From a virus (lineage: Duplodnaviria > Caudoviricetes): a stretch of DNA of 64,000 bases. This document shows positions 1 through 64,000 of the stretch, piece by piece; the first letter of the stretch is position 1; each line of letters begins with the position of its first letter. The notes beneath the pieces were generated by a model, which was not told the DNA's origin, ran no database searches, and worked only from the letters and a program-made list of their open reading frames with translations. The position numbers and the translations under genes are program-made. Where the stretch lies: the IMG/VR virus record IMGVR_UViG_3300029305_001452, positions 64,001 to 128,000 of that record; one strand, given 5' to 3'.

Positions 1-27
1 GCAAGGGATACTATACAAGTCAGGGGC

Positions 28-56
28 TTGACAAATGAAGAGAAATATGATATAAT
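28..56 (+). promoter_or_regulatory. sigmaA-type promoter
   Basis: TTGACA (28-33), 17 bp, TG-n-TATAAT (51-56); ACAAAATGAAT motif follows at 77. Confidence 0.8.
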
Positions 57-123
57 ACAGCCATCAAGAAAACAATACAAAATGAATGTGTTGGAAGCTG
101 GTGGGAAAGGAGCGAATTTATGA

Positions 124-330
124 GTGAGTACAAAAGAAGAAAAAACATGGGTCCAATGTCTTAATTGTGGACATATATATATAATAGAACGAAAAATTCC
201 AATTGCCATTTCTATAGTGAAATCGTGGTGTCCAAAGTGTGAACATAATCATGCACTTAATTGTGGGTATAGTGAAATGGATTTAATGGAATTGAAAGAC
301 CCTTATTTAGACGAGAGATATTTTTATTAA
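124..330 (+). CDS. small zinc-ribbon protein
   Basis: CxxC...CPKC; RBS GGAG upstream; downstream of the promoter. Confidence 0.6.
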   Translation: MSTKEEKTWVQCLNCGHIYIIERKIPIAISIVKSWCPKCEHNHALNCGYSEMDLMELKDPYLDERYFY

Positions 331-364
331 CAACAATACAAAATGAATGAAAGGAAAATGAAGA

Positions 365-1582
365 ATGGCAGATTTGTTTAACTTCACGGGCAAAATTGCT
401 CTAGGTAAAGATAGTGAAAAGTTTCATCCAATTGAGAGAAAGGAATTTCAAAGTGGATGGGTTAGTACAAGCGTAAAGTTTAATTGTATTAGTGGTACTA
501 ATAGAGTTCTATGTATGACTCAAGGTGGTAAGTGGAAGGACGATAAGAAGAATACTGTTAAGACTTTTGGTAAGTCAACCACTGACGAAAATGGAAAGGT
601 AACTAAGGGAACTGTAATTGAAATTCCTTGGGTAAAGAGATTTGACGAAGATCAAATTGCAAAGGTTGCAGGTTTTAGAAAGTTTGTAGTCGATACTGGT
701 GACTATAAGATGAGATACAAGTTACAGGATCTTGTTAAGGCATTTGAAAACGGAACTGTTACTGATGAAATGATGGAAGAAGTAGGTTTCGACAATCTAG
801 ACGATGCTAAGGTTGCACTAGAAAAGTCTCAGGCAAAGAGAAAGGAATTTGTTTCAGAGTGGGACTTTGCAGAATATATGGTAAAGGTTGCTCAGTCTGA
901 TAAGCTAAAGAATAAGCTATTCAATATTTCCGGTAGTTATGAAGTGTCTTATAATGCAGACAAGGATAAGTTCTATACGAACTATCATGTAAATAGAGTT
1001 ACTCTTGCAGCAGAAGATGCAGAATCTAAGACGGAAATGAAAACAGATTTCTATTTTGGTGAAGAGGCTTGGGATGACAGCACTTATGATGAAACTGGAA
1101 AGTGTTTTGTTAATGGTTGGTTTGCATATTATGACAATAATCTAAAGAAGACTGGTTTTAAGGATGCTGTAGTTGTTATCAGAGAAGAGAATGAAAAGAA
1201 GAGAAATGCTCTAAAGAGAAAATTCTCTTGTGATGACGGAATTAAGCAGATTGGTCTAACCCTAAGTGTTATTGAGGGCGCTGAGGTTATTGAGCTGACA
1301 ATGGATATGCTTGATGACGAAACTAGAGAAGATATCGAGTGCGGTCTACTAGATTTTGAGGATGTTAAGAGAGAACTAGGTGGTAGAGCAATTGGCGACA
1401 GAGTAAGCGAATTGAGATTTACAGAGCTAACTCCTAAGAAGAATGTTGCTCAGGATACCGTATATAGTATAGAAGATATGCATCCTGCAAGAGAAGATGT
1501 AATTGAAGAGAATGAAGATGAAGATATCGACACTGTAGAAGATGGTACAGTTATAGATATTTTTGATGATGATGATTTATAA
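365..1582 (+). CDS. putative phage ssDNA-binding / replication protein
   Basis: 405 aa, beta-rich, very acidic C-terminus (DIFDDDDL), first gene of the replication cluster. Confidence 0.5.
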   Translation: MADLFNFTGKIALGKDSEKFHPIERKEFQSGWVSTSVKFNCISGTNRVLCMTQGGKWKDDKKNTVKTFGKSTTDENGKVTKGTVIEIPWVKRFDEDQIAKVAGFRKFVVDTGDYKMRYKLQDLVKAFENGTVTDEMMEEVGFDNLDDAKVALEKSQAKRKEFVSEWDFAEYMVKVAQSDKLKNKLFNISGSYEVSYNADKDKFYTNYHVNRVTLAAEDAESKTEMKTDFYFGEEAWDDSTYDETGKCFVNGWFAYYDNNLKKTGFKDAVVVIREENEKKRNALKRKFSCDDGIKQIGLTLSVIEGAEVIELTMDMLDDETREDIECGLLDFEDVKRELGGRAIGDRVSELRFTELTPKKNVAQDTVYSIEDMHPAREDVIEENEDEDIDTVEDGTVIDIFDDDDL

Positions 1583-1601
1583 GAGAAAAGGGGTATAACA
1601 G

Positions 1602-2750
1602 ATGGCAGAGAGAAAATTTGGAAGAACCTATAAAATGAGCGAAAAGTTTGAAGATTATTCATATATCATTAACGGTGTTGGTGGTATTGGTAAGACAACC
1701 TTAGTATATGAAATTGGTAAGTTAGTTACAGGCAGCAACGAAGGTACTTTTATCATCACTTGTGGTGGTGAAAATAAGCCCAAGCACATTCCTGATGCGT
1801 TCGGTGATGTAGCACCCGACTTCAAGACTTTTGTTGCTATCGTAAAGGAACTTTGTACAAACAAGGAAGCATACCCCGATACAAAGTTCGTTGCAATTGA
1901 CTCCCTAGATGAGTTTGCAAGAATTGCAGAGGCTTATGTAATTGCTGAATGGAACGCAACTTGTGATATTAACGAAAGAGCAAAGAGTATTTCACAGGCA
2001 TATAAGGGATTCCAGAAGGGTGAATCTAGAGCTTGTGATCTAATGATTCAGCAGGTTATGAAGCTACAGGAAGCTGGATATAGCCTATTGGAAATTGGCC
2101 ATACTAAGACAAAGTCTAAGACTGATGTAATTACTCAAGTACAGTTTGAGCAGTTAACTTGTAATCTAGACAATAAGTATTATAATGCACTAAAGGATAA
2201 GGTAAACCTAGTTGCAATGTGTTACTTCCAGCATATTATTGAGAATGTTGAAGAGAAGAAGAATGCATTCACTAAGAAGATGGATAAGGTTGGTGAGCTA
2301 GTTGACCGTAAGAGAATTATGGTATTTGCAGACGATGATAATGCAATTGACTGTAAGAGCCACTTTGAGTACATTACCCACCAGATTGATTTTAGTGCCG
2401 AGGGCTTTGTGAGGGCGGTTGAAGAGGCGATTGCTCTTAAGCTAGAAGCCTTTAATGGAAATGTACCTAAGAAGCCTACTAAGGCAACTAAGCCAACACC
2501 TACTCCTGTGGTTGTAGAGGACGATTTAGATGAAGATGAACCACCCTTCGATGTTGATGAGGATTTAGATGATACTCTTGATGTAGATTTCGATTTTGAT
2601 GCCGTAAGAACAGAAATCAGAAACAAGAATAAAGCTGGCACCCCTGAACAGAAGAAGACAGTTAAGGCACTTCTAAATTCTACTGGCAAGAAGCTAGACG
2701 AACTAGAAGATGTTGAAGTGTTAACTAAGATGTTAGAGGTATTTGAATAA
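1602..2750 (+). CDS. AAA ATPase (Sak4/AAA_24-like, SPbeta YorG-like)
   Basis: Walker A GVGGIGKTT, Walker B VAIDSLD, acidic linker. Confidence 0.75.
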   Translation: MAERKFGRTYKMSEKFEDYSYIINGVGGIGKTTLVYEIGKLVTGSNEGTFIITCGGENKPKHIPDAFGDVAPDFKTFVAIVKELCTNKEAYPDTKFVAIDSLDEFARIAEAYVIAEWNATCDINERAKSISQAYKGFQKGESRACDLMIQQVMKLQEAGYSLLEIGHTKTKSKTDVITQVQFEQLTCNLDNKYYNALKDKVNLVAMCYFQHIIENVEEKKNAFTKKMDKVGELVDRKRIMVFADDDNAIDCKSHFEYITHQIDFSAEGFVRAVEEAIALKLEAFNGNVPKKPTKATKPTPTPVVVEDDLDEDEPPFDVDEDLDDTLDVDFDFDAVRTEIRNKNKAGTPEQKKTVKALLNSTGKKLDELEDVEVLTKMLEVFE

Positions 2751-2759
2751 AAACACTTA

Positions 2760-2793
2760 TGGTGGGGTGGGAAACCACCTCACCAAATTTTTT
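2760..2793 (+). terminator. Rho-independent terminator
   Basis: TGGTGGGGTGG-GAAA-CCACCTCACCA followed by a T-run. Confidence 0.8.
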
Positions 2794-2861
2794 CATAATG
2801 TACGTAAATATGTACAAAAGATGTTATTTTGTAAATATTTATTTACGTTAGGAGGTATAAT

Positions 2862-3365
2862 ATGAGAGCGAAATGTCGTATATGTGGTGAACCATTAGAT
2901 ACTAAGATAGCATATATGGTAATTACTAATGGAAAGAAAGCTTATTACTGTAGCCAGGAAGAATATGATGCAGACCAGAGCAAAAAGAAAAAGGTGGCAG
3001 AAGATAAGGATAAAGTATATAGATTAGTCTGTGATATTATAGCACGGAAAGAGATCACTAACACGGCTCTATTTGCAGAGTGGAAGATTTGGAACAAGGT
3101 TGCTGATAATGATAAAATTGGACAATATTTATATGAAAATAAGGAATTTTTATATAATACTATTGCAAGACTTGAAGACAAAGAATTCAATCGGATTAGA
3201 TACCTAAGTGCAATTTTGAAGAATAAGCTAGGTGATTATAAGCAAAGTGTAGTTGTAAGCGAAGTAGAAAAACCAAAGGTAAAGGTTGATGAAACTTTCT
3301 ATGAGGTTGCTACAGCTACTCGCAACAGACGTAGATCCTTGGCAGATTTGGAGGATGAATTTTAA
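2862..3365 (+). CDS. replication-associated Zn-finger protein (helicase loader/initiator candidate)
   Basis: N-terminal CRIC...YYCS; stop overlaps the helicase start. Confidence 0.45.
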   Translation: MRAKCRICGEPLDTKIAYMVITNGKKAYYCSQEEYDADQSKKKKVAEDKDKVYRLVCDIIARKEITNTALFAEWKIWNKVADNDKIGQYLYENKEFLYNTIARLEDKEFNRIRYLSAILKNKLGDYKQSVVVSEVEKPKVKVDETFYEVATATRNRRRSLADLEDEF

Positions 3366-4945
3366 TGGATAAAAGTCAATTTATTAGTGGAGCATTTGAT
3401 GTTTATGATGAAAGACTATTAGAAACGAGACTTACAGAAGAGGGAAATATTTGTGGTTGCCTTTTGAACGATATAACTTTATATGATGATTGTGGATTAT
3501 CTCATAAGGATTTCATAACTAAGTCTGGTCGTATGCTATTTACAATTGGAAAGCAAATTAGAGATAAAAAATATCACACATTTGATGAAATTACATTCAT
3601 TTCTAATGCAAACGAAGACCTAAGAGATAAAATCAACAATGAGTTTGGTGGTTTTAAACAGATTCAGAATGTCATGGATGCGGTTTCGGTTAAGAATTAT
3701 GATTCATTTTTAGATGATTTAAATAAGAGTAATATTATTCTATCTTTATATAGAAAAAACTTTAACCTTTTAAATGAAATGACATTAGATAATGGAAAGA
3801 AAGTTATCCCTTATCAACTGTTTAAGAAGTTTACGGCGTCAGAAGTTATTGATTTCTATGAGGGAACCTTGGCAACACTTGACACAAAAATCAATAGTTC
3901 AAAGATTATTGAACAGGGATTTATTGACTTCGATGATGCGTTTCTTGAAAGATTGGAAAATAAAGAAGAGGTCGGCGTCAGTTTTGGTGAGGCTGGTTTA
4001 GATGTTAATGGAAATGTGATTAAAACATTCCCATTCATGTCCTCGAACATACTCGGAGTAAAGCACGGCACTTTAAATTGTTGGGCAGCACATTCCGGTG
4101 CTGGAAAATCAACATATATGATCACAACGCTTATGAGCCTTATCTCTCAAGGTGAAACTGTGACTATGATAACAAATGAGAGTTCTGTATCCGATGTAAA
4201 AATACAATTCCTTGTATGGGTACTAACTCGTTGCCTAAATTATTGGGAAGTAACAAAAAAGAAGTTGGCGTCCGGCAACTTAACAGATCAAGATAGGCAG
4301 AAAATTAAGGAAGCAAGACAGTATTGGAAAGAACATTATGCAAAGGCAATTAAAATTACTAGCCTAAGTGATGCGGATGCAAGATTGACTTGTCAAATTA
4401 TTAAAAAGGATATTACCCGTGGTGGTTATTCTTGTTTCTTGGTTGATACATTTAAGCTATCTATGGATGGTGGCAATAATGAAGCTTTTTGGATGAGTCT
4501 TATTAAGGACACTAGAGCATTAACGGAAATCGCAATGAGATATAATGTAATTGGTCTTATGACTGTTCAGTTGGCCCTTAATTCTTTAAATAGATGTTGG
4601 ATTGATGCAAGCTGCCTATCTAATTCACGTGGAATTAAAGAAACACTATCCAACTTAATTATGTTTAGAAAGGTAACTGATGCGGAATTAGATCCAAGTA
4701 GTCCATATTTTATTCATCCATTTAGACACAAACAAAAGGAAGATGGAAGTTGGTATGAAGAAGAGTTTTTACCAGACAGAAGCAAAGTGTGGCGTTTGTT
4801 CTTTATAGATAAGTGTAGAAGAGGAGCGGACAGTAATGATACTGGTATTGCATATCTAGTAAGATATGATGGTGATTTCTGTTGTTTTTACGAAAGCGCC
4901 AAAGCGAGACCTACACATAAGCTTATTAATACAGAGGGTAGATAA
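3365..4945 (+). CDS. dnaB: replicative DnaB-like helicase
   Basis: Walker A AHSGAGKST, Walker B FLVDTFK, VQL and KCRRG motifs of SF4 helicases. Confidence 0.85.
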   Translation: MDKSQFISGAFDVYDERLLETRLTEEGNICGCLLNDITLYDDCGLSHKDFITKSGRMLFTIGKQIRDKKYHTFDEITFISNANEDLRDKINNEFGGFKQIQNVMDAVSVKNYDSFLDDLNKSNIILSLYRKNFNLLNEMTLDNGKKVIPYQLFKKFTASEVIDFYEGTLATLDTKINSSKIIEQGFIDFDDAFLERLENKEEVGVSFGEAGLDVNGNVIKTFPFMSSNILGVKHGTLNCWAAHSGAGKSTYMITTLMSLISQGETVTMITNESSVSDVKIQFLVWVLTRCLNYWEVTKKKLASGNLTDQDRQKIKEARQYWKEHYAKAIKITSLSDADARLTCQIIKKDITRGGYSCFLVDTFKLSMDGGNNEAFWMSLIKDTRALTEIAMRYNVIGLMTVQLALNSLNRCWIDASCLSNSRGIKETLSNLIMFRKVTDAELDPSSPYFIHPFRHKQKEDGSWYEEEFLPDRSKVWRLFFIDKCRRGADSNDTGIAYLVRYDGDFCCFYESAKARPTHKLINTEGR

Positions 4946-4951
4946 CCTGTC

Positions 4952-4980
4952 TTGACAAATTTATTTTTTTATGATATAGT
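4952..4980 (+). promoter_or_regulatory. sigmaA-type promoter
   Basis: TTGACA-17-TGaTATAGT. Confidence 0.7.
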
Positions 4981-5005
4981 TAACAACACAAAATTAATGT
5001 AGGAG

Positions 5006-6022
5006 GTGAAAAATGTGCTCAATGAAATTAAAGAAAGGCTTGTAGAAAATCCAGATAAACTAATTGAATTACTAGAAACATTCGGATTTGAGCACATTAA
5101 TCACCGCAATACAGAAATAAGATTCGCACGATCAGATTCTGGTGGTGCGAACATCTCTATTAAATTAAAAAACAACCAATATTGTGTGGTTTCAGACTGG
5201 TCTCGTGGCATAAGTACTGATATTATTAGTTATATTATACAGGAAAAATCGGTGGATTTTCGTGATGTTTTACAGACAACGAAGAAAATTTTGGGACTTA
5301 ATAATGATTGGAGACCACAGCAAAAGAAAGCTTTATTTGGTGGGATATATGATAATCTTTCATGTAAAAGTAATGAAATTAAGTTAAAGATATATGATGA
5401 TAATGTATTAAATCAATACGCAAAACATACAAATTTAAAATTTTTACATGACGGAATAAGTTTAAAAGCTCAAAAGTTTTGGGATATAAGATTTTCGGTT
5501 ATGGATAATAGAATTATTATACCTATTCGAAACGAATATTCTGAATTGGTCGGTGCAAAGGGTAGATTAAATGGAGATCCTATTGATGAAGAACCGAAGT
5601 ATATGTATACAATTCCTGTAGCTATGTCTCAGGTGTTATATGGTTATTCAGAAAATTATCAATATTTATATGGAAACGACATTATTGTTGTGGAATCTGA
5701 AAAATCTGTTATGCAAGCATGGGATTTTGGTGTTAGAAATATAGTTGCACTAGGATCGAATAGTCTGTCAGAAAAACAAACAAAACTTTTATTACAGCTA
5801 CAACCTAAACGTATCATTATAGCAATGGATGAGGGATTGGAATTTGATAAAACAAAAAGAAATGCTGATATAATTAAAAGTTTTGGAACAATGTTTATGC
5901 CAGAGGTGTGGTATTGGGATTCAGATCAAGATTTAGATGTGCTACCAAAATCATCACCAACAGATATGGGAAAAGAAAAGTTTGAAGAAATTATGAAAGA
6001 ACAGTTAGTAAGAATATATTAA
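5006..6022 (+). CDS. dnaG: DNA primase (TOPRIM)
   Basis: RIIIPIRNE..GAKGR, VVESEKS, AMDEG TOPRIM motifs; follows the helicase. Confidence 0.8.
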   Translation: MKNVLNEIKERLVENPDKLIELLETFGFEHINHRNTEIRFARSDSGGANISIKLKNNQYCVVSDWSRGISTDIISYIIQEKSVDFRDVLQTTKKILGLNNDWRPQQKKALFGGIYDNLSCKSNEIKLKIYDDNVLNQYAKHTNLKFLHDGISLKAQKFWDIRFSVMDNRIIIPIRNEYSELVGAKGRLNGDPIDEEPKYMYTIPVAMSQVLYGYSENYQYLYGNDIIVVESEKSVMQAWDFGVRNIVALGSNSLSEKQTKLLLQLQPKRIIIAMDEGLEFDKTKRNADIIKSFGTMFMPEVWYWDSDQDLDVLPKSSPTDMGKEKFEEIMKEQLVRIY

Positions 6023-6047
6023 CAACACAAAATGAATGAGGTAATAT

Positions 6048-7694
6048 ATGCAGAAGAAATGGGTAGTTAAAAGCGATTGTCGTGGTATGACAACAAATGA
6101 AATTATAAATACAATTTTAGAGGATAGAGGAATAGAAAATATACATTCTCTACTATATCCAAATGAAGATTATCTTATTCCATTTGAAAAAATGAAGAAT
6201 ATAGATAGAGCAGCACAAATTATTACCAAAAATATAGAAAATAATGGTAGTTTTTTTGTGCATTTTGATACTGATACAGATGGAGTATCAGCAGGATCGA
6301 TTGCGGTTAGATGGTTAAAGAATCATACAGATAGAGTTTATTATGGAATTAACCAGGGCAAAGAACATGGTATTGCAAAGTTGGATTTATCCATATTGGA
6401 TGGCATAGATGTTTTATGGATTGTAGATTCTATTGAAACAAAAATGTTTCCATATGAAAAAGTGTTGGAAGTAGGGGTAAAACATATTATTATCACGGAT
6501 CATCACCTAGTTTCTAAGTCTATGCAAAAGCAAATGGAGAGAACTGGTGCAATTACTCTTGTAAGTTCAGCCGTAGACTATCCAAATCCTGCTCTGAGTG
6601 GTAGTGCAACAACATGGAAACTGTGTGCGTATATGGATTGGATAGAGCTAGATGATTTTAGCGATGACTTAGTTGACCTTGCTAGTACGGGTCTAATTGC
6701 AGATATGGTTGATATTAGTGCCGAATCACTAGAAAACAGATATATTTGTTATAAGGGATTTAATAATCAAGTCAATCCAGCACTTAAGAAAATTAATGGC
6801 TCTTATGAGTTTAATAGCCAAGCCGTTTCATTTGGTATAGCACCGTTGGTTAATGCAAGCAACCGTATGAATGAAAATGAAAAAGCGGTAGAACTGTTCC
6901 TATCTGAAGACTCCAAGGAAATCACTAGGCTTGTTAACGACCTAAAATCTTGTAAGGAATATCAGAATATAGAAATCGCAGATGTTATGCCAATTCTAGA
7001 AGAACAAGCAGAGTCACAAATGGATAAAAAGGTAATGTTTTTCTTTGTAGAAACCAATGCAGAAGTGAAAGGTTTAATTGGTAATAAGCTTCTTGAAAAG
7101 TACCAAAGACCAGTTATTATATTAGGAAACAGAATGGAAATTGATGAAGAGACCGGCGAGGTTGGAAAGCATGAATTCTTTGGCAGCGCGCGTGCTGTTG
7201 GTGTTAAGGATTTTAAGAAATATGTTGACGATACCGGACTTGTGTCTAGCGGTGGTCACGAGAATGCATTTGGTTTGTGGTTTGATGCCGAGGTCTTGGA
7301 AAACTTTCAAAATGCACTTGAAGAAGCACTTAAGGGTGTTGAGTTTGTACAAGAAACTATTATTGATATTCAGATTAATCAAGAGCAAATTACAGACGAT
7401 TTAATTAAACAAATAAAAATGTTAAATAGAATCTCTGGACAAGGTTGGCCTCAGATTTCTGTTATGGTAAGTGGCATTGAAGATTATGAAATTGGAGCTA
7501 TGAGTGGTGGTAAACACTTGAAGCTTATTGCCGATGGTGGTAAGACATTATTTATTAAATGGAATTTCAACGGAAATTGGGATCAGTTTAATGGTTCAAT
7601 TAGTGCTATTGGAAGTTTAGATAGTGGATGTTTTGGAAGAACTTATTATAGACAGTTAATTATGAATGATTGGAGAGTTGATGATGAGATATAA
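6048..7694 (+). CDS. recJ: RecJ-like ssDNA exonuclease (DHH family)
   Basis: DTDTDG, TDHH, GSAR and GGHENAFG motifs. Confidence 0.9.
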   Translation: MQKKWVVKSDCRGMTTNEIINTILEDRGIENIHSLLYPNEDYLIPFEKMKNIDRAAQIITKNIENNGSFFVHFDTDTDGVSAGSIAVRWLKNHTDRVYYGINQGKEHGIAKLDLSILDGIDVLWIVDSIETKMFPYEKVLEVGVKHIIITDHHLVSKSMQKQMERTGAITLVSSAVDYPNPALSGSATTWKLCAYMDWIELDDFSDDLVDLASTGLIADMVDISAESLENRYICYKGFNNQVNPALKKINGSYEFNSQAVSFGIAPLVNASNRMNENEKAVELFLSEDSKEITRLVNDLKSCKEYQNIEIADVMPILEEQAESQMDKKVMFFFVETNAEVKGLIGNKLLEKYQRPVIILGNRMEIDEETGEVGKHEFFGSARAVGVKDFKKYVDDTGLVSSGGHENAFGLWFDAEVLENFQNALEEALKGVEFVQETIIDIQINQEQITDDLIKQIKMLNRISGQGWPQISVMVSGIEDYEIGAMSGGKHLKLIADGGKTLFIKWNFNGNWDQFNGSISAIGSLDSGCFGRTYYRQLIMNDWRVDDEI

Positions 7695-10600
7695 TAATTA
7701 TCATAAGCATACAATGTATTCAAATTTACGTACACTAGATTGTATTTCAAAGCCGATTGACTATATCAATCGTGCAAAGGAACTTGGACATACTACATAT
7801 TTTACAACCGAGCATGGATACCAAAGTAATATTTTTGAAGCACATACTTTATGTAATGAACATGGTATTAAGTGTATTTATGGTGTAGAAGCATATTATG
7901 TTGATGATATTAATGATAAAACTTCTAGAGCAATGTATCATATTATACTTATTGCTATGACTGAAAATGCAAGAAAAGAAATTAATAAAATAATGTCAAC
8001 GGCAAATACCGATGGATATTATTATAAGCCTAGAATTGATTTAAATATGCTTTTATCATTAACTCCGACAGATACTGTTGTTACTACTGCTTGTGTAGCA
8101 GGCAGAATGTTTAAGGACGGATGGGAAGAAAGTTTTTTGAAGCCTGTTAAGAATCATTTTAAGGACAACTTTTTCTTAGAAGTACAAGCACATGTAGATA
8201 ATAAACAGAAAGAACATAATAGAAAAATTATTGACGCTCATAGAAAGTATGGAGTTGCAATAATTCATGCAAATGACTCACATTATATTTATCCTAATGA
8301 TTCTAAAAATAGAGATCTGTTTCTAAAAGCAAAAGGGATTGTATATGAGGAAGAGGGTGGTTTTTTGCTAGATTACCCTGATTCCGATGAAATTTTTAGA
8401 AGATATGAAGAGCAAGGAATTCTAACTAAGGAAGAAGTAACAGAAGCATTAAATAATACTTTGATTTTTGATAATTCAGAGGGCATTCATATTGATAAAG
8501 AATTTAAAATTCCTAAAATCACAGATGGTGATAGTAATAAAGTTCTTAGAAATTTAATCAATGAAGCATGGGCAAAAGAAAGAAATAATGTCCCAAAGGA
8601 AAGATGGAAAGAATATATTCAGCAGATTAAATATGAATATAAAATCATAGAAGATTGCGGAATGGCTGACTATTTTATTTTGGACCATTATATCGTAAAG
8701 AAAGCAGTTAATGAATATGATGCAATTCTGACTAGAAGCGGAAGAGGTAGTGCAGTTTCATTCTATGTCAATAAGCTTCTAGGTTTAACAGAAGTAGATA
8801 GAATTAGTGCACCTATCACACTATATCCCACTAGATTTATGTCTGCAGAACGTATTCTTTCGTCTAGATCACTACCGGATATTGACCTTAACTGGGCTGA
8901 TGTTACACCTGTTATTCAAGCAAGTAAAGATATTCTTGGTGAAGACGGTATTTATTATATGATTGCATATAAACCTCTTCAAGAATCTTCTGCATTCAGA
9001 CTTTGGTGTAAGGCTAACGATATGCATATTTCTGAATATGATGAAATTGCAAAAAATTTAGAAGAATATGAGAATCATCCAGATTGGAAACAGCTAATTG
9101 AAGATAGTAAAGTTTTCCGTGGTGTAGTAGAAAGTGTTGCACCGTCTCCTTGTTCTTTCTTGCTTTCAAATGATAAGATTTCAGAGATTGTCGGATTGGT
9201 TAAAGTTGGCGATGAAATTTGCTGCTGTCTTGATGGTTACAATTGCGATGTATATAAATATCTAAAGAATGACTATCTAACTGTTACAGTTTATAGAATT
9301 ATTGATGAAGTATATAAGTTAATTGGCAGACCTATTGATGATATTCCAACACTTATTAAAAATTGTGATGATAAAGTATGGGATTTATATGCAAATGGTC
9401 TTACAACTACTATCAATCAGGCGGATTCTGACTTTGATAAGCAAATTCTAAAGAGATATAAACCAAGAAACTTAGCAGAACTTTCCGCATATGTGGCTGC
9501 AATTCGTCCCGGTTTTGCATCGTTGCTTAATAATTTTGTTGAAAGACAGCCTTATACAACAGGAGTTAAGGATCTTGATGATATACTAGAAGATTCTTTC
9601 CATTATCTAATTTATCAGGAATCCATCATGAAGTATCTTGTTTGGTTAGGTATTGAGGAAAAGGGAACTTATGATATTATTAAGAAGATTGCAAAAAAGA
9701 AATTCAAGGAAGAAGAACTTAAAACACTAAAGACACAGCTTCTGGATGGTTGGGTCAAGAATGTTGGTAAGGAAGATGGATTTAATGAAACTTGGCAGGT
9801 TGTTGAAGATGCCGCACATTATTCATTCAATGCATCACACAGCCTATCTGTTGCAATTGATAGTCTTTATGGAGCATATTTAAAGGCTCATTATCCTTTG
9901 GAATATTTTACTGTTGCATTATCTTTATATAGTGGTGATATGAATAGAACTTCAAATCTTATTTCAGAAATGAGTCAACTTGGAATTGAATTAAAACCAA
10001 TTAAATTCCGACATTCAAACGCTAATTATAATATTGAAAAGGAAACTAACAGTATTTATAAAGGCGTAGGAGCAGTAAAATATTGCAATGAAGAAGTTGG
10101 AAATAGTCTTTATGATCTTAAAGATTGTAAATTCGATTCATTCTTAGAATTGTTAGAAATGTTTCCAGGAAACTCTCGACAACGTGAAATCCTAATTAAA
10201 CTAGGCTATTTTGAGGAGTTTGGCGGCACTCTAAAGCTACTTAAGCTTTGCGACCTATATGATCTTTACCATGGAAAAAAGTTGCTTAAAAAGGACAAGA
10301 TTGGCTTACCACTGGATTTAGTTCAAAAGTATGCTGTTTCTGAAACTGCAAAGCAATTTAAGTTTGATAAAGAAAGTATGGATAATCTTCTTCGTGAATT
10401 CGCAAAAATGATACCAGACGGTGAAATTCCTCTTCGTACTAGATTGGAATCAGAGGCTGAATATCTTGGATATATTTCATATACAAATCCTAAGTTTGAA
10501 AATACTGGATTTGTACTTGGAGTAGATACAAAATACAGCCCAAAGATTACTGTATATCATTTGGACACTGGTGTTACTACGACGTACAAACTAAGTAAAG

Positions 10601-10755
10601 TTGCATATCAGAAAAATCCTTTTGATAAAGGACAAATTATTAAATTCTATTCGCAGGATAAGCCTAAGTCAAAGTTAGTTGATGGTGAGTGGGTAAAGAC
10701 TTCTGAAACAGAGAAATGGATTTCTAACTTTATTATTAAACAGACAGACTTGTAA
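7681..10755 (+). CDS. dnaE: DNA polymerase III alpha subunit (DnaE type)
   Basis: PHP HKHTMYS and TEHG, GRGSA, PDIDL, YSFNASHS; likely start 7681/7684. Confidence 0.95.
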   Translation: MMRYNNYHKHTMYSNLRTLDCISKPIDYINRAKELGHTTYFTTEHGYQSNIFEAHTLCNEHGIKCIYGVEAYYVDDINDKTSRAMYHIILIAMTENARKEINKIMSTANTDGYYYKPRIDLNMLLSLTPTDTVVTTACVAGRMFKDGWEESFLKPVKNHFKDNFFLEVQAHVDNKQKEHNRKIIDAHRKYGVAIIHANDSHYIYPNDSKNRDLFLKAKGIVYEEEGGFLLDYPDSDEIFRRYEEQGILTKEEVTEALNNTLIFDNSEGIHIDKEFKIPKITDGDSNKVLRNLINEAWAKERNNVPKERWKEYIQQIKYEYKIIEDCGMADYFILDHYIVKKAVNEYDAILTRSGRGSAVSFYVNKLLGLTEVDRISAPITLYPTRFMSAERILSSRSLPDIDLNWADVTPVIQASKDILGEDGIYYMIAYKPLQESSAFRLWCKANDMHISEYDEIAKNLEEYENHPDWKQLIEDSKVFRGVVESVAPSPCSFLLSNDKISEIVGLVKVGDEICCCLDGYNCDVYKYLKNDYLTVTVYRIIDEVYKLIGRPIDDIPTLIKNCDDKVWDLYANGLTTTINQADSDFDKQILKRYKPRNLAELSAYVAAIRPGFASLLNNFVERQPYTTGVKDLDDILEDSFHYLIYQESIMKYLVWLGIEEKGTYDIIKKIAKKKFKEEELKTLKTQLLDGWVKNVGKEDGFNETWQVVEDAAHYSFNASHSLSVAIDSLYGAYLKAHYPLEYFTVALSLYSGDMNRTSNLISEMSQLGIELKPIKFRHSNANYNIEKETNSIYKGVGAVKYCNEEVGNSLYDLKDCKFDSFLELLEMFPGNSRQREILIKLGYFEEFGGTLKLLKLCDLYDLYHGKKLLKKDKIGLPLDLVQKYAVSETAKQFKFDKESMDNLLREFAKMIPDGEIPLRTRLESEAEYLGYISYTNPKFENTGFVLGVDTKYSPKITVYHLDTGVTTTYKLSKVAYQKNPFDKGQIIKFYSQDKPKSKLVDGEWVKTSETEKWISNFIIKQTDL

Positions 10756-10766
10756 AAAATAACTAG

Positions 10767-10827
10767 TTAGGCAGAGTGATATTTGGTCATTCTGCCTAAT
10801 TGACATTTGGAAAATATTTGTTATAAT
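10767..10827 (+). promoter_or_regulatory. hairpin (possible terminator) abutting a sigmaA promoter
   Basis: TTAGGCAGAGTGA/TCATTCTGCCTAA stem, then TTGACA (10800)-16-TATAAT. Confidence 0.65.
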
Positions 10828-10862
10828 GACAGTACAAAATTAATAACAAAGGGGTTATTTAT

Positions 10863-19248: not shown

Positions 19249-19366
19249 AGTAAGTGATACTTAAATACTGCCTCAAAGGATTAGCCTTTCAGGAGACGGT
19301 GCCTGCACCGACTCTGTTTACTGGTGTAGATGCCGAAGTACAAGGTGCAGTAGCCAGCAATAATAT

Positions 19367-19442
19367 GCGGTAGTAGTTCAATTGGTGGAGCCCCAGATTT
19401 CCAATCTGGCTGCTGCGAGTTCGAGTCTCGTCTACCGCTCCA
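19367..19442 (+). tRNA. tRNA-Gly(TCC)
   Basis: cloverleaf, loop TTTCCAA, U73, CCA. Confidence 0.92.
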
Positions 19443-19619
19443 GTAGAGAGAGTCTACTTAAAAGGTCAGCAACAAGATTGTCTGACGCAACGTTGAAACA
19501 AATAGTCCGGGCCAACTTCGGTTATTTGTGGAGTTCATTGAGGGTTTGATGCCATCCACAAGTTGGCTAGACAAAAGTCGAAAGAAAAGCATCAGTCTAC
19601 GAAACGGAGGATATTGCCT

Positions 19620-19667
19620 ATGATTGAATGCGTAAAATCCAGCAAGGAGGAAACTCCTCCAGCATAG
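19620..19667 (+). CDS. candidate 15-aa micropeptide MIECVKSSKEETPPA
   Basis: GGAGG RBS 9 nt upstream; paralog of the same length at 22836. Confidence 0.4.
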   Translation: MIECVKSSKEETPPA

Positions 19668-19709
19668 TAGCGGGTTTCGCCGTTCCCACCAAAAACGGCG
19701 AGTTAATAT

Positions 19710-19798
19710 GGCGGGTTAATTCGGACGGCTCCGAACCTTGTCTTGAAAACAAGTGGTACCAGGGATGGTATGGGGATCGACACCTCAGCCCGTCGCCA
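19710..19798 (+). tRNA. atypical tRNA-Ser(TGA), possibly 8/4 fold
   Basis: loop CTTGAAA, long variable arm, G73, CCA; 5-bp D stem; T loop ATCGACA. Confidence 0.75.
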
Positions 19799-19803
19799 TA
19801 TAT

Positions 19804-19893
19804 GGAGAGTTACCCAAGTGGTCAAGGGGGCAGTTTGCTAAACTGCTAGGGGTTTAAAAGCCCGCGAGAGTTCGACCCTCTCACTCTCCGCCA
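19804..19893 (+). tRNA. tRNA-Ser(GCT)
   Basis: class II cloverleaf, loop TTGCTAA, G73, CCA. Confidence 0.93.
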
Positions 19894-20007
19894 TACCCCG
19901 TACATACCTGGGGTTGCATCGTGTATAAGTCTCGCATAACACTACTTATCTTGTGATGAGTTGACTGAATAAAGGTGTTATTTATCTTAAAGAAAGGAAA
20001 ATATAAA

Positions 20008-20247
20008 ATGAGACTAAAGAGCATTAATGAAGTTAATGATTTTCTAGCAGTAGTTGACTCTTGCAACGGTGATGTTTGGCTAGAATCTCAGTATGGTGAT
20101 AGATTTAATCTAAAGTCAAAACTGTCACAGTATGTTGCTATTGGCGCACTACTAAGTGATAGTCAGGAAGAACTAGAATTGTTCTGCTCTAAGGAAGACG
20201 AAGATAAGTTCTTTTCTTATTTTAGAGAGCATCCTGGTGTGAATTAA
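20008..20247 (+). CDS. small HPr-like protein
   Basis: AGAAAGGA RBS; FLAVVDSCNGDVWL..GDRFNLKSKLS resembles the HPr fold around Ser46. Confidence 0.55.
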   Translation: MRLKSINEVNDFLAVVDSCNGDVWLESQYGDRFNLKSKLSQYVAIGALLSDSQEELELFCSKEDEDKFFSYFREHPGVN

Positions 20248-20261
20248 GTAACACCATATAT

Positions 20262-20336
20262 AGCCCCGTGGCCAAGCGGCAAGGCGAAGGACTTTGACTC
20301 CTTTATTCACTGGTTCGAATCCAGTCGGGGCTGCCA
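20262..20336 (+). tRNA. tRNA-Gln(TTG)
   Basis: cloverleaf, loop CTTTGAC, CCA. Confidence 0.93.
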
Positions 20337-20340
20337 TAAC

Positions 20341-20414
20341 GGAGGATGTGGTGTAATGGTAGCACGCGAGTCTTGGGGTCTTGAAGCGCAGTTCGAATCT
20401 GACATCTTCCACCA
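20341..20414 (+). tRNA. atypical tRNA-Pro(TGG)
   Basis: GGAGGATG/CATCTTCC 8-bp acceptor, shortened T stem, loop CTTGGGG, ACCA. Confidence 0.65.
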
Positions 20415-20437
20415 CAAAAAATAATTTGTCAAACCTC

Positions 20438-20466
20438 TTGACAAATCGCAAAATATATGATATAAT
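20438..20466 (+). promoter_or_regulatory. sigmaA-type promoter
   Basis: TTGACA-17-TGaTATAAT. Confidence 0.8.
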
Positions 20467-20525
20467 CCAGACACTTAAAAGAAAACAACACAAAATTAAT
20501 GGATGAATGAACGAGGTGATGAAGC

Positions 20526-21329
20526 TTGATGGAATATTATACAAGCTCATCTGAACAAATTCGACAAGATACATGTGATGAGGTAGAATATGTAGAAATT
20601 AAAAATCCATTTGGTTTTATTTATATTACAACTAATTTGATAAATGGTAAAAGATATATTGGACAAAGAAAGTTTTCTGATGGGTGGACAACATATCTTG
20701 GAAGTGGAAAGAGATTTAAAACGGCTCTGAAAAAATATGGTAGAAAAAATTTTGTTAGATTAATAGTTGATATAGGCTATTCTCGTGAAGAACTAAATGA
20801 TAAAGAAATTAGTATAATAAAATTTTTAAATGCCGTTGATAGCAGAAATTTTTATAATATATCAGAAGGCGGAGAGATAAAAGGCAAAAGTGGAAAAGAT
20901 GCATACTGGTATAATAAAAAAATTCCACAAGAAAGCATAGAAAAGGCAAATTTAAAAAGATATAAACCTGTTTACCAGTTCGACTTAAATGGTAATTTTA
21001 TTAAGCGTTATGAGTCCGTAACACATGCTGCAAAAGAAAATAATCTTAGCAAACAAGGAATAAGTAAGTCGTGTAATGATGATAGTAAAACATGCGGTGG
21101 TTATTTTTGGTCATACAGTGACAATATTGGCTTAAGAAAATATGATCCTACCAAAAATCATAAACCAGATGAAGTATATCAATATGATTATGATGGTAAG
21201 AAATTAATTAATATTTATATATCTGCAAAAGAGGCAAGCGAAAAAACTGGAATAGCTACATACAATATATATGCTTGTCTTTCTGGTAAGAGAAAACATG
21301 CTGGAAATTTTACTTGGAAAAAGGAGTAA
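20526..21329 (+). CDS. free-standing GIY-YIG homing endonuclease with two NUMOD1-like domains
   Basis: GFIYITTNLINGKRYIGQ..YLGSG; repeats VYQFDLNGNFIKRYES / VYQYDYDGKKLINIYIS. Confidence 0.85.
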   Translation: MMEYYTSSSEQIRQDTCDEVEYVEIKNPFGFIYITTNLINGKRYIGQRKFSDGWTTYLGSGKRFKTALKKYGRKNFVRLIVDIGYSREELNDKEISIIKFLNAVDSRNFYNISEGGEIKGKSGKDAYWYNKKIPQESIEKANLKRYKPVYQFDLNGNFIKRYESVTHAAKENNLSKQGISKSCNDDSKTCGGYFWSYSDNIGLRKYDPTKNHKPDEVYQYDYDGKKLINIYISAKEASEKTGIATYNIYACLSGKRKHAGNFTWKKE

Positions 21330-21336
21330 TTAAATT

Positions 21337-21993
21337 ATGAGTACAAAAGAAACATGCACTATCCACAAGGCACTTTCCGAACTGAAGACTATTGATGACC
21401 GTATCATCAAGGCCATCCGTAGTAACACCTATGTACTAGCTGTTAAGCATTCAGCAGAGAAGATTAACGGTGTGAAGGTTGACACCTGCAAGGAGAATAT
21501 GAAGAGTGGCTATCAGAAGGTTACCGACCTAATAGCTCGTCGTGTTGCAATGAAGAGAGCAGTTGTTCTTTCCAATGCAACCACTAAGGTTAAGGTTGGC
21601 AATAACGAATACACCGTGGCCGAGGCAATTGAGATGAAGAATCACGGTATGGAGTTCAAGAAGACTCTACTACAGTATCTATATACTGCATATGGTTCTG
21701 CTCAGAACGAGTTCAATAAGAACAACGATGAGGCACTTGAAAAGAAGGCAGAGCAGTATGTTCTCGCAGTGATTGCTGCACAGCCCAAGGACTCTAAGAT
21801 GTCTGTTGATAGCGAAGCAATGAAGGCACTTCGTAAGACATACATCGAGAACAACACTTATGATTTGCTTGATCCTCTGAATGTAGCTAAGATCATGGAA
21901 GAACTTGATTCTGAAATCAACGAGTTTGAAGCTGAAATTGATGCAGCACTGTCTGTTTCCAACGCACTAACTGTGATTGAGTTCGAGTATTAA
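21337..21993 (+). CDS. helical protein resembling the DIP1984/septicolysin-like family
   Basis: TIHKALSELK, VLSNATTKV..YTVAEAIEMK and IDAALSVSNALTVIE patterns; family recognised from memory. Confidence 0.55.
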   Translation: MSTKETCTIHKALSELKTIDDRIIKAIRSNTYVLAVKHSAEKINGVKVDTCKENMKSGYQKVTDLIARRVAMKRAVVLSNATTKVKVGNNEYTVAEAIEMKNHGMEFKKTLLQYLYTAYGSAQNEFNKNNDEALEKKAEQYVLAVIAAQPKDSKMSVDSEAMKALRKTYIENNTYDLLDPLNVAKIMEELDSEINEFEAEIDAALSVSNALTVIEFEY

Positions 21994-21997
21994 TTAA

Positions 21998-22420
21998 TCT
22001 GCTTGCTGCTTTTCGAAAACCTTAAACGACTACTTATCTCTTCTTTTTTAATCATTTAGAGTGATATTAATAAGTTAAATAAAATGATTACTAAACAACT
22101 TTATGTACTTGAAATACATAAAACTCTTTGCCTAAGGGTTATAAATAATAAAAGATATGATAAATTAAGATGATCATATAATTATTAATTAATTGTAACT
22201 GTAAAGCTTAAAGTTAAAAATTCAAGACTTAAGGTTCAAGGATCAAAGTTTTATTTTGGTCAAAGGTCGTTTATTAAAGTAGTAAAGAGGGCTAAGAAGT
22301 TATAAATAATTGAATATTATGCGGAGCCCACAAAGTTTTACAAAATCCACGGTTAAAGGTTTGGGTGAGTGGTCAAGGCCCAAAGGTGAGCCTCGTGGCT
22401 GGAAAGTAGCAAGCACCAGA
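21998..22420 (+). ncRNA. putative ~415-nt structured ncRNA with heptamer repeats
   Basis: 16-bp terminal stem 22000-22015/22400-22415 with 3 G-U pairs; further long-range helices; 7 x 7-nt repeats. Confidence 0.7.
22202..22250 (+). repeat. 7-nt tandem repeat, approx. YAARGTT x7
   Basis: TAAAGCT TAAAGTT AAAAATT CAAGACT TAAGGTT CAAGGAT CAAAGTT. Confidence 0.8.
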
Positions 22421-22549
22421 TAAAAATAATAAATGTTGAGTAGTGAGTATAAAGCCATATTGAGTATGCCACAACGTACAAACTCAAGAAAACAGTGAAG
22501 AGCTGGATAACCTTCTGTACAAAGGTTGAATTGAGAGTGGCAGAGTTTA

Positions 22550-22625
22550 GTCCAAAGATGGTGTAAGGGTAGCACACAGAAGGGTAGGCCGGCGAGGTAC
22601 TGTTCGAATCAGTTGAGGGCGACCA
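22550..22625 (+). ncRNA. degenerate tRNA-like element (D and T arms, no clear anticodon stem)
   Basis: GGTGTAAGGGTAGCAC D-like arm, ACTG-TTCGAAT-CAGT T arm, ACCA end. Confidence 0.45.
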
Positions 22626-22835
22626 AAAAGAAAACTCTTAAAAGTACAGAGATATGAAAAAACGATGTAACAAATGAGAACTTGGTCGGTAGAGATTAAT
22701 GATTAAAGATAGACCGTTGGTGAGTCATGCGCAGACAAATCCAACCATCGTTCCCATAGATGAAATTTCTATGGCTCAATGAATTACAAATAACATACGA
22801 AAGTGTGTTAAATAATCCAAAGGAGGACTTTGCCT

Positions 22836-22883
22836 ATGATTGCATTCGCTAAATCCACCTCGGAGGATACTCCAATCGGCTGA
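22836..22883 (+). CDS. candidate 15-aa micropeptide MIAFAKSTSEDTPIG
   Basis: AAGGAGG RBS; paralog of 19620-19667. Confidence 0.4.
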   Translation: MIAFAKSTSEDTPIG

Positions 22884-22922
22884 TTGGGTTCCTGGGGCAA
22901 GAACTGAAACTGCCCCTCATAT

Positions 22923-23000
22923 TGCGGAGTAGACAAGAGGTCTAAGTCGCCAGCCTCATAAGCTGGAAATCGTTGGTTCGAATCCAACCTCACGCAACCA
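22923..23000 (+). tRNA. tRNA-Met(CAT), fMet-like 3' end, bulged acceptor stem
   Basis: loop CTCATAA, ...CGCAACCA. Confidence 0.8.
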
Positions 23001-23003
23001 CAT

Positions 23004-23093
23004 GCCGCAGTGGTGGAATAGGTAGACACCCGGGACTTAAAATCCCGTGAGGCTAAACCCCTCGTACCGGTTCGACCCCGGTCTGCGGCACCA
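23004..23093 (+). tRNA. tRNA-Leu(TAA)
   Basis: class II cloverleaf, loop CTTAAAA, A73, CCA. Confidence 0.93.
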
Positions 23094-23147
23094 CCTGAAC
23101 AAATGGCATCGTGTTATGTGTGGCTGACCAACCTTAAGGTCATATAT

Positions 23148-23223
23148 GCCCCAGTAGCTCAACTGGCAGAGTACTTGATTTGTAATCAAGATGTTGCAGG
23201 TTCAACTCCTGTCTGGGGCTCCA
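23148..23223 (+). tRNA. tRNA-Thr(TGT)
   Basis: cloverleaf, loop TTTGTAA, CCA. Confidence 0.93.
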
Positions 23224-23349
23224 TACTAAAAACAAATCCTGTCGGCAACACTAGAATTATAAATAAGCTAAAGTGCAAGGTTCATGCCCTAGAAAATTAA
23301 ATATAGCTACTAGACAGCATGCCACATCCCGTGCTTCTGTCACTATAAG

Positions 23350-23379
23350 GCACCGGGCAAAACTCGGTGCTATTTTTTT
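23350..23379 (+). terminator. terminator closing the tRNA array
   Basis: GCACCGGG-CAAAA-CTCGGTGC followed by TATTTTTTT. Confidence 0.8.
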
Positions 23380-23391
23380 ACAATTTAGGCC

Positions 23392-23420
23392 TTGACAAAC
23401 TTAAATTAATGCGTTATATT
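23392..23420 (+). promoter_or_regulatory. sigmaA-type promoter
   Basis: TTGACA-17-TATATT. Confidence 0.65.
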
Positions 23421-23461
23421 AACAGTACAAAATTAATATTAAATAAAGGAGACATAATTAA

Positions 23462-25894
23462 ATGACAGAAAAGATTACAATGATAGAACTCTTCTCTGGT
23501 GTTGGAGCACAGGAAAGAGCACTACGGCAACTTAACATTCCATATGAGGTGACTCATACTTGTGATCTAGACAAAGATGCGGTTCTTAGTTATGCTGCAA
23601 TGAGAACCGACTTTGAAAATGAATTTAACTCTTATAATTTCCCATCCGTAGAAGATATGATTTCAGAATTGCAGAGTAAAAATGTTGGCTATGACTTTAT
23701 GAAGGGCAAGCACACCATTACAACTCGTACATCTGTTAACAAGTTGAAGCAATATTATCTTGCGGATAAATTATCCAAAAATCTTGGAGATATCGGAAAG
23801 ATTGAAAGACTTCCTTATGCTGATATGGTTACTTACTCTTTCCCTTGTACTGATTTATCCGTGGCTGGCAAGGGTGAGGGTATGCAGAACAAGTGTGAAT
23901 CTTGTGGTCATTCTTGGCCTATTGACTTTAGTAGTTCCGAAGAGGTACTAGTCTGCCCTAATTGTGGTGAAAATGTGTCTTCTAGCACTCGTTCTGGTTT
24001 GCTAGGGCAGGTTCAGAGACTTCTATCTGTTGCTTATGAGAATAACGAATTGCCTAAGTATCTTCTTCTTGAGAATGTAAAGAATCTTGTTGGCAAGAAA
24101 TTTGTTAATCAGTTCGATGCTTGGGTTAAGTGGCTTGACGGCATTGGTTATAATACATATTATCAAGTACTTAATGCGAAGCACTACGGTATCCCTCAGA
24201 ATCGTGAGCGTATCTTTGCACTTTCTATTCGTAAGGACATTGATAATGGTGAATTTAAGTTCCCAAATAAAATTCCTCTTAATATTCGCTTAAAGAATAT
24301 TCTGGAAAAGAATGTTGATGAGAAGTATTATTTACCAGATGAGCGTATTGATAAAATTCTAAACTCAACATTTATTCAAGAAAAGAAACGTATTCAAATG
24401 AAGGATGTGTGCGATACACTTCTTGCACGAGACTGGAAAGATCCTAAGTGCGTACAGGTGGAAGGCGATACAAGTCCTATTAGGTTAGGTAATATTTATG
24501 ATGAGAAGTTTGGCACCGGTTATGCTGGAAATGTATGGGATAAAAATGGCATATCTCCAACTCTTCAGACGGCACAAGGCGGCAATAGACAGCCGTTGGT
24601 TATTGACGAAGTCAAAGTAGAGCCGTTCATCGTAGCTTCTCGTGGTAGAAATCCAGACAATCCTTCTGATAGAACTACTGGAGCGCCCACAGAGCAAAGA
24701 CTTGAGCCGAATTTTAGTGGTTGCACAAATACTCTTACATCCGTGCAAAAGGATAATTATGTTGCAGAACCTCAGGTGCTTCGTGCTGAAAGAACTGAAT
24801 ACGGTAAGGCCATTCGTAAGCAATATGAATCTGGAGAAGTCTATGAAAAGATTAGCAATATGAGAGAATTGACTCCTCGGACAGATGGTGTTAGTAATAC
24901 TATTACCACCTTATTAAAGGACAACTATGTTTATGAGCCTCAAGTTAAGAATGTAGGTAATATTTATCCGTCTAATGGTCAGAATGGTAATATTTATGAT
25001 ATTGACGGTATTAGCCCAACTATCAATGCGGGTACTGGTGTTAAGGGTTGTGGCATTGGTAGCAATAATGCTCCTAAGGTCATCGTGCCAGAATTATTAA
25101 ATGGCAATTGTGCATATGAGCCACAGATGGTTATTGGAAGTATGCAAGCAAATTCATATATTGGTGATTGTAGCATTAGTCCATCTCTTACAGCTGCCAT
25201 GGGAATGGGTGGCGGTCAGATACCTATGGTTGGTTATGTTACAAAAGATCCTATTATATACGATGATTATAATAGTCGTATTAGTTCTGACCAGGATGCT
25301 ATCAACACACTTACTACCAACTGCGGTGCATCTGCTGAAAGAAATGGCGTTAAGATTATTGAACCGATTGTTTGTGAAGAGCGTAGGGATGAGGGTATCC
25401 GTTTCTTTAAGGACGATTGTGTTGGCACACTAAGAACTATTGATGCATGTGGTGACAAAAGAGTTCTTGAGCCTGAGCCTCAACTAGAGTTTGTTGGTGG
25501 ATTGGGTGAAAAGGATTGGGTTAAAGACGGTAAAATGTTAAGTCGTAACTACCCTCAAGGCTCCAGTGTTTATTCCTCTGATGGAATCGCCTCTGCGTTA
25601 ACTGCACAAGGTGTTGGTGGAGCTGGTGGTTATAGTGGATTATATACGGTAGAGGAAGAGCCTAAAAATATTAAGTGGCGCATTCGTAAGCTTACCCCTA
25701 AGGAGTGTTGGCGTTTAATGGGCTTTACAGATGAAGACCACGATAGAGCGTCAAAATATGTAAGTGCCTCTTCTCTATATAAGCAAGCTGGTAATTCTAT
25801 TTGTACTTGTTGCCTAATTGCAATTTTTAATGCGCTATTCCTACACGATTACAGTACTTCTTATTGTGATAAGCTAGTAGATTATAATTCTTAA
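23462..25894 (+). CDS. dcm: DNA (cytosine-5) methyltransferase with a very large repetitive variable region
   Basis: ELFSGVG, SFPCTDLS, LENVKNL, PQNRERIF, RKLTPKECWRLMGF, KQAGNSI. Confidence 0.9.
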   Translation: MTEKITMIELFSGVGAQERALRQLNIPYEVTHTCDLDKDAVLSYAAMRTDFENEFNSYNFPSVEDMISELQSKNVGYDFMKGKHTITTRTSVNKLKQYYLADKLSKNLGDIGKIERLPYADMVTYSFPCTDLSVAGKGEGMQNKCESCGHSWPIDFSSSEEVLVCPNCGENVSSSTRSGLLGQVQRLLSVAYENNELPKYLLLENVKNLVGKKFVNQFDAWVKWLDGIGYNTYYQVLNAKHYGIPQNRERIFALSIRKDIDNGEFKFPNKIPLNIRLKNILEKNVDEKYYLPDERIDKILNSTFIQEKKRIQMKDVCDTLLARDWKDPKCVQVEGDTSPIRLGNIYDEKFGTGYAGNVWDKNGISPTLQTAQGGNRQPLVIDEVKVEPFIVASRGRNPDNPSDRTTGAPTEQRLEPNFSGCTNTLTSVQKDNYVAEPQVLRAERTEYGKAIRKQYESGEVYEKISNMRELTPRTDGVSNTITTLLKDNYVYEPQVKNVGNIYPSNGQNGNIYDIDGISPTINAGTGVKGCGIGSNNAPKVIVPELLNGNCAYEPQMVIGSMQANSYIGDCSISPSLTAAMGMGGGQIPMVGYVTKDPIIYDDYNSRISSDQDAINTLTTNCGASAERNGVKIIEPIVCEERRDEGIRFFKDDCVGTLRTIDACGDKRVLEPEPQLEFVGGLGEKDWVKDGKMLSRNYPQGSSVYSSDGIASALTAQGVGGAGGYSGLYTVEEEPKNIKWRIRKLTPKECWRLMGFTDEDHDRASKYVSASSLYKQAGNSICTCCLIAIFNALFLHDYSTSYCDKLVDYNS

Positions 25895-25918
25895 CAATAC
25901 AAAATTAATGGAGGACTA

Positions 25919-26779
25919 ATGAAAATTTTAAGTTTATGTGACGGGATATCTTGTTGTCATATTGCACTTGATAGAGCGGGCATTACTGTAAAAGAATACT
26001 ATGCAGCAGAAATCAAAGAAATTGGAATTAGAGTAACAAAAGATAATTATCCTGACACTATCCATATTGGTGATGTGAATAAAATTAGTTATAGAGACGG
26101 TGTGTTATACACAGAGAATGGCAATTATAATGTTGGTCATATTGACCTTGTCGCTTTCGGAAGTCCATGTCAGAGCTTCTCACAGGCTATGAAGACTCAT
26201 ATGAGAGTTGGTCTAGAAGATAAAACGCGGTCTGGTCTGTTCCTAGAGTGCTACAGAATTCTCAAGGAAGTCAATCCTACATATTTCTTAATGGAAAATG
26301 TGGCAAGCATGAAGCAAGAAGATAAAGATTTTATTTCTAAGCTTATGGGTGTTGAGCCTATTCGTATTAATAGTAAGCTTGTTGGACCAGCGCTTAGAGA
26401 TAGATTGTATTGGACAAACATTCCTAATGTAACTCAGCCCAAGGATAAGAAAATTACTCTACAAAGTATTCTTACTAGTGGTTATACAGACAGAGAAAAG
26501 GCGCGAGCGTTGCTTGTTAGTGATAGCCGTCCGTTGACAGATAAGAAAAGAATGATGCACAGATACCGTGATACTGGCTTTACAACCATTATTTGGGAAG
26601 AAAAGGGTAACGACGATTCTATTCGGTATATGAATCAGATAGAGCTTGAGAGATGTCAAAATGTCCCTGAAGGCTATACAAAATGTCTAACAAGAAATGA
26701 GGCGGCAAATGTTCTTGGTGATGGTTGGAGTGTCGATGTAATCGCGCATATTTTTAAAAATTTAACAACACAAAATTAA
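25919..26779 (+). CDS. DNA (cytosine-5) methyltransferase
   Basis: LSLCDGI, GSPCQSFS, MENVASM, RDRLYWTN, LGDGWS. Confidence 0.85.
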   Translation: MKILSLCDGISCCHIALDRAGITVKEYYAAEIKEIGIRVTKDNYPDTIHIGDVNKISYRDGVLYTENGNYNVGHIDLVAFGSPCQSFSQAMKTHMRVGLEDKTRSGLFLECYRILKEVNPTYFLMENVASMKQEDKDFISKLMGVEPIRINSKLVGPALRDRLYWTNIPNVTQPKDKKITLQSILTSGYTDREKARALLVSDSRPLTDKKRMMHRYRDTGFTTIIWEEKGNDDSIRYMNQIELERCQNVPEGYTKCLTRNEAANVLGDGWSVDVIAHIFKNLTTQN

Positions 26780-26794
26780 TGAGGAGAAATAACA

Positions 26795-27823
26795 ATGAAG
26801 TATTTTAGTAATGAAATCGTGTTTAGAGGACATCCCGATAAGGTTTGTGATCAGATTAGTGCGGCAATTCTAGCAGAATGTGTAAAGCAAGATCGAAACA
26901 CTAGAGCAGGTATTGAAGTAGCTGGTGGCAAGGGTAAAATCTTTGTCACAGGAGAAGTAACCACTAAGGCTAAGTTTAATACAGAAGAGATTGTAAAGAA
27001 AGTGCTTCGTGATGTTGGATACAGTGACAACTATGAGGTCATTGATAATATTGGCAAGCAGTCCGCAGATATTGCTCTTGGTGTTGATGTTGGTGGTGCC
27101 GGTGACCAGGGCATGATGTTCGGCTATGCTTGTAATGATACTCCTCAGATGCTACCTACAGCAATGGTAATTCTACAGGAGTTTGCAAAGTTCTATGATA
27201 AGCTATGCCATAAGGATAAGAGATTCCTACCCGATGGTAAAGCACAGATTACTGGTCTTTATGATAACAGTTTTAAGCTTGTAAAGATTAAGGATTTCAC
27301 AATTTCTTATCAGAACACTGAAGAAGATAGAGATTATACCGACGCCATCCTAGAGGGCGCTGCAAGATTTATTTGTATTTCTAATGGTGTTACTGATATT
27401 GATAGATTCCTTATCAACCCTACTGGCAAGTTCCTAATTGGTGGCTTTGATGGCGATGCTGGTCTAACTGGCAGAAAGATTGTAGTTGATGCCTATCAGT
27501 CTTTCGCCAATGTTGGTGGTGGTTGTCAGAATGGCAAGGATGCCACTAAGGTTGATTTTTCTGCCTCTCATATGGCACGTAAGATTGCGTGTGAATATCT
27601 AAAGAAGCACGATTTAAAGTGGTGTGAGGTGCAGCTATCTTATGCAATTGGTGTAGCAGAGCCTCTTGCAATTTATATTGATAGTAATATTGGTAACATC
27701 GTTCCTGATGAATCTCTGTATCCTAGATGTACACCTAAGAATATTATTGACGAACTTCATCTACTAGATATTGATTATGAAAAGTTGGCAATGTTTGGTC
27801 ATTATGTGGAAGCAGAGGTGTAA
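26795..27823 (+). CDS. metK: S-adenosylmethionine synthetase
   Basis: GHPDKVCDQIS, GAGDQG, GLTGRKIVVD. Confidence 0.95.
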   Translation: MKYFSNEIVFRGHPDKVCDQISAAILAECVKQDRNTRAGIEVAGGKGKIFVTGEVTTKAKFNTEEIVKKVLRDVGYSDNYEVIDNIGKQSADIALGVDVGGAGDQGMMFGYACNDTPQMLPTAMVILQEFAKFYDKLCHKDKRFLPDGKAQITGLYDNSFKLVKIKDFTISYQNTEEDRDYTDAILEGAARFICISNGVTDIDRFLINPTGKFLIGGFDGDAGLTGRKIVVDAYQSFANVGGGCQNGKDATKVDFSASHMARKIACEYLKKHDLKWCEVQLSYAIGVAEPLAIYIDSNIGNIVPDESLYPRCTPKNIIDELHLLDIDYEKLAMFGHYVEAEV

Positions 27824-27825
27824 TT

Positions 27826-28491
27826 ATGCCAAAGATGCTTGATTTATTTTGTGGAACTAAATCTATGGCAAAAGCTTTTGCAAGAGCTGGGTGGGAAACA
27901 TATACAGTAGACTGGAGTGAAGAATTTGAACCAACATTGTGTTGTGATGTCAACACTCTAACAGTTGATAAGATTATTGAGCTTTGTGGCGGAGTCCCCG
28001 ACTTCGTCCACATGAGCCCAGATTGTACATCTTATTCTGTTGCCGCAATTTCTCGTCATAGAAAACAAAACAAAGAAACTGGTGAGCTTGAAGCTATTTC
28101 TAATTATGCTAAATTTTGCGACAGTACCAATTCGTATATCATTGATTTAGTTGTCAATCAGTTAAAACCCACTTTCTATACAATTGAAAATCCTCGTTCT
28201 GCAATGAGGAAAATGTTCTTTGTTAGAGAGCTTCCTAGATATACAACTACATATTGCCAATGGGGAGACACACGAATGAAGCCTACTGACATCTGGACGA
28301 ATCTTCCTAATCCTAATTTTCCTTGTTGTAAAAATGGTGATCCTTGCCACGAGAAAGCTCCTCGTGGTAGTAGAACTGGCACACAAGGAATTAAGGGGGC
28401 AAAGGATAGATCTCGTATCCCAGATAAGTTGTGTGAATATATTGTGAAGCTATGTGAAAGTGGACTAAGCAACATGGACGGTGATAATTGA
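27826..28491 (+). CDS. small C5-MTase-like methyltransferase
   Basis: LDLFCGT, SPDCTSYS, IENP. Confidence 0.7.
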   Translation: MPKMLDLFCGTKSMAKAFARAGWETYTVDWSEEFEPTLCCDVNTLTVDKIIELCGGVPDFVHMSPDCTSYSVAAISRHRKQNKETGELEAISNYAKFCDSTNSYIIDLVVNQLKPTFYTIENPRSAMRKMFFVRELPRYTTTYCQWGDTRMKPTDIWTNLPNPNFPCCKNGDPCHEKAPRGSRTGTQGIKGAKDRSRIPDKLCEYIVKLCESGLSNMDGDN

Positions 28492-29567
28492 TGATTTATC
28501 TAGACCATGCGGCTACAACTCCAATATGTGAAGTTGCGAAAGAAGTTATAAGAGAACATCTTGATGATTTTGGAAATCCAAGCTCCGGACACGAACTTGG
28601 TAGGCAAGCAAGAGTGTTAATTGAAGATGCAAGAGAGCGAATTGCTAGATGTATTAATGCAGAGCCTAATGAAATATATTTTACTAGTGGTGGATCTGAA
28701 GCTAATACTTGGGCATTAAATCAATTTGGTACAATTGCCACAGAACTTGAACATCATTCTATTAATGCTGCACGATATATGCCTGTTAATCCAAGCGGTA
28801 TTGTAAATGTAGAAGCATATAAAAATATGACATATTGGATAGGTGATGCAGTATCTTGTATGTATGTCAATAACGAACTTGGAACAATTCAGCCCATTAA
28901 AGACGTTGCTGAAATATCTCACGATAAAAAGAAGTGGTTTCATACTGACGCAGTACAGGCAGTAGGCCATATTCCTATTGATGTAAAAGATATTAATTGC
29001 GATATGCTTTCTGCGTCTGGGCATAAATTTGGAGCGCCTAAGGGTGTTGGGTTTCTTTATATAAAAAATGATTATCCAGACCTTGATCCTTTAATTTATG
29101 GCGGCAAACAAGAACAAGGTATACGTGGCGGCACAGAAAATGTACTTGGCATTATCTCTATGGCGGCAGCACTTGAAGATGCCGTGGAACATATGGAAGA
29201 GCACAACGCCCATATTAAGCATCTAAGAGATAAAATGTTAGATAAACTACTTCAAATTCCCGGTTCGCACCTTAATGGTTCATTAGAAAGCCGTGTCTCT
29301 AGTAATATAAACATTCGATTTTCTGGGGTTTCTGGAGCAAGATTAGTTACATTGTGTAGTTTGTATGGTATTTATATTTCCTCTGGATCAGCATGTAATG
29401 AGGGTGTTTCTGAGCCAAGTCATGCATTAAAAGCTATTGGTCTAACAGACGAAGAAGCGTTGAGTAGTATTCGTATTACCATAGGACATGAAAATACAGA
29501 AGAAGAAATTGACCAAGCAGCAAATATTATTACAAAGTTAGTTGAAAGGATGCGTAATGAAGATTAA
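28488..29567 (+). CDS. iscS: cysteine desulfurase
   Basis: YLDHAATT, FTSGGSEAN, HTDAVQ, SGHKFG, SSGSAC. Confidence 0.93.
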   Translation: MMIYLDHAATTPICEVAKEVIREHLDDFGNPSSGHELGRQARVLIEDARERIARCINAEPNEIYFTSGGSEANTWALNQFGTIATELEHHSINAARYMPVNPSGIVNVEAYKNMTYWIGDAVSCMYVNNELGTIQPIKDVAEISHDKKKWFHTDAVQAVGHIPIDVKDINCDMLSASGHKFGAPKGVGFLYIKNDYPDLDPLIYGGKQEQGIRGGTENVLGIISMAAALEDAVEHMEEHNAHIKHLRDKMLDKLLQIPGSHLNGSLESRVSSNINIRFSGVSGARLVTLCSLYGIYISSGSACNEGVSEPSHALKAIGLTDEEALSSIRITIGHENTEEEIDQAANIITKLVERMRNED

Positions 29568-30156
29568 TTATAAGACCAGTATTTTTATTATTGTGGTCGT
29601 TGCATTAATTATTACTATTGCCTGTGCAAGATATTTAGCAACAGAAAACAATAGAATTAATAACGAACTTATAACAGCACAAAATGAATTAACCATTACA
29701 AAAGAAGAATTAATTTCAACGCAAGAAAGTTTGGCAGAAGAAATTAAAATATCTACTAATCTAAATAAGCTTATTGAAAATACAAATATAGAACTTGAAA
29801 GTTTAAACACGACAATTGGACATCTAAAGAACGAAGAATATGAATTTGTATATATGGGTGATTTTAAATACACATATTATTGTGATGAGAGATATCCTCA
29901 TATTTGTGGATATGGTGTTGGTTTAACTGCAAGTGGCAAACCCACAGAAGTTGGTTGGACAGTAGCAGCGGACACTTCGGTTCTTCCTATGGGTTCAATT
30001 ATTTATGTTGAGGGTTTAGGTTTTAGAGAAGTTATGGACCGTGGTGGTGGAGTAAATGGCAATCACATTGATATTCTGATGACAACCCATAATGAATGTT
30101 TTCAGCAAACTTTAATTAATGGTGGAATTTGGGTTTTAGTTCAGAAAGGGTCTTGA
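29542..30156 (+). CDS. membrane-anchored coiled-coil protein with a 3D domain
   Basis: TM, coiled coil, TASG..VAAD..DRGG..HIDI. Confidence 0.8.
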   Translation: MKGCVMKINYKTSIFIIVVVALIITIACARYLATENNRINNELITAQNELTITKEELISTQESLAEEIKISTNLNKLIENTNIELESLNTTIGHLKNEEYEFVYMGDFKYTYYCDERYPHICGYGVGLTASGKPTEVGWTVAADTSVLPMGSIIYVEGLGFREVMDRGGGVNGNHIDILMTTHNECFQQTLINGGIWVLVQKGS

Positions 30157-30181
30157 CAATACAAAATTAATGTGGTATAAT
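30153..30181 (+). promoter_or_regulatory. sigmaA promoter with the ACAAAATTAAT motif in the spacer
   Basis: TTGACA-at-ACAAAATTAAT-gtgg-TATAAT. Confidence 0.8.
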
Positions 30182-30245
30182 ATCATCACAAACGGTACTA
30201 AGTAGGCTAATATAGGAGAAATCTTATGTTAGCCTTTTTGCAAAG

Positions 30246-30449
30246 GTGGTGTATATTATGATTAAAGTGGAAAATGAGTGCGTAGATTGTGGATTGCCGT
30301 GCCTATATTCATCTTGTCCATATTGGGCTGTTAAAAGATTTTATTGCGACGAATGTCATGACGAGGCAAAACTTTATTGGTATGATAATGAACAGTTGTG
30401 CTTAGATTGTATTGAGAAAAGATTAGAAAAGGTTGAGTGTGATGACTGA
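30246..30449 (+). CDS. small Cys-rich protein
   Basis: ECVDCGLPC..C..CDEC..CLDC. Confidence 0.6.
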   Translation: MVYIMIKVENECVDCGLPCLYSSCPYWAVKRFYCDECHDEAKLYWYDNEQLCLDCIEKRLEKVECDD

Positions 30450-30582
30450 AAAGAATAAGAAAAAGGAAGAAGCTAAAAAGCAAAGAAACCTATGGCCATT
30501 TAGCCCCGTGACTAGAACGGTTGAAAGTAAAAAGAAGTATAGTCGTAGAAAGGATCGCAAAGACAAGAGATTATATGATTAA
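30442..30582 (+). CDS. 46-aa basic peptide, ArfA/BrfA-like (not in the ORF track)
   Basis: MTEKNKKKEEAKKQRNLWPFSPVTRTVESKKKYSRRKDRKDKRLYD. Confidence 0.45.
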   Translation: MTEKNKKKEEAKKQRNLWPFSPVTRTVESKKKYSRRKDRKDKRLYD

Positions 30583-30593
30583 GGAGAATTATT

Positions 30594-31010
30594 GTGCAAT
30601 TAACAAAGAAAGATAAAACATACTTTAATATTGCAAAAGAAGTGTCAAAGCTTTCTGATTTTCCTAGGGTGCAAATTGGTGCATGTGCCGTTTATAAGCA
30701 TAAAGTAATTAGCACCGGATGTAATTCTCAGCGTACTAGTCCGCTACAGAAAAAATATAATCAATATAGATTTACGGTGGAAACACCTCATACATGCCAC
30801 GCAGAAATCAGTTGTCTGAAACCTCTAATTGGACGTAGAGATATTGATTTTAAAAATGTAGAATTATATATTTACAGAGAATATAGAAATAATGAATTAG
30901 CATTATCTCGTCCGTGTACAAGTTGTATGAAATTAATTTCAGATCTTGGAATCAAACACATCTATTACACCAATTCTGGTGGTTTTTCACATGAAGAAAT
31001 TTTAATTTAA
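30594..31010 (+). CDS. zinc-dependent cytidine/dCMP deaminase-like protein
   Basis: HAE...SRPCTSC. Confidence 0.75.
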   Translation: MQLTKKDKTYFNIAKEVSKLSDFPRVQIGACAVYKHKVISTGCNSQRTSPLQKKYNQYRFTVETPHTCHAEISCLKPLIGRRDIDFKNVELYIYREYRNNELALSRPCTSCMKLISDLGIKHIYYTNSGGFSHEEILI

Positions 31011-31022
31011 AGGAGAAATAAT

Positions 31023-31604
31023 ATGATTCAAATTAGAAGCAGTGTATTTGAAACCAACTCTAGTTCTATGCATAGTATTGCAATCCCTAGAAATTGCAAG
31101 GCGGTTAGTAGTGTGCATTTTAGCATTGGTGAGTTTGGTTGGGAGTGGGATGAAGTTGATGCTGCGAATTATTTGTATACTGCAATTTGCATAAATTCTG
31201 AAAGTGAATCCGAAGTAAAAGAAAAGATTGAAAAGTTGGAAAATATTTTGAATAATCATGGTATTTCCTGTAGCTTTGGACGAATTGAAAATCATGTTTG
31301 GCATGATGATTATGACAATACAGATTATTTCTGTCTTGATAATGGATATATTGACCATGGTTATGAGTTGAAAGAATTTGTTGACGAGCTTTTCAATGAT
31401 GAAGATAAGCTTGTAAGATTTGTTAGTGGTGGTCTTGTGTTTACCGGCAATGACAATTCCGATATGGAAGATTGGTGTTATATCAGAAGAAATCATGAAT
31501 ATTTAGATAAATATGATTGGCGGACTAAGACAAGTACTCAGTTTAAGAATCCGTATTATATGAGTAATCACGCAGATTATGAATGGTATGACAAGGGTAA
31601 CTAA
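31023..31604 (+). CDS. FETNSSS-motif protein 1
   Basis: N-terminus MIQIRSSVFETNSSSMHS. Confidence 0.7.
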   Translation: MIQIRSSVFETNSSSMHSIAIPRNCKAVSSVHFSIGEFGWEWDEVDAANYLYTAICINSESESEVKEKIEKLENILNNHGISCSFGRIENHVWHDDYDNTDYFCLDNGYIDHGYELKEFVDELFNDEDKLVRFVSGGLVFTGNDNSDMEDWCYIRRNHEYLDKYDWRTKTSTQFKNPYYMSNHADYEWYDKGN

Positions 31605-31616
31605 GGAGGCAAGATT

Positions 31617-31994
31617 ATGAAGCAGATTAGACGTGGAGTTTTTGAAACAAATAGCAGCAGCACACATTCTCTTACAATGATGATGAAGAATGATTATGAG
31701 AGATGGCATAATGAAAAGCTTTATCTGTATGAAGGTGGTTATGGTTGGGAATTTAGTAAGCCTATTAAAAATTCTCTTTATACAAAGGAAGAAGTTCTTA
31801 AATTTGCAAAGAATAATAGATATTGGCATGATTATGTAGAAGATGAATATAAAGAATATGAAATGCTGAGAGATATGGGTTTCATTGCTTGGGATGACGA
31901 GGGTAGTGAGTACCTTGAATGTTTCTATAAAGAGTTTACAACTCCTTCTGGTGAAACGATTGTTGCCTTTGGCGAGTATGGTTATGATGGTTAA
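31617..31994 (+). CDS. FETNSSS-motif protein 2
   Basis: N-terminus MKQIRRGVFETNSSSTHS. Confidence 0.7.
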   Translation: MKQIRRGVFETNSSSTHSLTMMMKNDYERWHNEKLYLYEGGYGWEFSKPIKNSLYTKEEVLKFAKNNRYWHDYVEDEYKEYEMLRDMGFIAWDDEGSEYLECFYKEFTTPSGETIVAFGEYGYDG

Positions 31995-32003
31995 GGAGAT
32001 TAT

Positions 32004-32522
32004 ATGATTCAAATTCGTAATAATGTATTTGAGACAAATAGTAGTAGTACTCATTCACTTTCTATGACAAACGAACATATTAGCGATACAGAATTGAATG
32101 ACCTGGCATTTGAAAACACCTACATTATCAAGCCATTTAAATCTGATGAGGTTGACGACATTATGGAATTACATAGTGTTAAGGACAAACTAAGATATTT
32201 TCTTACATTATACTATCAATCTTGGGACGATACACCAGGTTCGTGCAAGAACGAATTTATGAAGCTGCTTAAAAAGATTTTTCCTAATACAATATTTAGT
32301 TTAGAGATTGGACACCAATATATTTTTGAAGATGGAGAATATTTTTTTGACAGCTACTTTGACAAAGCAGAATGCACTAAGCTAATGGACGAACATATAC
32401 TCAAAAAGTTTATACTCTATGGAACAATTAATTTTGGAGATAGAGATAGAGAAGAATATTATGACAAAGTAAACCATATTCGATACAATAAAGACCTGTG
32501 GAGTGTTGATTGGTCTGGCTGA
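32004..32522 (+). CDS. FETNSSS-motif protein 3
   Basis: N-terminus MIQIRNNVFETNSSSTHS. Confidence 0.7.
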   Translation: MIQIRNNVFETNSSSTHSLSMTNEHISDTELNDLAFENTYIIKPFKSDEVDDIMELHSVKDKLRYFLTLYYQSWDDTPGSCKNEFMKLLKKIFPNTIFSLEIGHQYIFEDGEYFFDSYFDKAECTKLMDEHILKKFILYGTINFGDRDREEYYDKVNHIRYNKDLWSVDWSG

Positions 32523-32540
32523 TTAAAAAGGAGATTTAAT

Positions 32541-33431
32541 ATGAATATTCTTGGTGAATATAAAAACGGTAACTATAATGTCCGTATTTATGAAGATGGC
32601 ACAAAAGTAAGATTTAACGATCTTGACAACTTTAATCCTACATTTGCAGAAAACTGTGATGTTAAAATTACCGACAAGTGTGATGGTGGATGTCCTTTCT
32701 GTTACGAGGGATGTACTCCCAATGGCAGACACGGTGATATTTTGAATCCTAAGTTCCTAGGCACTCTGCATCCTTATACAGAGCTTGCTATTAATGGCAA
32801 TGACTTGTCTCATCCTGACTTGGGTGCTTTTATGATTAAAATGAAGGAGAAGAGGGTCATTTTGAATATGACTGTTAACCAGATTCATTTTGAAAAGCAT
32901 TTTGATTATATTAGGAGTTTGGTGCAGGATGGTTACATTTATGGTCTTGGTGTGTCGCTGAAAGAGCCTACTGATGAGTTTATTAAAATGATTAAGCAGT
33001 TTCCCAATGCAGTGATTCATGTGATTAACGGCGTTGTATCCGTACATGACTTGGCTCGTCTTGCAAGTCACAATCTTAAGGTTCTTATTCTTGGTTACAA
33101 GAACCTTCGCCGTGGAGAAAGTTACTATGAGCAGAATGATGAGATTGTGACCGCTTTGCAGGAAGACTTGGACGCATTTTTGTTCCCAGAAATCATTAAC
33201 AATGGTTGGTTTAAGGTTGTAAGCTTTGACAATCTTGCAATCAAGCAGCTTCATGTGCAGAAGCATCTGCCAGAAGAGCAGTGGGAAGAATTCTATATGG
33301 GTGATGATGGTAATTATACTTTCTATATTGATATGGTAGATGGAACTTTTGGTAAGAATTCTTTAGCTACCAAAAGATATCCTATTATGGATAATATTGA
33401 CGATATGTTTAACAAAATTAAAGGAGAATGA
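32541..33431 (+). CDS. radical SAM protein
   Basis: CxxxCxxC (CDGGCPFC). Confidence 0.85.
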   Translation: MNILGEYKNGNYNVRIYEDGTKVRFNDLDNFNPTFAENCDVKITDKCDGGCPFCYEGCTPNGRHGDILNPKFLGTLHPYTELAINGNDLSHPDLGAFMIKMKEKRVILNMTVNQIHFEKHFDYIRSLVQDGYIYGLGVSLKEPTDEFIKMIKQFPNAVIHVINGVVSVHDLARLASHNLKVLILGYKNLRRGESYYEQNDEIVTALQEDLDAFLFPEIINNGWFKVVSFDNLAIKQLHVQKHLPEEQWEEFYMGDDGNYTFYIDMVDGTFGKNSLATKRYPIMDNIDDMFNKIKGE

Positions 33432-33433
33432 CA

Positions 33434-33598
33434 ATGAGTCAGCAGGATTATTTTGAACAGAGCTTGTGTCGTAAGTGCTTTATTAAGCATTGCAAACCCA
33501 CGAAGAAAGAAATTAAGAAGATGGTTATGAGTGAAGAACAATATGAATGTGATTGCTGTCACAAGACAGACTATGTTGTAGAGTATTTGGAGGATTAA
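33434..33598 (+). CDS. small Zn-finger protein (54 aa, not in the ORF track)
   Basis: AAGGAG RBS; CRKC...CDCC. Confidence 0.5.
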   Translation: MSQQDYFEQSLCRKCFIKHCKPTKKEIKKMVMSEEQYECDCCHKTDYVVEYLED

Positions 33599-33600
33599 TA

Positions 33601-34377
33601 ATGACAGACGAACAGCTAAAATTAGTACAGCCAATTTTAGATACATTTGAAAATTTAGATATTAAGGAGTTTGCAACGGTACTTTTAAATGATATTCCAA
33701 ATTATATTTGGCATGTAGGAGCAAGTTCTACTGGTAAATATCATCCGGCATATAGTCTTGGTGAAGGTGGTCTAATGCGCCATCAAATTGCAGTTGTAAG
33801 ATTTCTAAATTTCTTCTTTGCACTAGAACAATATAATACCAAGTTTACAAGTAGAGAACGAGACTTAATGCGACTTGCAGGGTTAGTGCATGACGCAAGA
33901 AAGTCTGGCTCGCAAGAAGATTACGAGAAATCTAAATATACTAAGTTTAATCATCCAGTTTTAATGGCAGATGTAATTCGTAGGTTTGATGGACAATATC
34001 TAAATCATGACGAACTCGAACTTATTGCAGACACTATTAGTAAGCATATGGGTCAATGGAATACCGATAGAAAGAGTTCTTTAGAATTGCCTAAGCCTAA
34101 CGATAAATATTCAAGACTCGTACATCTGGCAGACTATCTTGCTTCTAGAAAAGATTTAACTATGGATTTTGAGGGTTATATTGCAACACCTACTTCTGTA
34201 ACATTCGATCCAGAGTATAAGATTTCATTTGGCAAGCATTCTGGTAGACGTCTAATTGATGTATATAATGCTACACCTGATTATATTGCATGGTGTGAGG
34301 AAAATATTCATCGCTCTGATTTTCTACAGATGATTAAAGCAATGAAAGAATATTTAAAGAATAGGGAGAATGCATAA
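33601..34377 (+). CDS. HD-domain phosphohydrolase with a C-terminal FGKH domain
   Basis: ASSTGKYHP, LVHD, HMGQW, HLADY; GGAGG RBS before ATG 33601. Confidence 0.8.
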   Translation: MTDEQLKLVQPILDTFENLDIKEFATVLLNDIPNYIWHVGASSTGKYHPAYSLGEGGLMRHQIAVVRFLNFFFALEQYNTKFTSRERDLMRLAGLVHDARKSGSQEDYEKSKYTKFNHPVLMADVIRRFDGQYLNHDELELIADTISKHMGQWNTDRKSSLELPKPNDKYSRLVHLADYLASRKDLTMDFEGYIATPTSVTFDPEYKISFGKHSGRRLIDVYNATPDYIAWCEENIHRSDFLQMIKAMKEYLKNRENA

Positions 34378-34880
34378 TGGCAGAAATTCTAGGTGGTGGA
34401 ACACTATATAAAGCATTTAGAGAACTTGGCATTGAGGCTACAAGAACATATAAGGGTAGCGACAAACCATATTATCAGATATGGGAACTATCCAAGGATG
34501 ACCTAAAGAAGCTAGAATACGTTGAGGAATGGAAAGACGAGTGGGGCTGGTGGCGTTATGCCAAGGGTTCTAATATGGGCACACCTTTTGATTTCTTTAC
34601 AGTCAATGGCAAGGAATTAATTGCTTGGGAAGATTCGTACAAAAGACAAGATCTTATGGACGAATGGGAAGATGAGCCTGATGACGAAAAGGCTGCATAT
34701 CATTATTCCTTTAGAGAATATGAAAAGGCCATGAATCCTCATACATACGATAATTTGACCACCTATATGTGTGATGAACTTGGTGCTTCTCAGCCGAGAA
34801 ATGTTTGTGCTTTAGCAGTTGATCTTGCTCGTGCTAATGGTTTAACTATGGCGAAACTTTTTGAGCTTTATGAGGGATGA
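34377..34880 (+). CDS. hypothetical protein
   Basis: translationally coupled ORF. Confidence 0.6.
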   Translation: MAEILGGGTLYKAFRELGIEATRTYKGSDKPYYQIWELSKDDLKKLEYVEEWKDEWGWWRYAKGSNMGTPFDFFTVNGKELIAWEDSYKRQDLMDEWEDEPDDEKAAYHYSFREYEKAMNPHTYDNLTTYMCDELGASQPRNVCALAVDLARANGLTMAKLFELYEG

Positions 34881-35437
34881 TTATGGGTAAACAATTTTAT
34901 ATTGCAGATTGGCATTATGACCATGCTAATTGTATCGTGTTCGACAATAGACCATTTAAGAATGTCCAAGAAATGAACGAAGAACTTATTAAAAGATGGA
35001 ATAAAGTTGTTTCGGACGACGATACTGTTTATATTCTTGGAGATATGTTTTGGTGTAATTGGAAGGATGCGCTGCCTGTTTTAGACAAACTACATGGTAA
35101 AAGGATCTTAATCAAGGGCAATCATGATAGGTGTAATGAAAGTCAATTTGTGAAGAAGTTCAGCAAAATTGTAGATTATCTTGAAATTAAAGATAATGAT
35201 CGTAACGTCGTTCTTTGTCATTATCCTATTCCTTGCTTTAAGAATCACTTCTATGGTTGGTATCATCTGTATGGTCATGTGCATACTTCATTTGAATATA
35301 ATATGATGGAGCATAACAAATATTTAATGAATGAACTTTATGGTAAGCAGTGCGAAATGTTTAATGTTGGCGCTATGATGCCGTATATGGATTACACACC
35401 AAGAACACTCGATGAAATTATTGGTAATAATAAGTAA
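34877..35437 (+). CDS. calcineurin-like phosphoesterase
   Basis: ADWHYDH, LGD, GNHD, CHYP, GHVH. Confidence 0.85.
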   Translation: MIMGKQFYIADWHYDHANCIVFDNRPFKNVQEMNEELIKRWNKVVSDDDTVYILGDMFWCNWKDALPVLDKLHGKRILIKGNHDRCNESQFVKKFSKIVDYLEIKDNDRNVVLCHYPIPCFKNHFYGWYHLYGHVHTSFEYNMMEHNKYLMNELYGKQCEMFNVGAMMPYMDYTPRTLDEIIGNNK

Positions 35438-35447
35438 AAATGTACAA

Positions 35448-35525
35448 ATGGCCGGGAGAAATCTTGGCCATTTTGCCATATTGACTTTTTTAAAATATAT
35501 GATATATTAACAGTACAAAATTAAT
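35448..35525 (+). promoter_or_regulatory. terminator-like hairpin, then promoter and motif
   Basis: ATGGCCGGGA-GAAA-TCTTGGCCAT-TTT; TTGACT (35481)-16-TATATT; ACAAAATTAAT. Confidence 0.6.
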
Positions 35526-35533
35526 TGGGGTGA

Positions 35534-36004
35534 TTGATTATGGGTACTAACTTTTATCTTATGACTAGAAATAAATCTATGGCACAAAAATATGCGCCTT
35601 ATTCTTATAGTCTTACAGACGAGCCGTATTTTGGATATGAAATCCATATTGCAAAAACCAGTTGTGGGTGGTTGCCTCTTTTCCAAGGTCATAAAGACGG
35701 TATTAATTCCGTCCGTGAATACAAGGCTGCATATGAAACTGGTGAATTTGATATCGTAGACGAATACGGCAATTCTTATAATTGGGAAGAATTCACAGAA
35801 AGAGTGTTAAAATTTAATGGTGGGGTTCGTGGAGTGGAGCCGCTTAAAAAGATTGAAGTAGACACAAGTTCTCAGTTTTATGACCATAGACTACCAGAAT
35901 ACATGCCGATTAGTCATTTTGATTATAAATATGATTATTATTATGTTAATGATTATTTTGCAGATGAAGATGGTTATGAATTTGACAAGAGGGAGTTTTC
36001 ATAA
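35534..36004 (+). CDS. hypothetical phage protein
   Basis: MGTNFY..HIAKTSCGW pattern; coupled to the RNA ligase. Confidence 0.6.
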   Translation: MIMGTNFYLMTRNKSMAQKYAPYSYSLTDEPYFGYEIHIAKTSCGWLPLFQGHKDGINSVREYKAAYETGEFDIVDEYGNSYNWEEFTERVLKFNGGVRGVEPLKKIEVDTSSQFYDHRLPEYMPISHFDYKYDYYYVNDYFADEDGYEFDKREFS

Positions 36005-37128
36005 TGTACAAGATTGAATTGAGAGATTTCGTTTTATCTCATGATAATTGGGAAGAATTACTTACAACCGAACCTTATTATCTAAAGATTTCTCGTGATC
36101 GTGGATATATTATGTTTAAGTATAACCAGTTGTTTTCTGATTTTAACATTCCTCTAGTACGTGAGGCACGTGGTATTATTTTTAGAGAACATGACTGGAA
36201 GTGTGTTTGTGATCCGTTTCGAAAATTCGGCAATTGGGGAGAGTCATATTGCCCAGAAATTAACTGGGAAACTGCATCTGTTCAGCAAAAAGTTGATGGA
36301 TCTCTTATTAAATTTTGGTGTGATGATGGCTGGCATATTTCTACCAATGGATCTATTGATGCGTTTAAGGCAGAACTGAATAATGTAAAATATCAAAATT
36401 TTGGACAGCTTGTAATTGATGCAATCCGCAGAGTATTTCCAAATTATCACGATTTCTTTAATATGCTTAATCCTTACTGTACTTATATGTTTGAACTTGT
36501 ATCTCCATATAATAGAGTGGTTATTCCTTATGAGAGAGCAAAGTTGTATTTTCTAGGTGTAAGAAATCTTGATACTGGAGTAGAATACATGCCAGAGGAA
36601 TACGAAATTTCTCAATATTTTCAAATCCCTAAGCGTTATGCGTTATCTACTCTAGAAGATGTACAAAAAGCAGCAAACGCACTCCCGTGGGATCAAGAAG
36701 GATATGTTGTATGCGATTCTAATTTTAATCGAGTTAAGATTAAAAGTCCTGCTTATGTAAATGCTCATTATGTTAGAAACAATAATATTATTACTGTAGA
36801 ACGACTTGTGCAAATCGTACTTAGTGGGGAGAAAAAAGAATTTTTAATCTATGCTTCAGAGTACACTAATGAATTACTAGACATAGAAAGTGCTATGCGT
36901 AAGATTGCTAGTAATTCCGTTGAACAAATGAAAATTCTATTTGGGGCATCATATGAATTTGCAAATCGTAAAGAATATGCTGATGTAATAGCTAAGTATC
37001 CAACGTATATGAAAGAGTTTCTTTTTAATTGTTTTGACGATAGAATTTTTTGGGACTATGCAAGAAGTTGGAACATAGATAGATGGGTTAAAGCAATTAA
37101 TGAATTTAAGGCTGGTGATAATAAATGA
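36004..37128 (+). CDS. RNA ligase (T4 Rnl1-like)
   Basis: EARGIIF, KFGN, KVDGSL, FELVS, EGYVV, RVKIKS. Confidence 0.85.
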   Translation: MYKIELRDFVLSHDNWEELLTTEPYYLKISRDRGYIMFKYNQLFSDFNIPLVREARGIIFREHDWKCVCDPFRKFGNWGESYCPEINWETASVQQKVDGSLIKFWCDDGWHISTNGSIDAFKAELNNVKYQNFGQLVIDAIRRVFPNYHDFFNMLNPYCTYMFELVSPYNRVVIPYERAKLYFLGVRNLDTGVEYMPEEYEISQYFQIPKRYALSTLEDVQKAANALPWDQEGYVVCDSNFNRVKIKSPAYVNAHYVRNNNIITVERLVQIVLSGEKKEFLIYASEYTNELLDIESAMRKIASNSVEQMKILFGASYEFANRKEYADVIAKYPTYMKEFLFNCFDDRIFWDYARSWNIDRWVKAINEFKAGDNK

Positions 37129-37934
37129 ACTTTCATTCAGATGAATGGATTATGGATCGTGTTAGAGAGCATTATAATGAAGCTCTTGAGCACTTCCCGG
37201 AAGATAGAATTGTAGGTATTTTTTACCAGGGGTCTGGCAACTACGGCCTAGACTACGAAGGTTCTGACGTAGATACTAAGCTAATTGTTACACCTACATT
37301 TAAAGATATTGCAATGAACCATAAAGCTGTAAGCACAACTCATATCAGAGAGAATGAGGAACATATCGATTTTAAGGATATTAGACTTTATATCCAGACA
37401 TTCAGAAAGCAGAACTTGAATTTCTTGGAAATTCTTTTTACTAAATATGCAATCATCAATTCTATGTATAAAGCTGAATGGGATAGGCTAGTGGAAGCTC
37501 GTGAAGCAATTGCACATTACTCTCCTGTACAAGCCATTAAGTCTATGAAGGGTATTGCTATGGAAAAGTACCATGCAATGGAACATCATTACCCCGCACG
37601 AATGGCATGGATTGAAAAGTTTTCTTACGACCCTAAACAACTGCATCATCTGATACGAGTGCGAGAGTATATTGAAAGATATATTGACGGAGAATCTTAT
37701 GAAGATTGCTTAATTTCTACACAGCCAGGATATCTTCAGAGAGTAAAGGTTGGTTTTCACAATTTAGACGATGCTCGTATTATTGCTAATAATTCTATTG
37801 AGCGTATTAATAGTATGTGCAACGAATATTTGGAAACTTGTTCTAAAGAAGTTGATAAAGATGTTGATGCTCTACTGGACGATGTACAGTACAACATTAT
37901 GAAAATTGCTATTCAGAAAGAGATTGGTGATTAA
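37125..37934 (+). CDS. Pol-beta family nucleotidyltransferase (RNA-repair associated)
   Basis: GSGNYGLDYEGSDVD motif. Confidence 0.75.
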   Translation: MNFHSDEWIMDRVREHYNEALEHFPEDRIVGIFYQGSGNYGLDYEGSDVDTKLIVTPTFKDIAMNHKAVSTTHIRENEEHIDFKDIRLYIQTFRKQNLNFLEILFTKYAIINSMYKAEWDRLVEAREAIAHYSPVQAIKSMKGIAMEKYHAMEHHYPARMAWIEKFSYDPKQLHHLIRVREYIERYIDGESYEDCLISTQPGYLQRVKVGFHNLDDARIIANNSIERINSMCNEYLETCSKEVDKDVDALLDDVQYNIMKIAIQKEIGD

Positions 37935-38819
37935 ATGTTCGGATACAGACCTAGTTTAATTTTATTAGTTGGCATTCCTGGTAGTGGAAAGACAACCTAT
38001 GCAGAAAAATACCTTGAAGTATGTAGTAATACAATTCATTTATCTTCAGATAAGATTCGTGCAGAGCTTTGGGGAAGTGAGGCAACTCAGGGTGACAACA
38101 ACGAAGTTTTCTCTTTGATGCAGTCTAGGGCTATTGAAGCACTAAATAACGGACTGAGTGTCTTGTATGACGCTACTAATATCACTCGTAAGGATAGATC
38201 TTACATTATTGCACTTTGTCCTAAGTTTGTTAAGATTGAATGTCATATTATATGGGCTCCAATTGAAACATGTATTGAGAGAGATGCCGCAAGAAAGCGC
38301 ACTGTTGGTAAGGAAGTTATTGATAGGATGCTAAAGAGATTTCAAGCACCTTATTATGATGAAGGTATTCACGAGATTAAGATAATTTGGAACACACCAG
38401 ATGATTTTAATCAACAGACATATGTAAACAATCTTATTAATACTTCTGATATTCCACACGACAACCCTCATCATACTCTAAATATTAAAGAACATTGCAA
38501 TGAAGCATACAATTATGCCGTTAATAATCATTTTCCGTCTTATCTACTTATGGCAGCAAAATATCACGACATTGGCAAGTCGTATGTGAAAGCATTTGTT
38601 GATAGTAAAGGAAATCCGTCAGAACATGCACACTATTATCAACACCAGTGTATTTCTGCATATATGTATTACGGAATTGATAAACATAACTTTTTTATTG
38701 CTTGGTTAATTTCCACACACATGGAACATTTTTTTAACAGCAAGTATTATAACAAGCTCCCTACATATTTAAAGAAACAAATTGATTTGCTTCACGAAGC
38801 AGATTTGAATGCACATTAA
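37935..38819 (+). CDS. polynucleotide kinase fused to an HD domain
   Basis: GIPGSGKTT, DATN, C-terminal H..HDIGK..HM..D. Confidence 0.8.
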   Translation: MFGYRPSLILLVGIPGSGKTTYAEKYLEVCSNTIHLSSDKIRAELWGSEATQGDNNEVFSLMQSRAIEALNNGLSVLYDATNITRKDRSYIIALCPKFVKIECHIIWAPIETCIERDAARKRTVGKEVIDRMLKRFQAPYYDEGIHEIKIIWNTPDDFNQQTYVNNLINTSDIPHDNPHHTLNIKEHCNEAYNYAVNNHFPSYLLMAAKYHDIGKSYVKAFVDSKGNPSEHAHYYQHQCISAYMYYGIDKHNFFIAWLISTHMEHFFNSKYYNKLPTYLKKQIDLLHEADLNAH

Positions 38820-38830
38820 GGAGAATAAAT

Positions 38831-39655
38831 ATGAGTAATAATAAAGATTCACTAGGCGACCGTATGAAGCAGTACGAATATGTCACTAGAAACTATCTAA
38901 CTAGAAAGCTTCCGGTGATTGTGCGTTTAGACGGAAAGGCCTTTCATAGTTTCACAAGAGGTTTAAAGAAACCCTTCGATGAAATCTTCGTCAAGTCTAT
39001 GCAAGACACTATGAAGTACCTCTGTGAGAACATACAAGGCTGTGTACTAGGATATACTCAGTCGGATGAGATTACACTAGTACTAATCGATTATCAGAGC
39101 AGAGAGGCTTCTGCTTGGTTTGACAACAATATTCAGAAGATGGTAAGTGTGTCTGCGAGCATGGCAACACTAACATTTAATAAAGCGTTTAAAACAAATT
39201 CCGAAGCAACTTTGCGTCGTATTAATGGTGTTTTTACTTGTACCGATGAAGAATTTAAGTATGCAAATACACTTGAGAAATGTCTATCAAAAGGCGCAAT
39301 GTTTGATTCTCGTGTCTTTACTGTCCCTAAAGAAGAAGTTATCAATACAATCATTTGGCGTCAGCAAGATGCAACTCGCAACTCAATCCAGTCAGTTGGA
39401 CAAGCTAACTTCTCTCATAATCAGTTACACGGCAAGAATTGCAGTAATATCCAGGATATGCTAATGCTTGAGAAGAATATTAACTGGAATGATTATCCTA
39501 CACATCTAAAGCGTGGTAGCTGCTGCATTAAGAAGCCTTTCGTTATAAACGAAGGAACAGAACAAGAAGCAACTCGCAACAAGTGGGTGATTGATACCGA
39601 GATTCCTATTTTTACTCAAGATAAGGATTATGTAAATAAATTAATTTTTATTTAA
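38831..39655 (+). CDS. tRNA(His) guanylyltransferase Thg1-like 3'-5' polymerase
   Basis: RLDGKAFH, TQSDEI, FDSR, WRQQDATRN. Confidence 0.9.
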   Translation: MSNNKDSLGDRMKQYEYVTRNYLTRKLPVIVRLDGKAFHSFTRGLKKPFDEIFVKSMQDTMKYLCENIQGCVLGYTQSDEITLVLIDYQSREASAWFDNNIQKMVSVSASMATLTFNKAFKTNSEATLRRINGVFTCTDEEFKYANTLEKCLSKGAMFDSRVFTVPKEEVINTIIWRQQDATRNSIQSVGQANFSHNQLHGKNCSNIQDMLMLEKNINWNDYPTHLKRGSCCIKKPFVINEGTEQEATRNKWVIDTEIPIFTQDKDYVNKLIFI

Positions 39656-39662
39656 AACCCCC

Positions 39663-39690
39663 TTGACAAATTAAAAATTTATGATATAAT
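39663..39690 (+). promoter_or_regulatory. sigmaA promoter of the NAD operon
   Basis: TTGACA-16-TGaTATAAT; motif at 39705. Confidence 0.75.
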
Positions 39691-39730
39691 ACAGACACAA
39701 CAAAACAAAATTAATGGAGGCGCGAAAAAA

Positions 39731-40243
39731 ATGAAGACGCTAATTGTAATTGACATGCAGAATGATTTTATCGATGGTGCGCTTGGTACACCTGAGGCAC
39801 AGGAAATTGTTACTAATGTAAAGAAGAAGATTGAGGAATATGATGCTCGTGAAGATGCGATTGTGTTTACACGAGATACCCACTTTGAAAATTATCTTGA
39901 AACAAACGAGGGAAAGAATCTTCCCGTTAAGCACTGCATTATGGGTACACATGGCTGGCAGATTGCAGATGGTCTAGAGGTGCCTTGTGGTAGATATATT
40001 AATAAGCCTACTTTTGGATGGGTTGGTTGGAATACATTTGGATTTGAAGATGAAGATGAAATTGAAATTGTTGGTCTATGTACTGACATTTGTGTGGTTT
40101 CTAACGCTCTTATTCTAAAGGCAAGGTTCCCTGAAATTAAGATTACCGTAGACGCATCTTGCTGTGCTGGTGTTACTCCTGAAAGTCACAAGGCTGCACT
40201 ACAGACTATGAAAATGTGCCAAATTAATGTAATTGGAGAATAA
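39731..40243 (+). CDS. pncA: nicotinamidase (isochorismatase family)
   Basis: IDMQNDF, DTH, HC, GLCTDICV. Confidence 0.85.
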   Translation: MKTLIVIDMQNDFIDGALGTPEAQEIVTNVKKKIEEYDAREDAIVFTRDTHFENYLETNEGKNLPVKHCIMGTHGWQIADGLEVPCGRYINKPTFGWVGWNTFGFEDEDEIEIVGLCTDICVVSNALILKARFPEIKITVDASCCAGVTPESHKAALQTMKMCQINVIGE

Positions 40244-40246
40244 ATT

Positions 40247-41038
40247 ATGATTAAACTAAATGGTAAAATCATTGAACAAAATAATTTTCCAGATGGAACA
40301 TTACTAATGAAGTGCAATCCTAACAAATATGCAGTAAGCACAATTACATGGCAGTATGAATCTGACGCAGAATTGTTTGCACTTTATAGTTTAAAGAGAC
40401 ATCTCAATTGTACTGTGCCTGGACGGAATAGTTATTTGTATATGCCGTATATTCCAAATGCAAGACAGGACAGGGTAAAAACGAATGAAGATATTTTCAC
40501 TCTAAAATATTTTGCAGAGATTATTAATTCGTTGAATTTTCAAAAAATCTATGTTATTGATCCCCATTCTTCTGTAAGTGAAGCATTAATTAATAACATT
40601 GAAGTAGTGTCTCCAAAGGATTTTATTGAACAGACTTTAAATAATATCAACGTAGATGATATTTTGATGTTCTATCCGGATGAGGGCGCAATGAAACGTT
40701 ATTCTGGGTTAGTGTCTAAGCCTTATGCGTTTGGTATTAAAAAGCGCAACTGGGAGACAGGCAAAATTGAGGGTCTGGATGTTACAGGTTCTGTAGATAA
40801 AATTGTTGGTAAGGATATTTTAATCGTTGACGACATCTGCAGTAGAGGTGGAACATTCTATCATAGCGCAAAGAAGCTAAAGGAACTTGGCGCTAATAAA
40901 ATCTATCTATATGTTACACATTGTGAGAATACAATCCTTGAAGGCGAACTACTTACAAGCGGATTAATTGAAAAGGTATACACAACAAATAGTATTTTTA
41001 CTAAAGAACATGAAAAAATTGAGGTGTTCGAACTATGA
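40247..41038 (+). CDS. prs: ribose-phosphate pyrophosphokinase-like protein (Prs/Adps)
   Basis: FPDG, PYIPNARQDR, DPHS, PDEGA, VDDICSRGGT. Confidence 0.85.
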   Translation: MIKLNGKIIEQNNFPDGTLLMKCNPNKYAVSTITWQYESDAELFALYSLKRHLNCTVPGRNSYLYMPYIPNARQDRVKTNEDIFTLKYFAEIINSLNFQKIYVIDPHSSVSEALINNIEVVSPKDFIEQTLNNINVDDILMFYPDEGAMKRYSGLVSKPYAFGIKKRNWETGKIEGLDVTGSVDKIVGKDILIVDDICSRGGTFYHSAKKLKELGANKIYLYVTHCENTILEGELLTSGLIEKVYTTNSIFTKEHEKIEVFEL

Positions 41039-41613
41039 AACCTTATGATGTAGGGTTGATTTGTGGAAGATTTCAAACATTCCATAAGGGTCACGAAAAG
41101 TTAATTGAAACTGGTTTAATGTTGTGCGACAGACTTTTAATTTTAATTGGAAGCGCACAAGAATGTGGGACTGAGCGTAATCCATTAAACATTAACACCA
41201 GAACAAAAATGCTTAGGATGATTTATGGTGACAATCCAAACATTATGATTTATGGTTTACCTGATTTATCAAACGAAAATGATATTCGTCCAGAATGGGG
41301 TAGATATTTACTTGATAATGCAGACCGATATATTTTCAAAAATCCAGATGTAATGATTTATGGAAATGATGAAAGTAGAAGCGCTTGGTTTGATAAAAAA
41401 GATTTGAAATACACAACAGAACTGATTGTTAATAGGAGCGAACTTCCTATTTCTGCTACTATGGTGCGTCAATATATGGTTGAAGATAATCGTAAAGCTT
41501 GGATGGAATGTGTTAATCCTAAGTTACATAAAATGTATGATGAAATCCGTCGTGAATTAATGACGGTAGATTATTATCAAAAACACTTTTTAAACAATAA
41601 AAATAATGATTGA
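41035..41613 (+). CDS. NMN/NaMN adenylyltransferase (NadM-like)
   Basis: GRFQTFHKGH, GSAQ..RNPL, ISATMVR. Confidence 0.85.
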   Translation: MKPYDVGLICGRFQTFHKGHEKLIETGLMLCDRLLILIGSAQECGTERNPLNINTRTKMLRMIYGDNPNIMIYGLPDLSNENDIRPEWGRYLLDNADRYIFKNPDVMIYGNDESRSAWFDKKDLKYTTELIVNRSELPISATMVRQYMVEDNRKAWMECVNPKLHKMYDEIRRELMTVDYYQKHFLNNKNND

Positions 41614-41625
41614 GGTATTTGAACT

Positions 41626-43095
41626 ATGACAACTGATATTATGATGATGCTTATGTCTGATACATATAAGCATACTCATCCTCGTATGTATCCTCAGAAC
41701 TTAACAAAGTTGGTCTCTTATCTAACTCCTCGTAAGAACATGTCTAAAGCATTTCCTAATATGGTATTCTTTGGCCTGCAAGCTTTTATCCTCGACTACC
41801 TTATGGATGGTTTCGATGAACAATTTTTTGATAAGCCACTACACGTAGTAGAAGATAAGTATAAACATTACATGGGCATTCAAATTGGTGTAGAAAATAC
41901 TGAGTGGCCTAAGATTAAGGCTCTACATGAACTTGGTTATTTGCCCCTAGAAATTCGTGCTCTGCCTGAGGGTACTGTAGTTAACATGGGGATTCCTGTA
42001 GTTGAGATGACTAACACTCATCCAGACTTTGCGTGGGTTGTGCAGTGGGTAGAGTGTATTCTGCAGGCTGAACTGTGGGCTCCTTGTGCTTATGCAACTA
42101 TTGGTAAAGCTTATCATGATCTTGCAGAGAAGTACTACAGTGAGACTACGGATGGTGCCGATCCTTTTATGGCAATGGCCGACTTCGGTATGCGTGGTAT
42201 GTCTTGTATGGAAGATTCTATTAGAGCGTCTGCTTCTTGGCTTCTAAGTTTCGATAAGACAAGCACCATTCCAGCACTACCATATATTGATGATTATTAT
42301 AATGCCAATTGTTCTGTAAATAGTATTGGTCGTGGTGCAGTATCCACAGAGCATTCCGTTATGGGTGCCAACTTCGCTATTGACGGTGATGAAATTACAT
42401 TTGTTAAGCGTTTGCTTACTGAATTGTATCCAAATACATCTTTCTCTATGGTGTCTGATACATACGACTATTGGAATATGGTTAATAACATCATTCCTGC
42501 TTGTAAGGATGAAATTATGGCTCATAATGGCAAGTTGCTAATTAGACCAGATTCCGGCGATATGGTTGATATTTCTATTCGTACTATTGATAAGTTGTGG
42601 GAAGTATTTGGTGGCACCGTTAATGCTAGGGGCTATAAGGAACTCGACCCTCACATCGGTCTAATCTATGGTGATGGCTGCACATTAAATCGTGTACATG
42701 AGATTTATGAAATTCTGAAGCAGCGTGGCTTTGCTGCTAATAATGTAGTGTTTGGTGTTGGTGCTTTCTGTTTCCACGCTCTGTTTGACGACGATAATAA
42801 TATGACCGTTATTACTAGAGATACTTTTGGTATGGCCATGAAGGCTACTTTTGGTGAATTTGGCGACAAGAAGCTATTTATTTACAAAGATCCCAAAACT
42901 GACGATGGCAATCTAAAGAAGAGTCATAAGGGATGTTGTATGGTATCTCAGAAAGATGATGGAAGTTTCGTATGCGTTGATGAATTCGACCACTGGATTG
43001 AAGATGGGTTTACTGAACTGGAAACAGTATTTAAGGACGGCGCAATCACTAAATTCTACAACTTTACGGACATTCGGGAGAGATTGTATGGTTAA
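41626..43095 (+). CDS. NAMPT/NadV-fold phosphoribosyltransferase
   Basis: DTYKHTH, DFGMRG, STEHS, VSDTYD, IRPDSG, IYGDG, KDPKTD. Confidence 0.9.
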   Translation: MTTDIMMMLMSDTYKHTHPRMYPQNLTKLVSYLTPRKNMSKAFPNMVFFGLQAFILDYLMDGFDEQFFDKPLHVVEDKYKHYMGIQIGVENTEWPKIKALHELGYLPLEIRALPEGTVVNMGIPVVEMTNTHPDFAWVVQWVECILQAELWAPCAYATIGKAYHDLAEKYYSETTDGADPFMAMADFGMRGMSCMEDSIRASASWLLSFDKTSTIPALPYIDDYYNANCSVNSIGRGAVSTEHSVMGANFAIDGDEITFVKRLLTELYPNTSFSMVSDTYDYWNMVNNIIPACKDEIMAHNGKLLIRPDSGDMVDISIRTIDKLWEVFGGTVNARGYKELDPHIGLIYGDGCTLNRVHEIYEILKQRGFAANNVVFGVGAFCFHALFDDDNNMTVITRDTFGMAMKATFGEFGDKKLFIYKDPKTDDGNLKKSHKGCCMVSQKDDGSFVCVDEFDHWIEDGFTELETVFKDGAITKFYNFTDIRERLYG

Positions 43096-43549
43096 AATTA
43101 TTGACGGTAATTTATTTGACTCTAAAGCAAATATCATCTGCCATCAATGCAATTGCCAAGGTGTTATGGGTTCTGGAGTCGCAGCAGAGGTTAAAAGAAG
43201 ATATCCTTATGTATTCCACAGATATAGAAAAGATTATCTTGATGGTAAACTAAAGCTAGGATATGTTTGTTTTGCATCTGCAAATGTAGACCAGGTAATT
43301 GCAAATATGTGTGGTCAAAATAACTTTGGTTACGATGGCTCTGTTTATACAAACTATGACAAGTTACAAGAATGTCTTAATAATGTTAAAGACTATGCTA
43401 TGTTTTCATATGATGTAAAACCAACCATTGCATTTCCTTGGCTAATGTCATGTTGTCGTGGTGGCGGAGATTGGAATATAGTTTATAAGATGATCGAAGA
43501 TACATTTGAAGATTTTGATGTAGAAATTTGGAGGTTGCAAAATGACTAA
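43088..43549 (+). CDS. macro domain ADP-ribose glycohydrolase
   Basis: MVKIIDGNLF, HQCNCQGVMGSGVA, GGGDW; ATG 43088 overlaps the upstream stop. Confidence 0.8.
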   Translation: MVKIIDGNLFDSKANIICHQCNCQGVMGSGVAAEVKRRYPYVFHRYRKDYLDGKLKLGYVCFASANVDQVIANMCGQNNFGYDGSVYTNYDKLQECLNNVKDYAMFSYDVKPTIAFPWLMSCCRGGGDWNIVYKMIEDTFEDFDVEIWRLQND

Positions 43550-44279
43550 CTTTAATGCGGTACAAGTTAAAAATGATTGTGTGGCATGGATTAGAGATTG
43601 GTTTGAATATAATGGTCCAGATTGCAATGCCGTAATTGGAATTTCCGGCGGCAAAGATTCTTCTATCGTGGCAGCACTTTGTGTTGAAGCACTTGGCAAG
43701 GATAGAGTGACTGGTGTTCTTATGCCTCAAGGCGTACAGTCTGACATTAAGGCAAGTTATGATCTTGTAAAACATCTTGAAATTAAATACATGGAAATCA
43801 ACATTAGTGAATCAGTGCAGGCAGTGCTTAAAGGTGTAAGGAACCATGTAATCACATCTAGTCAGACAAGAATTAATCTTCCTCCGAGAATTCGTATGGC
43901 AACACTTTATGCGGTTTCTCAGAGCGTAAACGGTAGAGTTGCAAATACTTGTAATTGGTCTGAAGACTACATTGGTTATAGCACTCGTTGGGGGGATTCC
44001 GTTGGAGACTTTGCACCTTTGGCAAATCTAACAAGTGATGAAGTTATTGCTATTGGTGAAGTATGTAATCTACCTGATGAACTGACACATAAGACACCGG
44101 CAGATGGTCTTTGTGGTAAAACTGACGAGGATAACTTTGGGTTCACTTATGAAGTTCTAAATAAATATATTAGAACTGGGGTTTGTGAAGATGAAGAAGT
44201 AAAGGCAAAGATTGATCAAATGCATGAAAAGAACCTTTTTAAGCTTATGCCAATTCCTACTTTTAAATACGAGGTATAA
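43542..44279 (+). CDS. nadE: NH3-dependent NAD+ synthetase
   Basis: GISGGKDSS, NLPPRIRM, GYSTRWGD, KTPADGL. Confidence 0.92.
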   Translation: MTNFNAVQVKNDCVAWIRDWFEYNGPDCNAVIGISGGKDSSIVAALCVEALGKDRVTGVLMPQGVQSDIKASYDLVKHLEIKYMEINISESVQAVLKGVRNHVITSSQTRINLPPRIRMATLYAVSQSVNGRVANTCNWSEDYIGYSTRWGDSVGDFAPLANLTSDEVIAIGEVCNLPDELTHKTPADGLCGKTDEDNFGFTYEVLNKYIRTGVCEDEEVKAKIDQMHEKNLFKLMPIPTFKYEV

Positions 44280-44282
44280 CAA

Positions 44283-44573
44283 ATGACAACCAAAAAGTTT
44301 ATTACTAAAACAACAATTAAAATTATTATTTACGCAATCTTATCAACAATTGCACTAAGTTTACTAAACAGTCCTATTATCACGAATGAAATCGCCCTTA
44401 CTCAAATGGAGAATAATAATGAACTGTATATGTTGATGGATACTTATAATAAGGTCAGACCTTTTATTTCAATCATTTATGGTTTTATTACTGTATTATT
44501 TGCAGGAACTACCATTCGTGATACATATAATTTTATTAAAACAAAAACAAACAAAGGAGAAAATGAATTATGA
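44283..44573 (+). CDS. membrane protein
   Basis: two TM segments, coupled to the SPFH gene. Confidence 0.6.
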   Translation: MTTKKFITKTTIKIIIYAILSTIALSLLNSPIITNEIALTQMENNNELYMLMDTYNKVRPFISIIYGFITVLFAGTTIRDTYNFIKTKTNKGENEL

Positions 44574-45505
44574 AGAAGATTATTGCACTTGTACTAACCC
44601 TAGTAATGGTTTGTTGCATGTTTACTGGCTGTCGTAAACCTTATGACAAGCCTGAGTTTGTAACCATCGAGGCATCTCAGACCGCATTCCTAATTCCTCT
44701 GGTTGGCGACACTACAAACCAAGCAAGCTTTGAATCCGAGGAACTTCTACTGCAAGCTAAGGTAGCAACTAAGGAAATTCAGATTCCTCATCGTTGGGTA
44801 CAGACTGGTCGTAGAAATTGGATGGGTGAATATCGTGCCACTGCAACTCTAATCGTTGTTGAGCGTAAGCCTGTTTCTCGTTCTTGGGAGTCCGGTGATT
44901 CTGCGGCAACTAGCAGCAACAAGGCTATTTTCGGTGAAACTTCTGATGGTATTGGTATTTATGTTGGTATGAACTGTTCTGCGCAGATTGAAGAAGTTGA
45001 TGCAGCAAAGTTCCTATATCGTTACAACAATACTCCTCTGTCAACCATTATTGACACTGATATTAAGAAGATGGTTGAAGACGAGTTTAATATGCATACA
45101 TCTAAGTATACCAGTACCGATCTTCTAAATCACAAGGCTGAAATTATGGACGCTGTTAAGAATAATGTTACTAATTATTTTAAGGAATACGGCATCACTA
45201 TTACAGTTCTTGGTCTAAAGGAGGGTATTTCTTATGAGAATCCTGCAATTCAGACTGCGATTGATAAGAAGTTTGAGTCAGAGCAGAAGCTAGTAATTCA
45301 GCAGAACGAAAATGAAGCAAATATTGCTAAGGCTGAAGCTGAAGCACAGGCTATTATTTTGAAGGCAGAGGCTGAGGCGGAGGCTAATGCAAAGTTGGCA
45401 AGCTCTCTGACTGGTACTATTCTAGAGAAGATGTACTATGATAAGTGGAATGGCGTATTACCCGAAGTTTACGGAGCAGACAATGCGATTGTAAATATTC
45501 CTTAA
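44570..45505 (+). CDS. SPFH/band-7 family lipoprotein
   Basis: lipobox FTGC, YGITI, AEAEA coiled coil, KWNGVLP. Confidence 0.75.
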   Translation: MKKIIALVLTLVMVCCMFTGCRKPYDKPEFVTIEASQTAFLIPLVGDTTNQASFESEELLLQAKVATKEIQIPHRWVQTGRRNWMGEYRATATLIVVERKPVSRSWESGDSAATSSNKAIFGETSDGIGIYVGMNCSAQIEEVDAAKFLYRYNNTPLSTIIDTDIKKMVEDEFNMHTSKYTSTDLLNHKAEIMDAVKNNVTNYFKEYGITITVLGLKEGISYENPAIQTAIDKKFESEQKLVIQQNENEANIAKAEAEAQAIILKAEAEAEANAKLASSLTGTILEKMYYDKWNGVLPEVYGADNAIVNIP

Positions 45506-45518
45506 TTAAAAAAATATA

Positions 45519-45593
45519 CGGGCCATGGCAAAAACCGTGGCCCATTTTTGTATATATTGCACCATTGACAATGTTAATTTAATATGCTATATT
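45519..45593 (+). promoter_or_regulatory. terminator, then sigmaA promoter of ligA
   Basis: GGGCCATGG/CCGTGGCCC plus TTTTT; TTGACA (45565)-17-TATATT. Confidence 0.65.
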
Positions 45594-45623
45594 AACAATA
45601 CAAAATTAATAGGAGGTGTTGTA

Positions 45624-47594
45624 ATGAGCATTCAAAAGATTAAAGAACTAACAGAAGAACTTTTGTATCATTGTCATCTTTATTATGATTTGGATTCACC
45701 AGTTATCAGCGATGCAGAATTTGACAAAAAGTTTAATGAGTTAGAGAAGCTCGAAAATGAAGAAAATTTCTGGATTGCCAATAGCCCGACTCGTAAAGTG
45801 CAAGGTGAAGTGTTACCGTATTTGACAAAAGTTAGTCATTCTGTACCTATGTTGTCTGCTGCTAAGTCTACAAATATAGATGATGTGAAAAAATTTATAG
45901 GAGATAAATTTGTAGTAGCCTCATACAAACTTGACGGCAGCACAGTTGTTTTAAAGTATGACAATCACAAATTTATTCAAGGATTATCTAGAGGATCAGG
46001 AACAGATGGTGAAGACATAACTCATACTGTTCGTATGATTAAAAACATTCCTATGACAATTCCATATAGCGGATATCTTGAGATTCGTGGAGAAGCATTA
46101 ATTCCATGGAAATATTATAACGAAATGAATAAAGATGGTAACATGGGACACCCAAGAAATGTTGCGTCTGGCGGTTTAAGACAGTTGGACGCAAATGAAG
46201 CAGCTAAGCGTAATATTTATTTTTATGCTTTTACTTTGGTTAATTGGAAAGAGGTTTTACCAACGATACCTTGGGTTGATGGCAGAATTGTATGGTCAAA
46301 ATATGAAACTCTAAGTTTTTTAAAGCGTAACGGATTTGATGTTGTTCCGCATGTTACATTTAATGACGGTCCAGATTTTAATCTTTTAGAGAAAGAAGTT
46401 CTTCCAATGTTAAATCGTGAAACTTACGATAATCCTACGGACGGATGGGTATTCGAGTATGAAGATCTTGAATACGGTGAAAGTCTTGGTTCAACAGAGC
46501 ATCATGACAGAAGACTATATGCATTAAAGCCGGAAGTAGAAGGATACGAAACTTATTTTAGAGGTATTGAGTACAACACTTGTAGAACTGGTATTGTTTC
46601 TATGACGGCGTTATTCGATCCTGTGGAAATTGGCAACACCATGGTTAGTAGGGCAACACTCCATAATTGTGATTTCTTTAATGCGCTTGAACTTGGTGAA
46701 GGTGACTTAATTATGGTTACAAAGTTTAATGAAATCATTCCTGGAATTATGTCAAATGAAACCAAATCTGGAACATATCAATTGATTGACAAATGTCCTT
46801 CGTGTGGAGAAAAACTGATTATTAAAAATACTGGAACGGCTAATGTACTATATTGTCAGAATGAAAATTGTCCATCAAGAAAACTCGCTCAATTTGAACA
46901 TTTTGTTTCAAAGCATTGTATGGATATTCGAGGAATGTCTTCTGCAACGCTAGAAACTCTAATCTCACACGGATTTCTACGGAATTTTAAGGATATTTAC
47001 CACCTAAGTAACCATAGGCAACAACTTATTCAGCTAGATGGATTTGGTAAAAAATCTATTGAAAATCTACTAAAATCTATTGAAGATTCAAGAAATGTTA
47101 AATTGGAAAACTTTATTGCGGCGCTTGGTATTCCTAACATCGGGCTGTCGGCAGCAAAGACCATTTCAAAGCAATTTAACGGGGATCATTTTGATTATAT
47201 TTATGCGTTATCTAACGGTTATGATTTTACTCAGCTTGAAGATTTCGGAGAAGTAATGAATCAGTCTTTACATGATTGGTGGAACAGTAAAGATCCTATG
47301 GTTGAACTGCTTCCTATGGAAATGCACTTTATCCTCCCAGAAAAACAGAATATCACAGAAAGCCCATTCAACGGCAAAACAATTTGTGTTACTGGTAAAT
47401 TAAATCTCTTCACTAGAGAATCTATTAATGAAAAGATTATTTCGCTTGGTGCAAAAGCGGCAGGTTCTGTAAGTAAGAAGACTGACTATCTTATCACAAA
47501 TGAGTCTAGTGGATCTTCAAAGTATAAGAAAGCCGTAGAGCTGAATATTCCTATTATTACTGAAAATGAATTTTTAAATATGATTGGAGAGTAA
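45624..47594 (+). CDS. ligA: NAD-dependent DNA ligase
   Basis: YKLDG, EIRGE, PRN, Zn finger, HhH, BRCT; AGGAGG before ATG 45624. Confidence 0.95.
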   Translation: MSIQKIKELTEELLYHCHLYYDLDSPVISDAEFDKKFNELEKLENEENFWIANSPTRKVQGEVLPYLTKVSHSVPMLSAAKSTNIDDVKKFIGDKFVVASYKLDGSTVVLKYDNHKFIQGLSRGSGTDGEDITHTVRMIKNIPMTIPYSGYLEIRGEALIPWKYYNEMNKDGNMGHPRNVASGGLRQLDANEAAKRNIYFYAFTLVNWKEVLPTIPWVDGRIVWSKYETLSFLKRNGFDVVPHVTFNDGPDFNLLEKEVLPMLNRETYDNPTDGWVFEYEDLEYGESLGSTEHHDRRLYALKPEVEGYETYFRGIEYNTCRTGIVSMTALFDPVEIGNTMVSRATLHNCDFFNALELGEGDLIMVTKFNEIIPGIMSNETKSGTYQLIDKCPSCGEKLIIKNTGTANVLYCQNENCPSRKLAQFEHFVSKHCMDIRGMSSATLETLISHGFLRNFKDIYHLSNHRQQLIQLDGFGKKSIENLLKSIEDSRNVKLENFIAALGIPNIGLSAAKTISKQFNGDHFDYIYALSNGYDFTQLEDFGEVMNQSLHDWWNSKDPMVELLPMEMHFILPEKQNITESPFNGKTICVTGKLNLFTRESINEKIISLGAKAAGSVSKKTDYLITNESSGSSKYKKAVELNIPIITENEFLNMIGE

Positions 47595-47853
47595 AATTAT
47601 GAATGAACTATATTTTTTAGGTATGGATATTGTAGAAGAAGTTAAGAGTATGGTTAATGTTACCATGCTTGCTTGTACTAACGGTATGACTGAAAATGAA
47701 CTAAATGCATATAAACTAGGAGTACAAAACGTTCTTAGCGCTCTAGATACAGCCATATATGATACAGATCTAATTGCTGTAAATATTAATGGTATGGATA
47801 TTCCTACAGAGTTATCTGTTGATGAATTAGAAGAATTTTTTAGTGGAATTTAA
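47584..47853 (+). CDS. hypothetical protein
   Basis: co-oriented ORF with RBS. Confidence 0.55.
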   Translation: MESKIMNELYFLGMDIVEEVKSMVNVTMLACTNGMTENELNAYKLGVQNVLSALDTAIYDTDLIAVNINGMDIPTELSVDELEEFFSGI

Positions 47854-47884
47854 TGTATGGATGTAAGCTTAGAAAGTGGCCCTC

Positions 47885-47913
47885 TTGACAAAACAAAATT
47901 AATGTGATATAAT
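47885..47913 (+). promoter_or_regulatory. sigmaA promoter with ACAAAATTAAT in the spacer
   Basis: TTGACA-aa-ACAAAATTAAT-gtga-TATAAT. Confidence 0.8.
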
Positions 47914-47927
47914 AGCAACGATAAAAA

Positions 47928-48266
47928 ATGAAAGGAGCATATCACATGGATAATACAGAACTAAACGAACAAACTAATGTTACAGAAGATACTAAAACTA
48001 ATGACGAATTGAAAGGTGCAATTGAAGAAACCCTATCTAAGATTCGTAGACAGAGCATGTTACTTGGTTTTCAGGTATCATGTCAGACGGTGCTAGATAA
48101 GATTACTGAGTTTGAAAGAAAGCCTGGTAGTAAATCTAACAACGATCATAAGAGGTTGATTAAAGATATTAAAAACTTTTGTGAAACTGGATTGTCTCGT
48201 AAAGTAAATACAGACGGAGAAACTGAACCTATCGAAAAAACCGAAGAAGAAACAGCACAAAATTAA
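47928..48266 (+). CDS. hypothetical protein
   Basis: AAGGAG RBS before ATG ~47946. Confidence 0.6.
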   Translation: MKGAYHMDNTELNEQTNVTEDTKTNDELKGAIEETLSKIRRQSMLLGFQVSCQTVLDKITEFERKPGSKSNNDHKRLIKDIKNFCETGLSRKVNTDGETEPIEKTEEETAQN

Positions 48267-48994
48267 TGGAGGACGCTTATATGAAAGTAACTATTTTAAA
48301 TCCAGAAGAAACAACTAGACTTTTTGAGTATTGGGGTAAAGCAAGTTGTGTCTGTTATGACACTGTAACTAATACTCCTGAAAAGGTTGGTAAGGGTTGT
48401 ATGAACAGCGGACATTTCTCTGGTAGCCGTGGCAGATACATTCTATTTAAGGTAGAGGGCTGCCCAAGATTTACTATCGACCAAGCTGTCAGACATGATA
48501 TTGGTGTAATGAAAAATGTTCAGTCTTTTAGATATGTAAGCAAGGATTCTTTTGTATATGAAGTTCCAGTAGAAATTAAAGATAACGAAGAACTACTAGC
48601 AAAGTATCATGCACATATGATGAAGACGATGGATCTTTACACTGAAATTCAGGAATATGTTTTCAATAAGACTGGTTCGCACGAGAGAGCAAACGAACAG
48701 GCAAGACACGTCCTTCCTATTTCTACACATGCAGACTTTGTTATCGGCATGACCGTAGAAGCTCTTATTCATTTTGCAAATTCTAGACTATGTGTAAGAG
48801 CAGAAGATAAGATTAGAGAACTAGCATTGGCATTTAAGAATGCAACTGTGGAACTTCTTCCCGAACTAAAGGATAAACTTGTTCCAAATTGTCAGGCATT
48901 ACTATGGTGCCCCGAGGATCATGCATCTTGCGGAGCATATCCTACTAAGAAGCAGCTAAAGCAAATGATTGCAGAGGTAAGAGCAAATGAATAA
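48266..48994 (+). CDS. thyX: FAD-dependent thymidylate synthase
   Basis: GHFS, QAVRHD..VQSFRY, EQARHVLP, RLC. Confidence 0.85.
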   Translation: MEDAYMKVTILNPEETTRLFEYWGKASCVCYDTVTNTPEKVGKGCMNSGHFSGSRGRYILFKVEGCPRFTIDQAVRHDIGVMKNVQSFRYVSKDSFVYEVPVEIKDNEELLAKYHAHMMKTMDLYTEIQEYVFNKTGSHERANEQARHVLPISTHADFVIGMTVEALIHFANSRLCVRAEDKIRELALAFKNATVELLPELKDKLVPNCQALLWCPEDHASCGAYPTKKQLKQMIAEVRANE

Positions 48995-49571
48995 ACCACT
49001 ATTCTTATTCGTTGGTCGCTCTGCGTCTGGTAAAACAACAATTGCAAATATGCTAGAAGAACAATATGATTATAAACAAGTATATTCATATACTACAAGA
49101 CCACCTAGATATGAAAATGAACCTGGGCACATTTTTGTACATGAAGATGAATTCAACAAACTGGGAGATCTCGCAGCATATACTTTTTATAATAATTATC
49201 ATTATGGCACAACATTTGAACAACTTAATAAGTGTGATATCTATGTTGTTGACATTCCTGGTGTAGAGTCTTTGTTGAAAAAATTAAAGGATAATAACAG
49301 GCCAATTTGTATTATTTATTTTGATGCATCTGTATACAATCGCATCCATCGTATGATTGATAGGGGCGATGGAGATATGATGATTATTTCTAGACTATTA
49401 CAGGATGAAAAAGATGATTGGCGTAGACAGTTAGATTCATTGGTGTGGCAATATGCAAATATTATTGGTAAGGATGTTCAGCTGTATAATATTAATGCTA
49501 ATAATGATTTAAAGCAAGTATTGGAATTGGTATTATATTATATGAAAGGATGTGTGGAGGGGCAAATATGA
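48987..49571 (+). CDS. gmk: guanylate kinase-like nucleotide kinase
   Basis: GRSASGKTT, SYTTRPPR, YGT. Confidence 0.8.
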   Translation: MNKPLFLFVGRSASGKTTIANMLEEQYDYKQVYSYTTRPPRYENEPGHIFVHEDEFNKLGDLAAYTFYNNYHYGTTFEQLNKCDIYVVDIPGVESLLKKLKDNNRPICIIYFDASVYNRIHRMIDRGDGDMMIISRLLQDEKDDWRRQLDSLVWQYANIIGKDVQLYNINANNDLKQVLELVLYYMKGCVEGQI

Positions 49572-50116
49572 TTATCGCTGTTGATATGGATAATGTACTA
49601 TGTAACTTACAAGAGGTTGTTGTTGATTTATTTAATAAACGCAATGGCACAAATTATACATTAGAAAACTTCACAGATTATGATGTGGCACAGATTTTAC
49701 CTAAAAATGAGGCTATTTTGATGAAAAATATGTATGGAGAGGATAATCTATATAATAATGTTAAGCCTCTTGCATATGCACAAAATGCGATAGAAAAACT
49801 AATAAATGCAGGCCATCAGGTATATATTGTCAGTGATATAATCCCAAAAACTTATGCGGAGAAAACTGAATGGATTAAGTTTTATTTTCAACAAATAGAC
49901 GAAGCACATATTGTCGCAATGAAACATAAACATTTATTTAAGTGTGATGTTCTTATTGAAGATAATTTACAGAACCTATTAGCGGGTCATTATTATGAGC
50001 GTATTTGTTTTGACTATCCTTGGAATCGTAATGTGAGCGATTATGCATATGGCATCCATAGAGTTTCAAATTGGAACGAAGCATTAAATATTATAAATAA
50101 ATTAGACTGGGAGTGA
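49550..50116 (+). CDS. 5'(3')-deoxyribonucleotidase (HAD, NT5C)
   Basis: DMDNVL, KTEWI, LIEDN, PWN. Confidence 0.8.
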   Translation: MCGGANMIIAVDMDNVLCNLQEVVVDLFNKRNGTNYTLENFTDYDVAQILPKNEAILMKNMYGEDNLYNNVKPLAYAQNAIEKLINAGHQVYIVSDIIPKTYAEKTEWIKFYFQQIDEAHIVAMKHKHLFKCDVLIEDNLQNLLAGHYYERICFDYPWNRNVSDYAYGIHRVSNWNEALNIINKLDWE

Positions 50117-50122
50117 TGAATA

Positions 50123-52384
50123 TTGGATGTTAAAGAATGGCTAGGAGAAGATAACCAACTTGGAATTGATATTTGGGTAAAAAAGTATCAATATGAAGAT
50201 GAGACATTTGAAGAATGGCTTGACAGAGTTAGCGGTGGAAATAAATCAATCCGAGAATTAATCAAGGATAAAAAATTCTTATTTGGTGGTAGAATTCTTG
50301 CCAATAGAAATATTCCAGGGAATAAGACATATAGTAACTGTTATGTCATTGAGCCACCTAGAGACAATCTAGAAAGTATTTTTGATACTGCAAAGAAATT
50401 AGCAAGAACATTTTCTTATGGTGGTGGATGCGGTATCGACATTGGAAAACTGTGTCCAAAAGACGCAAAGGTGAATAATACAGCAAAGAAGTCGTCTGGT
50501 GCTGTAAGCTTTATGGATCTGTATAATTTGACTACTGGTTTGATTGGCCAAAATGGACGTAGAGGTGCACTGATGCTTTCAATGCCCGTCAATCATCCAG
50601 ACATTGAAGATTTTATTAATATCAAATCAGATCTTAATAAGATTACTAATGCTAATATTTCTGTTCGTGTAGACGATGAGTTTATGGAGGCAGTCAAAAA
50701 TAATAGCGACTATGAGCTAACATTTACTCGTCCAGAAAGCGGTCAAATTATTTCCAAAACAGTAAACGCAAAAGAATTATTTCATAAAATTTGTGAAATG
50801 AATTGGAACTATGCTGAGCCAGGAGTACTATTTTGGGATAGAATTACTAATCATAATTTATTAGTTTATGACAATAATTTTGAATATGCTGGTACTAATC
50901 CGTGTGCAGAAGAACCGCTACCTGCTGGTGGATCGTGCCTACTCGGCGCACTAAACCTTGCCGCATTTGTAAAAAATCCTTTTACTAAGGATGCATATTT
51001 TGCCATTAACGATTTTGCAGAAGCAGTAGTTGATGCGGTATATGCATTAAATGAAGTTCTAGATGAGGGTCTTGAGTTGCATCCGTTAGAAGAACAAAGA
51101 ACTTCTGTAAGAGACTGGAGACAAATTGGTCTTGGAATGATGGGACTGGCAGATTGTTTAATTAAACTAGGAATTGTGTATGGTTCAGATGAAGCAAACG
51201 AATTGTGCAACAATATAGCAAAGACAATGTTTGAGATTTCTGTTAAGGCATCTGAAGCAATAAGTCGTGATTGCGGAAATTATCCAATGTTTAATAAAGA
51301 TGCGGTCAACACATCACCTATGATGGGGGCAATTGACTATTGTGTTGATGGACTGAACAATTCTCAGCTACTTACAATTGCACCAACTGGTAGTATTTCT
51401 ACTATGCTTGGCATTAGTGGTGGTATTGAGCCGATTTTTGCAAACTCTTATACAAGAAGAACACAATCTCTACACGGCAAAGAAGAAGATGTGGTTTATA
51501 AAGTATATACTCCAATTGTTAAAGAGTATATGCAAACCCACAATATCACAGACGACTCTAAGTTGCCTAAAGAATTTGTTGTAGCCGCAGATATTTCTCC
51601 AGAAGACAGAATTAATTGTCAAGCTACATGGCAAAAATGGATTGATGCAAGCATTTCTTCAACTATTAATCTACCTAATAGTGCAACAGTAGAAGATGTA
51701 GAAAATATTTATATGTATGCTTGGGAGCGTGGATTAAAGGGTGTGACGGTTTATCGTGCCGGATGTGCGAGAGAAGGAATTCTAGTGACAGACGAAACGA
51801 AAGAAAGCGTAGATAAAGACACCAGTAATGTATGTAGCTCCATTGACGATCTTCCTAGAGGATATATTGTTGATACAAGCGATGACTTGATTGGCTATAA
51901 GCGTAAATTAAATACTGGATGTGGCTCTGTACACATGGAAGTTTATTTTGATGATATCTCTGGAGATCCACAAGAAACATTTATCAACATTGGTAGCGGT
52001 GGTGGATGTGAAAGAAATTATCAATTTATTTCTAGATTGATTTCGCTTGCATTAAGAGCGGGCGTTTCAATTAATGACATTATCGACCAAGCAAATAGTA
52101 TTAGACCGTGTACCGCATATGTTAATAGAACAAAGTCAAAACGCGACACATCTCCTGGCACATCATGTCCGTCTGCTATTGGCAAGGCATTACAAGATTT
52201 ATGTGTAAAGATGCAAGATAAATATTTTGTTGATGAAGAAGACGATAATGTAGAGGGAGCAGCATATATAAAGACCAACATAGAATTATGCAAAGATTCT
52301 TTATGTCCAGAGTGTGGTTATAAGCTACAGCAAGAAGGTGGATGTAATATTTGCAAAAACTGTGGATGGACCAAATGTGATTAA
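50123..52384 (+). CDS. nrdJ: adenosylcobalamin-dependent (class II) ribonucleotide reductase
   Basis: RRGALM, TNPCAEEPL, IAPTG, KGVTVYR, C-terminal Zn ribbon; no beta subunit nearby. Confidence 0.9.
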   Translation: MDVKEWLGEDNQLGIDIWVKKYQYEDETFEEWLDRVSGGNKSIRELIKDKKFLFGGRILANRNIPGNKTYSNCYVIEPPRDNLESIFDTAKKLARTFSYGGGCGIDIGKLCPKDAKVNNTAKKSSGAVSFMDLYNLTTGLIGQNGRRGALMLSMPVNHPDIEDFINIKSDLNKITNANISVRVDDEFMEAVKNNSDYELTFTRPESGQIISKTVNAKELFHKICEMNWNYAEPGVLFWDRITNHNLLVYDNNFEYAGTNPCAEEPLPAGGSCLLGALNLAAFVKNPFTKDAYFAINDFAEAVVDAVYALNEVLDEGLELHPLEEQRTSVRDWRQIGLGMMGLADCLIKLGIVYGSDEANELCNNIAKTMFEISVKASEAISRDCGNYPMFNKDAVNTSPMMGAIDYCVDGLNNSQLLTIAPTGSISTMLGISGGIEPIFANSYTRRTQSLHGKEEDVVYKVYTPIVKEYMQTHNITDDSKLPKEFVVAADISPEDRINCQATWQKWIDASISSTINLPNSATVEDVENIYMYAWERGLKGVTVYRAGCAREGILVTDETKESVDKDTSNVCSSIDDLPRGYIVDTSDDLIGYKRKLNTGCGSVHMEVYFDDISGDPQETFINIGSGGGCERNYQFISRLISLALRAGVSINDIIDQANSIRPCTAYVNRTKSKRDTSPGTSCPSAIGKALQDLCVKMQDKYFVDEEDDNVEGAAYIKTNIELCKDSLCPECGYKLQQEGGCNICKNCGWTKCD

Positions 52385-52405
52385 CAATACAAAATTAATA
52401 TAGGA

Positions 52406-52732
52406 GTGATAAACATGGAAAAAAAGAATATTTATTGCAAATTTACATACAAATGTGGCATTTGTGGAAAAGAACACGATTCTGTTTTGGATAGAGCACA
52501 GTGTGAAATCTCATGCATTGAAAAAGCAGAAGAAGAGGCAAAAAGAGCGGCCGAGGCAAAGAAGAGAGAAGAGCAGACTATGCGTAAAGAGGCTGTGGAT
52601 GAAGCATTTGAAAATCTACATAGACTCATTACTGAATATGTAAAAGATTATGGCTACTATGAATATAGTGACGGTGGTGAAGATACTAATTTTCATTGGC
52701 CCAGTAGACTATGGCACGGTTTTTGGGGTTAA
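52406..52732 (+). CDS. hypothetical protein
   Basis: CGICGK..C, coiled coil. Confidence 0.6.
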   Translation: MINMEKKNIYCKFTYKCGICGKEHDSVLDRAQCEISCIEKAEEEAKRAAEAKKREEQTMRKEAVDEAFENLHRLITEYVKDYGYYEYSDGGEDTNFHWPSRLWHGFWG

Positions 52733-52747
52733 TTAGGAGGTATTTTT

Positions 52748-53254
52748 ATGAGGGTTAACATTAAGTTTGCAAAGACTCATCCAGACGCTAAAATCCCTAC
52801 AAAGAGACGTGAAGATGCGGGTTGGGATTTATACCCATGCTTTGATGAGGACTGGATTAAAATCCCGGCTTTTGATAATAGGTTGGTGCCTATTGGTATT
52901 GCATCAGCTCTTGATGAAGAGTGGGGCTTTATCTTCCGTGAGAGAGGAAGTACTGGAACTAAGAATATTAAGGTTTCTGCAGGTGTTATAGATTCTGGTT
53001 TTAATGGGTCTTGGTTTGTTGATATTTACAATGGTAATAAAGTGCCTCTATTCATTTCTAAGATTGGAGAAACTGGCGAACAGTCTCCTCTGACCGAACA
53101 TCCAGATGCAATTCTATATCCTTATGATAAGGCAATTGCCCAGGCTCTACTAATATATGTGCCTGATACAAACGAAGAAGTTGTTGATTATGAGGAAATT
53201 AAGAATCGTGAAACAGAGCGTGGCATGGGGCAGCTTGGAAGTACTAACAACTAA
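52748..53254 (+). CDS. dut: trimeric dUTPase
   Basis: DAGWDL, RGS, GVIDSGF, IAQ, RGMGQLGST. Confidence 0.9.
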   Translation: MRVNIKFAKTHPDAKIPTKRREDAGWDLYPCFDEDWIKIPAFDNRLVPIGIASALDEEWGFIFRERGSTGTKNIKVSAGVIDSGFNGSWFVDIYNGNKVPLFISKIGETGEQSPLTEHPDAILYPYDKAIAQALLIYVPDTNEEVVDYEEIKNRETERGMGQLGSTNN

Positions 53255-53261
53255 ATAAAAA

Positions 53262-53310
53262 TTACGGAGTACTGGAATGAATCAAAAACCAGTACTCCGT
53301 AAAATTTTTT
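53262..53310 (+). terminator. terminator
   Basis: TTACGGAGTACTGG/CCAGTACTCCGTAA perfect 14-bp stem plus T-run. Confidence 0.8.
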
Positions 53311-53394
53311 GTGTGAAGATATACGGCGAGGTATATCAATATTAAATATGCCCACATATATATAAAATATACATTAATTAAATTGGAGATTTAT

Positions 53395-53559
53395 ATGGAC
53401 AAAGATGTGATTATAAAATATTTACCGTATGGGACAACTCAAGATGAATTAAAACAAATAAGAAATGAATTTAAAGATAAGGATATAACTCTTATTTTAA
53501 TTGTATCAGGGCAAGATAAACTATTGGATAATCTACAATCTCTTGTGAATATTGACTGA
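53395..53559 (+). CDS. small protein upstream of the integrase (54 aa, not in the ORF track)
   Basis: GGAG RBS; MDKDVIIKYLPYG...LVNID. Confidence 0.5.
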   Translation: MDKDVIIKYLPYGTTQDELKQIRNEFKDKDITLILIVSGQDKLLDNLQSLVNID

Positions 53560-53614
53560 TTTTACTTTTAGAGTTACAATAAGGTATATAGAAAGTAACA
53601 ATGAGGTGAATGCT

Positions 53615-55600
53615 ATGAACAAGAAAAAAATAGACGTTTTAATACAACAAGAATTAATAGAAGCTGTTGGTTATTTGCGTTTATCTAAAGACGATGGAGA
53701 TGACGAGAGTACTTCAATAACAAATCAAAGAGCCATTATAGCAGATTGGGCTGCACAAAATGGATTTATAATTACTGACTGGTATGTTGACGATGGATAC
53801 AGTGGATACAAGATGAACAGACCTGATTTTAATAGACTTAAAAACGATTTAAATATGGGTAAAGTTAAAGTTGTTATAGCAAAACATCTATCTCGTATAG
53901 GAAGAAGAGGATCTGAAGTAAATTTATTTTTAGAAAATATGCAAGAAGATGGTAACAGAGTAATTACTATAAGTGATGGATATGACACATTTGATGAACG
54001 TACACATGATACTGTTGGAATTAACACTTGGGTAAATGAAAAATATGTTAGAGATACGAGTAAAAATGTAAGGGCGGCAATAGACAGAATGCAAAAGGAA
54101 GGTAGATTCATTTGTCAAGTACCATATGGGTATGAATTAGATCCATTTATTAAAGGAAAATATTATATAGATAAAACATGTGCTATTCATGTTCAGGAAA
54201 TATTCGATATGTATTTAAACGGTTACGGTAGTAAAGCAATAGCAAAAATATTAACAGAACGAAAAATACCTACTTATTGGCAAAATGTTAAAACAAGAAT
54301 GGAAAGACGTGGACAAGTTTATCGCGGAAGAGATTTTGAAGGAATATGGACACCAAATACAATATTAAAGATATTAAGAAACGATTTTTATATCGGTGTA
54401 TTAACACTTGGTAAAAGCAAAAGAAGATCTATCAATGGGAAGAAAGTTATGCAAAAAGATGAAGACTTAATAAGGTTTGAGGACGCTCATGAGCCATTAA
54501 TTGATAAACAAACATTCAAACTTGCACAAGAAATTATGGCAGAAAGAACACACTCCAATTATAGAAGCTCAGAAAAAGGGCCAACAATTTTTTCAGGAAA
54601 ATTATATTGCGCTGATTGCGGAACTAGATTAACTCCTAGCACAAGTGCAAAAACACAAAGATATGTTTGTCGTAAATATCATCTAGCTGGAACGGATTAT
54701 TGTACTAGCCATTCAACAAACGATAGAAATCTAACCGCAGCATTAATATACTTCCTTGAACATTGTAGGGACAATTTAGCAGAAGCAATATCTGACTTAA
54801 AAATAGAATCCAGAAATAAAATGAAAGATTACCAAAAAGATAGTTTTGCAGTTTTACAAAAAGATAAAGAAAGAGTAGAAAAAGAAATTGAAGTTCTAAT
54901 AGAACAAAAGATGCGTGAAACTATCGCCAATCCAACGATGAAAGAATTCATAGATAAAACCTATGCCAATATGATTAATACAAAATATGCAGAATTACAA
55001 TCAGCAACTGCAAGAATTGATGAAATAGAAGAAGAGACATCTCAAAATGTAGATATGAAAAAAGAGCTGACATCTGTATTAGATATATTTGACGATATTA
55101 TTTCAAGTAAAACATTAAGCCGTCGTCAAATTGAAACCATAGTTGAAAAAATTATAGTTCACGAAGACGGTGGCATGGATATATTCCTTAAAGGAGACTT
55201 ACATGAATTGTGTACGAATTATATCCAATTCAAAAGCTCAAGCAAAGAAGCAATTGTTGAAAATATGATTAAATATATGGAAATGCATGTGGACGAGCTA
55301 ATCATTAAAAAGAAATGTGAAAAATATGTTAGAGCGCAAGGGGTTAGATTTGATACAAATATATTCTCTAAGCTATATCACAATATGCTAGATTGCGGAT
55401 ATCTTGAGCCGGTATATCATGCAACAGGTGGTCGTAAAGGTAGCCGTGTAGTAGATGTAAACAAGTTAAAACAAGCACTGAAAGATGACACGGTTATGTC
55501 ATACTCCCCAGGGTGTGAGAGAAGAAGTGTCACTATTCAGTTCTTACATAAAGTATATAAATGGTATATCGAGACAAAGCCAAAATATAAGAGGTACTAA
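53615..55600 (+). CDS. large serine recombinase (integrase)
   Basis: YLRLS catalytic motif, DDGYSG, RPDF, LSRIGR, PYGY, Zn ribbon CADC...C...C, coiled coil; GAGGTG before ATG 53615; promoter TTGACT-17-TACAAT at 53552. Confidence 0.92.
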   Translation: MNKKKIDVLIQQELIEAVGYLRLSKDDGDDESTSITNQRAIIADWAAQNGFIITDWYVDDGYSGYKMNRPDFNRLKNDLNMGKVKVVIAKHLSRIGRRGSEVNLFLENMQEDGNRVITISDGYDTFDERTHDTVGINTWVNEKYVRDTSKNVRAAIDRMQKEGRFICQVPYGYELDPFIKGKYYIDKTCAIHVQEIFDMYLNGYGSKAIAKILTERKIPTYWQNVKTRMERRGQVYRGRDFEGIWTPNTILKILRNDFYIGVLTLGKSKRRSINGKKVMQKDEDLIRFEDAHEPLIDKQTFKLAQEIMAERTHSNYRSSEKGPTIFSGKLYCADCGTRLTPSTSAKTQRYVCRKYHLAGTDYCTSHSTNDRNLTAALIYFLEHCRDNLAEAISDLKIESRNKMKDYQKDSFAVLQKDKERVEKEIEVLIEQKMRETIANPTMKEFIDKTYANMINTKYAELQSATARIDEIEEETSQNVDMKKELTSVLDIFDDIISSKTLSRRQIETIVEKIIVHEDGGMDIFLKGDLHELCTNYIQFKSSSKEAIVENMIKYMEMHVDELIIKKKCEKYVRAQGVRFDTNIFSKLYHNMLDCGYLEPVYHATGGRKGSRVVDVNKLKQALKDDTVMSYSPGCERRSVTIQFLHKVYKWYIETKPKYKRY

Positions 55601-55706
55601 ACCACTCCCCTATCGGGTTTTGCACTGCATTTGACGAAATCGGTTAGATTCTGACTTCAATTATGGTGCAAAGCGTGATATAATAACAACGAAGGAGTTG
55701 GTAAAT

Positions 55707-55862
55707 ATGAACGAAAAGAGTGTTAATTTTACTTTGCGCATGACACCAGAATTAAGATTTCAATTAGAGCGTATAGCACACAATGAAGATCGCACACTTA
55801 CAAATTTAATTAATATGGCGCTAAAAAGATATGTTGATATGTATGGCGACGTAAAAAAATAG
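55707..55862 (+). CDS. ribbon-helix-helix (Arc/CopG-like) regulator (51 aa, not in the ORF track)
   Basis: SVNFTLRMTPELRFQLERIAHNEDRTLTNLINMALKRY; AAGGAG RBS. Confidence 0.75.
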   Translation: MNEKSVNFTLRMTPELRFQLERIAHNEDRTLTNLINMALKRYVDMYGDVKK

Positions 55863-55897
55863 GGTAGTACAATTAAGTACTACCCTTATTATTTTTT
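55856..55897. terminator. bidirectional terminator between convergent arms
   Basis: AGGGTAGTAC-AATTAA-GTACTACCCT flanked by A and T runs. Confidence 0.8.
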
Positions 55898-57675
55898 AAA
55901 TTTTCAATTTCTAACCTTAATTCATTTAACTCCTGCTGTAATGATTGACACTTTTTTGTTAACAACGGAATAAATTCAGTATATGTTAAAACATATTCTT
56001 GTCTATTATTGTTATTTATTTGTCCAATAATTCCAATCAAGTCGGCATTAAGTCCAGCATCAGATAATATACTTTCAACTTCTTGGGCAACAAAACCGTA
56101 GTGTGTTTTTCCATTAGTATCTTGTATTAACTCATATTGTATAGGTCTCAAACTATCCACGATGTCTATATCAATATCCTGAATGTTTTTCTTAACACGC
56201 TCATCAGATGACGTACTAAATCCAGATGGTCCAGTTGCGGTGCCATAAAATTTTGCATCCCATCTACACTCAAATAAATTATTTTGTGCAGCCATTTTAC
56301 CAATTGCAAAACCAGTACCGTCTTTTGTGATATTTAAAGCTCTAGACTCACCAAGCACAGATATATAAGACGAAGTTGCCGTGCCACCATATGAATCTAC
56401 AACCGTAATGTAAACTTTATAATCAAGTTTTTTATCTCCCTCATTAAGATTAATAAGGACACCGCTACTATATCCGTCTTTGGTGCTAGAATTATAATGT
56501 GCTGTTACCTGATAATTATTTGTATTATTTACGGAGGCGTGGTCTATACTGTATGTACATTTTAAATATGCTCCATTTACATCAGGGTTTTGTTCAGCAT
56601 CTGTTCTATACGCCTTAAATGATTTAATCTTAGGTGTATAATATTCATAACATGTTATAGATGCTGTGTCGGAATTTGTACGTCCTCTGTTATCTGTAAC
56701 AGTTACGGTATATTTCAATGTTCCACTATTAGATATTGGACCACCACGTGTTGACGTGCTTGTTGTAGTAGTTGAAATACCTGGACCAGAAAAGGTATAT
56801 GATTTTATACTACTTCCAGTTCCAGCAGAACAGCCAGATACGCTAACAGCTATTTTATTTTTTCCTTGAACTAATATGTTTCTACTTGTACCATCTTTTG
56901 TAGCAATATCAACAGGATTTAATGTTATTGCACCAACCCTAGGCACTATATCAGGTGGAACATTAACCGTAAAAGATTTTTGCACAGAGCTTCCAATTTG
57001 CGTAGAGTCGTTATGTGTTGTAATTCTACAATACGCAGTACAACTTACTGATGATGGCATTGCAGAATACCAACTGTCTTCTATTTTATAAGATTGTGAT
57101 GTTCCAACACCTGTATACTTTTTGTAATAAGTATTATTAATATAAAACTCAACAGTATGTGTAAAACTACTACTATGACTAGTAATATTTGCCGTAATTG
57201 TTCCACCAACATTTACACTTGATGTAGATAGTGATAATGATGATCCTCTTGGAATAGTAGACAGAGTAATTTTTTGTGTTGCATCAATAACACCACCATT
57301 ATAGCTGTTTGTATCATTTGTAAACTTAATATATATTTGTATTGTACTTGATCCAGTTCCATCAGAATTATGAGATATACTATTTGATTCCCATGGAAAA
57401 CCTGGTTTTTCGTCTACTATCATATCTGACCACGTGTCTTTGTTTGACCATGGCATTTGGTAATGGGCATACGTAGATGATTCATCTGCTACTGTTTTAC
57501 CACCAACTACAACTTTTATGGTAAGATATGAAACATATCCACCACTTGCTGTATTTTTTAATTGAATATTCTTAATTCGTAATTTCGAAGTATTAGATGC
57601 AGCATCAATATCAAATTCTTCATAAGTAACGAGAGCCTTAAAAGATTTACTACCTGTTAATTCAAAAGTTGCCAT
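55873..57675 (-). CDS. siphovirus tail fibre/minor structural protein (DUF859-like) with a C-terminal intramolecular chaperone (S74)
   Basis: LSTIPRGSS, VTVTDNRGR, SDERVKKNIQ..YGFVAQEV. Confidence 0.8.
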   Translation of the reverse strand: MATFELTGSKSFKALVTYEEFDIDAASNTSKLRIKNIQLKNTASGGYVSYLTIKVVVGGKTVADESSTYAHYQMPWSNKDTWSDMIVDEKPGFPWESNSISHNSDGTGSSTIQIYIKFTNDTNSYNGGVIDATQKITLSTIPRGSSLSLSTSSVNVGGTITANITSHSSSFTHTVEFYINNTYYKKYTGVGTSQSYKIEDSWYSAMPSSVSCTAYCRITTHNDSTQIGSSVQKSFTVNVPPDIVPRVGAITLNPVDIATKDGTSRNILVQGKNKIAVSVSGCSAGTGSSIKSYTFSGPGISTTTTSTSTRGGPISNSGTLKYTVTVTDNRGRTNSDTASITCYEYYTPKIKSFKAYRTDAEQNPDVNGAYLKCTYSIDHASVNNTNNYQVTAHYNSSTKDGYSSGVLINLNEGDKKLDYKVYITVVDSYGGTATSSYISVLGESRALNITKDGTGFAIGKMAAQNNLFECRWDAKFYGTATGPSGFSTSSDERVKKNIQDIDIDIVDSLRPIQYELIQDTNGKTHYGFVAQEVESILSDAGLNADLIGIIGQINNNNRQEYVLTYTEFIPLLTKKCQSLQQELNELRLEIENLKNNKGST

Positions 57676-57692
57676 ATTATTTCACCTCAATT

Positions 57693-60600
57693 CTATGTAG
57701 AAACAGCAAGTGACAAACTACCATCTTGCTCTATTTTCCAAACAAAACCAGTGGTTGTGCCTTGTTCATACATATTAATTTGTTGTTCAAATGTTGCGTT
57801 ATTTTCAAATTTTGTACCTCTTTCACCTTGGAATGTCGCATTTTGAATCGTAGCAGAATTATTGCCAATATGAACAACCTCAACATCGCTTATTTCTTGG
57901 CCACTCTGATTATAATCAACACTATGAAATCCCATTCTTGTTGAGTCGATATGAACATAAAATGGATTTGTTATATTACCATTTTCATGCGTGACCTTTT
58001 TCATAACCTTAATACCAGAGTCATCCCATTTAAAGCTTTCATTAACATTTATAATGGTATCAGTGATTGAGGATACTGCATCGACCCAGTTTAAATTTTC
58101 GTCCGCCTTTAATATACTTCCTGCGCCGTATGAGCCATATATTTCACCGTCTGAAAGAATCCATATGTCACCCATAGAATATTCGCTTGGCATTGATGTA
58201 TAAATTTTGCATCCATTTTGTTGGTCAAAATAAACCCATTCGTCATTATTGTACACCTTTAATACGTATGGCTCGATAGATGTATCTAACCACATTTGAC
58301 CGTCGCTTGCGCTAGATGGCTCAACGCTACTTATAATAGTAGAGGAATCTTTTATCTCTTCTATGTCTTTATTAACATTACCTATTTGGCTGTCAACATA
58401 ATCCTCTCTGGCATATCCGTTAATACTACTGCCGCCGCCCATAGTTACAGAGCCGTCTTCATGCACTTCAAATGCATAACTTCCATCGTCTTGCAATCCT
58501 ATTTTGATTGTACCGCCGACAATATCTGAACCCTCAATATATCCAGACAAAACCGCCTCTGCAATGAGTCCGTACATTTCTCGCTCGTCTATAATAAATT
58601 GTCCAAGACCAGCACGGGATGTTTTCCAACCATCATCAGTCATCAAAATCATATTATTAACTAAACGTGTTTGATGCCGGTCTGGAGAACCATCATCATT
58701 AAGCTTTTGCAATAGTATTCCATACTTATCAATAACAACGCCTTGTGTACCATCTATAGATTTGATTTGTGTCGTTGCGTCTAAAAGTCCCTGCTGTATT
58801 TTTAAATCAGTTGCAGTTGCCTTATCAGAGCCTCTTGTCCAATAGCTTGAATTTGTCGCAACAGATTTACCAGCGCTTATAGCCTGAGATAATAAGTCTG
58901 CATGAATATCTGACTGAGTTCTTAAACTTGTTAATTCACCAAACTCACATGAGAAATCTGAAAAGTCATCAAAATTAATACTTGCTTCCAACAATCTTGA
59001 TTGTTTAATGTAGTCTGATCGCAATCCAACTTTAATTACCTTGCCAAGCTGGAATTGATGAATAATAGGTTCAAATTCTTGCAAAGCATAAATATTTGCC
59101 ATGGTCATAGAAAATTGCAACTGTGGCTGACATAATTTCTGCAATTCAATTCTACCGCTTTCCATAGCGTCTTGTTTGACTTTAAAAGAACTAGATAAAT
59201 TATCTTGACTTGTTTCGATAATATCATCAAGATGCAATTCATCCTCACGTAAGAATGCACCAAGTCTAATTAATTGTCCTTCCGTGAAATTATTACTCAT
59301 TAAAAGACCATTGCTAATATCAGAGTTTGCCTTTTGAAAAGTATCTCTTTGTTTCTTATAGCCGGAAATAACCTTGTCTCTCTTAGCAATGGCAGAATTG
59401 ATGGAATTAATAAATAATACAACGGGATCATAATACCCATCATTTTCACTACTCTTTATAGACCAACCTGCTTCTATATTGGTTTCTTGAATAGTTTTAT
59501 ATGAAGCAAGATATAGCGTTGTTAATGGTGTTCTACCAACTTCATTCCACATTTCTCCTAAGAAATTATAAATAGCAGATTCTCTATCATTATCAGATGT
59601 AGCATTTTGAAGACCGTTAACAAGATATGATATTTTATATGTTTCCATAAATTTAAAACTATCAGATAATCCATTAATTTCATCTAATGCATTTTTAATT
59701 TTTTCATCTTGATTATGAAAATATGCGTAGTAATAATTCTTTAAAGCGTAATATAAATCGCTAACCTTTTCTTCATTTAGATTAGTGGTTGAATTTGAAT
59801 AATAATCTACGCCAACCCTATATTCGCTTGGCAAAGAAACCTCTGTATAATAGTAACTGCCATCAGAATTTTCTTGTCTAGTATAATATGTGCCCACCGT
59901 TCCACTATGAACACTACTCACTAAAGAATATTCGAGTGATAATCTATTTTCTTCATAAGAAATATAATCATTAAGCTTTAAAATTTCTTGTGAATTATTA
60001 GTGTATTCAGACTGAGCCAAATTTGATTTTTGCAAATATTTTGTATATGCATCATAAAGATCTTGTCCCATCCAATCCACCGTATAATAATATGACAAGT
60101 CGGTTAAATATGGGAGCCCTAAATTAACCTCACGAATATCATAATCGTCTCCGTAAGTAACAGTAAGAACCGTTTTAATCGCGTCAGCGTCATAATTAAT
60201 ATTAACCTCTTGCGCAAGATTATCAAAAGTTACAAACACATCTGTTTCCCATTCTGTTAACGCTCCGTCAATAACCTCAATACGGGCTCCGGATTCAGGA
60301 ATATCTTCTAAAATTAACGAACCGGTTGATGAATTATATTTCCATCTTGTAGTCTTATATCCGTCAATGGACACGGTATTAATTTGTTCAAATGGTGGAG
60401 AAATTGTATATGTATTAGTTTTACCATCAGCTATAAATTTTGCAGTTAATGACTCGGCGTAAATATTAATAGTGTTATTAATGGTATCGAATACAATATA
60501 ACAATTAAATTTTTCACAAACTTCATTCATTAAGAAGTCATAAACCGATTCCCTATCAACTTCGAATTGACGGCTAAGTGATTGTAGTTGTTTGTCTACA

Positions 60601-61118
60601 TGGCCTATTTTCCATCCATAAACTTTTTCTAATGCAAGATGCAACAAACTTAAATTTTTATTATTAGGGTTATATAAAGTAATGGGTATAATTTCCTTTT
60701 CAGATGGTGCATTAATTACTTCTATAGAGTCTGCCGTACCCCTATTTACATAAAAATTTTCAAGATATTTTTGTGACAATGTATATTCTAAACTATATGC
60801 CTTGCAAGACTTTTTTTCTTCAATTCCATTTGAAATTAGTTCTGGTCCTTGCAACTCAAAATAACCAAAATTTTCTAGTTCGATTAATCTTATTGCTTCT
60901 ATTTTATCATAAAATTTATTAACTTTTGTTTCTCCTTTTATAAGGTCGTTATAAGTTCTACCTACATCAAAAGATAATTCGCTATAAGAATTAAACTTAA
61001 ACGATCCACTCATATTACTTGTTTCTAATCTACATATTCTTTCTTTGTCTACTTCGCATAAATAGCAATTTGGTTTTGTATAAATTTCAGGTACAAGTAA
61101 GTTTTTTGGAAATCTCAT
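57693..61118 (-). CDS. large tail/baseplate hub protein
   Basis: 1141 aa, position after the distal tail gene. Confidence 0.65.
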   Translation of the reverse strand: MRFPKNLLVPEIYTKPNCYLCEVDKERICRLETSNMSGSFKFNSYSELSFDVGRTYNDLIKGETKVNKFYDKIEAIRLIELENFGYFELQGPELISNGIEEKKSCKAYSLEYTLSQKYLENFYVNRGTADSIEVINAPSEKEIIPITLYNPNNKNLSLLHLALEKVYGWKIGHVDKQLQSLSRQFEVDRESVYDFLMNEVCEKFNCYIVFDTINNTINIYAESLTAKFIADGKTNTYTISPPFEQINTVSIDGYKTTRWKYNSSTGSLILEDIPESGARIEVIDGALTEWETDVFVTFDNLAQEVNINYDADAIKTVLTVTYGDDYDIREVNLGLPYLTDLSYYYTVDWMGQDLYDAYTKYLQKSNLAQSEYTNNSQEILKLNDYISYEENRLSLEYSLVSSVHSGTVGTYYTRQENSDGSYYYTEVSLPSEYRVGVDYYSNSTTNLNEEKVSDLYYALKNYYYAYFHNQDEKIKNALDEINGLSDSFKFMETYKISYLVNGLQNATSDNDRESAIYNFLGEMWNEVGRTPLTTLYLASYKTIQETNIEAGWSIKSSENDGYYDPVVLFINSINSAIAKRDKVISGYKKQRDTFQKANSDISNGLLMSNNFTEGQLIRLGAFLREDELHLDDIIETSQDNLSSSFKVKQDAMESGRIELQKLCQPQLQFSMTMANIYALQEFEPIIHQFQLGKVIKVGLRSDYIKQSRLLEASINFDDFSDFSCEFGELTSLRTQSDIHADLLSQAISAGKSVATNSSYWTRGSDKATATDLKIQQGLLDATTQIKSIDGTQGVVIDKYGILLQKLNDDGSPDRHQTRLVNNMILMTDDGWKTSRAGLGQFIIDEREMYGLIAEAVLSGYIEGSDIVGGTIKIGLQDDGSYAFEVHEDGSVTMGGGSSINGYAREDYVDSQIGNVNKDIEEIKDSSTIISSVEPSSASDGQMWLDTSIEPYVLKVYNNDEWVYFDQQNGCKIYTSMPSEYSMGDIWILSDGEIYGSYGAGSILKADENLNWVDAVSSITDTIINVNESFKWDDSGIKVMKKVTHENGNITNPFYVHIDSTRMGFHSVDYNQSGQEISDVEVVHIGNNSATIQNATFQGERGTKFENNATFEQQINMYEQGTTTGFVWKIEQDGSLSLAVST

Positions 61119-61149
61119 AAATCAACCTCCTCTCTTAATCTTATTTTCT

Positions 61150-62202
61150 TTATATTTTATTCCAAAGCACTGTCTGCAACATTTCGCTCAACTTATCTTT
61201 ATCAACAGAACAAACAATCTCGCAAACTGTGTTGTCAATAAATTCTTCAATTTCCATTGCGCAATCTCCAATTTTAATTGGATATCTATAAGAAAAACTA
61301 ATAAGACCCTTTCCAGATCCGTCAATAACAAGTTCGTTAATGCCAGGAGCCAACTTTGGCCATACAAAGTTAAAGCTATTACCAAAAATTTTATTTGGCA
61401 CATCTGATATAATAAACTGTTCTGAGCTAAGTGTAATTAGTTCATTTTTTACCATACCTTTAATAATTGTTTCTTCATTTATTGTTTTATTTTTAATAGA
61501 AAGATAATCACTATTATCATTTTGGAAAACAGTGTCTAAATAAATTGGTGTGTATAAATCATCTGTTTGATTATCAATTTTCAAAACAGTAGAATTTTCA
61601 ATACATATAGTACCGTCGTTAGCTATCTGAAATAGACCTGCACCGCCATCTGTTCCATTATATAAAACACCACTTTCTGTAATGTCAAGTAATGCATCAT
61701 CTTCTCCCTTGCTTAATAAACCATTTTCATTTACTGATAATGCCTGACCAAATGAGCAGTTAAAAGTTTGTATGGACGAATACGCCCAAGGACTAACAGA
61801 TGTAAATTCTATTGATAAACCAATTGTTCTGGCATCTAGTTTATGTTGATAAACATTTGTAACACGGCCAAGAAATGAATATGCAGGATTGTGCTCAAGA
61901 ACTAAATCTAAATACGAAATATTACGAACGCCAGTTGTCCATCTTAAAAAATCACGCACATCTGACAATGAAAAATCTTTACCACTTTCTTTTATTACTG
62001 TTATTTTAATAACCGATACAGAATTAAATTTTGCACCATAATCAAATCTACGTGTTCCATCATATTTTTCTGTGTAAATTGGGTCCATTCCTAAAAAAGT
62101 ATCCATTTCTCCGTCGTCTGCATCAAAAGACGCAACGATAAGGTGTTTGTCAATTAGGCTATTAAACCCCATATAATTAAAACTAGGATAATAAGATGAC
62201 AT
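61150..62202 (-). CDS. distal tail protein (Dit-like)
   Basis: FNYMGFNS, SPWAYS, WPKLAPGINEL; follows the tape measure gene. Confidence 0.7.
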   Translation of the reverse strand: MSSYYPSFNYMGFNSLIDKHLIVASFDADDGEMDTFLGMDPIYTEKYDGTRRFDYGAKFNSVSVIKITVIKESGKDFSLSDVRDFLRWTTGVRNISYLDLVLEHNPAYSFLGRVTNVYQHKLDARTIGLSIEFTSVSPWAYSSIQTFNCSFGQALSVNENGLLSKGEDDALLDITESGVLYNGTDGGAGLFQIANDGTICIENSTVLKIDNQTDDLYTPIYLDTVFQNDNSDYLSIKNKTINEETIIKGMVKNELITLSSEQFIISDVPNKIFGNSFNFVWPKLAPGINELVIDGSGKGLISFSYRYPIKIGDCAMEIEEFIDNTVCEIVCSVDKDKLSEMLQTVLWNKI

Positions 62203-62237
62203 TAGGTCACCTCCTTATAAACTACTACATTAAAATA

Positions 62238-62261
62238 GGAGAGAGCCTTTCGACTCTCTCC
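62238..62261 (-). terminator. hairpin after the tape measure gene
   Basis: GGAGAGAG/CTCTCTCC stem, T-rich tail on the - strand. Confidence 0.55.
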
Positions 62262-62271
62262 ATAAACCTAT

Positions 62272-64000
62272 TTATCGAACCTTCGCTTTAATAGCATTAT
62301 TAAGCTGAGCCATATAATTGTCCATTTGCTTTTTAACAGCCTTAGTCAAATCTGGAATAGTGTCATTATTTACAGAATCAATATGTACTACCTCGGCAAT
62401 ACTCATATTAATTTCCGTAGTATTATTAACAACACTTGGATTCATACCGATTTGTGGCGTACTACGATTTAAAACTTCTGACGGATCTAGTTTGCCAAGA
62501 GCCATTAGATTTTCAGAAATATCGTTAGGAATTACGGCCGTGCCTTTGGTTAAATACTGCAATCTGCCATTTGGACCAGCGTGCATAACAAGTTCTTCGC
62601 CCAATTCATCAATCAATGCTAACTCGTTACTCTTTGTACCAAACGTACCCTTTGCATATGCTTTTACGTCGGACTTCTTAAACCAGCCAGTTGCGCCAGA
62701 CTTTAGCTTATGATGACGTACTAGTAGATATCCGTTTTTCTCTTGTAAAACAGTATATATTGGATCTGATGAGAAATACTGTTTACCACCACCGGTACCA
62801 CTAGAGGTTGCATAAATTCTAGCACTGCCAGCATTAATTTTACCACCAACAACGATTTGTTTTTCTTTTGGTTTTGTCTTATTGGTTGTCGTACTTGTTG
62901 TGGGTTTAGCAGAAGCAGGTTCTTTCTTAGCAGCGGCTGCATAACTTGCGTTTTCTTTGTTAATATTATTTAAGTTTATATTAGCAGTCTCAGCCATCTT
63001 ATCAATTACTTCTTGCCACTTGTTCTTTAGCGCCTCTAATTGATCCATGGTTGAACTCATAGCTGTATCAAATTTAGTTTGGTAGTCACTTACTGCAATT
63101 GATCCATCTTGCCATGGAGTCATAATCGCATCAGAAAGAGTTAAGTCATACTCCTGTGCTTTTGCGTTAAGAGTATCATAAATACCTAACGCATTTGCCT
63201 GTACGGTAGTAAGGCTATCAGCAACAACTAACTCTACATTTGTGAGATATTCTTCCCACTTTGTAAGCTCTGCATCTTTTTCTGCATTGAAATCTTCCAG
63301 TTCTTTATCTAGAGCAGTTTTCTTATCCTCAATTGAACGATTGTAATATGTGTCTTGTAATTCATACTGGGCTTCTGCGAGTTCAGCTTCTAATTGTTTA
63401 CGCTTTGCAGCTGCTGATAAAGAATTATCATTTGCCAAAGCAGCCAATTGACGCTCAATATCAGAAATATTCTTTTGTTGTTCCATTGTGGATTTTTGGA
63501 AGTCATAAAGGTCTTTTTCTGCATCTAGCTCTTCCTTCTTCTTCTCAATCAACTCTTCGTAAGCTTCAATTTCTTTTTCTATGCCGTTTTTAATTGAATC
63601 AATACGAGCTTCATTAAGTTCGACAATGGCGTCTTGAGCCTCATAGTATGCCTCAATATTTTCACACTGTGCTTCTTTTAGTTCGTTTAACTTTTCGGCA
63701 TATTCATTTTCACTATATAGACCCTTATTGAAATCAGCAGTTAAATCATCAATAGCTTCGGCATACTGTCTTGCGGTGTATTCCGCAATCTCCATTTGCT
63801 GTGCATGAAGACCAAGAGATGCCAATCCTTCATCTGTCCAATCCACATCATCAGCAGTCCAATATTCAACCGTTCCGCCCTTATATTTTCTCTTTTGTGG
63901 ATCAGTAATTAAATCATCACTATCCATAAGATCAATTAGGCTTTGAGTTTCATCCTTTAGATAATCAAGACGACTAATTAGCTGATCAAAGTTCTCCCAA
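62272..64000 (-). CDS. tail tape measure protein, C-terminal part (5' truncated by the window)
   Basis: long coiled coil, YAKGT..ELGEEL motif, SH3-like insert; frame stays open to the window edge. Confidence 0.8.
   Translation of the reverse strand, partial: WENFDQLISRLDYLKDETQSLIDLMDSDDLITDPQKRKYKGGTVEYWTADDVDWTDEGLASLGLHAQQMEIAEYTARQYAEAIDDLTADFNKGLYSENEYAEKLNELKEAQCENIEAYYEAQDAIVELNEARIDSIKNGIEKEIEAYEELIEKKKEELDAEKDLYDFQKSTMEQQKNISDIERQLAALANDNSLSAAAKRKQLEAELAEAQYELQDTYYNRSIEDKKTALDKELEDFNAEKDAELTKWEEYLTNVELVVADSLTTVQANALGIYDTLNAKAQEYDLTLSDAIMTPWQDGSIAVSDYQTKFDTAMSSTMDQLEALKNKWQEVIDKMAETANINLNNINKENASYAAAAKKEPASAKPTTSTTTNKTKPKEKQIVVGGKINAGSARIYATSSGTGGGKQYFSSDPIYTVLQEKNGYLLVRHHKLKSGATGWFKKSDVKAYAKGTFGTKSNELALIDELGEELVMHAGPNGRLQYLTKGTAVIPNDISENLMALGKLDPSEVLNRSTPQIGMNPSVVNNTTEINMSIAEVVHIDSVNNDTIPDLTKAVKKQMDNYMAQLNNAIKAKVR

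Follow-up and report, generated by a model that had tools for sequence, protein, structure and literature searches.

A shared module in two spacers of a phage tRNA array

Two spacers in the tRNA array of the window (the whole 64,000-nt stretch of gut phage DNA analysed here) end in the same module, in which a GGAGGA Shine-Dalgarno (SD) sequence is followed after 7–9 nt by an ATG, an open reading frame (ORF) of 12–16 codons and a covarying GC-rich hairpin, HC. Related phages keep this cassette in frame, and it is therefore probably translated. Judging from the sequence and its variants, we favour, with some reserve, the view that it is a putative translated mini-cistron excised by tRNA processing.

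A sequence-only reading of this DNA had proposed two paralogous spacer elements at 19443–19709 and 22626–22922. Both spacers were found at these coordinates; however, the shared and paralogous part is the 3' ~100 nt only, and the 5' parts consist of a drum RNA in the first spacer and a different structured RNA in the second. The two copies of the module are laid out as follows:

19602–19701, + strand: module copy 1 (c1 type); model R1 93 bits, alignment A3 and pair counts
19606–19611, + strand: SD of copy 1
19620–19667, + strand: ORF of copy 1, 15 codons, tandem TAG TAG, peptide MIECVKSSKEETPPA and stop
19646–19657, + strand: hairpin HA of copy 1, GGAG-GAAA-CUCC
19659–19674, + strand: hairpin HB of copy 1, with the stop codon in its loop
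19678–19700, + strand: hairpin HC of copy 1, GC-rich
22818–22916, + strand: module copy 2 (c2 type); model R1 95.8 bits, alignment A3
22822–22827, + strand: SD of copy 2
22836–22883, + strand: ORF of copy 2, 15 codons, TGA stop, peptide MIAFAKSTSEDTPIG and stop
22862–22873, + strand: hairpin HA of copy 2, GGAG-GAUA-CUCC
22872–22887, + strand: hairpin HB of copy 2
22894–22916, + strand: hairpin HC of copy 2

The strong SD, the ATG 8 nt on, the micro-ORF and the GC hairpin at the end of each module were thus all present as first described, with the next tRNA or tRNA-like gene 6–10 nt further on. The 3' block itself is real: its 28-nt core occurs at exactly two sites in the window (19614–19641 and 22830–22857; none expected in 100 shuffles) and at exactly two in the full 140-kb record. 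A 21-nt core is identical between the paralogs, and about 40% of the remainder differs. Two further similarities proposed upstream fared less well. The shared CTTAAAAG is at chance level, since an exact match at least as long arose in 89 of 200 shuffles, and the 13/15 match between AACGTTGAAACAAAT and AACGATGTAACAAAT is only slightly out of the ordinary (5 of 200 shuffles). The module had no Rfam 15 match over 19598–19709 or 22818–22922, even at E ≤ 5, and our literature search found no paper on it. For annotation, this means in practice that frames of 12–16 codons and hairpins of this kind are invisible to gene callers and to Rfam.

Transcriptional context and 5' parts of the spacers

Both copies are co-oriented with the tRNAs in a promoter-to-terminator arrangement, whose landmarks are:

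17735–17763, + strand: sigma-70/sigmaA-type consensus promoter, 12/12 matches, TG-extended -10, preceding the first tRNA block, which holds copy 1
19367–19442, + strand: tRNA-Gly(TCC) with encoded CCA, 5' boundary of element 1
19710–19794, + strand: tRNA-like gene adjoining the copy 1 module; score with the tRNA-Sec model 40.9 bits against a cut-off of 47
20438–20466, + strand: second consensus promoter, 12/12, heading the unit with copy 2
22548–22625, + strand: tRNA-like remnant with a CCA end and canonical T arm, 5' boundary of element 2
22923–22995, + strand: tRNA-Met(CAT), 3' boundary of element 2
23349–23371, + strand: intrinsic terminator, 9-bp stem and T run, closing the second tRNA unit

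Promoters with 12/12 matches lie at 17735 and 20438, with a single strong terminator, at 23349; no terminator-like site was seen from the first promoter to 20414. The unit headed by 20438 contains a SegE-like GIY-YIG gene, a 218-aa ORF, a long non-coding stretch, copy 2 and three tRNAs. Both SegE-like GIY-YIG and HNH endonuclease genes are found in this tRNA array.

Each spacer had been said to start right after a CCA end. For spacer 1 this end belongs to a real tRNA, the tRNA-Gly; the CCA before spacer 2 belongs to the remnant at 22548–22625, which neither ARAGORN nor Rfam called and whose counterpart in relative L018 scores as a tRNA (45 bits). The tRNA expected after spacer 1 is called only as tRNA-Sec-like. 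It has a Sec-like 6-bp D stem and a long variable arm, an anticodon that reads UGA (Ser) by inspection and 82% identity to Lak megaphage DNA, and ARAGORN made no call at 19710–19794. The tRNA-Met(CAT) that follows copy 2 is the usual partner of c2 modules among relatives.

Upstream of the modules lie three further features:

19443–19487, + strand: two small leader hairpins ahead of drum (19443–19457 and 19464–19487), by inspection
19488–19597, + strand: drum RNA (RF02958), full length, model positions 1–112; 69 bits, gathering cut-off 43, E 7e-12
22626–22817, + strand: structured RNA 'X', a 7-bp closing helix AACGAUG/CAUCGUU and three hairpins, z = -3.5

The second leader hairpin shows a compensatory T-A to C-G change in relative L007. 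The drum motif is a known Rfam family, RF02958 (Weinberg et al., 2017; PMC5737381), whose UGAA/GGA segment folds as a k-turn (PMC8191799), and the match here includes that segment. It covers the 5' part of copy 1 only and not the shared block; searches at E ≤ 10, one of the 140-kb record and one of 206 nt around 22626–22817, gave no drum match for copy 2. A Rho-independent terminator has been described downstream of the motif (PMC5737381), but the drum RNA of the window is part of a tRNA operon, and what comes 8 nt after it is an SD and mini-ORF. No terminator-like site comes after it: HC lacks a U tract, and the next hairpin with a T run is that at 23349. No gene for a PBECR4 nuclease (PF18813) turned up in the 140-kb record (87% complete). 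Drum also precedes the c1 module in L007, L033 and L048, and cassettes without drum occur in L016, L020 and L021. RNA 'X' is conserved in L018 and L045, with three compensatory pairs in the consensus fold across these and the window, and is missing from L007 and L040, where other sequence precedes the module. In copy 1, drum is immediately followed by a ribosome-binding site within one putative processed RNA, and this adjacency would provide a simple reporter system for probing its role.

Homologs and their distribution

Homologs exist: contigs of rumen and gut phages (viral, metagenome and MAG) yielded 36 distinct variants, all of them in or beside tRNA arrays and always on the strand of the tRNAs. 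Part of this sample was collected by patterns that fixed GGAG..GCCTATGATTG, so ascertainment accounts in part for the constancy of that core; nine variants came from a covariance model or from patterns that left the start region unfixed. The genome of the window and three related records hold exactly two cassettes each, one per type. The cassette starts 12–50 nt downstream of one tRNA and ends, at HC, 5–10 nt upstream of the next, and no promoter or terminator was found between it and the flanking tRNAs. This anatomy fits the proposed release by tRNA processing. In L041, L046, L066 and L104 the cassette stands alone between two tRNAs, and in L104 the SD follows the upstream CCA after just 12 nt.

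There are complete close relatives that have no cassette at all, and it is therefore dispensable. This patchiness, together with the variable 5' cargo, the endonuclease genes in the array and a 21-nt core that is identical in paralogs otherwise about 40% different, would suit a core that is a recombination, homing-endonuclease or cassette-boundary site moving tRNA and ncRNA modules between phages, with the ORF and hairpins as side effects. We regard such a DNA-level role as very improbable, because the cassette is strand-specific and invariably points the same way as the tRNAs, hairpins that are meaningful only in a transcript are preserved by compensatory changes, frame and stop are maintained, and in distant members the core diverges while the ORF persists.

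Evidence for a translated frame

The ATG, SD and frame are kept in all 36 variants, including, for SD and ATG, the nine from searches that did not fix the start region. The spacer between SD and ATG varies by single bases (7–9 nt), whereas the distance from the ATG to the conserved core, (A/S)-E-(E/D)-x-P-P-x-stop, shifts by whole codons only, placing the core at residue 10 (32/36), 7 (3/36) or 11 (1/36). Among 27 aligned sequences there were no indels in codons 1–14 and there were indels after the stop; codons 2–14 are free of stops. The diprolyl motif x-P-P-x is shared by 32 of the 36, preceded in most by two acidic residues and in L007, L020 and L033 by G-G-N or G-D. The stop falls one codon past the diprolyl in 22 variants, and different lineages use TAG, TAA or TGA; Ser4 is encoded by AGC, TCA or TCT. 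In five divergent members (L091, L063, L155, L135 and L209) the nucleotide core around the ATG is lost and the SD, ATG, frame and EExPP-x-stop are kept.

Substitution patterns lean the same way. The pN/pS ratio was 0.52 in the ORF frame and 2.05 and 0.95 in the others, a weak signal that is comparable only among the three frames and is confounded by RNA pairing; replacements were more conservative than random bases at the same sites (BLOSUM permutation, p = 0.03), a difference that is weak and confounded in the same way. The SD core lies upstream of 59% of the long ORFs in the window as against 7.6% of background, and the energy needed to open the start region, about 7 kcal/mol, does not exceed that of shuffled controls. 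With GGAGGA-8nt-AUG exposed and not strongly masked in an SD-using host, translation is to be expected.

The two micro-ORFs of the window had been described as having the same length. Among the homologs this is not strict, because the stop has moved in 11 of the 36: an ORF of 12–16 codons is retained by 25, and loss of the stop in the others gives frames of 18–31 codons, whose tails read through HB and HC. Such loss is odd for a peptide with a precise function.

RNA structure inside the module

The stop position is one of several observations that suit a different view, that of purely structural conservation, which the sequence-only reading had also raised. Here the module would be a non-coding RNA built of hairpins P1, HA, HB and HC, the 'SD', 'AUG' and 'ORF' would be incidental parts of the fold, and the RNA would, for example, act as a decoy for a protein or for ribosomes, serve processing or stability, or give cargo RNAs like drum a 3' handle. 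HC is 100% paired with several compensatory changes. HA is 83% paired and shows double changes that override the amino acid; in L020 and L033, for instance, Glu10 has become Gly (GAG to GGG) together with a change of ACT to ACC or AAC, and the hairpin is preserved. Selection at the RNA level is clearly at work within the ORF. Most copies form HB, though its registers shift, the GGA of the SD can pair with an AAUCC box in all 27 aligned sequences, and in some c2 copies the SD-to-AUG stretch can be buried in a 12-bp helix. Second codon positions are nearly as variable as third (entropy 0.95 vs 1.12). Moreover, the E-E-x-P-P codons (GAGGAnnnnCCnCC) are inherently self-complementary, and the peptide motif could therefore be a by-product of an SD/anti-SD-like hairpin.

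Nevertheless, we consider a purely structural role rather unlikely. It does not predict that length changes between ATG and core come in whole codons next to a spacer that varies by single bases, nor three different stop codons at the same codon, nor the lowest pN/pS in the ORF frame, nor an accessible start site, nor members that drop the nucleotide core and keep the coding features; nor does the module match an Rfam family. The in-frame length changes and pN/pS weaken this alternative; the internal GGAG/CUCC hairpin does covary.

Proposed mechanism

For the putative mini-cistron, we propose that its ~100 nt would be co-transcribed with the tRNAs from the consensus host-type promoters. A cut by RNase P where the downstream tRNA begins, combined with processing of the 3' end of the upstream tRNA, would release a small RNA of 115–300 nt. 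Its size would be set by the non-coding 5' 'cargo', which is drum in copy 1, a different folded RNA in copy 2 and almost nothing in some relatives. The released RNA would carry a canonical Bacillota-type ribosome-binding site and the 12–16-codon frame, with HC capping its 3' end, and ribosomes would load on it and translate the mini-ORF. The selected output may be the short acidic Pro-Pro peptide, or else the act of translation, with the ribosome slowed at the acidic/Pro-Pro/stop region, which also holds an SD-like GGAGGA folded into HA.

A sub-case of this proposal is that the cassette acts in cis as a translation sensor in the tRNA operon. Ribosomes would pause or abort on the short acidic Pro-Pro-stop frame according to EF-P, prolyl-tRNA or their own state, and by remodelling HA, HB and HC this would set the stability of the adjacent tRNA precursor or its processing by RNase P; alternatively, a parked ribosome would shield the RNA from 5'-3' decay. 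Acidic residues and Pro-Pro do lie within the first 14 residues, with an immediate stop in 22 of the 36 variants, the SD-like GGAGGA and a hairpin share the same codons, and the cassette always adjoins the 5' end of a tRNA. Ribosomes stall at X/PP/X motifs and are destabilised by acidic N-terminal motifs, an effect exploited by the MgtL leader (PMC12856214; bioRxiv 10.1101/2021.02.02.429294). However, HC has no U tract and there is no downstream ribosome-binding site to mask, so neither classical attenuation mode applies; the residue ahead of the diprolyl is mostly T, N or S; the distance from stop to HC is not conserved, and extended frames read into or through HC; and the motif differs from known arrest motifs such as RAPP. 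Such a sensor seems to us unlikely. Decidedly doubtful is the fuller version, in which the cassette would be a translation-sensing or ribosome-parking device that, through a ribosome slowed where the acidic Pro-Pro-stop frame overlaps the SD-like hairpin, makes the adjacent phage tRNA, and any cargo RNA fused 5' to the cassette (e.g. drum), depend for stability or maturation on the state of host translation (EF-P, prolyl-tRNA, ribosome integrity).

Comparison with known systems

It is usual to regard phage tRNA arrays as lists of tRNAs; the array of the window and about 35 relatives add a conserved, apparently translatable mini-gene. If translated, its ORF would be among the shortest conserved phage genes and would give a bacterial-virus example of a tRNA-punctuated mRNA, the Pro-Pro core pointing to ribosome pausing.

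The cassette resembles proline leader ORFs and arrest peptides (MgtL/MgtP, EF-P-dependent X/PP/X, RAPP; PMC12856214, PMC3641672) in its very short ORF with a strong ribosome-binding site, in an acidic and Pro-Pro core near both N-terminus and stop, and in hairpins directly downstream. Unlike them it lacks a protein gene downstream, the U tract of a terminator and a masked ribosome-binding site, and its motif E-(E/D)-x-P-P, a candidate for stalling, is not among the characterised arrest motifs (PMC12856214). For a classical leader-peptide role there is no protein gene downstream: a tRNA begins 5–10 nt past HC, with no second ribosome-binding site.

The bar minigene of phage lambda is a phage-borne toxic minigene with an AUG-AU(U/A) start. 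Toxic minigenes are SD-driven mini-ORFs whose effect comes from translation itself, via peptidyl-tRNA drop-off (PMC2490762). The cassette is likewise a phage-borne, SD-driven mini-ORF that starts AUG-AU(U/A); bar-type minigenes, however, have 2–8 codons, while the cassette ORFs have 12–31 and a conserved C-terminal core.

Mitochondrial tRNA punctuation places mRNAs between tRNAs, from which RNase P and RNase Z release them, and in Bacillota a ribosome bound or stalled near the 5' end protects RNA, as at the Bacillus 5' stabilisers (STAB-SD, ermC leader); both are mechanistic analogies only, with no sequence relationship. Non-tRNA RNAs are also found in phage tRNA clusters, among them the T4 species 1 and 2 RNAs (rnaC/rnaD) and the stable RNAs of the T5 tRNA region, and GOLLD and ROOL occur near phage tRNAs. 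These too are placed between tRNA genes and share a transcript with them, from which tRNA-processing enzymes presumably free them, but they are non-coding and not homologous to the cassette, which has a conserved ribosome-binding site and frame. As a separate observation, a GOLLD-like RNA is present in the same array of relative L033.

A shared 3' module behind different RNAs

The sequence-only reading took the two inter-tRNA spacers at 19443-19709 (element 1) and 22626-22922 (element 2) to be paralogous. This holds for their last ~100 nt, referred to here as the module (19602-19701 and 22818-22916), but not for their 5' halves, which carry a drum RNA in copy 1 and a structured RNA other than drum in copy 2. 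Within the window, where none is expected, a 28-nt core of the common 3' block is found at two places, and the whole record adds no further copy. In both copies the Shine-Dalgarno sequence (SD), an 8-nt spacer, the ATG and a 15-codon frame (19620-19667 and 22836-22883) are present as described. Of the 5' similarities, CTTAAAAG, proposed as common to both spacers, proved to be a chance match (equalled in 89 of 200 shuffles), and a second one, matching at 13 of 15 positions, is marginal (reached in 5 of 200).

Features of the tRNA region
17735-17763 and 20438-20466: sigma-70/sigmaA-type promoters, perfect (12/12) and TG-extended
17849-23223, + strand: 14 tRNAs (ARAGORN)
18445-18993: HNH endonuclease gene, inside the tRNA region
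19488-19597: drum RNA (Rfam RF02958), full-length, 69 bits (cut-off 43)
20526-21329: SegE-like GIY-YIG/NUMOD endonuclease gene, free-standing, inside the tRNA region
23349-23371: strong intrinsic terminator, the sole one found

The 5' part of copy 2 (22626-22817, RNA X) folds well (z = -3.5), and its consensus structure, common to the window and the related loci L018 and L045, contains three compensatory pairs. It could be regarded as a degenerate drum, and a few short collinear similarities between the two persist; this is ruled out by the lack of any drum match in 22626-22817, even at E<=10 in a 206-nt search, together with the different consensus fold. At L007, a locus of a related phage, the module of the copy 2 type (c2) directly follows sequence equal to window ~22395-22417. 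Compared with L007, the window thus contains an insertion at 22418-22805. Within it lie a tRNA-like remnant (22548-22625) and RNA X (~190 nt); the insertion is present in L018 and L045, and L040 has a different sequence there. Upstream, between the 218-aa ORF and the insertion, 21994-22417 is a long non-coding stretch, which has syntenic matches in L007, L016 and L023. It opens with a sub-threshold RAGATH-27-like match (22002-22090; 45.5 bits, cut-off 76).

Genome setting

The source record, an IMG/VR phage, is 140 kb long and 87% complete, and the window covers its positions 64001-128000. Its tRNA region is broken up by the HNH gene, the SegE-like GIY-YIG gene and the 218-aa ORF, the endonuclease genes lying inside it like the seg genes in the T4 tRNA cluster. 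Given the promoters at 17735 and 20438 and the sole strong terminator at 23349, element 1 belongs to a unit running from promoter to tRNAs; element 2 belongs to a second unit, closed by that terminator (23349-23371). An SD core precedes 59% of long ORFs against a background of 7.6%, so initiation in the host is SD-dependent. The consensus promoters point to a Bacillota host. A genome scan for the module gave a single match, on a 4-kb contig binned in a yak-cecum Bacteroidales MAG, which we treat as evidence on habitat, not on host.

Distribution of the cassette

Homologs were collected by pattern scans and with R1, a covariance model of the module built from alignment A3; loci of one very degenerate pattern were filtered with R1, and L143, L161, L193 and L214, which lie inside protein genes, were discarded. 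This yielded at least 36 distinct module variants on contigs of viruses, of metagenomes and, in one case, of a MAG; part of this sample was ascertained by patterns in which the nucleotide core of the start region is fixed. Every genuine match lies in or beside a tRNA array. The present genome and each of three related records have exactly two copies, one of the copy 1 type (c1) and one c2. Complete relatives of 158-166 kb have no cassette, and a large sister group keeps, of the module, the last hairpin before the tRNA alone.

In L041, L046, L066 and L104 nothing but the cassette separates two tRNAs, and in L104 only 12 nt lie between the upstream CCA and the start of the SD. Upstream of the c1 module, drum is found in the window, L007, L033 and L048 and is missing in L016, L020 and L021. 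The module is thus an independent cassette, consisting of SD, ATG, short frame, three hairpins (HA, HB and HC), a linker and the tRNA 5' end; the linker is short, AU-rich and mostly ends in AUAU, and the 5' side of the cassette holds variable RNA cargo. An origin of the micro-ORF from PBECR4, the gene associated with drum, is unlikely: PBECR4 is absent from the record, and the module is also found without drum. Just 5' of the SD, an AAUCUAC box (window 19594-19605) is conserved in c1-type and 12-codon-type modules, with or without drum, and could pair with upstream segments that differ by phage. The module matches no family of Rfam 15, and full-text literature searches did not find SD-led mini-ORFs between phage tRNA genes described.

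Coding and structural signals

The SD and ATG are kept in 36/36 variants, 7-9 nt apart, and the distance from the ATG to the E-[ED]-x-P-P core shifts by whole codons alone: 32 variants have this core beginning at residue 10, three (L155, L135 and L209) at residue 7 and one (L063) at residue 11. The stop (TAG, TAA or TGA) lies one codon past PP in 22 of the 36, and tandem TAG TAG is frequent in c1 copies. Divergent members have lost the nucleotide core around the ATG and kept the frame and ending.

Peptides of two divergent members
L091: MKRSAEYSMEDSPPALLN
L063: MRNAFMIINAEENPPI

Consistent with translation, pN/pS is 0.52 in the ORF frame, the other two frames giving 2.05 and 0.95, and amino-acid replacements are milder than those that randomly drawn bases would produce at these sites (p = 0.03); pairing in the RNA confounds the two measures. 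Against coding stand the loss of the PP-adjacent stop in 11/36 variants, whose frames run 18-31 codons, through HB and HC; codon position 2, which is nearly as variable as position 3; the ascertainment of part of the sample with the nucleotide core fixed; and the inherent self-complementarity of E-E-x-P-P codons.

A purely RNA role of the module is also possible. In HC, the last hairpin, pairing is complete (100% of cells), and 4 of 5 pairs show compensatory changes. HA (GGAG-loop-CUCC) is 83% paired, and its double changes in L020 and L033 (GAG to GGG, accompanied by ACT to ACC or AAC) turn Glu10 into Gly. HB is present in most copies, in shifting registers. From the mixed alignment RNAalifold recovered HC, two short invariant helices and nothing else, as c1 and c2 modules are not in the same register, and the signal in an all-against-all covariation scan was mostly subfamily differences. 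We found no selection on accessibility of the start region, whether open or closed (7.1 vs 6.1 kcal/mol, shuffled controls). Altogether, we lean towards the module being a translated mini-cistron that is also under RNA-structural selection.

By analogy, the acidic Pro-Pro stretch in the first 14 residues, beside the stop and over an SD-like hairpin, resembles settings in which ribosomes are known to be slowed or destabilised (PMC12856214; bioRxiv 10.1101/2021.02.02.429294), although it is not among the characterised arrest motifs. Neither a protein gene downstream nor a terminator or masked RBS is there for the mini-ORF to regulate. Its product is possibly a trans-acting peptide, and a ribosome-parking or stabilising role of its translation is likewise possible.

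The terminal hairpin and neighbouring RNAs

In this phage HC does not qualify as an intrinsic terminator, since a U tract is lacking and the terminator scan did not call it. We infer that it is the 3' cap remaining after RNase P cleavage. The c1-type HC with its flank (19674-19701) reads GUUU-S-GCCGUUC-Y-C-NNN-AAAAACGGC-S, the two S positions covarying. This hairpin, with stem and loop ends unchanged, recurs in 8 unrelated viral contigs of 32-55% GC (loci L105-L114), after unrelated genes (P3 capsid, RecT, AAA ATPase) and sometimes with a T run; roughly 0.01 matches are estimated by chance. No Rfam match or tRNA lies near these copies, and c1-type HC looks like a widespread sequence-specific hairpin family.

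Next to element 1 lies a tRNA-like gene (19710-19794) on which ARAGORN makes no call. Its D stem of 6 bp with a 4-nt loop is Sec-like, its variable arm is long and its anticodon is UGA (Ser). The tRNA-Sec model gives it 40.9 bits, and part of the DNA of Prevotella Lak megaphages matches it at 82% identity. It may be one of the non-canonical cloverleaf tRNAs of PMC5389517. Another tRNA-like element, of ~113 nt, lies 3' of the c1 module in L007 (5440-5552, - strand), L016 and L021; its acceptor reads GAAGCAG...CUGCUUCACCA, its T arm is canonical, and neither ARAGORN nor Rfam calls it. Arrays of relatives also contain a GOLLD-like RNA (L033, 6176-6668; 134 bits, cut-off 150), a Pistol ribozyme that exceeds its cut-off with 61.6 bits (L050, 1743-1812) and tRNAs for the amber and ochre codons (anticodons CTA and TTA; L130, 1709-1784 and 5979-6053).

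What the first reader, a model, noticed from the sequence alone, without database searches (positions are those of the whole stretch)
21337..22420. DIP1984-like gene followed by a closed ~415-nt, possibly pseudoknotted RNA with 7-nt tandem repeats: candidate new ribonucleoprotein system
Seen: a few bases after the stop codon, TGCTTGCTGCTTTTCG (22000-15) pairs over 16 bp with TGGAAAGTAGCAAGCA (22400-15). All three non-Watson-Crick pairs are G-U, which points to a + strand RNA helix. AAACCTTAAAC (22017-27) pairs with GTTAAAGGTTT (22352-62), and GACTACTTATC (22028-38) pairs with GGTGAGTGGTC (22364-74). These two helices run A-B...A'-B', so they form a pseudoknot or alternative folds. CCACGG (22347) pairs with TCGTGG (22393), and there are local hairpins at 22049-90 and 22100-22. 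The centre holds seven phased heptamers (22202-50, approx. YAARGTT). Inference: the helical protein may oligomerise on these repeats (TRAP-like counting or an RNA-scaffolded filament), or the pair may be a protein/RNA toxin-antitoxin or anti-defence module. I do not recognise this RNA as a named family.
Basis: partly seen in the sequence, partly recalled or inferred. Interest (0 to 1): 0.9.

Follow-up and report, generated by a model that had tools for sequence, protein, structure and literature searches.

The report
Knotted heptad-repeat phage RNA with partner gene
Right behind a small helical-protein gene this large gut phage encodes a real, evolutionarily conserved, doubly knotted non-coding RNA of about 412 bases with a row of 7-base A-rich units. 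The same gene-plus-RNA pair recurs in hundreds of phages including the model phage T5, and its function is unknown.

Summary
Window 22002-22413 (+) is a discrete, conserved, structured RNA that starts 9 nt after the stop of gene 21337-21993.

**Structure.** On 41 non-redundant relatives, 97% of cells in the closing stem, a long-range pseudoknot and three 3'-domain helices pair (74.6% in shuffles, 32-47% when slid). 25 of 33 pairs show compensatory changes. A second, local pseudoknot sits in the 5' domain.

**Repeats.** The 7-nt A-rich units are real and family-wide.

**Family.** The RNA is not wholly unnamed. Its first ~89 nt are a sub-threshold match to Rfam RAGATH-27, an 86-nt motif for which I found no literature. 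Relatives pass that threshold, so RAGATH-27 is only the 5' end of a 350-520-nt RNA.

**Link to the gene.** Searching with the RNA alone, 71 of 73 loci carry the gene just upstream. Phages T5, Bcp1, AM2 and KIL3b have a long unannotated gap behind their homologous gene. All four show the closing stem, and Bcp1 and AM2 clearly match the 3'-domain model.

**Protein.** It has no Pfam, NCBIfam or PDB sequence hit. Its model resembles PDB 3kdq (Z 11), and a homodimer model passes its controls.

**Context.** The module lies in phage tRNA arrays.

The protein-RNA particle reading is plausible but untested. Earlier agents of this scan reported the same module on other DNA.

The parts
21337..21993 (+). 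Partner gene: 218-aa, mostly helical protein (phrog_1491; labelled 'tail fiber protein' in databases, probably wrongly)
   Evidence: ORF. phrog_1491 at E 3e-53. No Pfam, NCBIfam or PDB sequence hit. AlphaFold2 model pLDDT 95.5. Best fold match 3kdq, Z 11. 2277 cluster representatives. 741 phage records.
22002..22413 (+). Full structured RNA (about 412 nt), bounded by the conserved closing stem P1
   Evidence: Conservation begins at the stop codon and ends at about 22413-22425 in relatives. Covariation. Rfam RAGATH-27 sub-threshold at 22002-22090.
22002..22015 (+). P1, 5' strand
   Evidence: Pairs with 22400-22413. 14 pairs, 98% paired, 10 with compensatory changes.
22400..22413 (+). P1, 3' strand, preceded by the invariant GGCUG (22397-22401)
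22014..22021 (+). Conserved junction CGAAAACC
   Evidence: GAAA is invariant in 41 RNAs. It is part of the RAGATH-27 consensus.
22028..22034 (+). Long-range pseudoknot PK1, 5' strand (GACUACU)
   Evidence: Pairs with 22368-22374. All 7 pairs covary, 95% paired.
22368..22374 (+). PK1, 3' strand, in the loop of hairpin P3c
22037..22064 (+). P2a (22037-42 with 22059-64), interleaved with P2b to form a local H-type pseudoknot
   Evidence: 6 pairs, all with changes on both sides, 88% paired.
22050..22089 (+). P2b hairpin (22050-56 with 22083-89) with a conserved A-rich loop. This is the hairpin of Rfam RAGATH-27.
   Evidence: All 7 pairs show compensatory changes. 61.5% of cells pair in a sequence-only alignment.
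22091..22198 (+). Variable region with lineage-specific hairpins. In some relatives this site holds a whole tRNA.
   Evidence: ARAGORN finds tRNAs inside 9 of 41 relatives. Rfam tRNA scores 52-68 bits inside the L048 and L133 RNAs.
22199..22287 (+). A-rich repeat array: seven phased heptamers (22199-22250), then units TCAAAGG, TTAAAG and GTAAAG. No supported pairing.
   Evidence: RNAalifold leaves most of it unpaired. The one helix it proposed (22200-09 with 22333-42) has no compensatory changes and 12-13 mismatches at the two positions that vary most.
22289..22329 (+). Clade-specific hairpin GGGC...GCCC with a variable insert
   Evidence: Present in about half of the relatives.
22332..22348 (+). 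Nearly invariant single strand AAAGUUUUACAAAAUCC
   Evidence: This stretch was part of the query motif of the pattern search that recovered 105 RNAs.
22347..22398 (+). 3' domain: P3a (22347-51 with 22394-98), P3b (22357-59 with 22391-93), P3c (22363-66 with 22378-81)
   Evidence: 100%, 98% and 91.5% paired, with 8 of 12 pairs compensatory. Covariance model R1 scores 90.4 bits here and finds no other convincing copy in the window (next match 17.6 bits, E 0.44).
20438..20466 (+). Consensus sigma-70-type promoter-like site that could drive the homing endonuclease gene, the partner gene, the RNA and the tRNAs (context, inferred)
   Evidence: 12 of 12 match with a TG extension. This is a pattern match only.
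23349..23371 (+). Terminator-like hairpin after the three downstream tRNAs (context, inferred)

Best explanation
**Shown.**
- Window 22002-22413 encodes a trans-acting structured RNA. It is the full-length form of the class whose 5' end Rfam lists as RAGATH-27.
- A 13-14-bp stem joins its two ends.
- The 5' domain is an H-type pseudoknot (P2a/P2b).
- A second pseudoknot ties the 5' domain to a hairpin loop of the 3' domain.
- Together these helices clamp a largely unpaired segment of about 90 nt that displays roughly ten AAAG-type units at 7-8-nt spacing.
- The RNA lies directly behind the gene of a small helical protein and inside a tRNA array on the same strand.

**Inferred.**
- It is transcribed with the gene and the neighbouring tRNAs, then trimmed out during tRNA processing. 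In some relatives the next tRNA starts 4-5 nt after the stem.
- The RNA and the protein form a ribonucleoprotein particle.
- The knotted core is a rigid scaffold. The repeat array is a multivalent landing strip for copies of the protein (modelled as a symmetric homodimer) or for a host factor that the pair captures.

**Unknown.** What the particle does. Its constant place in tRNA islands of large lytic phages, and the tRNA carried inside it in some lineages, point to tRNA or translation biology, or to countering host defences aimed at these.
For: **The RNA is real.**
- About 410-430 nt after the stop is conserved in 41 of 43 protein-found loci, and conservation stops at the P1 3' strand. In the other two, L038/L039, a small ORF separates gene and RNA.
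- Covariation: 97.0% of cells paired against 74.6 +/- 0.8 in shuffles (0 of 500 reach it) and 32-47% when slid. 25 of 33 pairs are compensatory.
- The 5' pseudoknot pairs in 74% of cells against 54%, and all 13 pairs show compensatory changes.
- The G-U pairs fix the strand.

**Link to the gene.**
- An RNA-only pattern search found 105 true 3' domains. Of the 73 with enough upstream DNA, 71 have the gene ending 264-428 nt upstream, at 38-78% protein identity.
- The two exceptions are one truncated remnant.
- In L038 a small ORF is inserted between gene and RNA, but the RNA is still there.

**Distant isolates.** The homologous gene is followed by an unannotated gap of 442-499 nt in T5, Bacillus phage Bcp1, Lactococcus phage AM2 and Pseudomonas phage KIL3b.
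- T5 has a 21-bp closing stem flanked by GAAAG and GGCUG.
- The 3'-domain model scores 36 bits in Bcp1, 35 in AM2 and 18 in T5, each at the expected place. It gives no match at E <= 1 in KIL3b.

**Family.** RAGATH-27 scores 87-97 bits (gathering score 76.1) at the 5' end of homologous RNAs in L054, L156, L075 and L080.

**tRNA context.** Same-strand tRNAs flank the module in all 16 related gut-phage loci examined. In T5 one tRNA lies about 1.6 kb downstream (window).

**Protein.**
- Confident model, pLDDT 95.5.
- Homodimer model ipSAE 0.64, best of 3 controls 0.00. The runs agree in at least 88% of contacts and partner pLDDT is at least 86. That mark was reached by 20 of 30 proteins solved as pairs of one chain and by 1 of 23 solved as single chains. 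3kdq was solved with several chains, so the pass may come partly from likeness.

**Expression (weak).** Contigs from four metatranscriptome runs of three studies, 85-99% alike, cover the RNA. Several are RNA-sized pieces of 340-440 nt.
Against: - No experiment or computation here shows that the protein touches the RNA.
- The protein is mildly acidic (pI 5.8, family median 5.7), unlike typical RNA-coating proteins. Only a few basic residues are conserved (K17, R22, R68, H10).
- GOLLD and ROOL, the other large phage RNAs found in tRNA islands, assemble without any protein (bioRxiv 10.1101/2024.12.08.627333). Linkage to the gene could therefore reflect shared transcription only.
- The metatranscriptome data are assembled contigs. 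They cannot give ends, strand or level, and DNA may be present in such libraries.
- The relatives fall into about 8-10 clades, so compensatory cells are not independent events. R-scape was not available.
Confidence: 0.5

Rival explanations
1. RNA-only machine of the GOLLD/ROOL kind. The RNA acts on its own, for example by self-assembling or by handling tRNAs or ribosomes. The upstream protein is merely co-transcribed, or acts in the same pathway without binding the RNA.
For: - The RNA is phage-borne, large, multiply pseudoknotted and sits in a tRNA island, as described for GOLLD and ROOL (PMC5737381; bioRxiv 10.1101/2024.12.08.627333).
- tRNAs are embedded in its variable region in 9 of 41 relatives, as reported for the GOLLD linker.
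- The protein is acidic.
Against: - Gene and RNA are adjacent in 71 of 73 loci, across protein identities down to 38%. In far more distant phages of Gram-positive and Gram-negative hosts the closing stem follows the homologous gene.
- The only RNA found without the gene is a broken one.
- No such obligate protein partner is known for GOLLD or ROOL.
- Rfam finds no GOLLD or ROOL similarity even at E <= 10.
Confidence: 0.25
2. Cis-acting 3' untranslated element. The structure protects the gene's mRNA from 3' exonucleases, or sets its translation or termination, and has no function of its own in trans.
For: - It starts 5-40 nt after the stop codon in most lineages.
- In Bcp1, AM2 and KIL3b it is followed by an intrinsic terminator, so there it is the transcript's 3' end.
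Against: - 350-520 nt with two pseudoknots, invariant single-stranded motifs and a repeat array is far more than mRNA protection needs.
- The RNA tolerates a small ORF inserted between it and the gene (L038) and a whole tRNA inserted within it.
- In tRNA arrays it would be cut away from the mRNA by tRNA processing (inference).
Confidence: 0.1
3. Decoy or sponge, possibly with the protein as an adaptor. The AAAG array soaks up a host RNA-binding factor or a defence nuclease, in the way CsrB soaks up CsrA or a type III antitoxin RNA neutralises its toxin.
For: - There are about ten evenly spaced short motifs in an unpaired segment held by a rigid scaffold.
- The module occurs in large lytic phages that also carry tRNA sets. 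Such tRNA sets are thought to offset host tRNA-directed defences (my general knowledge, not tested here).
Against: - No known host protein with AAAG specificity was identified.
- The units are not GGA.
- They are not 30-40-nt tandem repeats placed upstream of an endoribonuclease gene, as in ToxIN. The protein has no nuclease-like fold match.
- Nothing indicates toxicity.
Confidence: 0.12

Closest known systems
RAGATH-27 RNA motif (Rfam RF03100; 86 positions; I found no paper on it: searches for 'RAGATH-27' gave none)
   Same: - The first ~89 nt of this RNA (22002-22090) align end to end with the model: the CGAAAAC...AAAC sequence and a hairpin with an A-rich loop.
- Homologous RNAs in L054, L156, L075 and L080 score 87-97 bits, above the gathering score.
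   Different: - The window's copy scores only 45.5 bits against 76.1.
- The Rfam model treats its first 47 positions as unpaired. Here they are the 5' strands of a closing stem, a long-range pseudoknot and a local pseudoknot, whose partners lie up to 400 nt downstream.
- The motif is therefore about a fifth of the real RNA.
- Its tie to the phrog_1491 gene is not mentioned in anything I could search.
GOLLD and ROOL RNAs (large ornate phage and prophage RNAs near tRNA islands)
   Same: - Phage-borne, hundreds of nucleotides long, with several pseudoknots.
- Sited in tRNA arrays and probably co-transcribed with tRNAs.
- tRNAs sometimes lie inside a variable linker (for GOLLD and ROOL; here).
   Different: - No sequence or structure match in Rfam even at E <= 10.
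- This RNA is smaller.
- It carries a heptad repeat array.
- It is almost always preceded by one particular protein gene. GOLLD and ROOL have no known protein partner and form RNA-only cages.
PDB 3kdq, 'functionally unknown conserved protein from Corynebacterium diphtheriae' (I believe this is DIP1984, from memory), and NCBIfam NF038048 DIP1984_fam / Pfam DUF6847
   Same: - Best structural match of the protein model. VIA-align Z 11.0, with 151 of 152 residues aligned, against 7.5 for the next entry. Foldseek probability 0.99.
- 2 of 60 relatives hit NF038048 weakly.
- A related Atlas cluster carries DUF6847 in 15% of its members.
   Different: - 12-14% identity, rmsd 8.3 A.
- The window's protein passes no Pfam or NCBIfam threshold.
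- 3kdq is about 65 residues shorter.
- No function is known for either protein, so the likeness explains nothing about mechanism.
Multi-site protein-binding RNAs (CsrB/RsmZ with CsrA; the trp leader with the TRAP 11-mer)
   Same: Many copies of a 3-4-nt purine motif at regular short spacing in accessible RNA. This is an analogy for how the array could work.
   Different: - The motif is AAAG rather than GGA or (G/U)AG.
- The spacing is 7-8 nt.
- The units are not in hairpin loops.
- The candidate partner is a helical dimer, not a beta-sheet dimer or ring.
- No binding has been shown.
Bacterial Y RNA with Ro60 (Rsr), including YrlA with its tRNA-like module (from my own knowledge, not tested here)
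   Same: - An RNA closed by pairing of its 5' and 3' ends.
- Encoded next to the gene of its protein partner.
- Some members have a tRNA-shaped domain.
   Different: - No Ro60/TROVE protein is present.
- This RNA is 3-4 times larger and pseudoknotted.
- The inserts here are full tRNAs by ARAGORN and Rfam, not mimics lacking an anticodon arm.

Membership tests
RAGATH-27 (Rfam RF03100) | Covariance-model score at or above the curated gathering score (76.1 bits) | tested here: not met
   45.5 bits, E 1.7e-4 over 1.6 kb (1.5e-5 over 141 nt), full-length model match 1-86 at 22002-22090. No hit in the gathering-threshold scan of the window.
RAGATH-27 (Rfam RF03100) | Homology to sequences that do pass the threshold | tested here: met
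   L054, L156, L075 and L080 score 87-97 bits at the 5' end of RNAs that align with the window's RNA over P1, PK1, the repeats and the 3' domain, and that follow the same gene.
RAGATH-27 (Rfam RF03100) | Conserved 5' sequence (CGAAAAC..AAAC) followed by a hairpin with an A-rich loop | tested here: met
   Alignment to the consensus. All 7 hairpin pairs show compensatory changes.
GOLLD / ROOL (Rfam) | Match to the family covariance model | tested here: not met
   No match at E <= 10 in 21900-23500 with permissive filters.
GOLLD / ROOL (as a way of working) | Phage RNA in a tRNA island, with tRNAs occasionally nested in a linker | tested here: met
   14 tRNAs in window 17849-23223. tRNAs flank the module in all 16 related gut-phage loci examined. 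tRNAs lie inside 9 of 41 relatives.
GOLLD / ROOL (as a way of working) | RNA-only homo-oligomeric cage | not testable with these tools
   Needs cryo-EM or native gels of the transcript.
DIP1984 family (NCBIfam NF038048) / DUF6847 (PF20935) | Profile HMM score above the curated cut-off | tested here: not met
   No Pfam or NCBIfam family for the window's protein. 2 of 60 relatives reach E 0.0016 for NF038048. No Pfam family recurs among the 60.
DIP1984 family (NCBIfam NF038048) / DUF6847 (PF20935) | Same fold as the solved C. diphtheriae protein (3kdq) | tested here: met
   Top of 48,161 chains: Z 11.0, 151 of 152 residues aligned, rmsd 8.3 A, next Z 7.5. Foldseek rank 1, probability 0.99, E 0.02. 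For helical proteins a Z under about 13 is not conclusive on its own.
PHROG 1491 ('tail fiber protein') | Profile match | tested here: met
   E 3.1e-53 over residues 5-217.
PHROG 1491 ('tail fiber protein') | A structural (tail) role, as the label says | tested here: inconclusive
   The gene lies among tRNA, replication and nucleotide-metabolism genes, both here and in T5. It has no fold match to fibre proteins. No virion proteomics were consulted.
Type III toxin-antitoxin (ToxIN-like) | Tandem repeats of about 30-40 nt upstream of an endoribonuclease toxin gene, separated by a terminator | tested here: not met
   The units are 7-8 nt, the RNA is downstream of the gene, and no terminator lies between. 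The protein has no nuclease-like fold match.
tRNA / tmRNA | Detected by ARAGORN or the Rfam models | tested here: not met
   Nothing is called in 21994-22420.

The most novel reading that the evidence does not exclude
An obligate, very widespread viral ribonucleoprotein. Dimers of the small helical protein load side by side onto the 7-8-nt AAAG units of a scaffold RNA clamped by two pseudoknots. The resulting particle acts on tRNAs, on the ribosome or on a host defence during infection. It sometimes carries a covalently linked tRNA. It is conserved from gut phages to T5 and to phages of Bacillus and Lactococcus, and, by earlier notes of this scan that I did not test, to giant viruses.
Probability: 0.35. 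Interest if true: 0.9.

Novelty: new variant of a known kind. Interest (0 to 1): 0.8.

Why it matters
Large, intricately folded RNAs of unknown function are rare. Each one solved so far has revealed new biochemistry.

This one has been hiding as an 86-nt database motif, while the real molecule is 350-520 nt. It has two pseudoknots, a regular repeat array and a dedicated neighbouring gene.

The protein family has 2277 representatives at 50% identity and occurs in 741 sequenced phage isolates. One of them is T5, where the RNA lies in a gap that has gone unannotated. The question is therefore directly testable in a classic laboratory system.

If the protein and RNA form a particle, it would be a new kind of phage ribonucleoprotein tied to phage tRNA islands. 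It would also sit beside GOLLD and ROOL as a third large-RNA class of that niche, and the first with a known protein partner.

Tried and rejected
Only the invariant AAAC/GUUU can pair across the family, and it clashes with the covarying P3b. A switch between the two cannot be excluded. At 22358, five of the six G-to-A changes are matched on both candidate partners, but those sequences share a clade-typical 5' motif.
- **RNAalifold helix UGUAAAGCUU (22200-09) with AAGUUUUACA (22333-42).** No compensatory change and 12-13 mismatches at the two positions that vary most. Not adopted.
- **Sequence searches of the protein.** Pfam, NCBIfam and PDB, as a single sequence and as a 60-sequence profile, gave nothing significant.
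- **BFVD fold search.** Only uncharacterised phage and giant-virus proteins.
- **Nucleotide search of phage isolates with the whole locus.** One weak coding hit.
- **Literature.** Nothing on RAGATH-27, DUF6847, T5.085 or T5 stable RNAs, and only one unrelated mention of DIP1984. The paper that names the RAGATH motifs is not in the library. Weinberg 2017 does not mention RAGATH in its main text.
- **Heptads as anticodon-loop mimics.** The idea (YU-NAA-R-N) was dropped because the T5 units do not keep that pattern.
- **Metatranscriptome contigs.** They cover the RNA, and two studies have contigs starting at 22014. This cannot give true ends, strand or level. One RNA-library contig joins 22413 back to 22002 with 18 letters between. 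I read this as a tandem DNA copy in a relative, but a circular or permuted RNA is not excluded.
- **Pseudomonas phage KIL3b.** The 3'-domain model found no match at E <= 1, although a closing stem and an AAAG array are visible there.
Full report
**Setting**

The window is the second 64 kb of a 139,972-base virus record, judged 87% complete. It carries replication and nucleotide-metabolism genes: DNA polymerase, helicase, RecJ, ligase, ribonucleotide reductase and NAMPT. It also holds an array of 14 tRNA genes at 17849-23223, interspersed with homing endonuclease genes and a drum RNA.

Gene 21337-21993 lies inside this array. No + strand ORF of 40 codons or more lies between its stop and the next tRNA at 22923.

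**Is the RNA there?**

To ask whether it is more than chance, I collected relatives in two independent ways.

*Starting from the protein.* 43 viral contigs were found. In 41 of them, about 410-430 nt directly after the stop codon is alignable with the window. Similarity ends at window ~22413-22425. In the other two (L038/L039) a small ORF separates gene and RNA.

*Starting from the RNA alone.* I used a 31-nt pattern from the 3' domain.
- It gave 113 matches, of which 105 have the complete 3' domain.
- Of the 73 with at least 1.1 kb upstream, 71 encode a homologue of the protein (38-78% identity) ending 264-428 nt upstream of the pattern.
- The two exceptions are one sequence in which a 467-aa ORF has replaced the gene and the 5' half of the RNA.
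- In L038 a small ORF is inserted between gene and RNA, but the RNA is intact.

**Structure**

I counted a stated structure on 41 non-redundant RNAs (alignment A2). It comprised the closing stem P1 (22002-15 with 22400-13), pseudoknot PK1 (22028-34 with 22368-74) and helices P3a, P3b and P3c.
- 97.0% of cells pair. Shuffles give 74.6 +/- 0.8%, and none of 500 reaches the observed value. Sliding the 3' partners by 1-3 columns gives 32-47%.
- 25 of 33 pairs have changes on both sides.
- All seven PK1 pairs covary (for example GC 20, UA 16, CG 4, AU 1). Its 3' strand is the loop of P3c, so this is a genuine pseudoknot.

Re-aligning the 5' domain showed a second knot. P2a (22037-42 with 22059-64) pairs in 88% of cells, and all six pairs are compensatory. 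It is interleaved with the hairpin P2b (22050-56 with 22083-89).

Two proposed helices failed.
Beyond the invariant AAAC/GUUU, the positions pair in 10-32 of 41 sequences. G22358 and G22359 belong to the covarying P3b.
- A long helix proposed by RNAalifold between 22200-09 and 22333-42 shows no compensation and frequent mismatches.

The invariant G22015-U22400 pair and other G-U pairs place the RNA on the + strand. The + strand also folds 17 kcal/mol better than the minus strand.

**Repeats**

From 22199 the sequence reads in seven phased heptamers. Three more AAAG units follow before 22287, and another sits at 22332.

The array is conserved in all clades. Spacings between A(2-4)G motifs peak at 7, 8 and 14 nt. 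No supported pairing involves the array. Some lineages insert a hairpin in its middle.

**What is it called?**

A permissive Rfam scan gives one relevant hit. RAGATH-27 (RF03100) matches 22002-22090 at 45.5 bits, below the gathering score of 76.1, but as a full-length match of the 86-position model. More distant homologues pass: 87-97 bits in L054, L156, L075 and L080, in each case at the 5' end of the long RNA.

The Rfam model marks its first 47 positions as unpaired. Here they are the 5' strands of P1, PK1 and P2a. RAGATH-27 is therefore the 5' fifth of a 350-520-nt RNA.

I found no paper on it. GOLLD and ROOL do not match.

**Variable region and tRNAs**

Window 22091-22198 is lineage-specific. 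In 9 of 41 relatives this site holds a tRNA, with anticodons that ARAGORN reads as Tyr, Gly, Ser and Leu, or cannot assign. Two of these pass the Rfam tRNA threshold.

In all 16 related gut-phage loci examined, same-strand tRNAs flank the module, sometimes starting 4-5 nt after P1. The only isolate checked this way, T5, has one tRNA about 1.6 kb downstream.

GOLLD and ROOL are likewise described as lying near tRNA islands, with tRNAs sometimes in the GOLLD linker.

A perfect promoter-like site at 20438-66 and a terminator-like site at 23349-71 bracket the endonuclease gene, the partner gene, the RNA and three tRNAs. This suggests one transcript that is then processed. That is inference from pattern matches.

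**The protein**

- It belongs to phrog_1491. The 'tail fiber' label does not fit its place among early and tRNA genes here and in T5.
- It has no Pfam, NCBIfam or PDB sequence match, even as a 60-sequence profile.
- The family is large: 2277 representatives at 50% identity and 741 phage isolate records.
- The AlphaFold2 model is confident (pLDDT 95.5). It shows long helical hairpins with short strands.
- Its best solved match is 3kdq from C. diphtheriae (Z 11.0, 151 of 152 residues aligned, next Z 7.5). So does a weak NF038048 hit in 2 of 60 relatives.
- A homodimer model passes: ipSAE 0.64 against 0.00 for the best of 3 controls. Contact agreement is at least 88% and partner pLDDT at least 86. 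The mark was reached by 20 of 30 proteins solved as pairs of one chain and 1 of 23 solved as single chains. The pass may owe something to likeness with 3kdq, which was solved with several chains.
- The protein is mildly acidic (pI 5.8).
- A motif S-N-A-x-T occurs twice, at 79-83 and 208-212, with both asparagines invariant.

**Breadth**

In T5, Bcp1, AM2 and KIL3b the homologous gene is followed by an unannotated gap of 442-499 nt.
- T5 shows a 21-bp closing stem flanked by GAAAG and GGCUG, an AAAG array and a P3a-like helix.
- Bcp1, AM2 and KIL3b show the closing stem followed by an intrinsic terminator.
- A covariance model of the 3' domain (R1) scores 90 bits in the window, with no other convincing copy there. 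It scores 49.5 in L038, 36 in Bcp1, 35 in AM2 and 18 in T5, each at the expected place. KIL3b gives no match at E <= 1.

**Expression**

Contigs from four metatranscriptome runs of three studies cover the RNA at 85-99% identity. Several are RNA-sized pieces. This is only a weak hint, for the reasons the tool states.

**Interpretation**

What is shown: a real, doubly knotted RNA of about 412 nt with a conserved repeat array, locked to one protein gene and to tRNA islands across very distant phages.

What is inferred: co-transcription and processing, and a protein-RNA particle in which the knotted core presents the array as a multivalent binding strip.

The rivals remain open: an RNA-only function like GOLLD/ROOL, a cis-acting 3' element, or a decoy for a host factor.

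Earlier agents of this scan reported the same module on other DNA, including the T5 lead. I re-tested that lead and the tRNA-array context here. I did not test their giant-virus claims, beyond weak fold matches to Mimiviridae proteins.

Noticed in passing
window 22420-22810: About 390 nt between the RNA and tRNA-Met are absent at this place in relatives, which run from the RNA almost straight into the tRNA. Parts of it resemble a segment elsewhere in a related 170-kb phage (L046:12687-13040). Metatranscriptome contigs cover it. It holds a T-arm-like GUUCGAAUC followed by CGACCA. It may be a separate mobile non-coding RNA. No Rfam family matches.
   Followed up: partly
window 19488-19597: drum RNA (RF02958, 69 bits against a gathering score of 43) inside the tRNA array. 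Another drum RNA lies immediately after the homologous long RNA in L133 (1207-1318).
   Followed up: no
L048, L049, L052, L053, L057, L074, L087, L107, L133 (variable region of the homologous RNA): A whole tRNA is nested inside the long RNA. The anticodons differ between close relatives (Tyr GUA or AUA, Gly GCC, Ser UGA, Leu UAA, and some with odd loops).
   Followed up: partly
window 22413 joined back to 22002 in an RNA-library contig of run X16: One contig joins the RNA's 3' end, after 18 other letters, to the RNA's 5' start (table 5c). It is most simply a tandem duplication in a related genome. A circular or permuted RNA form is not excluded.
   Followed up: no
window 20526-21329 and 18445-18993: A GIY-YIG/NUMOD homing endonuclease gene lies directly upstream of the partner gene, and an HNH endonuclease gene lies inside the tRNA array.
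   Followed up: no
window 23462-25894 and 25919-26779: Two adjacent C5 cytosine DNA methyltransferase genes. The first is unusually long at 810 aa, with the methylase domain matched in three separate stretches.
   Followed up: no
L047:767-2331 (identical in L110): A 467-aa ORF rich in zinc-ribbon-like CxxC motifs ends exactly where a truncated copy of the RNA begins. Only the repeats and the 3' domain remain. The partner gene and the RNA's 5' half are gone.
   Followed up: partly
L157 (phage T5, NC_005859 40848-41566): T5 carries an annotated 'RNAX, stable RNA with unknown functions' of 719 nt, starting about 1.6 kb downstream of its copy of the module, at the head of the tRNA region. I did not check whether it is related.
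   Followed up: no
L038:957-1366: A phage-borne tmRNA gene (tag peptide ANNNTEIVMVHPALIAALEGAAA) lies 1.6 kb upstream of the partner gene in a related contig.
   Followed up: no

Follow-up and report, generated by a model that had tools for sequence, protein, structure and literature searches.

Within the window, the 64,000-nucleotide stretch of viral DNA analyzed here, three tandem genes encoding proteins with a shared N-terminal tag lie directly 5' of a gene for a compact radical SAM enzyme. Our analysis supports the conclusion that tag-bearing genes and this radical SAM clade are one functional unit, which is most likely an undescribed protein-modification system. In the reading that we favor, to which we assign a probability of roughly one half, the enzyme docks the N-terminal tail of its partners and performs radical chemistry on the N-S-S core of that tail. 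The locus would be a single instance of a two-component module, made up of the enzyme and a set of tagged proteins, that is widespread among phages. The three tagged ORFs are in the same frame, 18 nt separate the stop of ORF3 from the start of the radical SAM gene, and a 56-aa Cys-rich ORF overlaps the stop of the radical SAM gene by 4 nt. The ORF coordinates, lengths (193, 125, and 172 aa), and near-identical first ~18 residues are as described in a first-pass annotation made from the sequence alone, and the order and spacing of the adjoining CxxxCxxC radical SAM gene and small Cys-rich ORF were likewise confirmed. The features of the locus are as follows:

30153..30181, + strand: putative sigma-70-like promoter (TTGACA-17-TATAAT, with TG), a candidate for driving the genes of the run that contains the module (consensus match only)
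31023..31604, + strand: ORF1 tagged protein, 193 aa, 'KGN-end' type, phrog_28997, acidic (pI 4.6), AF2 pLDDT 93.7
31023..31076, + strand: ORF1 N-terminal tag, residues 1-18 (mean pLDDT of residues 1-10, 58)
31617..31994, + strand: ORF2 tagged protein, 125 aa, 'FGxYGYD-end' type
31617..31670, + strand: ORF2 N-terminal tag, residues 1-18
32004..32522, + strand: ORF3 tagged protein, 172 aa, 'WSG-end' type, remote ORF1 paralogue
32004..32057, + strand: ORF3 N-terminal tag, residues 1-18
32541..33431, + strand: compact radical SAM enzyme, 296 aa, phrog_16999, without auxiliary-cluster cysteines
32547..32615, + strand: N-terminal three-stranded beta element of the enzyme, residues 3-25, a candidate tag-docking surface (putative role)
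32679..32702, + strand: CX3CX2C motif (C47/C51/C54) for the radical SAM [4Fe-4S] cluster, the sole invariant cysteines

The tag consensus common to ORF1 (MIQIRSSVFETNSSSMHS), ORF2 (MKQIRRGVFETNSSSTHS), and ORF3 (MIQIRNNVFETNSSSTHS) is M-x-Q-I-R-x-x-V-F-E-T-N-S-S-S-x-H-S, in which V-F-E corresponds to residues 8-10. The motif occurs three times in the entire 139,972-bp virus record, each time as the N-terminus of one of these genes. As the three genes are in tandem and in the same frame, their common N-termini could have arisen by recent tandem duplication, by gene conversion, or as a conserved DNA/RNA element. However, the Ser codons of the three tags are TCT-AGT-TCT, AGC-AGC-AGC, and AGT-AGT-AGT, and synonymous differences run throughout the tag DNAs, which argues against both a recent duplication and a nucleic-acid element. 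Furthermore, among 353 distinct tag DNAs both Ser codon classes are in use at all three Ser positions, indicating selection on the tag at the protein level. Together, the synonymous differences and mixed codon classes rule out gene conversion and a DNA-level element; with bodies that have diverged past BLAST detection and a tag that is kept across distant phage lineages, we consider the chance that the shared N-termini are an artefact to be negligible.

Conservation within the tag is pronounced: R(-4) and H(+8), both of which lay outside the search pattern used to collect tagged proteins, are 100% conserved in 212 proteins representing ~24 body clusters, and none of the tag positions is an invariant Gly. 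N-S-S is kept in all tag variants seen (Arash, phiYS40, Vibrio phage D479, and L184/L190), and the Arash tag has lost E10 and retained N-S-S-S. Tags of the N-S-S-I variant are accompanied by correlated changes at otherwise conserved enzyme positions, an observation that is confounded by shared descent and carries little weight. In the AF2 model of ORF1, the tail is of low confidence and unstructured, with no secondary structure before residue 15, while the rest of the protein is modeled at a pLDDT of ~94.

The tag and the enzyme co-occur when either is used as the starting point. At least one tag gene was present within ~1 kb of the enzyme in 87/89 viral loci fetched with the enzyme, with most tag genes positioned directly upstream of, or overlapping, the enzyme gene. 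Conversely, a DNA-pattern search for the tag returned 62 true N-terminal tags, and the enzyme was found in the same stretch for 47 of these; the remaining tags are mostly at stretch ends or on contigs with the enzyme elsewhere. ORF1, the enzyme, and a 24-aa tag query all match the same 24 of 50,697 GenBank phage records. This GenBank search also identified a natural fusion, gp146c of the cultured Salmonella phage Arash (476 aa), which consists of the tag, an ORF1-like body (residues 3-139, E 2e-8), and the enzyme (residues 170-451, E 8e-23); no enzyme-tag fusion was present in the ~237 fetched loci. The enzyme part of the fusion additionally gave weak pVip matches (E 1e-12) that fall below full-length coverage. 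The two-way co-occurrence, the shared set of 24 records, and the Arash fusion support tag and enzyme being a unit, and the leader/enzyme linkage proposed as a check in the first-pass annotation was thereby borne out. Lone enzyme homologues in bacterial chromosomal context (L212 and L222) have no tag gene within 6 kb, and these count against our favored reading.

The pairing recurs across thousands of phages, with the enzyme family comprising 6,314 clusters at 90% identity and the ORF1 type 816 clusters at 50% identity, making this a very common phage module. It ranges over gut and rumen phages, Lak megaphages, cyanophages, and one Salmonella phage, and tag/enzyme pairs are also found in Ma-LMM01 and in phiYS40, the latter pair being the thermostable gp161/gp162. 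Each enzyme is accompanied by one to six tagged proteins, with ~24 BLAST-distinct bodies overall, and gene neighborhoods differ completely between phages, tag genes excepted. Neither Pfam nor NCBIfam contains a family that describes the module, and a literature search with the tag motif and phage radical SAM enzymes found no relevant paper.

Alternatively, the tail might act without the enzyme, which would then be a mere pathway neighbor. It could process itself (by an Ntn-type, pyruvoyl, or Asn-driven mechanism, the last cutting at N|S) or, like the leader of T4 internal proteins, direct its protein to the capsid and be cut after V-F-E. T4 internal proteins have only a short N-terminal leader in common, and this leader ends in Glu; T4-type capsid targeting is defined by a prohead protease cut after (L/I)-x-E and by presence of the protein in virions. 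Additionally, the first core strand of the ORF1 model begins at S15, just as the new N-terminus of an Ntn hydrolase begins strand 1. Nonetheless, such a role would leave the strict co-occurrence, the identical 24-genome distribution, and the fusion unexplained, and pyruvoyl formation or autoprocessing, both raised initially, fail on the same ground, namely the linkage to the enzyme. If the tail targeted proteins to the capsid, it would be expected to change along with the capsid machinery, yet Lak megaphages, Ma-LMM01, and Arash all have this tail despite very dissimilar virions, and it is the Glu that Arash loses and N-S-S-S that it keeps. As no Ntn hydrolase was among the matches listed in fold searches with the ORF1 model (best Z 3.0), we regard an enzyme-independent tail as unlikely.

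The three Cys of the C47-x3-C51-x2-C54 motif are invariant in 36 diverse members of the enzyme family, which have no other invariant Cys; C58 is lost in distant members. The phrog_16999 profile ('Fe-S oxidoreductase') matches residues 32-279 of the enzyme (E 8.3e-38), whereas the Pfam Radical_SAM profile (PF04055) reaches 14.9 bits against a cut-off of 29.5; the latter profile does match 28/36 family members (best E 1.1e-10). NCBIfam yielded only weak, sub-threshold matches of family members to many radical SAM families, NrdG2 among them. No Pfam match to PqqD was present in the window enzyme or family members, PADLOC returned nothing specific, no viperin match for the window enzyme was found in PADLOC or NCBIfam, and a PDB sequence search with the enzyme family profile gave no match.

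The AF2 model of the enzyme (pLDDT 95.3) adopts a partial TIM-barrel core fold and matches 34 PDB representatives at Z >=8, mostly radical SAM enzymes. The closest structures are SkfB (Z 17.6, 262 residues aligned) and SuiB (Z 16.3, 263 residues), with Foldseek E-values of 4e-6 to 1e-5, followed by EpeE, PqqE, ChlB, CteB, and anSME. Since the SkfB and SuiB alignments begin at model residues 1-3, they include the N-terminal element. The C-terminal Cys motif by which the SPASM/twitch subfamily binds one or two auxiliary Fe-S clusters is absent, and residues 260-295 instead form a beta-hairpin and helix without cysteines. In the favored reading, the enzyme is a compact member of the SPASM/twitch structural lineage in which auxiliary clusters were lost or never present. 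As these clusters are used by SkfB, SuiB, anSME, and most peptide maturases, their absence counts against the favored reading. Viperin (Z 14.3), BlsE (Z 14.6), and MoaA (Z 12.4), all of which act on small molecules, are structurally nearly as close, a proximity that likewise counts against the favored reading. Viperin, BlsE, and DesII are compact, lack auxiliary clusters, and act on nucleotides or sugars in the same structural neighborhood; they indicate that an enzyme can carry out elimination or oxidation without such clusters, but, in contrast to the present enzyme, none of them is paired with a protein that bears a conserved tag.

Only ~35 residues precede the barrel in the enzyme model, forming three strands (residues 3-9, 12-17, and 22-25) and no helix. 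This element is among the most conserved parts of the enzyme, with Y7, N9, G10, N11, D19, G20, T21, K22, and R24 each at least 90% conserved. A canonical RRE is an N-terminal winged helix-turn-helix of ~85 residues with three strands and three helices; given its short length and lack of helices, the element does not qualify as a canonical RRE, which also counts against the favored reading. A comparison by hhalign did not support the idea that the N-terminal element missing from the enzyme resides in the C-terminus of phiYS40 gp162.

In the favored reading, the partners would be folded acidic proteins with a common invariant, flexible N-terminal tail. The x-Q-I-R-x-x-V-F-E half of this tail would first dock on the enzyme, probably by pairing as an extra strand with the invariant beta element at the N-terminus of the enzyme, bringing the T-N-S-S-S(-x-H) core beside SAM and the [4Fe-4S] cluster. 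The 5'-deoxyadenosyl radical would then take a hydrogen from the N-S-S core, resulting in a covalent change common to all partners, after which the differing bodies may carry out differing jobs. The original proposal of a protein-modification system with interchangeable clients is upheld in part, in that the evidence supports tag and enzyme being one unit, the nearest structures modify peptides or proteins, and one to six tagged proteins accompany each enzyme.

Similar to the RiPP maturase systems SkfB/SkfA and SuiB/SuiA (PDB 6EFN, 5V1Q/5V1T), which provide the best structural matches, the module pairs one radical SAM enzyme with gene-adjacent partners that have a common conserved N-terminal leader. 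Sequence identity of the enzyme to SkfB and SuiB is only 12%, and unlike them it has neither auxiliary-cluster cysteines nor a helix-containing RRE, is encoded by phages, and is accompanied by as many as six paralogous partners. Whereas SkfA and SuiA are short peptides, the partners here are folded proteins of 93-262 aa, and the candidate reaction site is the conserved leader itself rather than a variable C-terminal core. A second precedent is anSME/AtsB (anSME, Z 13.2). Here a radical SAM enzyme targets a short conserved motif close to the N-terminus of folded client enzymes and alters its Ser or Cys, which becomes a protein-derived catalytic residue. For formylglycine-type maturation, suggested in the first pass, the hallmarks are missing, as the enzyme lacks the cysteines for the two auxiliary clusters of anSME and the (C/S)xPxR target motif of sulfatases is absent from the tag, with F-E-T-N-S-S-S-x-H-S having no P or R in register. 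Moreover, sulfatase clients have the alkaline-phosphatase fold, unlike the clients here, and the ORF1 model has no PDB neighbor.

The bodies appeared unrelated at first inspection, which is accurate at the level of BLAST for ORF1 and ORF3 (no similarity past the tag) but not by profile comparison. With tags removed, ORF1-type and ORF3-type bodies are remote homologues (hhalign probability 90%, E 1.9e-6, 98 co-linear columns), and ~57 residues are shared by ORF1 and ORF2 in BLAST. The phrog_28997 profile, annotated as of unknown function, matches residues 2-157 of ORF1 (E 1.9e-16), while its match to ORF2 and ORF3 is confined to the tag (E ~2e-4). The ORF2 type is the commonest tagged type and in other phages usually lies directly upstream of the enzyme. 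Unlike a RiPP precursor, a short peptide composed of a removable leader and a core that is modified, ORF1 folds confidently in its AF2 model, but neither Foldseek against the PDB (best E 0.12) nor VIA-align against 48,161 PDB chains (best Z 3.0) gave a structural neighbor. BFVD returned one uncharacterized family member only, the ESM Atlas 'hypothetical protein' clusters only, and a PDB sequence search with the ORF1 family profile no match. In light of the PDB and BFVD searches the ORF1 fold cannot be named, although the lack of a PDB neighbor for a predicted model does not prove a new fold. The anticipated counter-case, that the three proteins are full-length paralogs of a known fold, is correct for the remote full-length paralogy of ORF1 and ORF3 but not for the fold, which is not a known one; ORF2 has only ~57 residues in common with ORF1.

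Invariant residues of the ORF1 family are R5, E10, N12, S13, S14, S15, Y50, D111, D144, and N145, with K191 and N193 kept at >=90% at the C-terminus. Conservation of Y50, D111, H112, D144, N145, K191, and N193 resembles that of ligand-binding or catalytic proteins, and would fit tagged proteins that serve as interchangeable subunits or adaptors of the enzyme. The tail would then stay unmodified, serving as a strand for docking or contributing to a composite active site, and the true substrate would lie elsewhere (a nucleotide, RNA, host protein, or small molecule bound by the body). The structural closeness of BlsE, viperin, and MoaA is consistent with such a complex, as is the position of the module among nucleotide and RNA-repair genes in the window. 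The Arash fusion is classic Rosetta-stone evidence of a complex and fits this arrangement at least as well as tail modification. Borosins (OphMA type), SAM-dependent N-methyltransferases rather than radical SAM enzymes, in which the enzyme is fused to its own substrate segment, a C-terminal core peptide, offer a precedent for a fusion of enzyme and substrate, with no known sequence or fold relation. However, because neighborhoods differ completely between phages, no third conserved component or pathway is visible, and ORF2- and ORF3-type bodies lack the enzyme-like residue set. Additionally, conservation of the tail far exceeds that of any body, and the tail is identical on differently folded bodies, as expected of a common reaction site and not only of a docking strand. 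On balance, a subunit role is possible but doubtful.

For tail modification, the enzyme-like invariant polar residues of ORF1-type bodies suggest that these proteins may use the modified tail as a catalytic group derived from protein, although N-S-S-S-x-H of the ORF1 type could be simply part of the body's own active site. Taken furthest, the enzyme would, with no need of auxiliary clusters, turn an N-S-S residue into such a group (e.g., an aldehyde or dehydro-residue derived from Ser), and tagged proteins would form a new class of phage enzymes that are activated post-translationally, have an unseen fold, and have diversified to many specificities for host takeover or counter-defense; we view this as a rather improbable extension. 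If the tail is modified at all, the module would represent radical SAM maturation of folded proteins without auxiliary clusters or a canonical recognition domain, and a tag of ~18 residues that steers radical chemistry to arbitrary protein bodies could be a tool.

The short aromatic/Gly C-terminal tails pointed out in the first-pass annotation are conserved per subfamily (W-S-G in the ORF3 family, F-G-x-Y-G-Y-D in the ORF2 family), and Gly is present in the last three residues in 60% of cases versus 16% in internal windows, a count that is not independent as the sequences are related. This terminal Gly enrichment is of interest if the enzyme is an activase that places a radical or redox-active group on the tail, with tagged proteins being radical enzymes akin to glycyl-radical enzymes and their activating enzymes. 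A single enzyme serving several folded proteins, the lack of an auxiliary cluster as in PFL-activating enzyme (Z 10.0), and the NrdG2 matches would be in keeping with this. Yet what the tagged proteins have in common is their N-terminal tail, where no Gly is invariant; the RVxG[FWY] glycine loop is absent from ORF1, ORF2, and ORF3; and the ten-stranded barrel of glycyl-radical enzymes is lacking, the ORF1 model having no PDB neighbor. Chemically, a flexible, serine-rich tail is an unlikely site for a stable radical, and the module is found in a phage of oxygenic Microcystis. An activase thus seems very improbable.

Among the surrounding genes, the phage metK noted initially is real (26795-27823), and the presumed iscS is a class-V aminotransferase/cysteine-desulfurase-like gene (28488-29567). 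The small Cys-rich ORF, considered as a third component, had one weak match in ~237 loci and is not a conserved member of the module; a downstream HD-domain gene was likewise rejected as a core member, being near the enzyme in only eight loci. The promoter candidate at 30153..30181 is the sole 12/12 consensus match within 29500-35600.

The first-pass annotation described three tandem genes with a common leader beside a CxxxCxxC radical SAM gene, and both parts of this description hold: the first 18 residues of ORF1, ORF2 and ORF3 (termed the tag; the remainder of each protein is its body) are nearly identical, and the adjoining gene encodes a radical SAM protein (the enzyme, which together with the tag genes makes up the module).

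Features of the gene run in the window
30153-30181, extended, perfect sigma-70-type consensus (TTGACA, 17-nt spacer, TG-n-TATAAT), preceding the ORF listed next
30246-30449, second small Cys-rich ORF, 67 aa, CxxC pairs, on the opposite side of the module from 33428-33598
31023-31604, + strand, ORF1, 193 aa, own Shine-Dalgarno sequence
31617-31994, + strand, ORF2, 125 aa, own Shine-Dalgarno sequence
32004-32522, + strand, ORF3, 172 aa, own Shine-Dalgarno sequence
32541-33431, + strand, enzyme, 296 aa, C47-x3-C51-x2-C54, starting 18 nt past ORF3
33428-33598, Cys-rich ORF, 56 aa, CxxC pairs, 4-nt overlap with the enzyme stop codon

The consensus at 30153-30181, the sole 12/12 match within 29500-35600, may drive the gene run. 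Upstream of the module lie genes for two C5 DNA methylases, MetK, a class-V aminotransferase, a 3D-domain protein and a dCMP-deaminase-like protein, while an HD-domain protein and RNA-repair-type genes lie downstream. The metK assigned earlier is present, and the proposed iscS corresponds to the aminotransferase, which is cysteine-desulfurase-like. The 56-aa Cys-rich ORF does directly follow the enzyme, as had been noted, but is not kept with the module elsewhere (1 weak match in ~237 loci). A 156-aa ORF at 35534-36004, between a phosphoesterase and a ligase-like gene, has no Pfam or PHROGs match.

The tag has the consensus M-[IK]-Q-I-R-x-x-V-F-E-T-N-S-S-S-[MT]-H-S and occurs in the 139,972-bp virus record (the window being bases 64001-128000) solely at the starts of ORF1, ORF2 and ORF3. 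Between the three tag DNAs there are synonymous differences, with Ser codons TCT-AGT-TCT in ORF1, AGC-AGC-AGC in ORF2 and AGT-AGT-AGT in ORF3, and among 353 distinct tag DNAs from related loci both AGY and TCN codons are present at each of the three Ser positions. Because both codon classes are found at all three positions, recent duplication, gene conversion and an RNA or DNA element are excluded as the cause of tag conservation, which by its codon usage evidently reflects selection at the protein level. Across 212 proteins R(-4) and H(+8), neither of which was demanded by the search pattern, are 100% conserved, and F and T are each at 96%.

Behind this tag the bodies diverge. By BLAST only the tag aligns between ORF1 and ORF3, in line with the earlier impression of unrelated bodies, while ~57 residues align between ORF1 and ORF2. 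However, tag-less profiles of the ORF1-type and ORF3-type families (body families named after the window proteins) are co-linear over 98 columns (probability 90%, E 1.9e-6), and ORF1 and ORF3 are therefore, by profile comparison, remote full-length paralogues. No known fold could be assigned to them: for the ORF1 model (pLDDT 93.7), neither Foldseek (best E 0.12) nor VIA-align (best Z 3.0) finds a neighbour in the PDB, and its one relative is an uncharacterised viral protein. Three more body clusters are related to the ORF1 type (profile probability 80-92%); the ORF2 type shares with ORF1 only the tag and a G-x-Y-G-W-E / L-Y-T stretch and is otherwise distinct. The ORF1 family groups into 2,437 clusters at the 90% identity level and 816 at the 50% level; outside the tag Y50, D111, D144 and N145 are invariant, and G39, W40, H112, T141-G142-N143, K191 and N193 nearly so. 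The 214 unique tagged proteins in the fetched loci form ~24 BLAST-level body clusters, and 97% of them have a pI <5.5. In each type, the short C-terminal ends pointed out earlier are conserved right up to the final residue (K-G-N, W-S-G, F-G-x-Y-G-Y-D). At the other end of the ORF1 model, residues 1-10 have a mean pLDDT of 58 and secondary structure is absent before residue 15.

The co-occurrence of leader and enzyme, proposed for measurement in the first-pass annotation, was found in searches from either side. At least one tag gene (1 to 6 copies) is present at 87/89 viral enzyme loci, usually directly upstream of the enzyme (-10 to -25 nt) or downstream with an overlap, and the other two loci have almost no flank. 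Bacterial and MAG contigs carry a tag gene at 72/80 enzyme loci, three variant tags (tag profile) included. In reverse, the tag DNA pattern retrieved 64 stretches, 62 with true N-terminal tags, and the enzyme lies in the same stretch for 47 of these; the remainder are mostly stretch ends or contigs with the enzyme elsewhere, and in three tag-bearing fragments (31-59% complete) the enzyme was not found. Searched separately with ORF1, with the enzyme and with a tag query of 24 residues, 50,697 GenBank phage records gave the same 24 genomes each time: 15 Lak megaphages, 8 Microcystis phages and 1 cyanophage. The pair in Ma-LMM01 is gp130/gp128, and in Lak-A1 five tag genes lie in tandem after the enzyme. 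Artefact is excluded as an explanation, and the idea that the tag works independently of the enzyme is improbable. Two lone enzyme homologues (~44% identity), on the Christensenellaceae contigs L222 (5992-6879) and L212, lie in ordinary bacterial chromosomal context among ATP-grasp-like, alpha/beta hydrolase, BirA-like and membrane proteins, with no tag gene within 6 kb; each may represent a copy that was domesticated or orphaned.

In Salmonella phage Arash, gp146c (OQ632216.1; locus L238, 2991-4421) combines tag, ORF1-like body and enzyme in one 476-aa protein. Residues 3-139 match the ORF1-like body (probability 95%, E 2e-8), with G-Y-I-D-H and G-G-N-D-N, and residues 170-451 match the enzyme (probability 99.5%, E 8e-23); the public 'methyltransferase' annotation is misleading. 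Arash is available in culture, with a laboratory Salmonella strain as host. We consider the linkage and physical association of tagged proteins and enzyme established with little room for doubt. In Thermus phage phiYS40 (locus L239, 3015-5032), gp161 is a clear though distant family member (E 4e-22) without the N-terminal beta element, directly preceded, with a 4-nt overlap, by the 317-aa gp162. The start of gp162, M-R-R-L-K-E-V-R-L-T-S-M-T-N-S-S-S-A-S-M followed by L-V-I-P, looks like a degenerate tag, a weak match (E 0.004) that rests chiefly on position and context. Vibrio phage D479 gene 0110 (locus L240, 1029-1427; 132 aa) starts M-K-I-R-N-G-F-V-S-N-S-S-S-S-S; 1.4 kb downstream of it lies a distant radical SAM gene (L240, 2788-3993), whose 401-aa product has a longer cluster loop, keeps C-terminal cysteine motifs and may represent a relative of the module that carries auxiliary clusters.

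The window enzyme scores only marginally against Pfam Radical_SAM (14.9 bits, below the cut-off of 29.5), while 28/36 diverse family members match, with a best E of 1e-10. At 90% identity the enzyme family splits into 6,314 clusters, and among the 120 clusters listed no name goes beyond 'hypothetical protein'. Since the cluster triad provides the sole invariant cysteines, the enzyme is predicted to have no auxiliary cluster. Its model (pLDDT 95.3) consists of a three-stranded N-terminal element (residues 3-25), a barrel, and a C-terminal cysteine-free hairpin and helix; from Y7 to R24, 9/18 positions are at least 90% conserved. Among solved structures, SkfB is closest (Z 17.6, 262 residues aligned, starting at residue 3 of the model) and SuiB next (Z 16.3, starting at residue 1), followed by EpeE (14.8), BlsE (14.6), viperin (14.3), PqqE (14.1), ChlB (13.8), CteB (13.4) and anSME (13.2). 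One family member, from a complete 367-kb phage (G003:C1, 14713-15645; L157), has C-x13-C-x2-C, with a 13-residue insertion after the first cluster cysteine.

The module resembles the leader-guided maturase logic of SkfB and SuiB and the protein maturase logic of anSME, but it differs from these systems in that the enzyme has no auxiliary-cluster cysteines and no canonical RRE (the PqqD-like recognition element of RiPP maturases), the tag has no (C/S)xPxR motif, and the partners are folded 93-262-aa proteins rather than short peptides. The module is not covered by any Pfam, NCBIfam or PADLOC family, in PHROGs the ORF1 type has no assigned function and the enzyme is named only 'Fe-S oxidoreductase', and literature searches by tag motif and by topic found nothing on it.

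The best single reading, at a probability of roughly 0.5, is that the tag is bound and modified by the enzyme, because the tag is a flexible stretch that stays invariant on unrelated bodies, the closest structural relatives of the enzyme modify peptides, and the N-terminal element of the enzyme is equally invariant. The main rival, that tagged proteins are subunits or adaptors whose tag stays unmodified, is possible but rather doubtful; the Arash fusion is compatible with it and equally with modification. An activase-type reading is very improbable. If the tag is modified, the reaction without auxiliary clusters could, among other options, be epimerisation, an elimination that leaves a dehydro-residue, or an oxidation whose electron goes back to the radical SAM cluster, each of which is individually unlikely. 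Such chemistry without auxiliary clusters has precedents in DesII, viperin and BlsE.

Variant tags are found in Arash (Q-I-R-Y-G-F-A-T-N-S-S-S-S-H-S, E10 lost) and at three fetched loci, L184 and L190 (N-S-S-I-[ED]-H) and L200 (W-E-S-N-S-S-S); N-S-S is retained in every variant seen, those of phiYS40 and D479 included. These few cases tentatively suggest a tag in two parts, in which residues 3-10 would form a docking half and residues 11-17 a reactive core. Two tag genes are broken (L017, 7282-7345, and L003, 5620-5700) and could reflect either pseudogenes or errors of assembly: one has the stop TAA as its third codon (ATG AAA TAA CAA ATT AGA…), and in the other the reading frame shifts between R-R-G-V and F-E-T-N.
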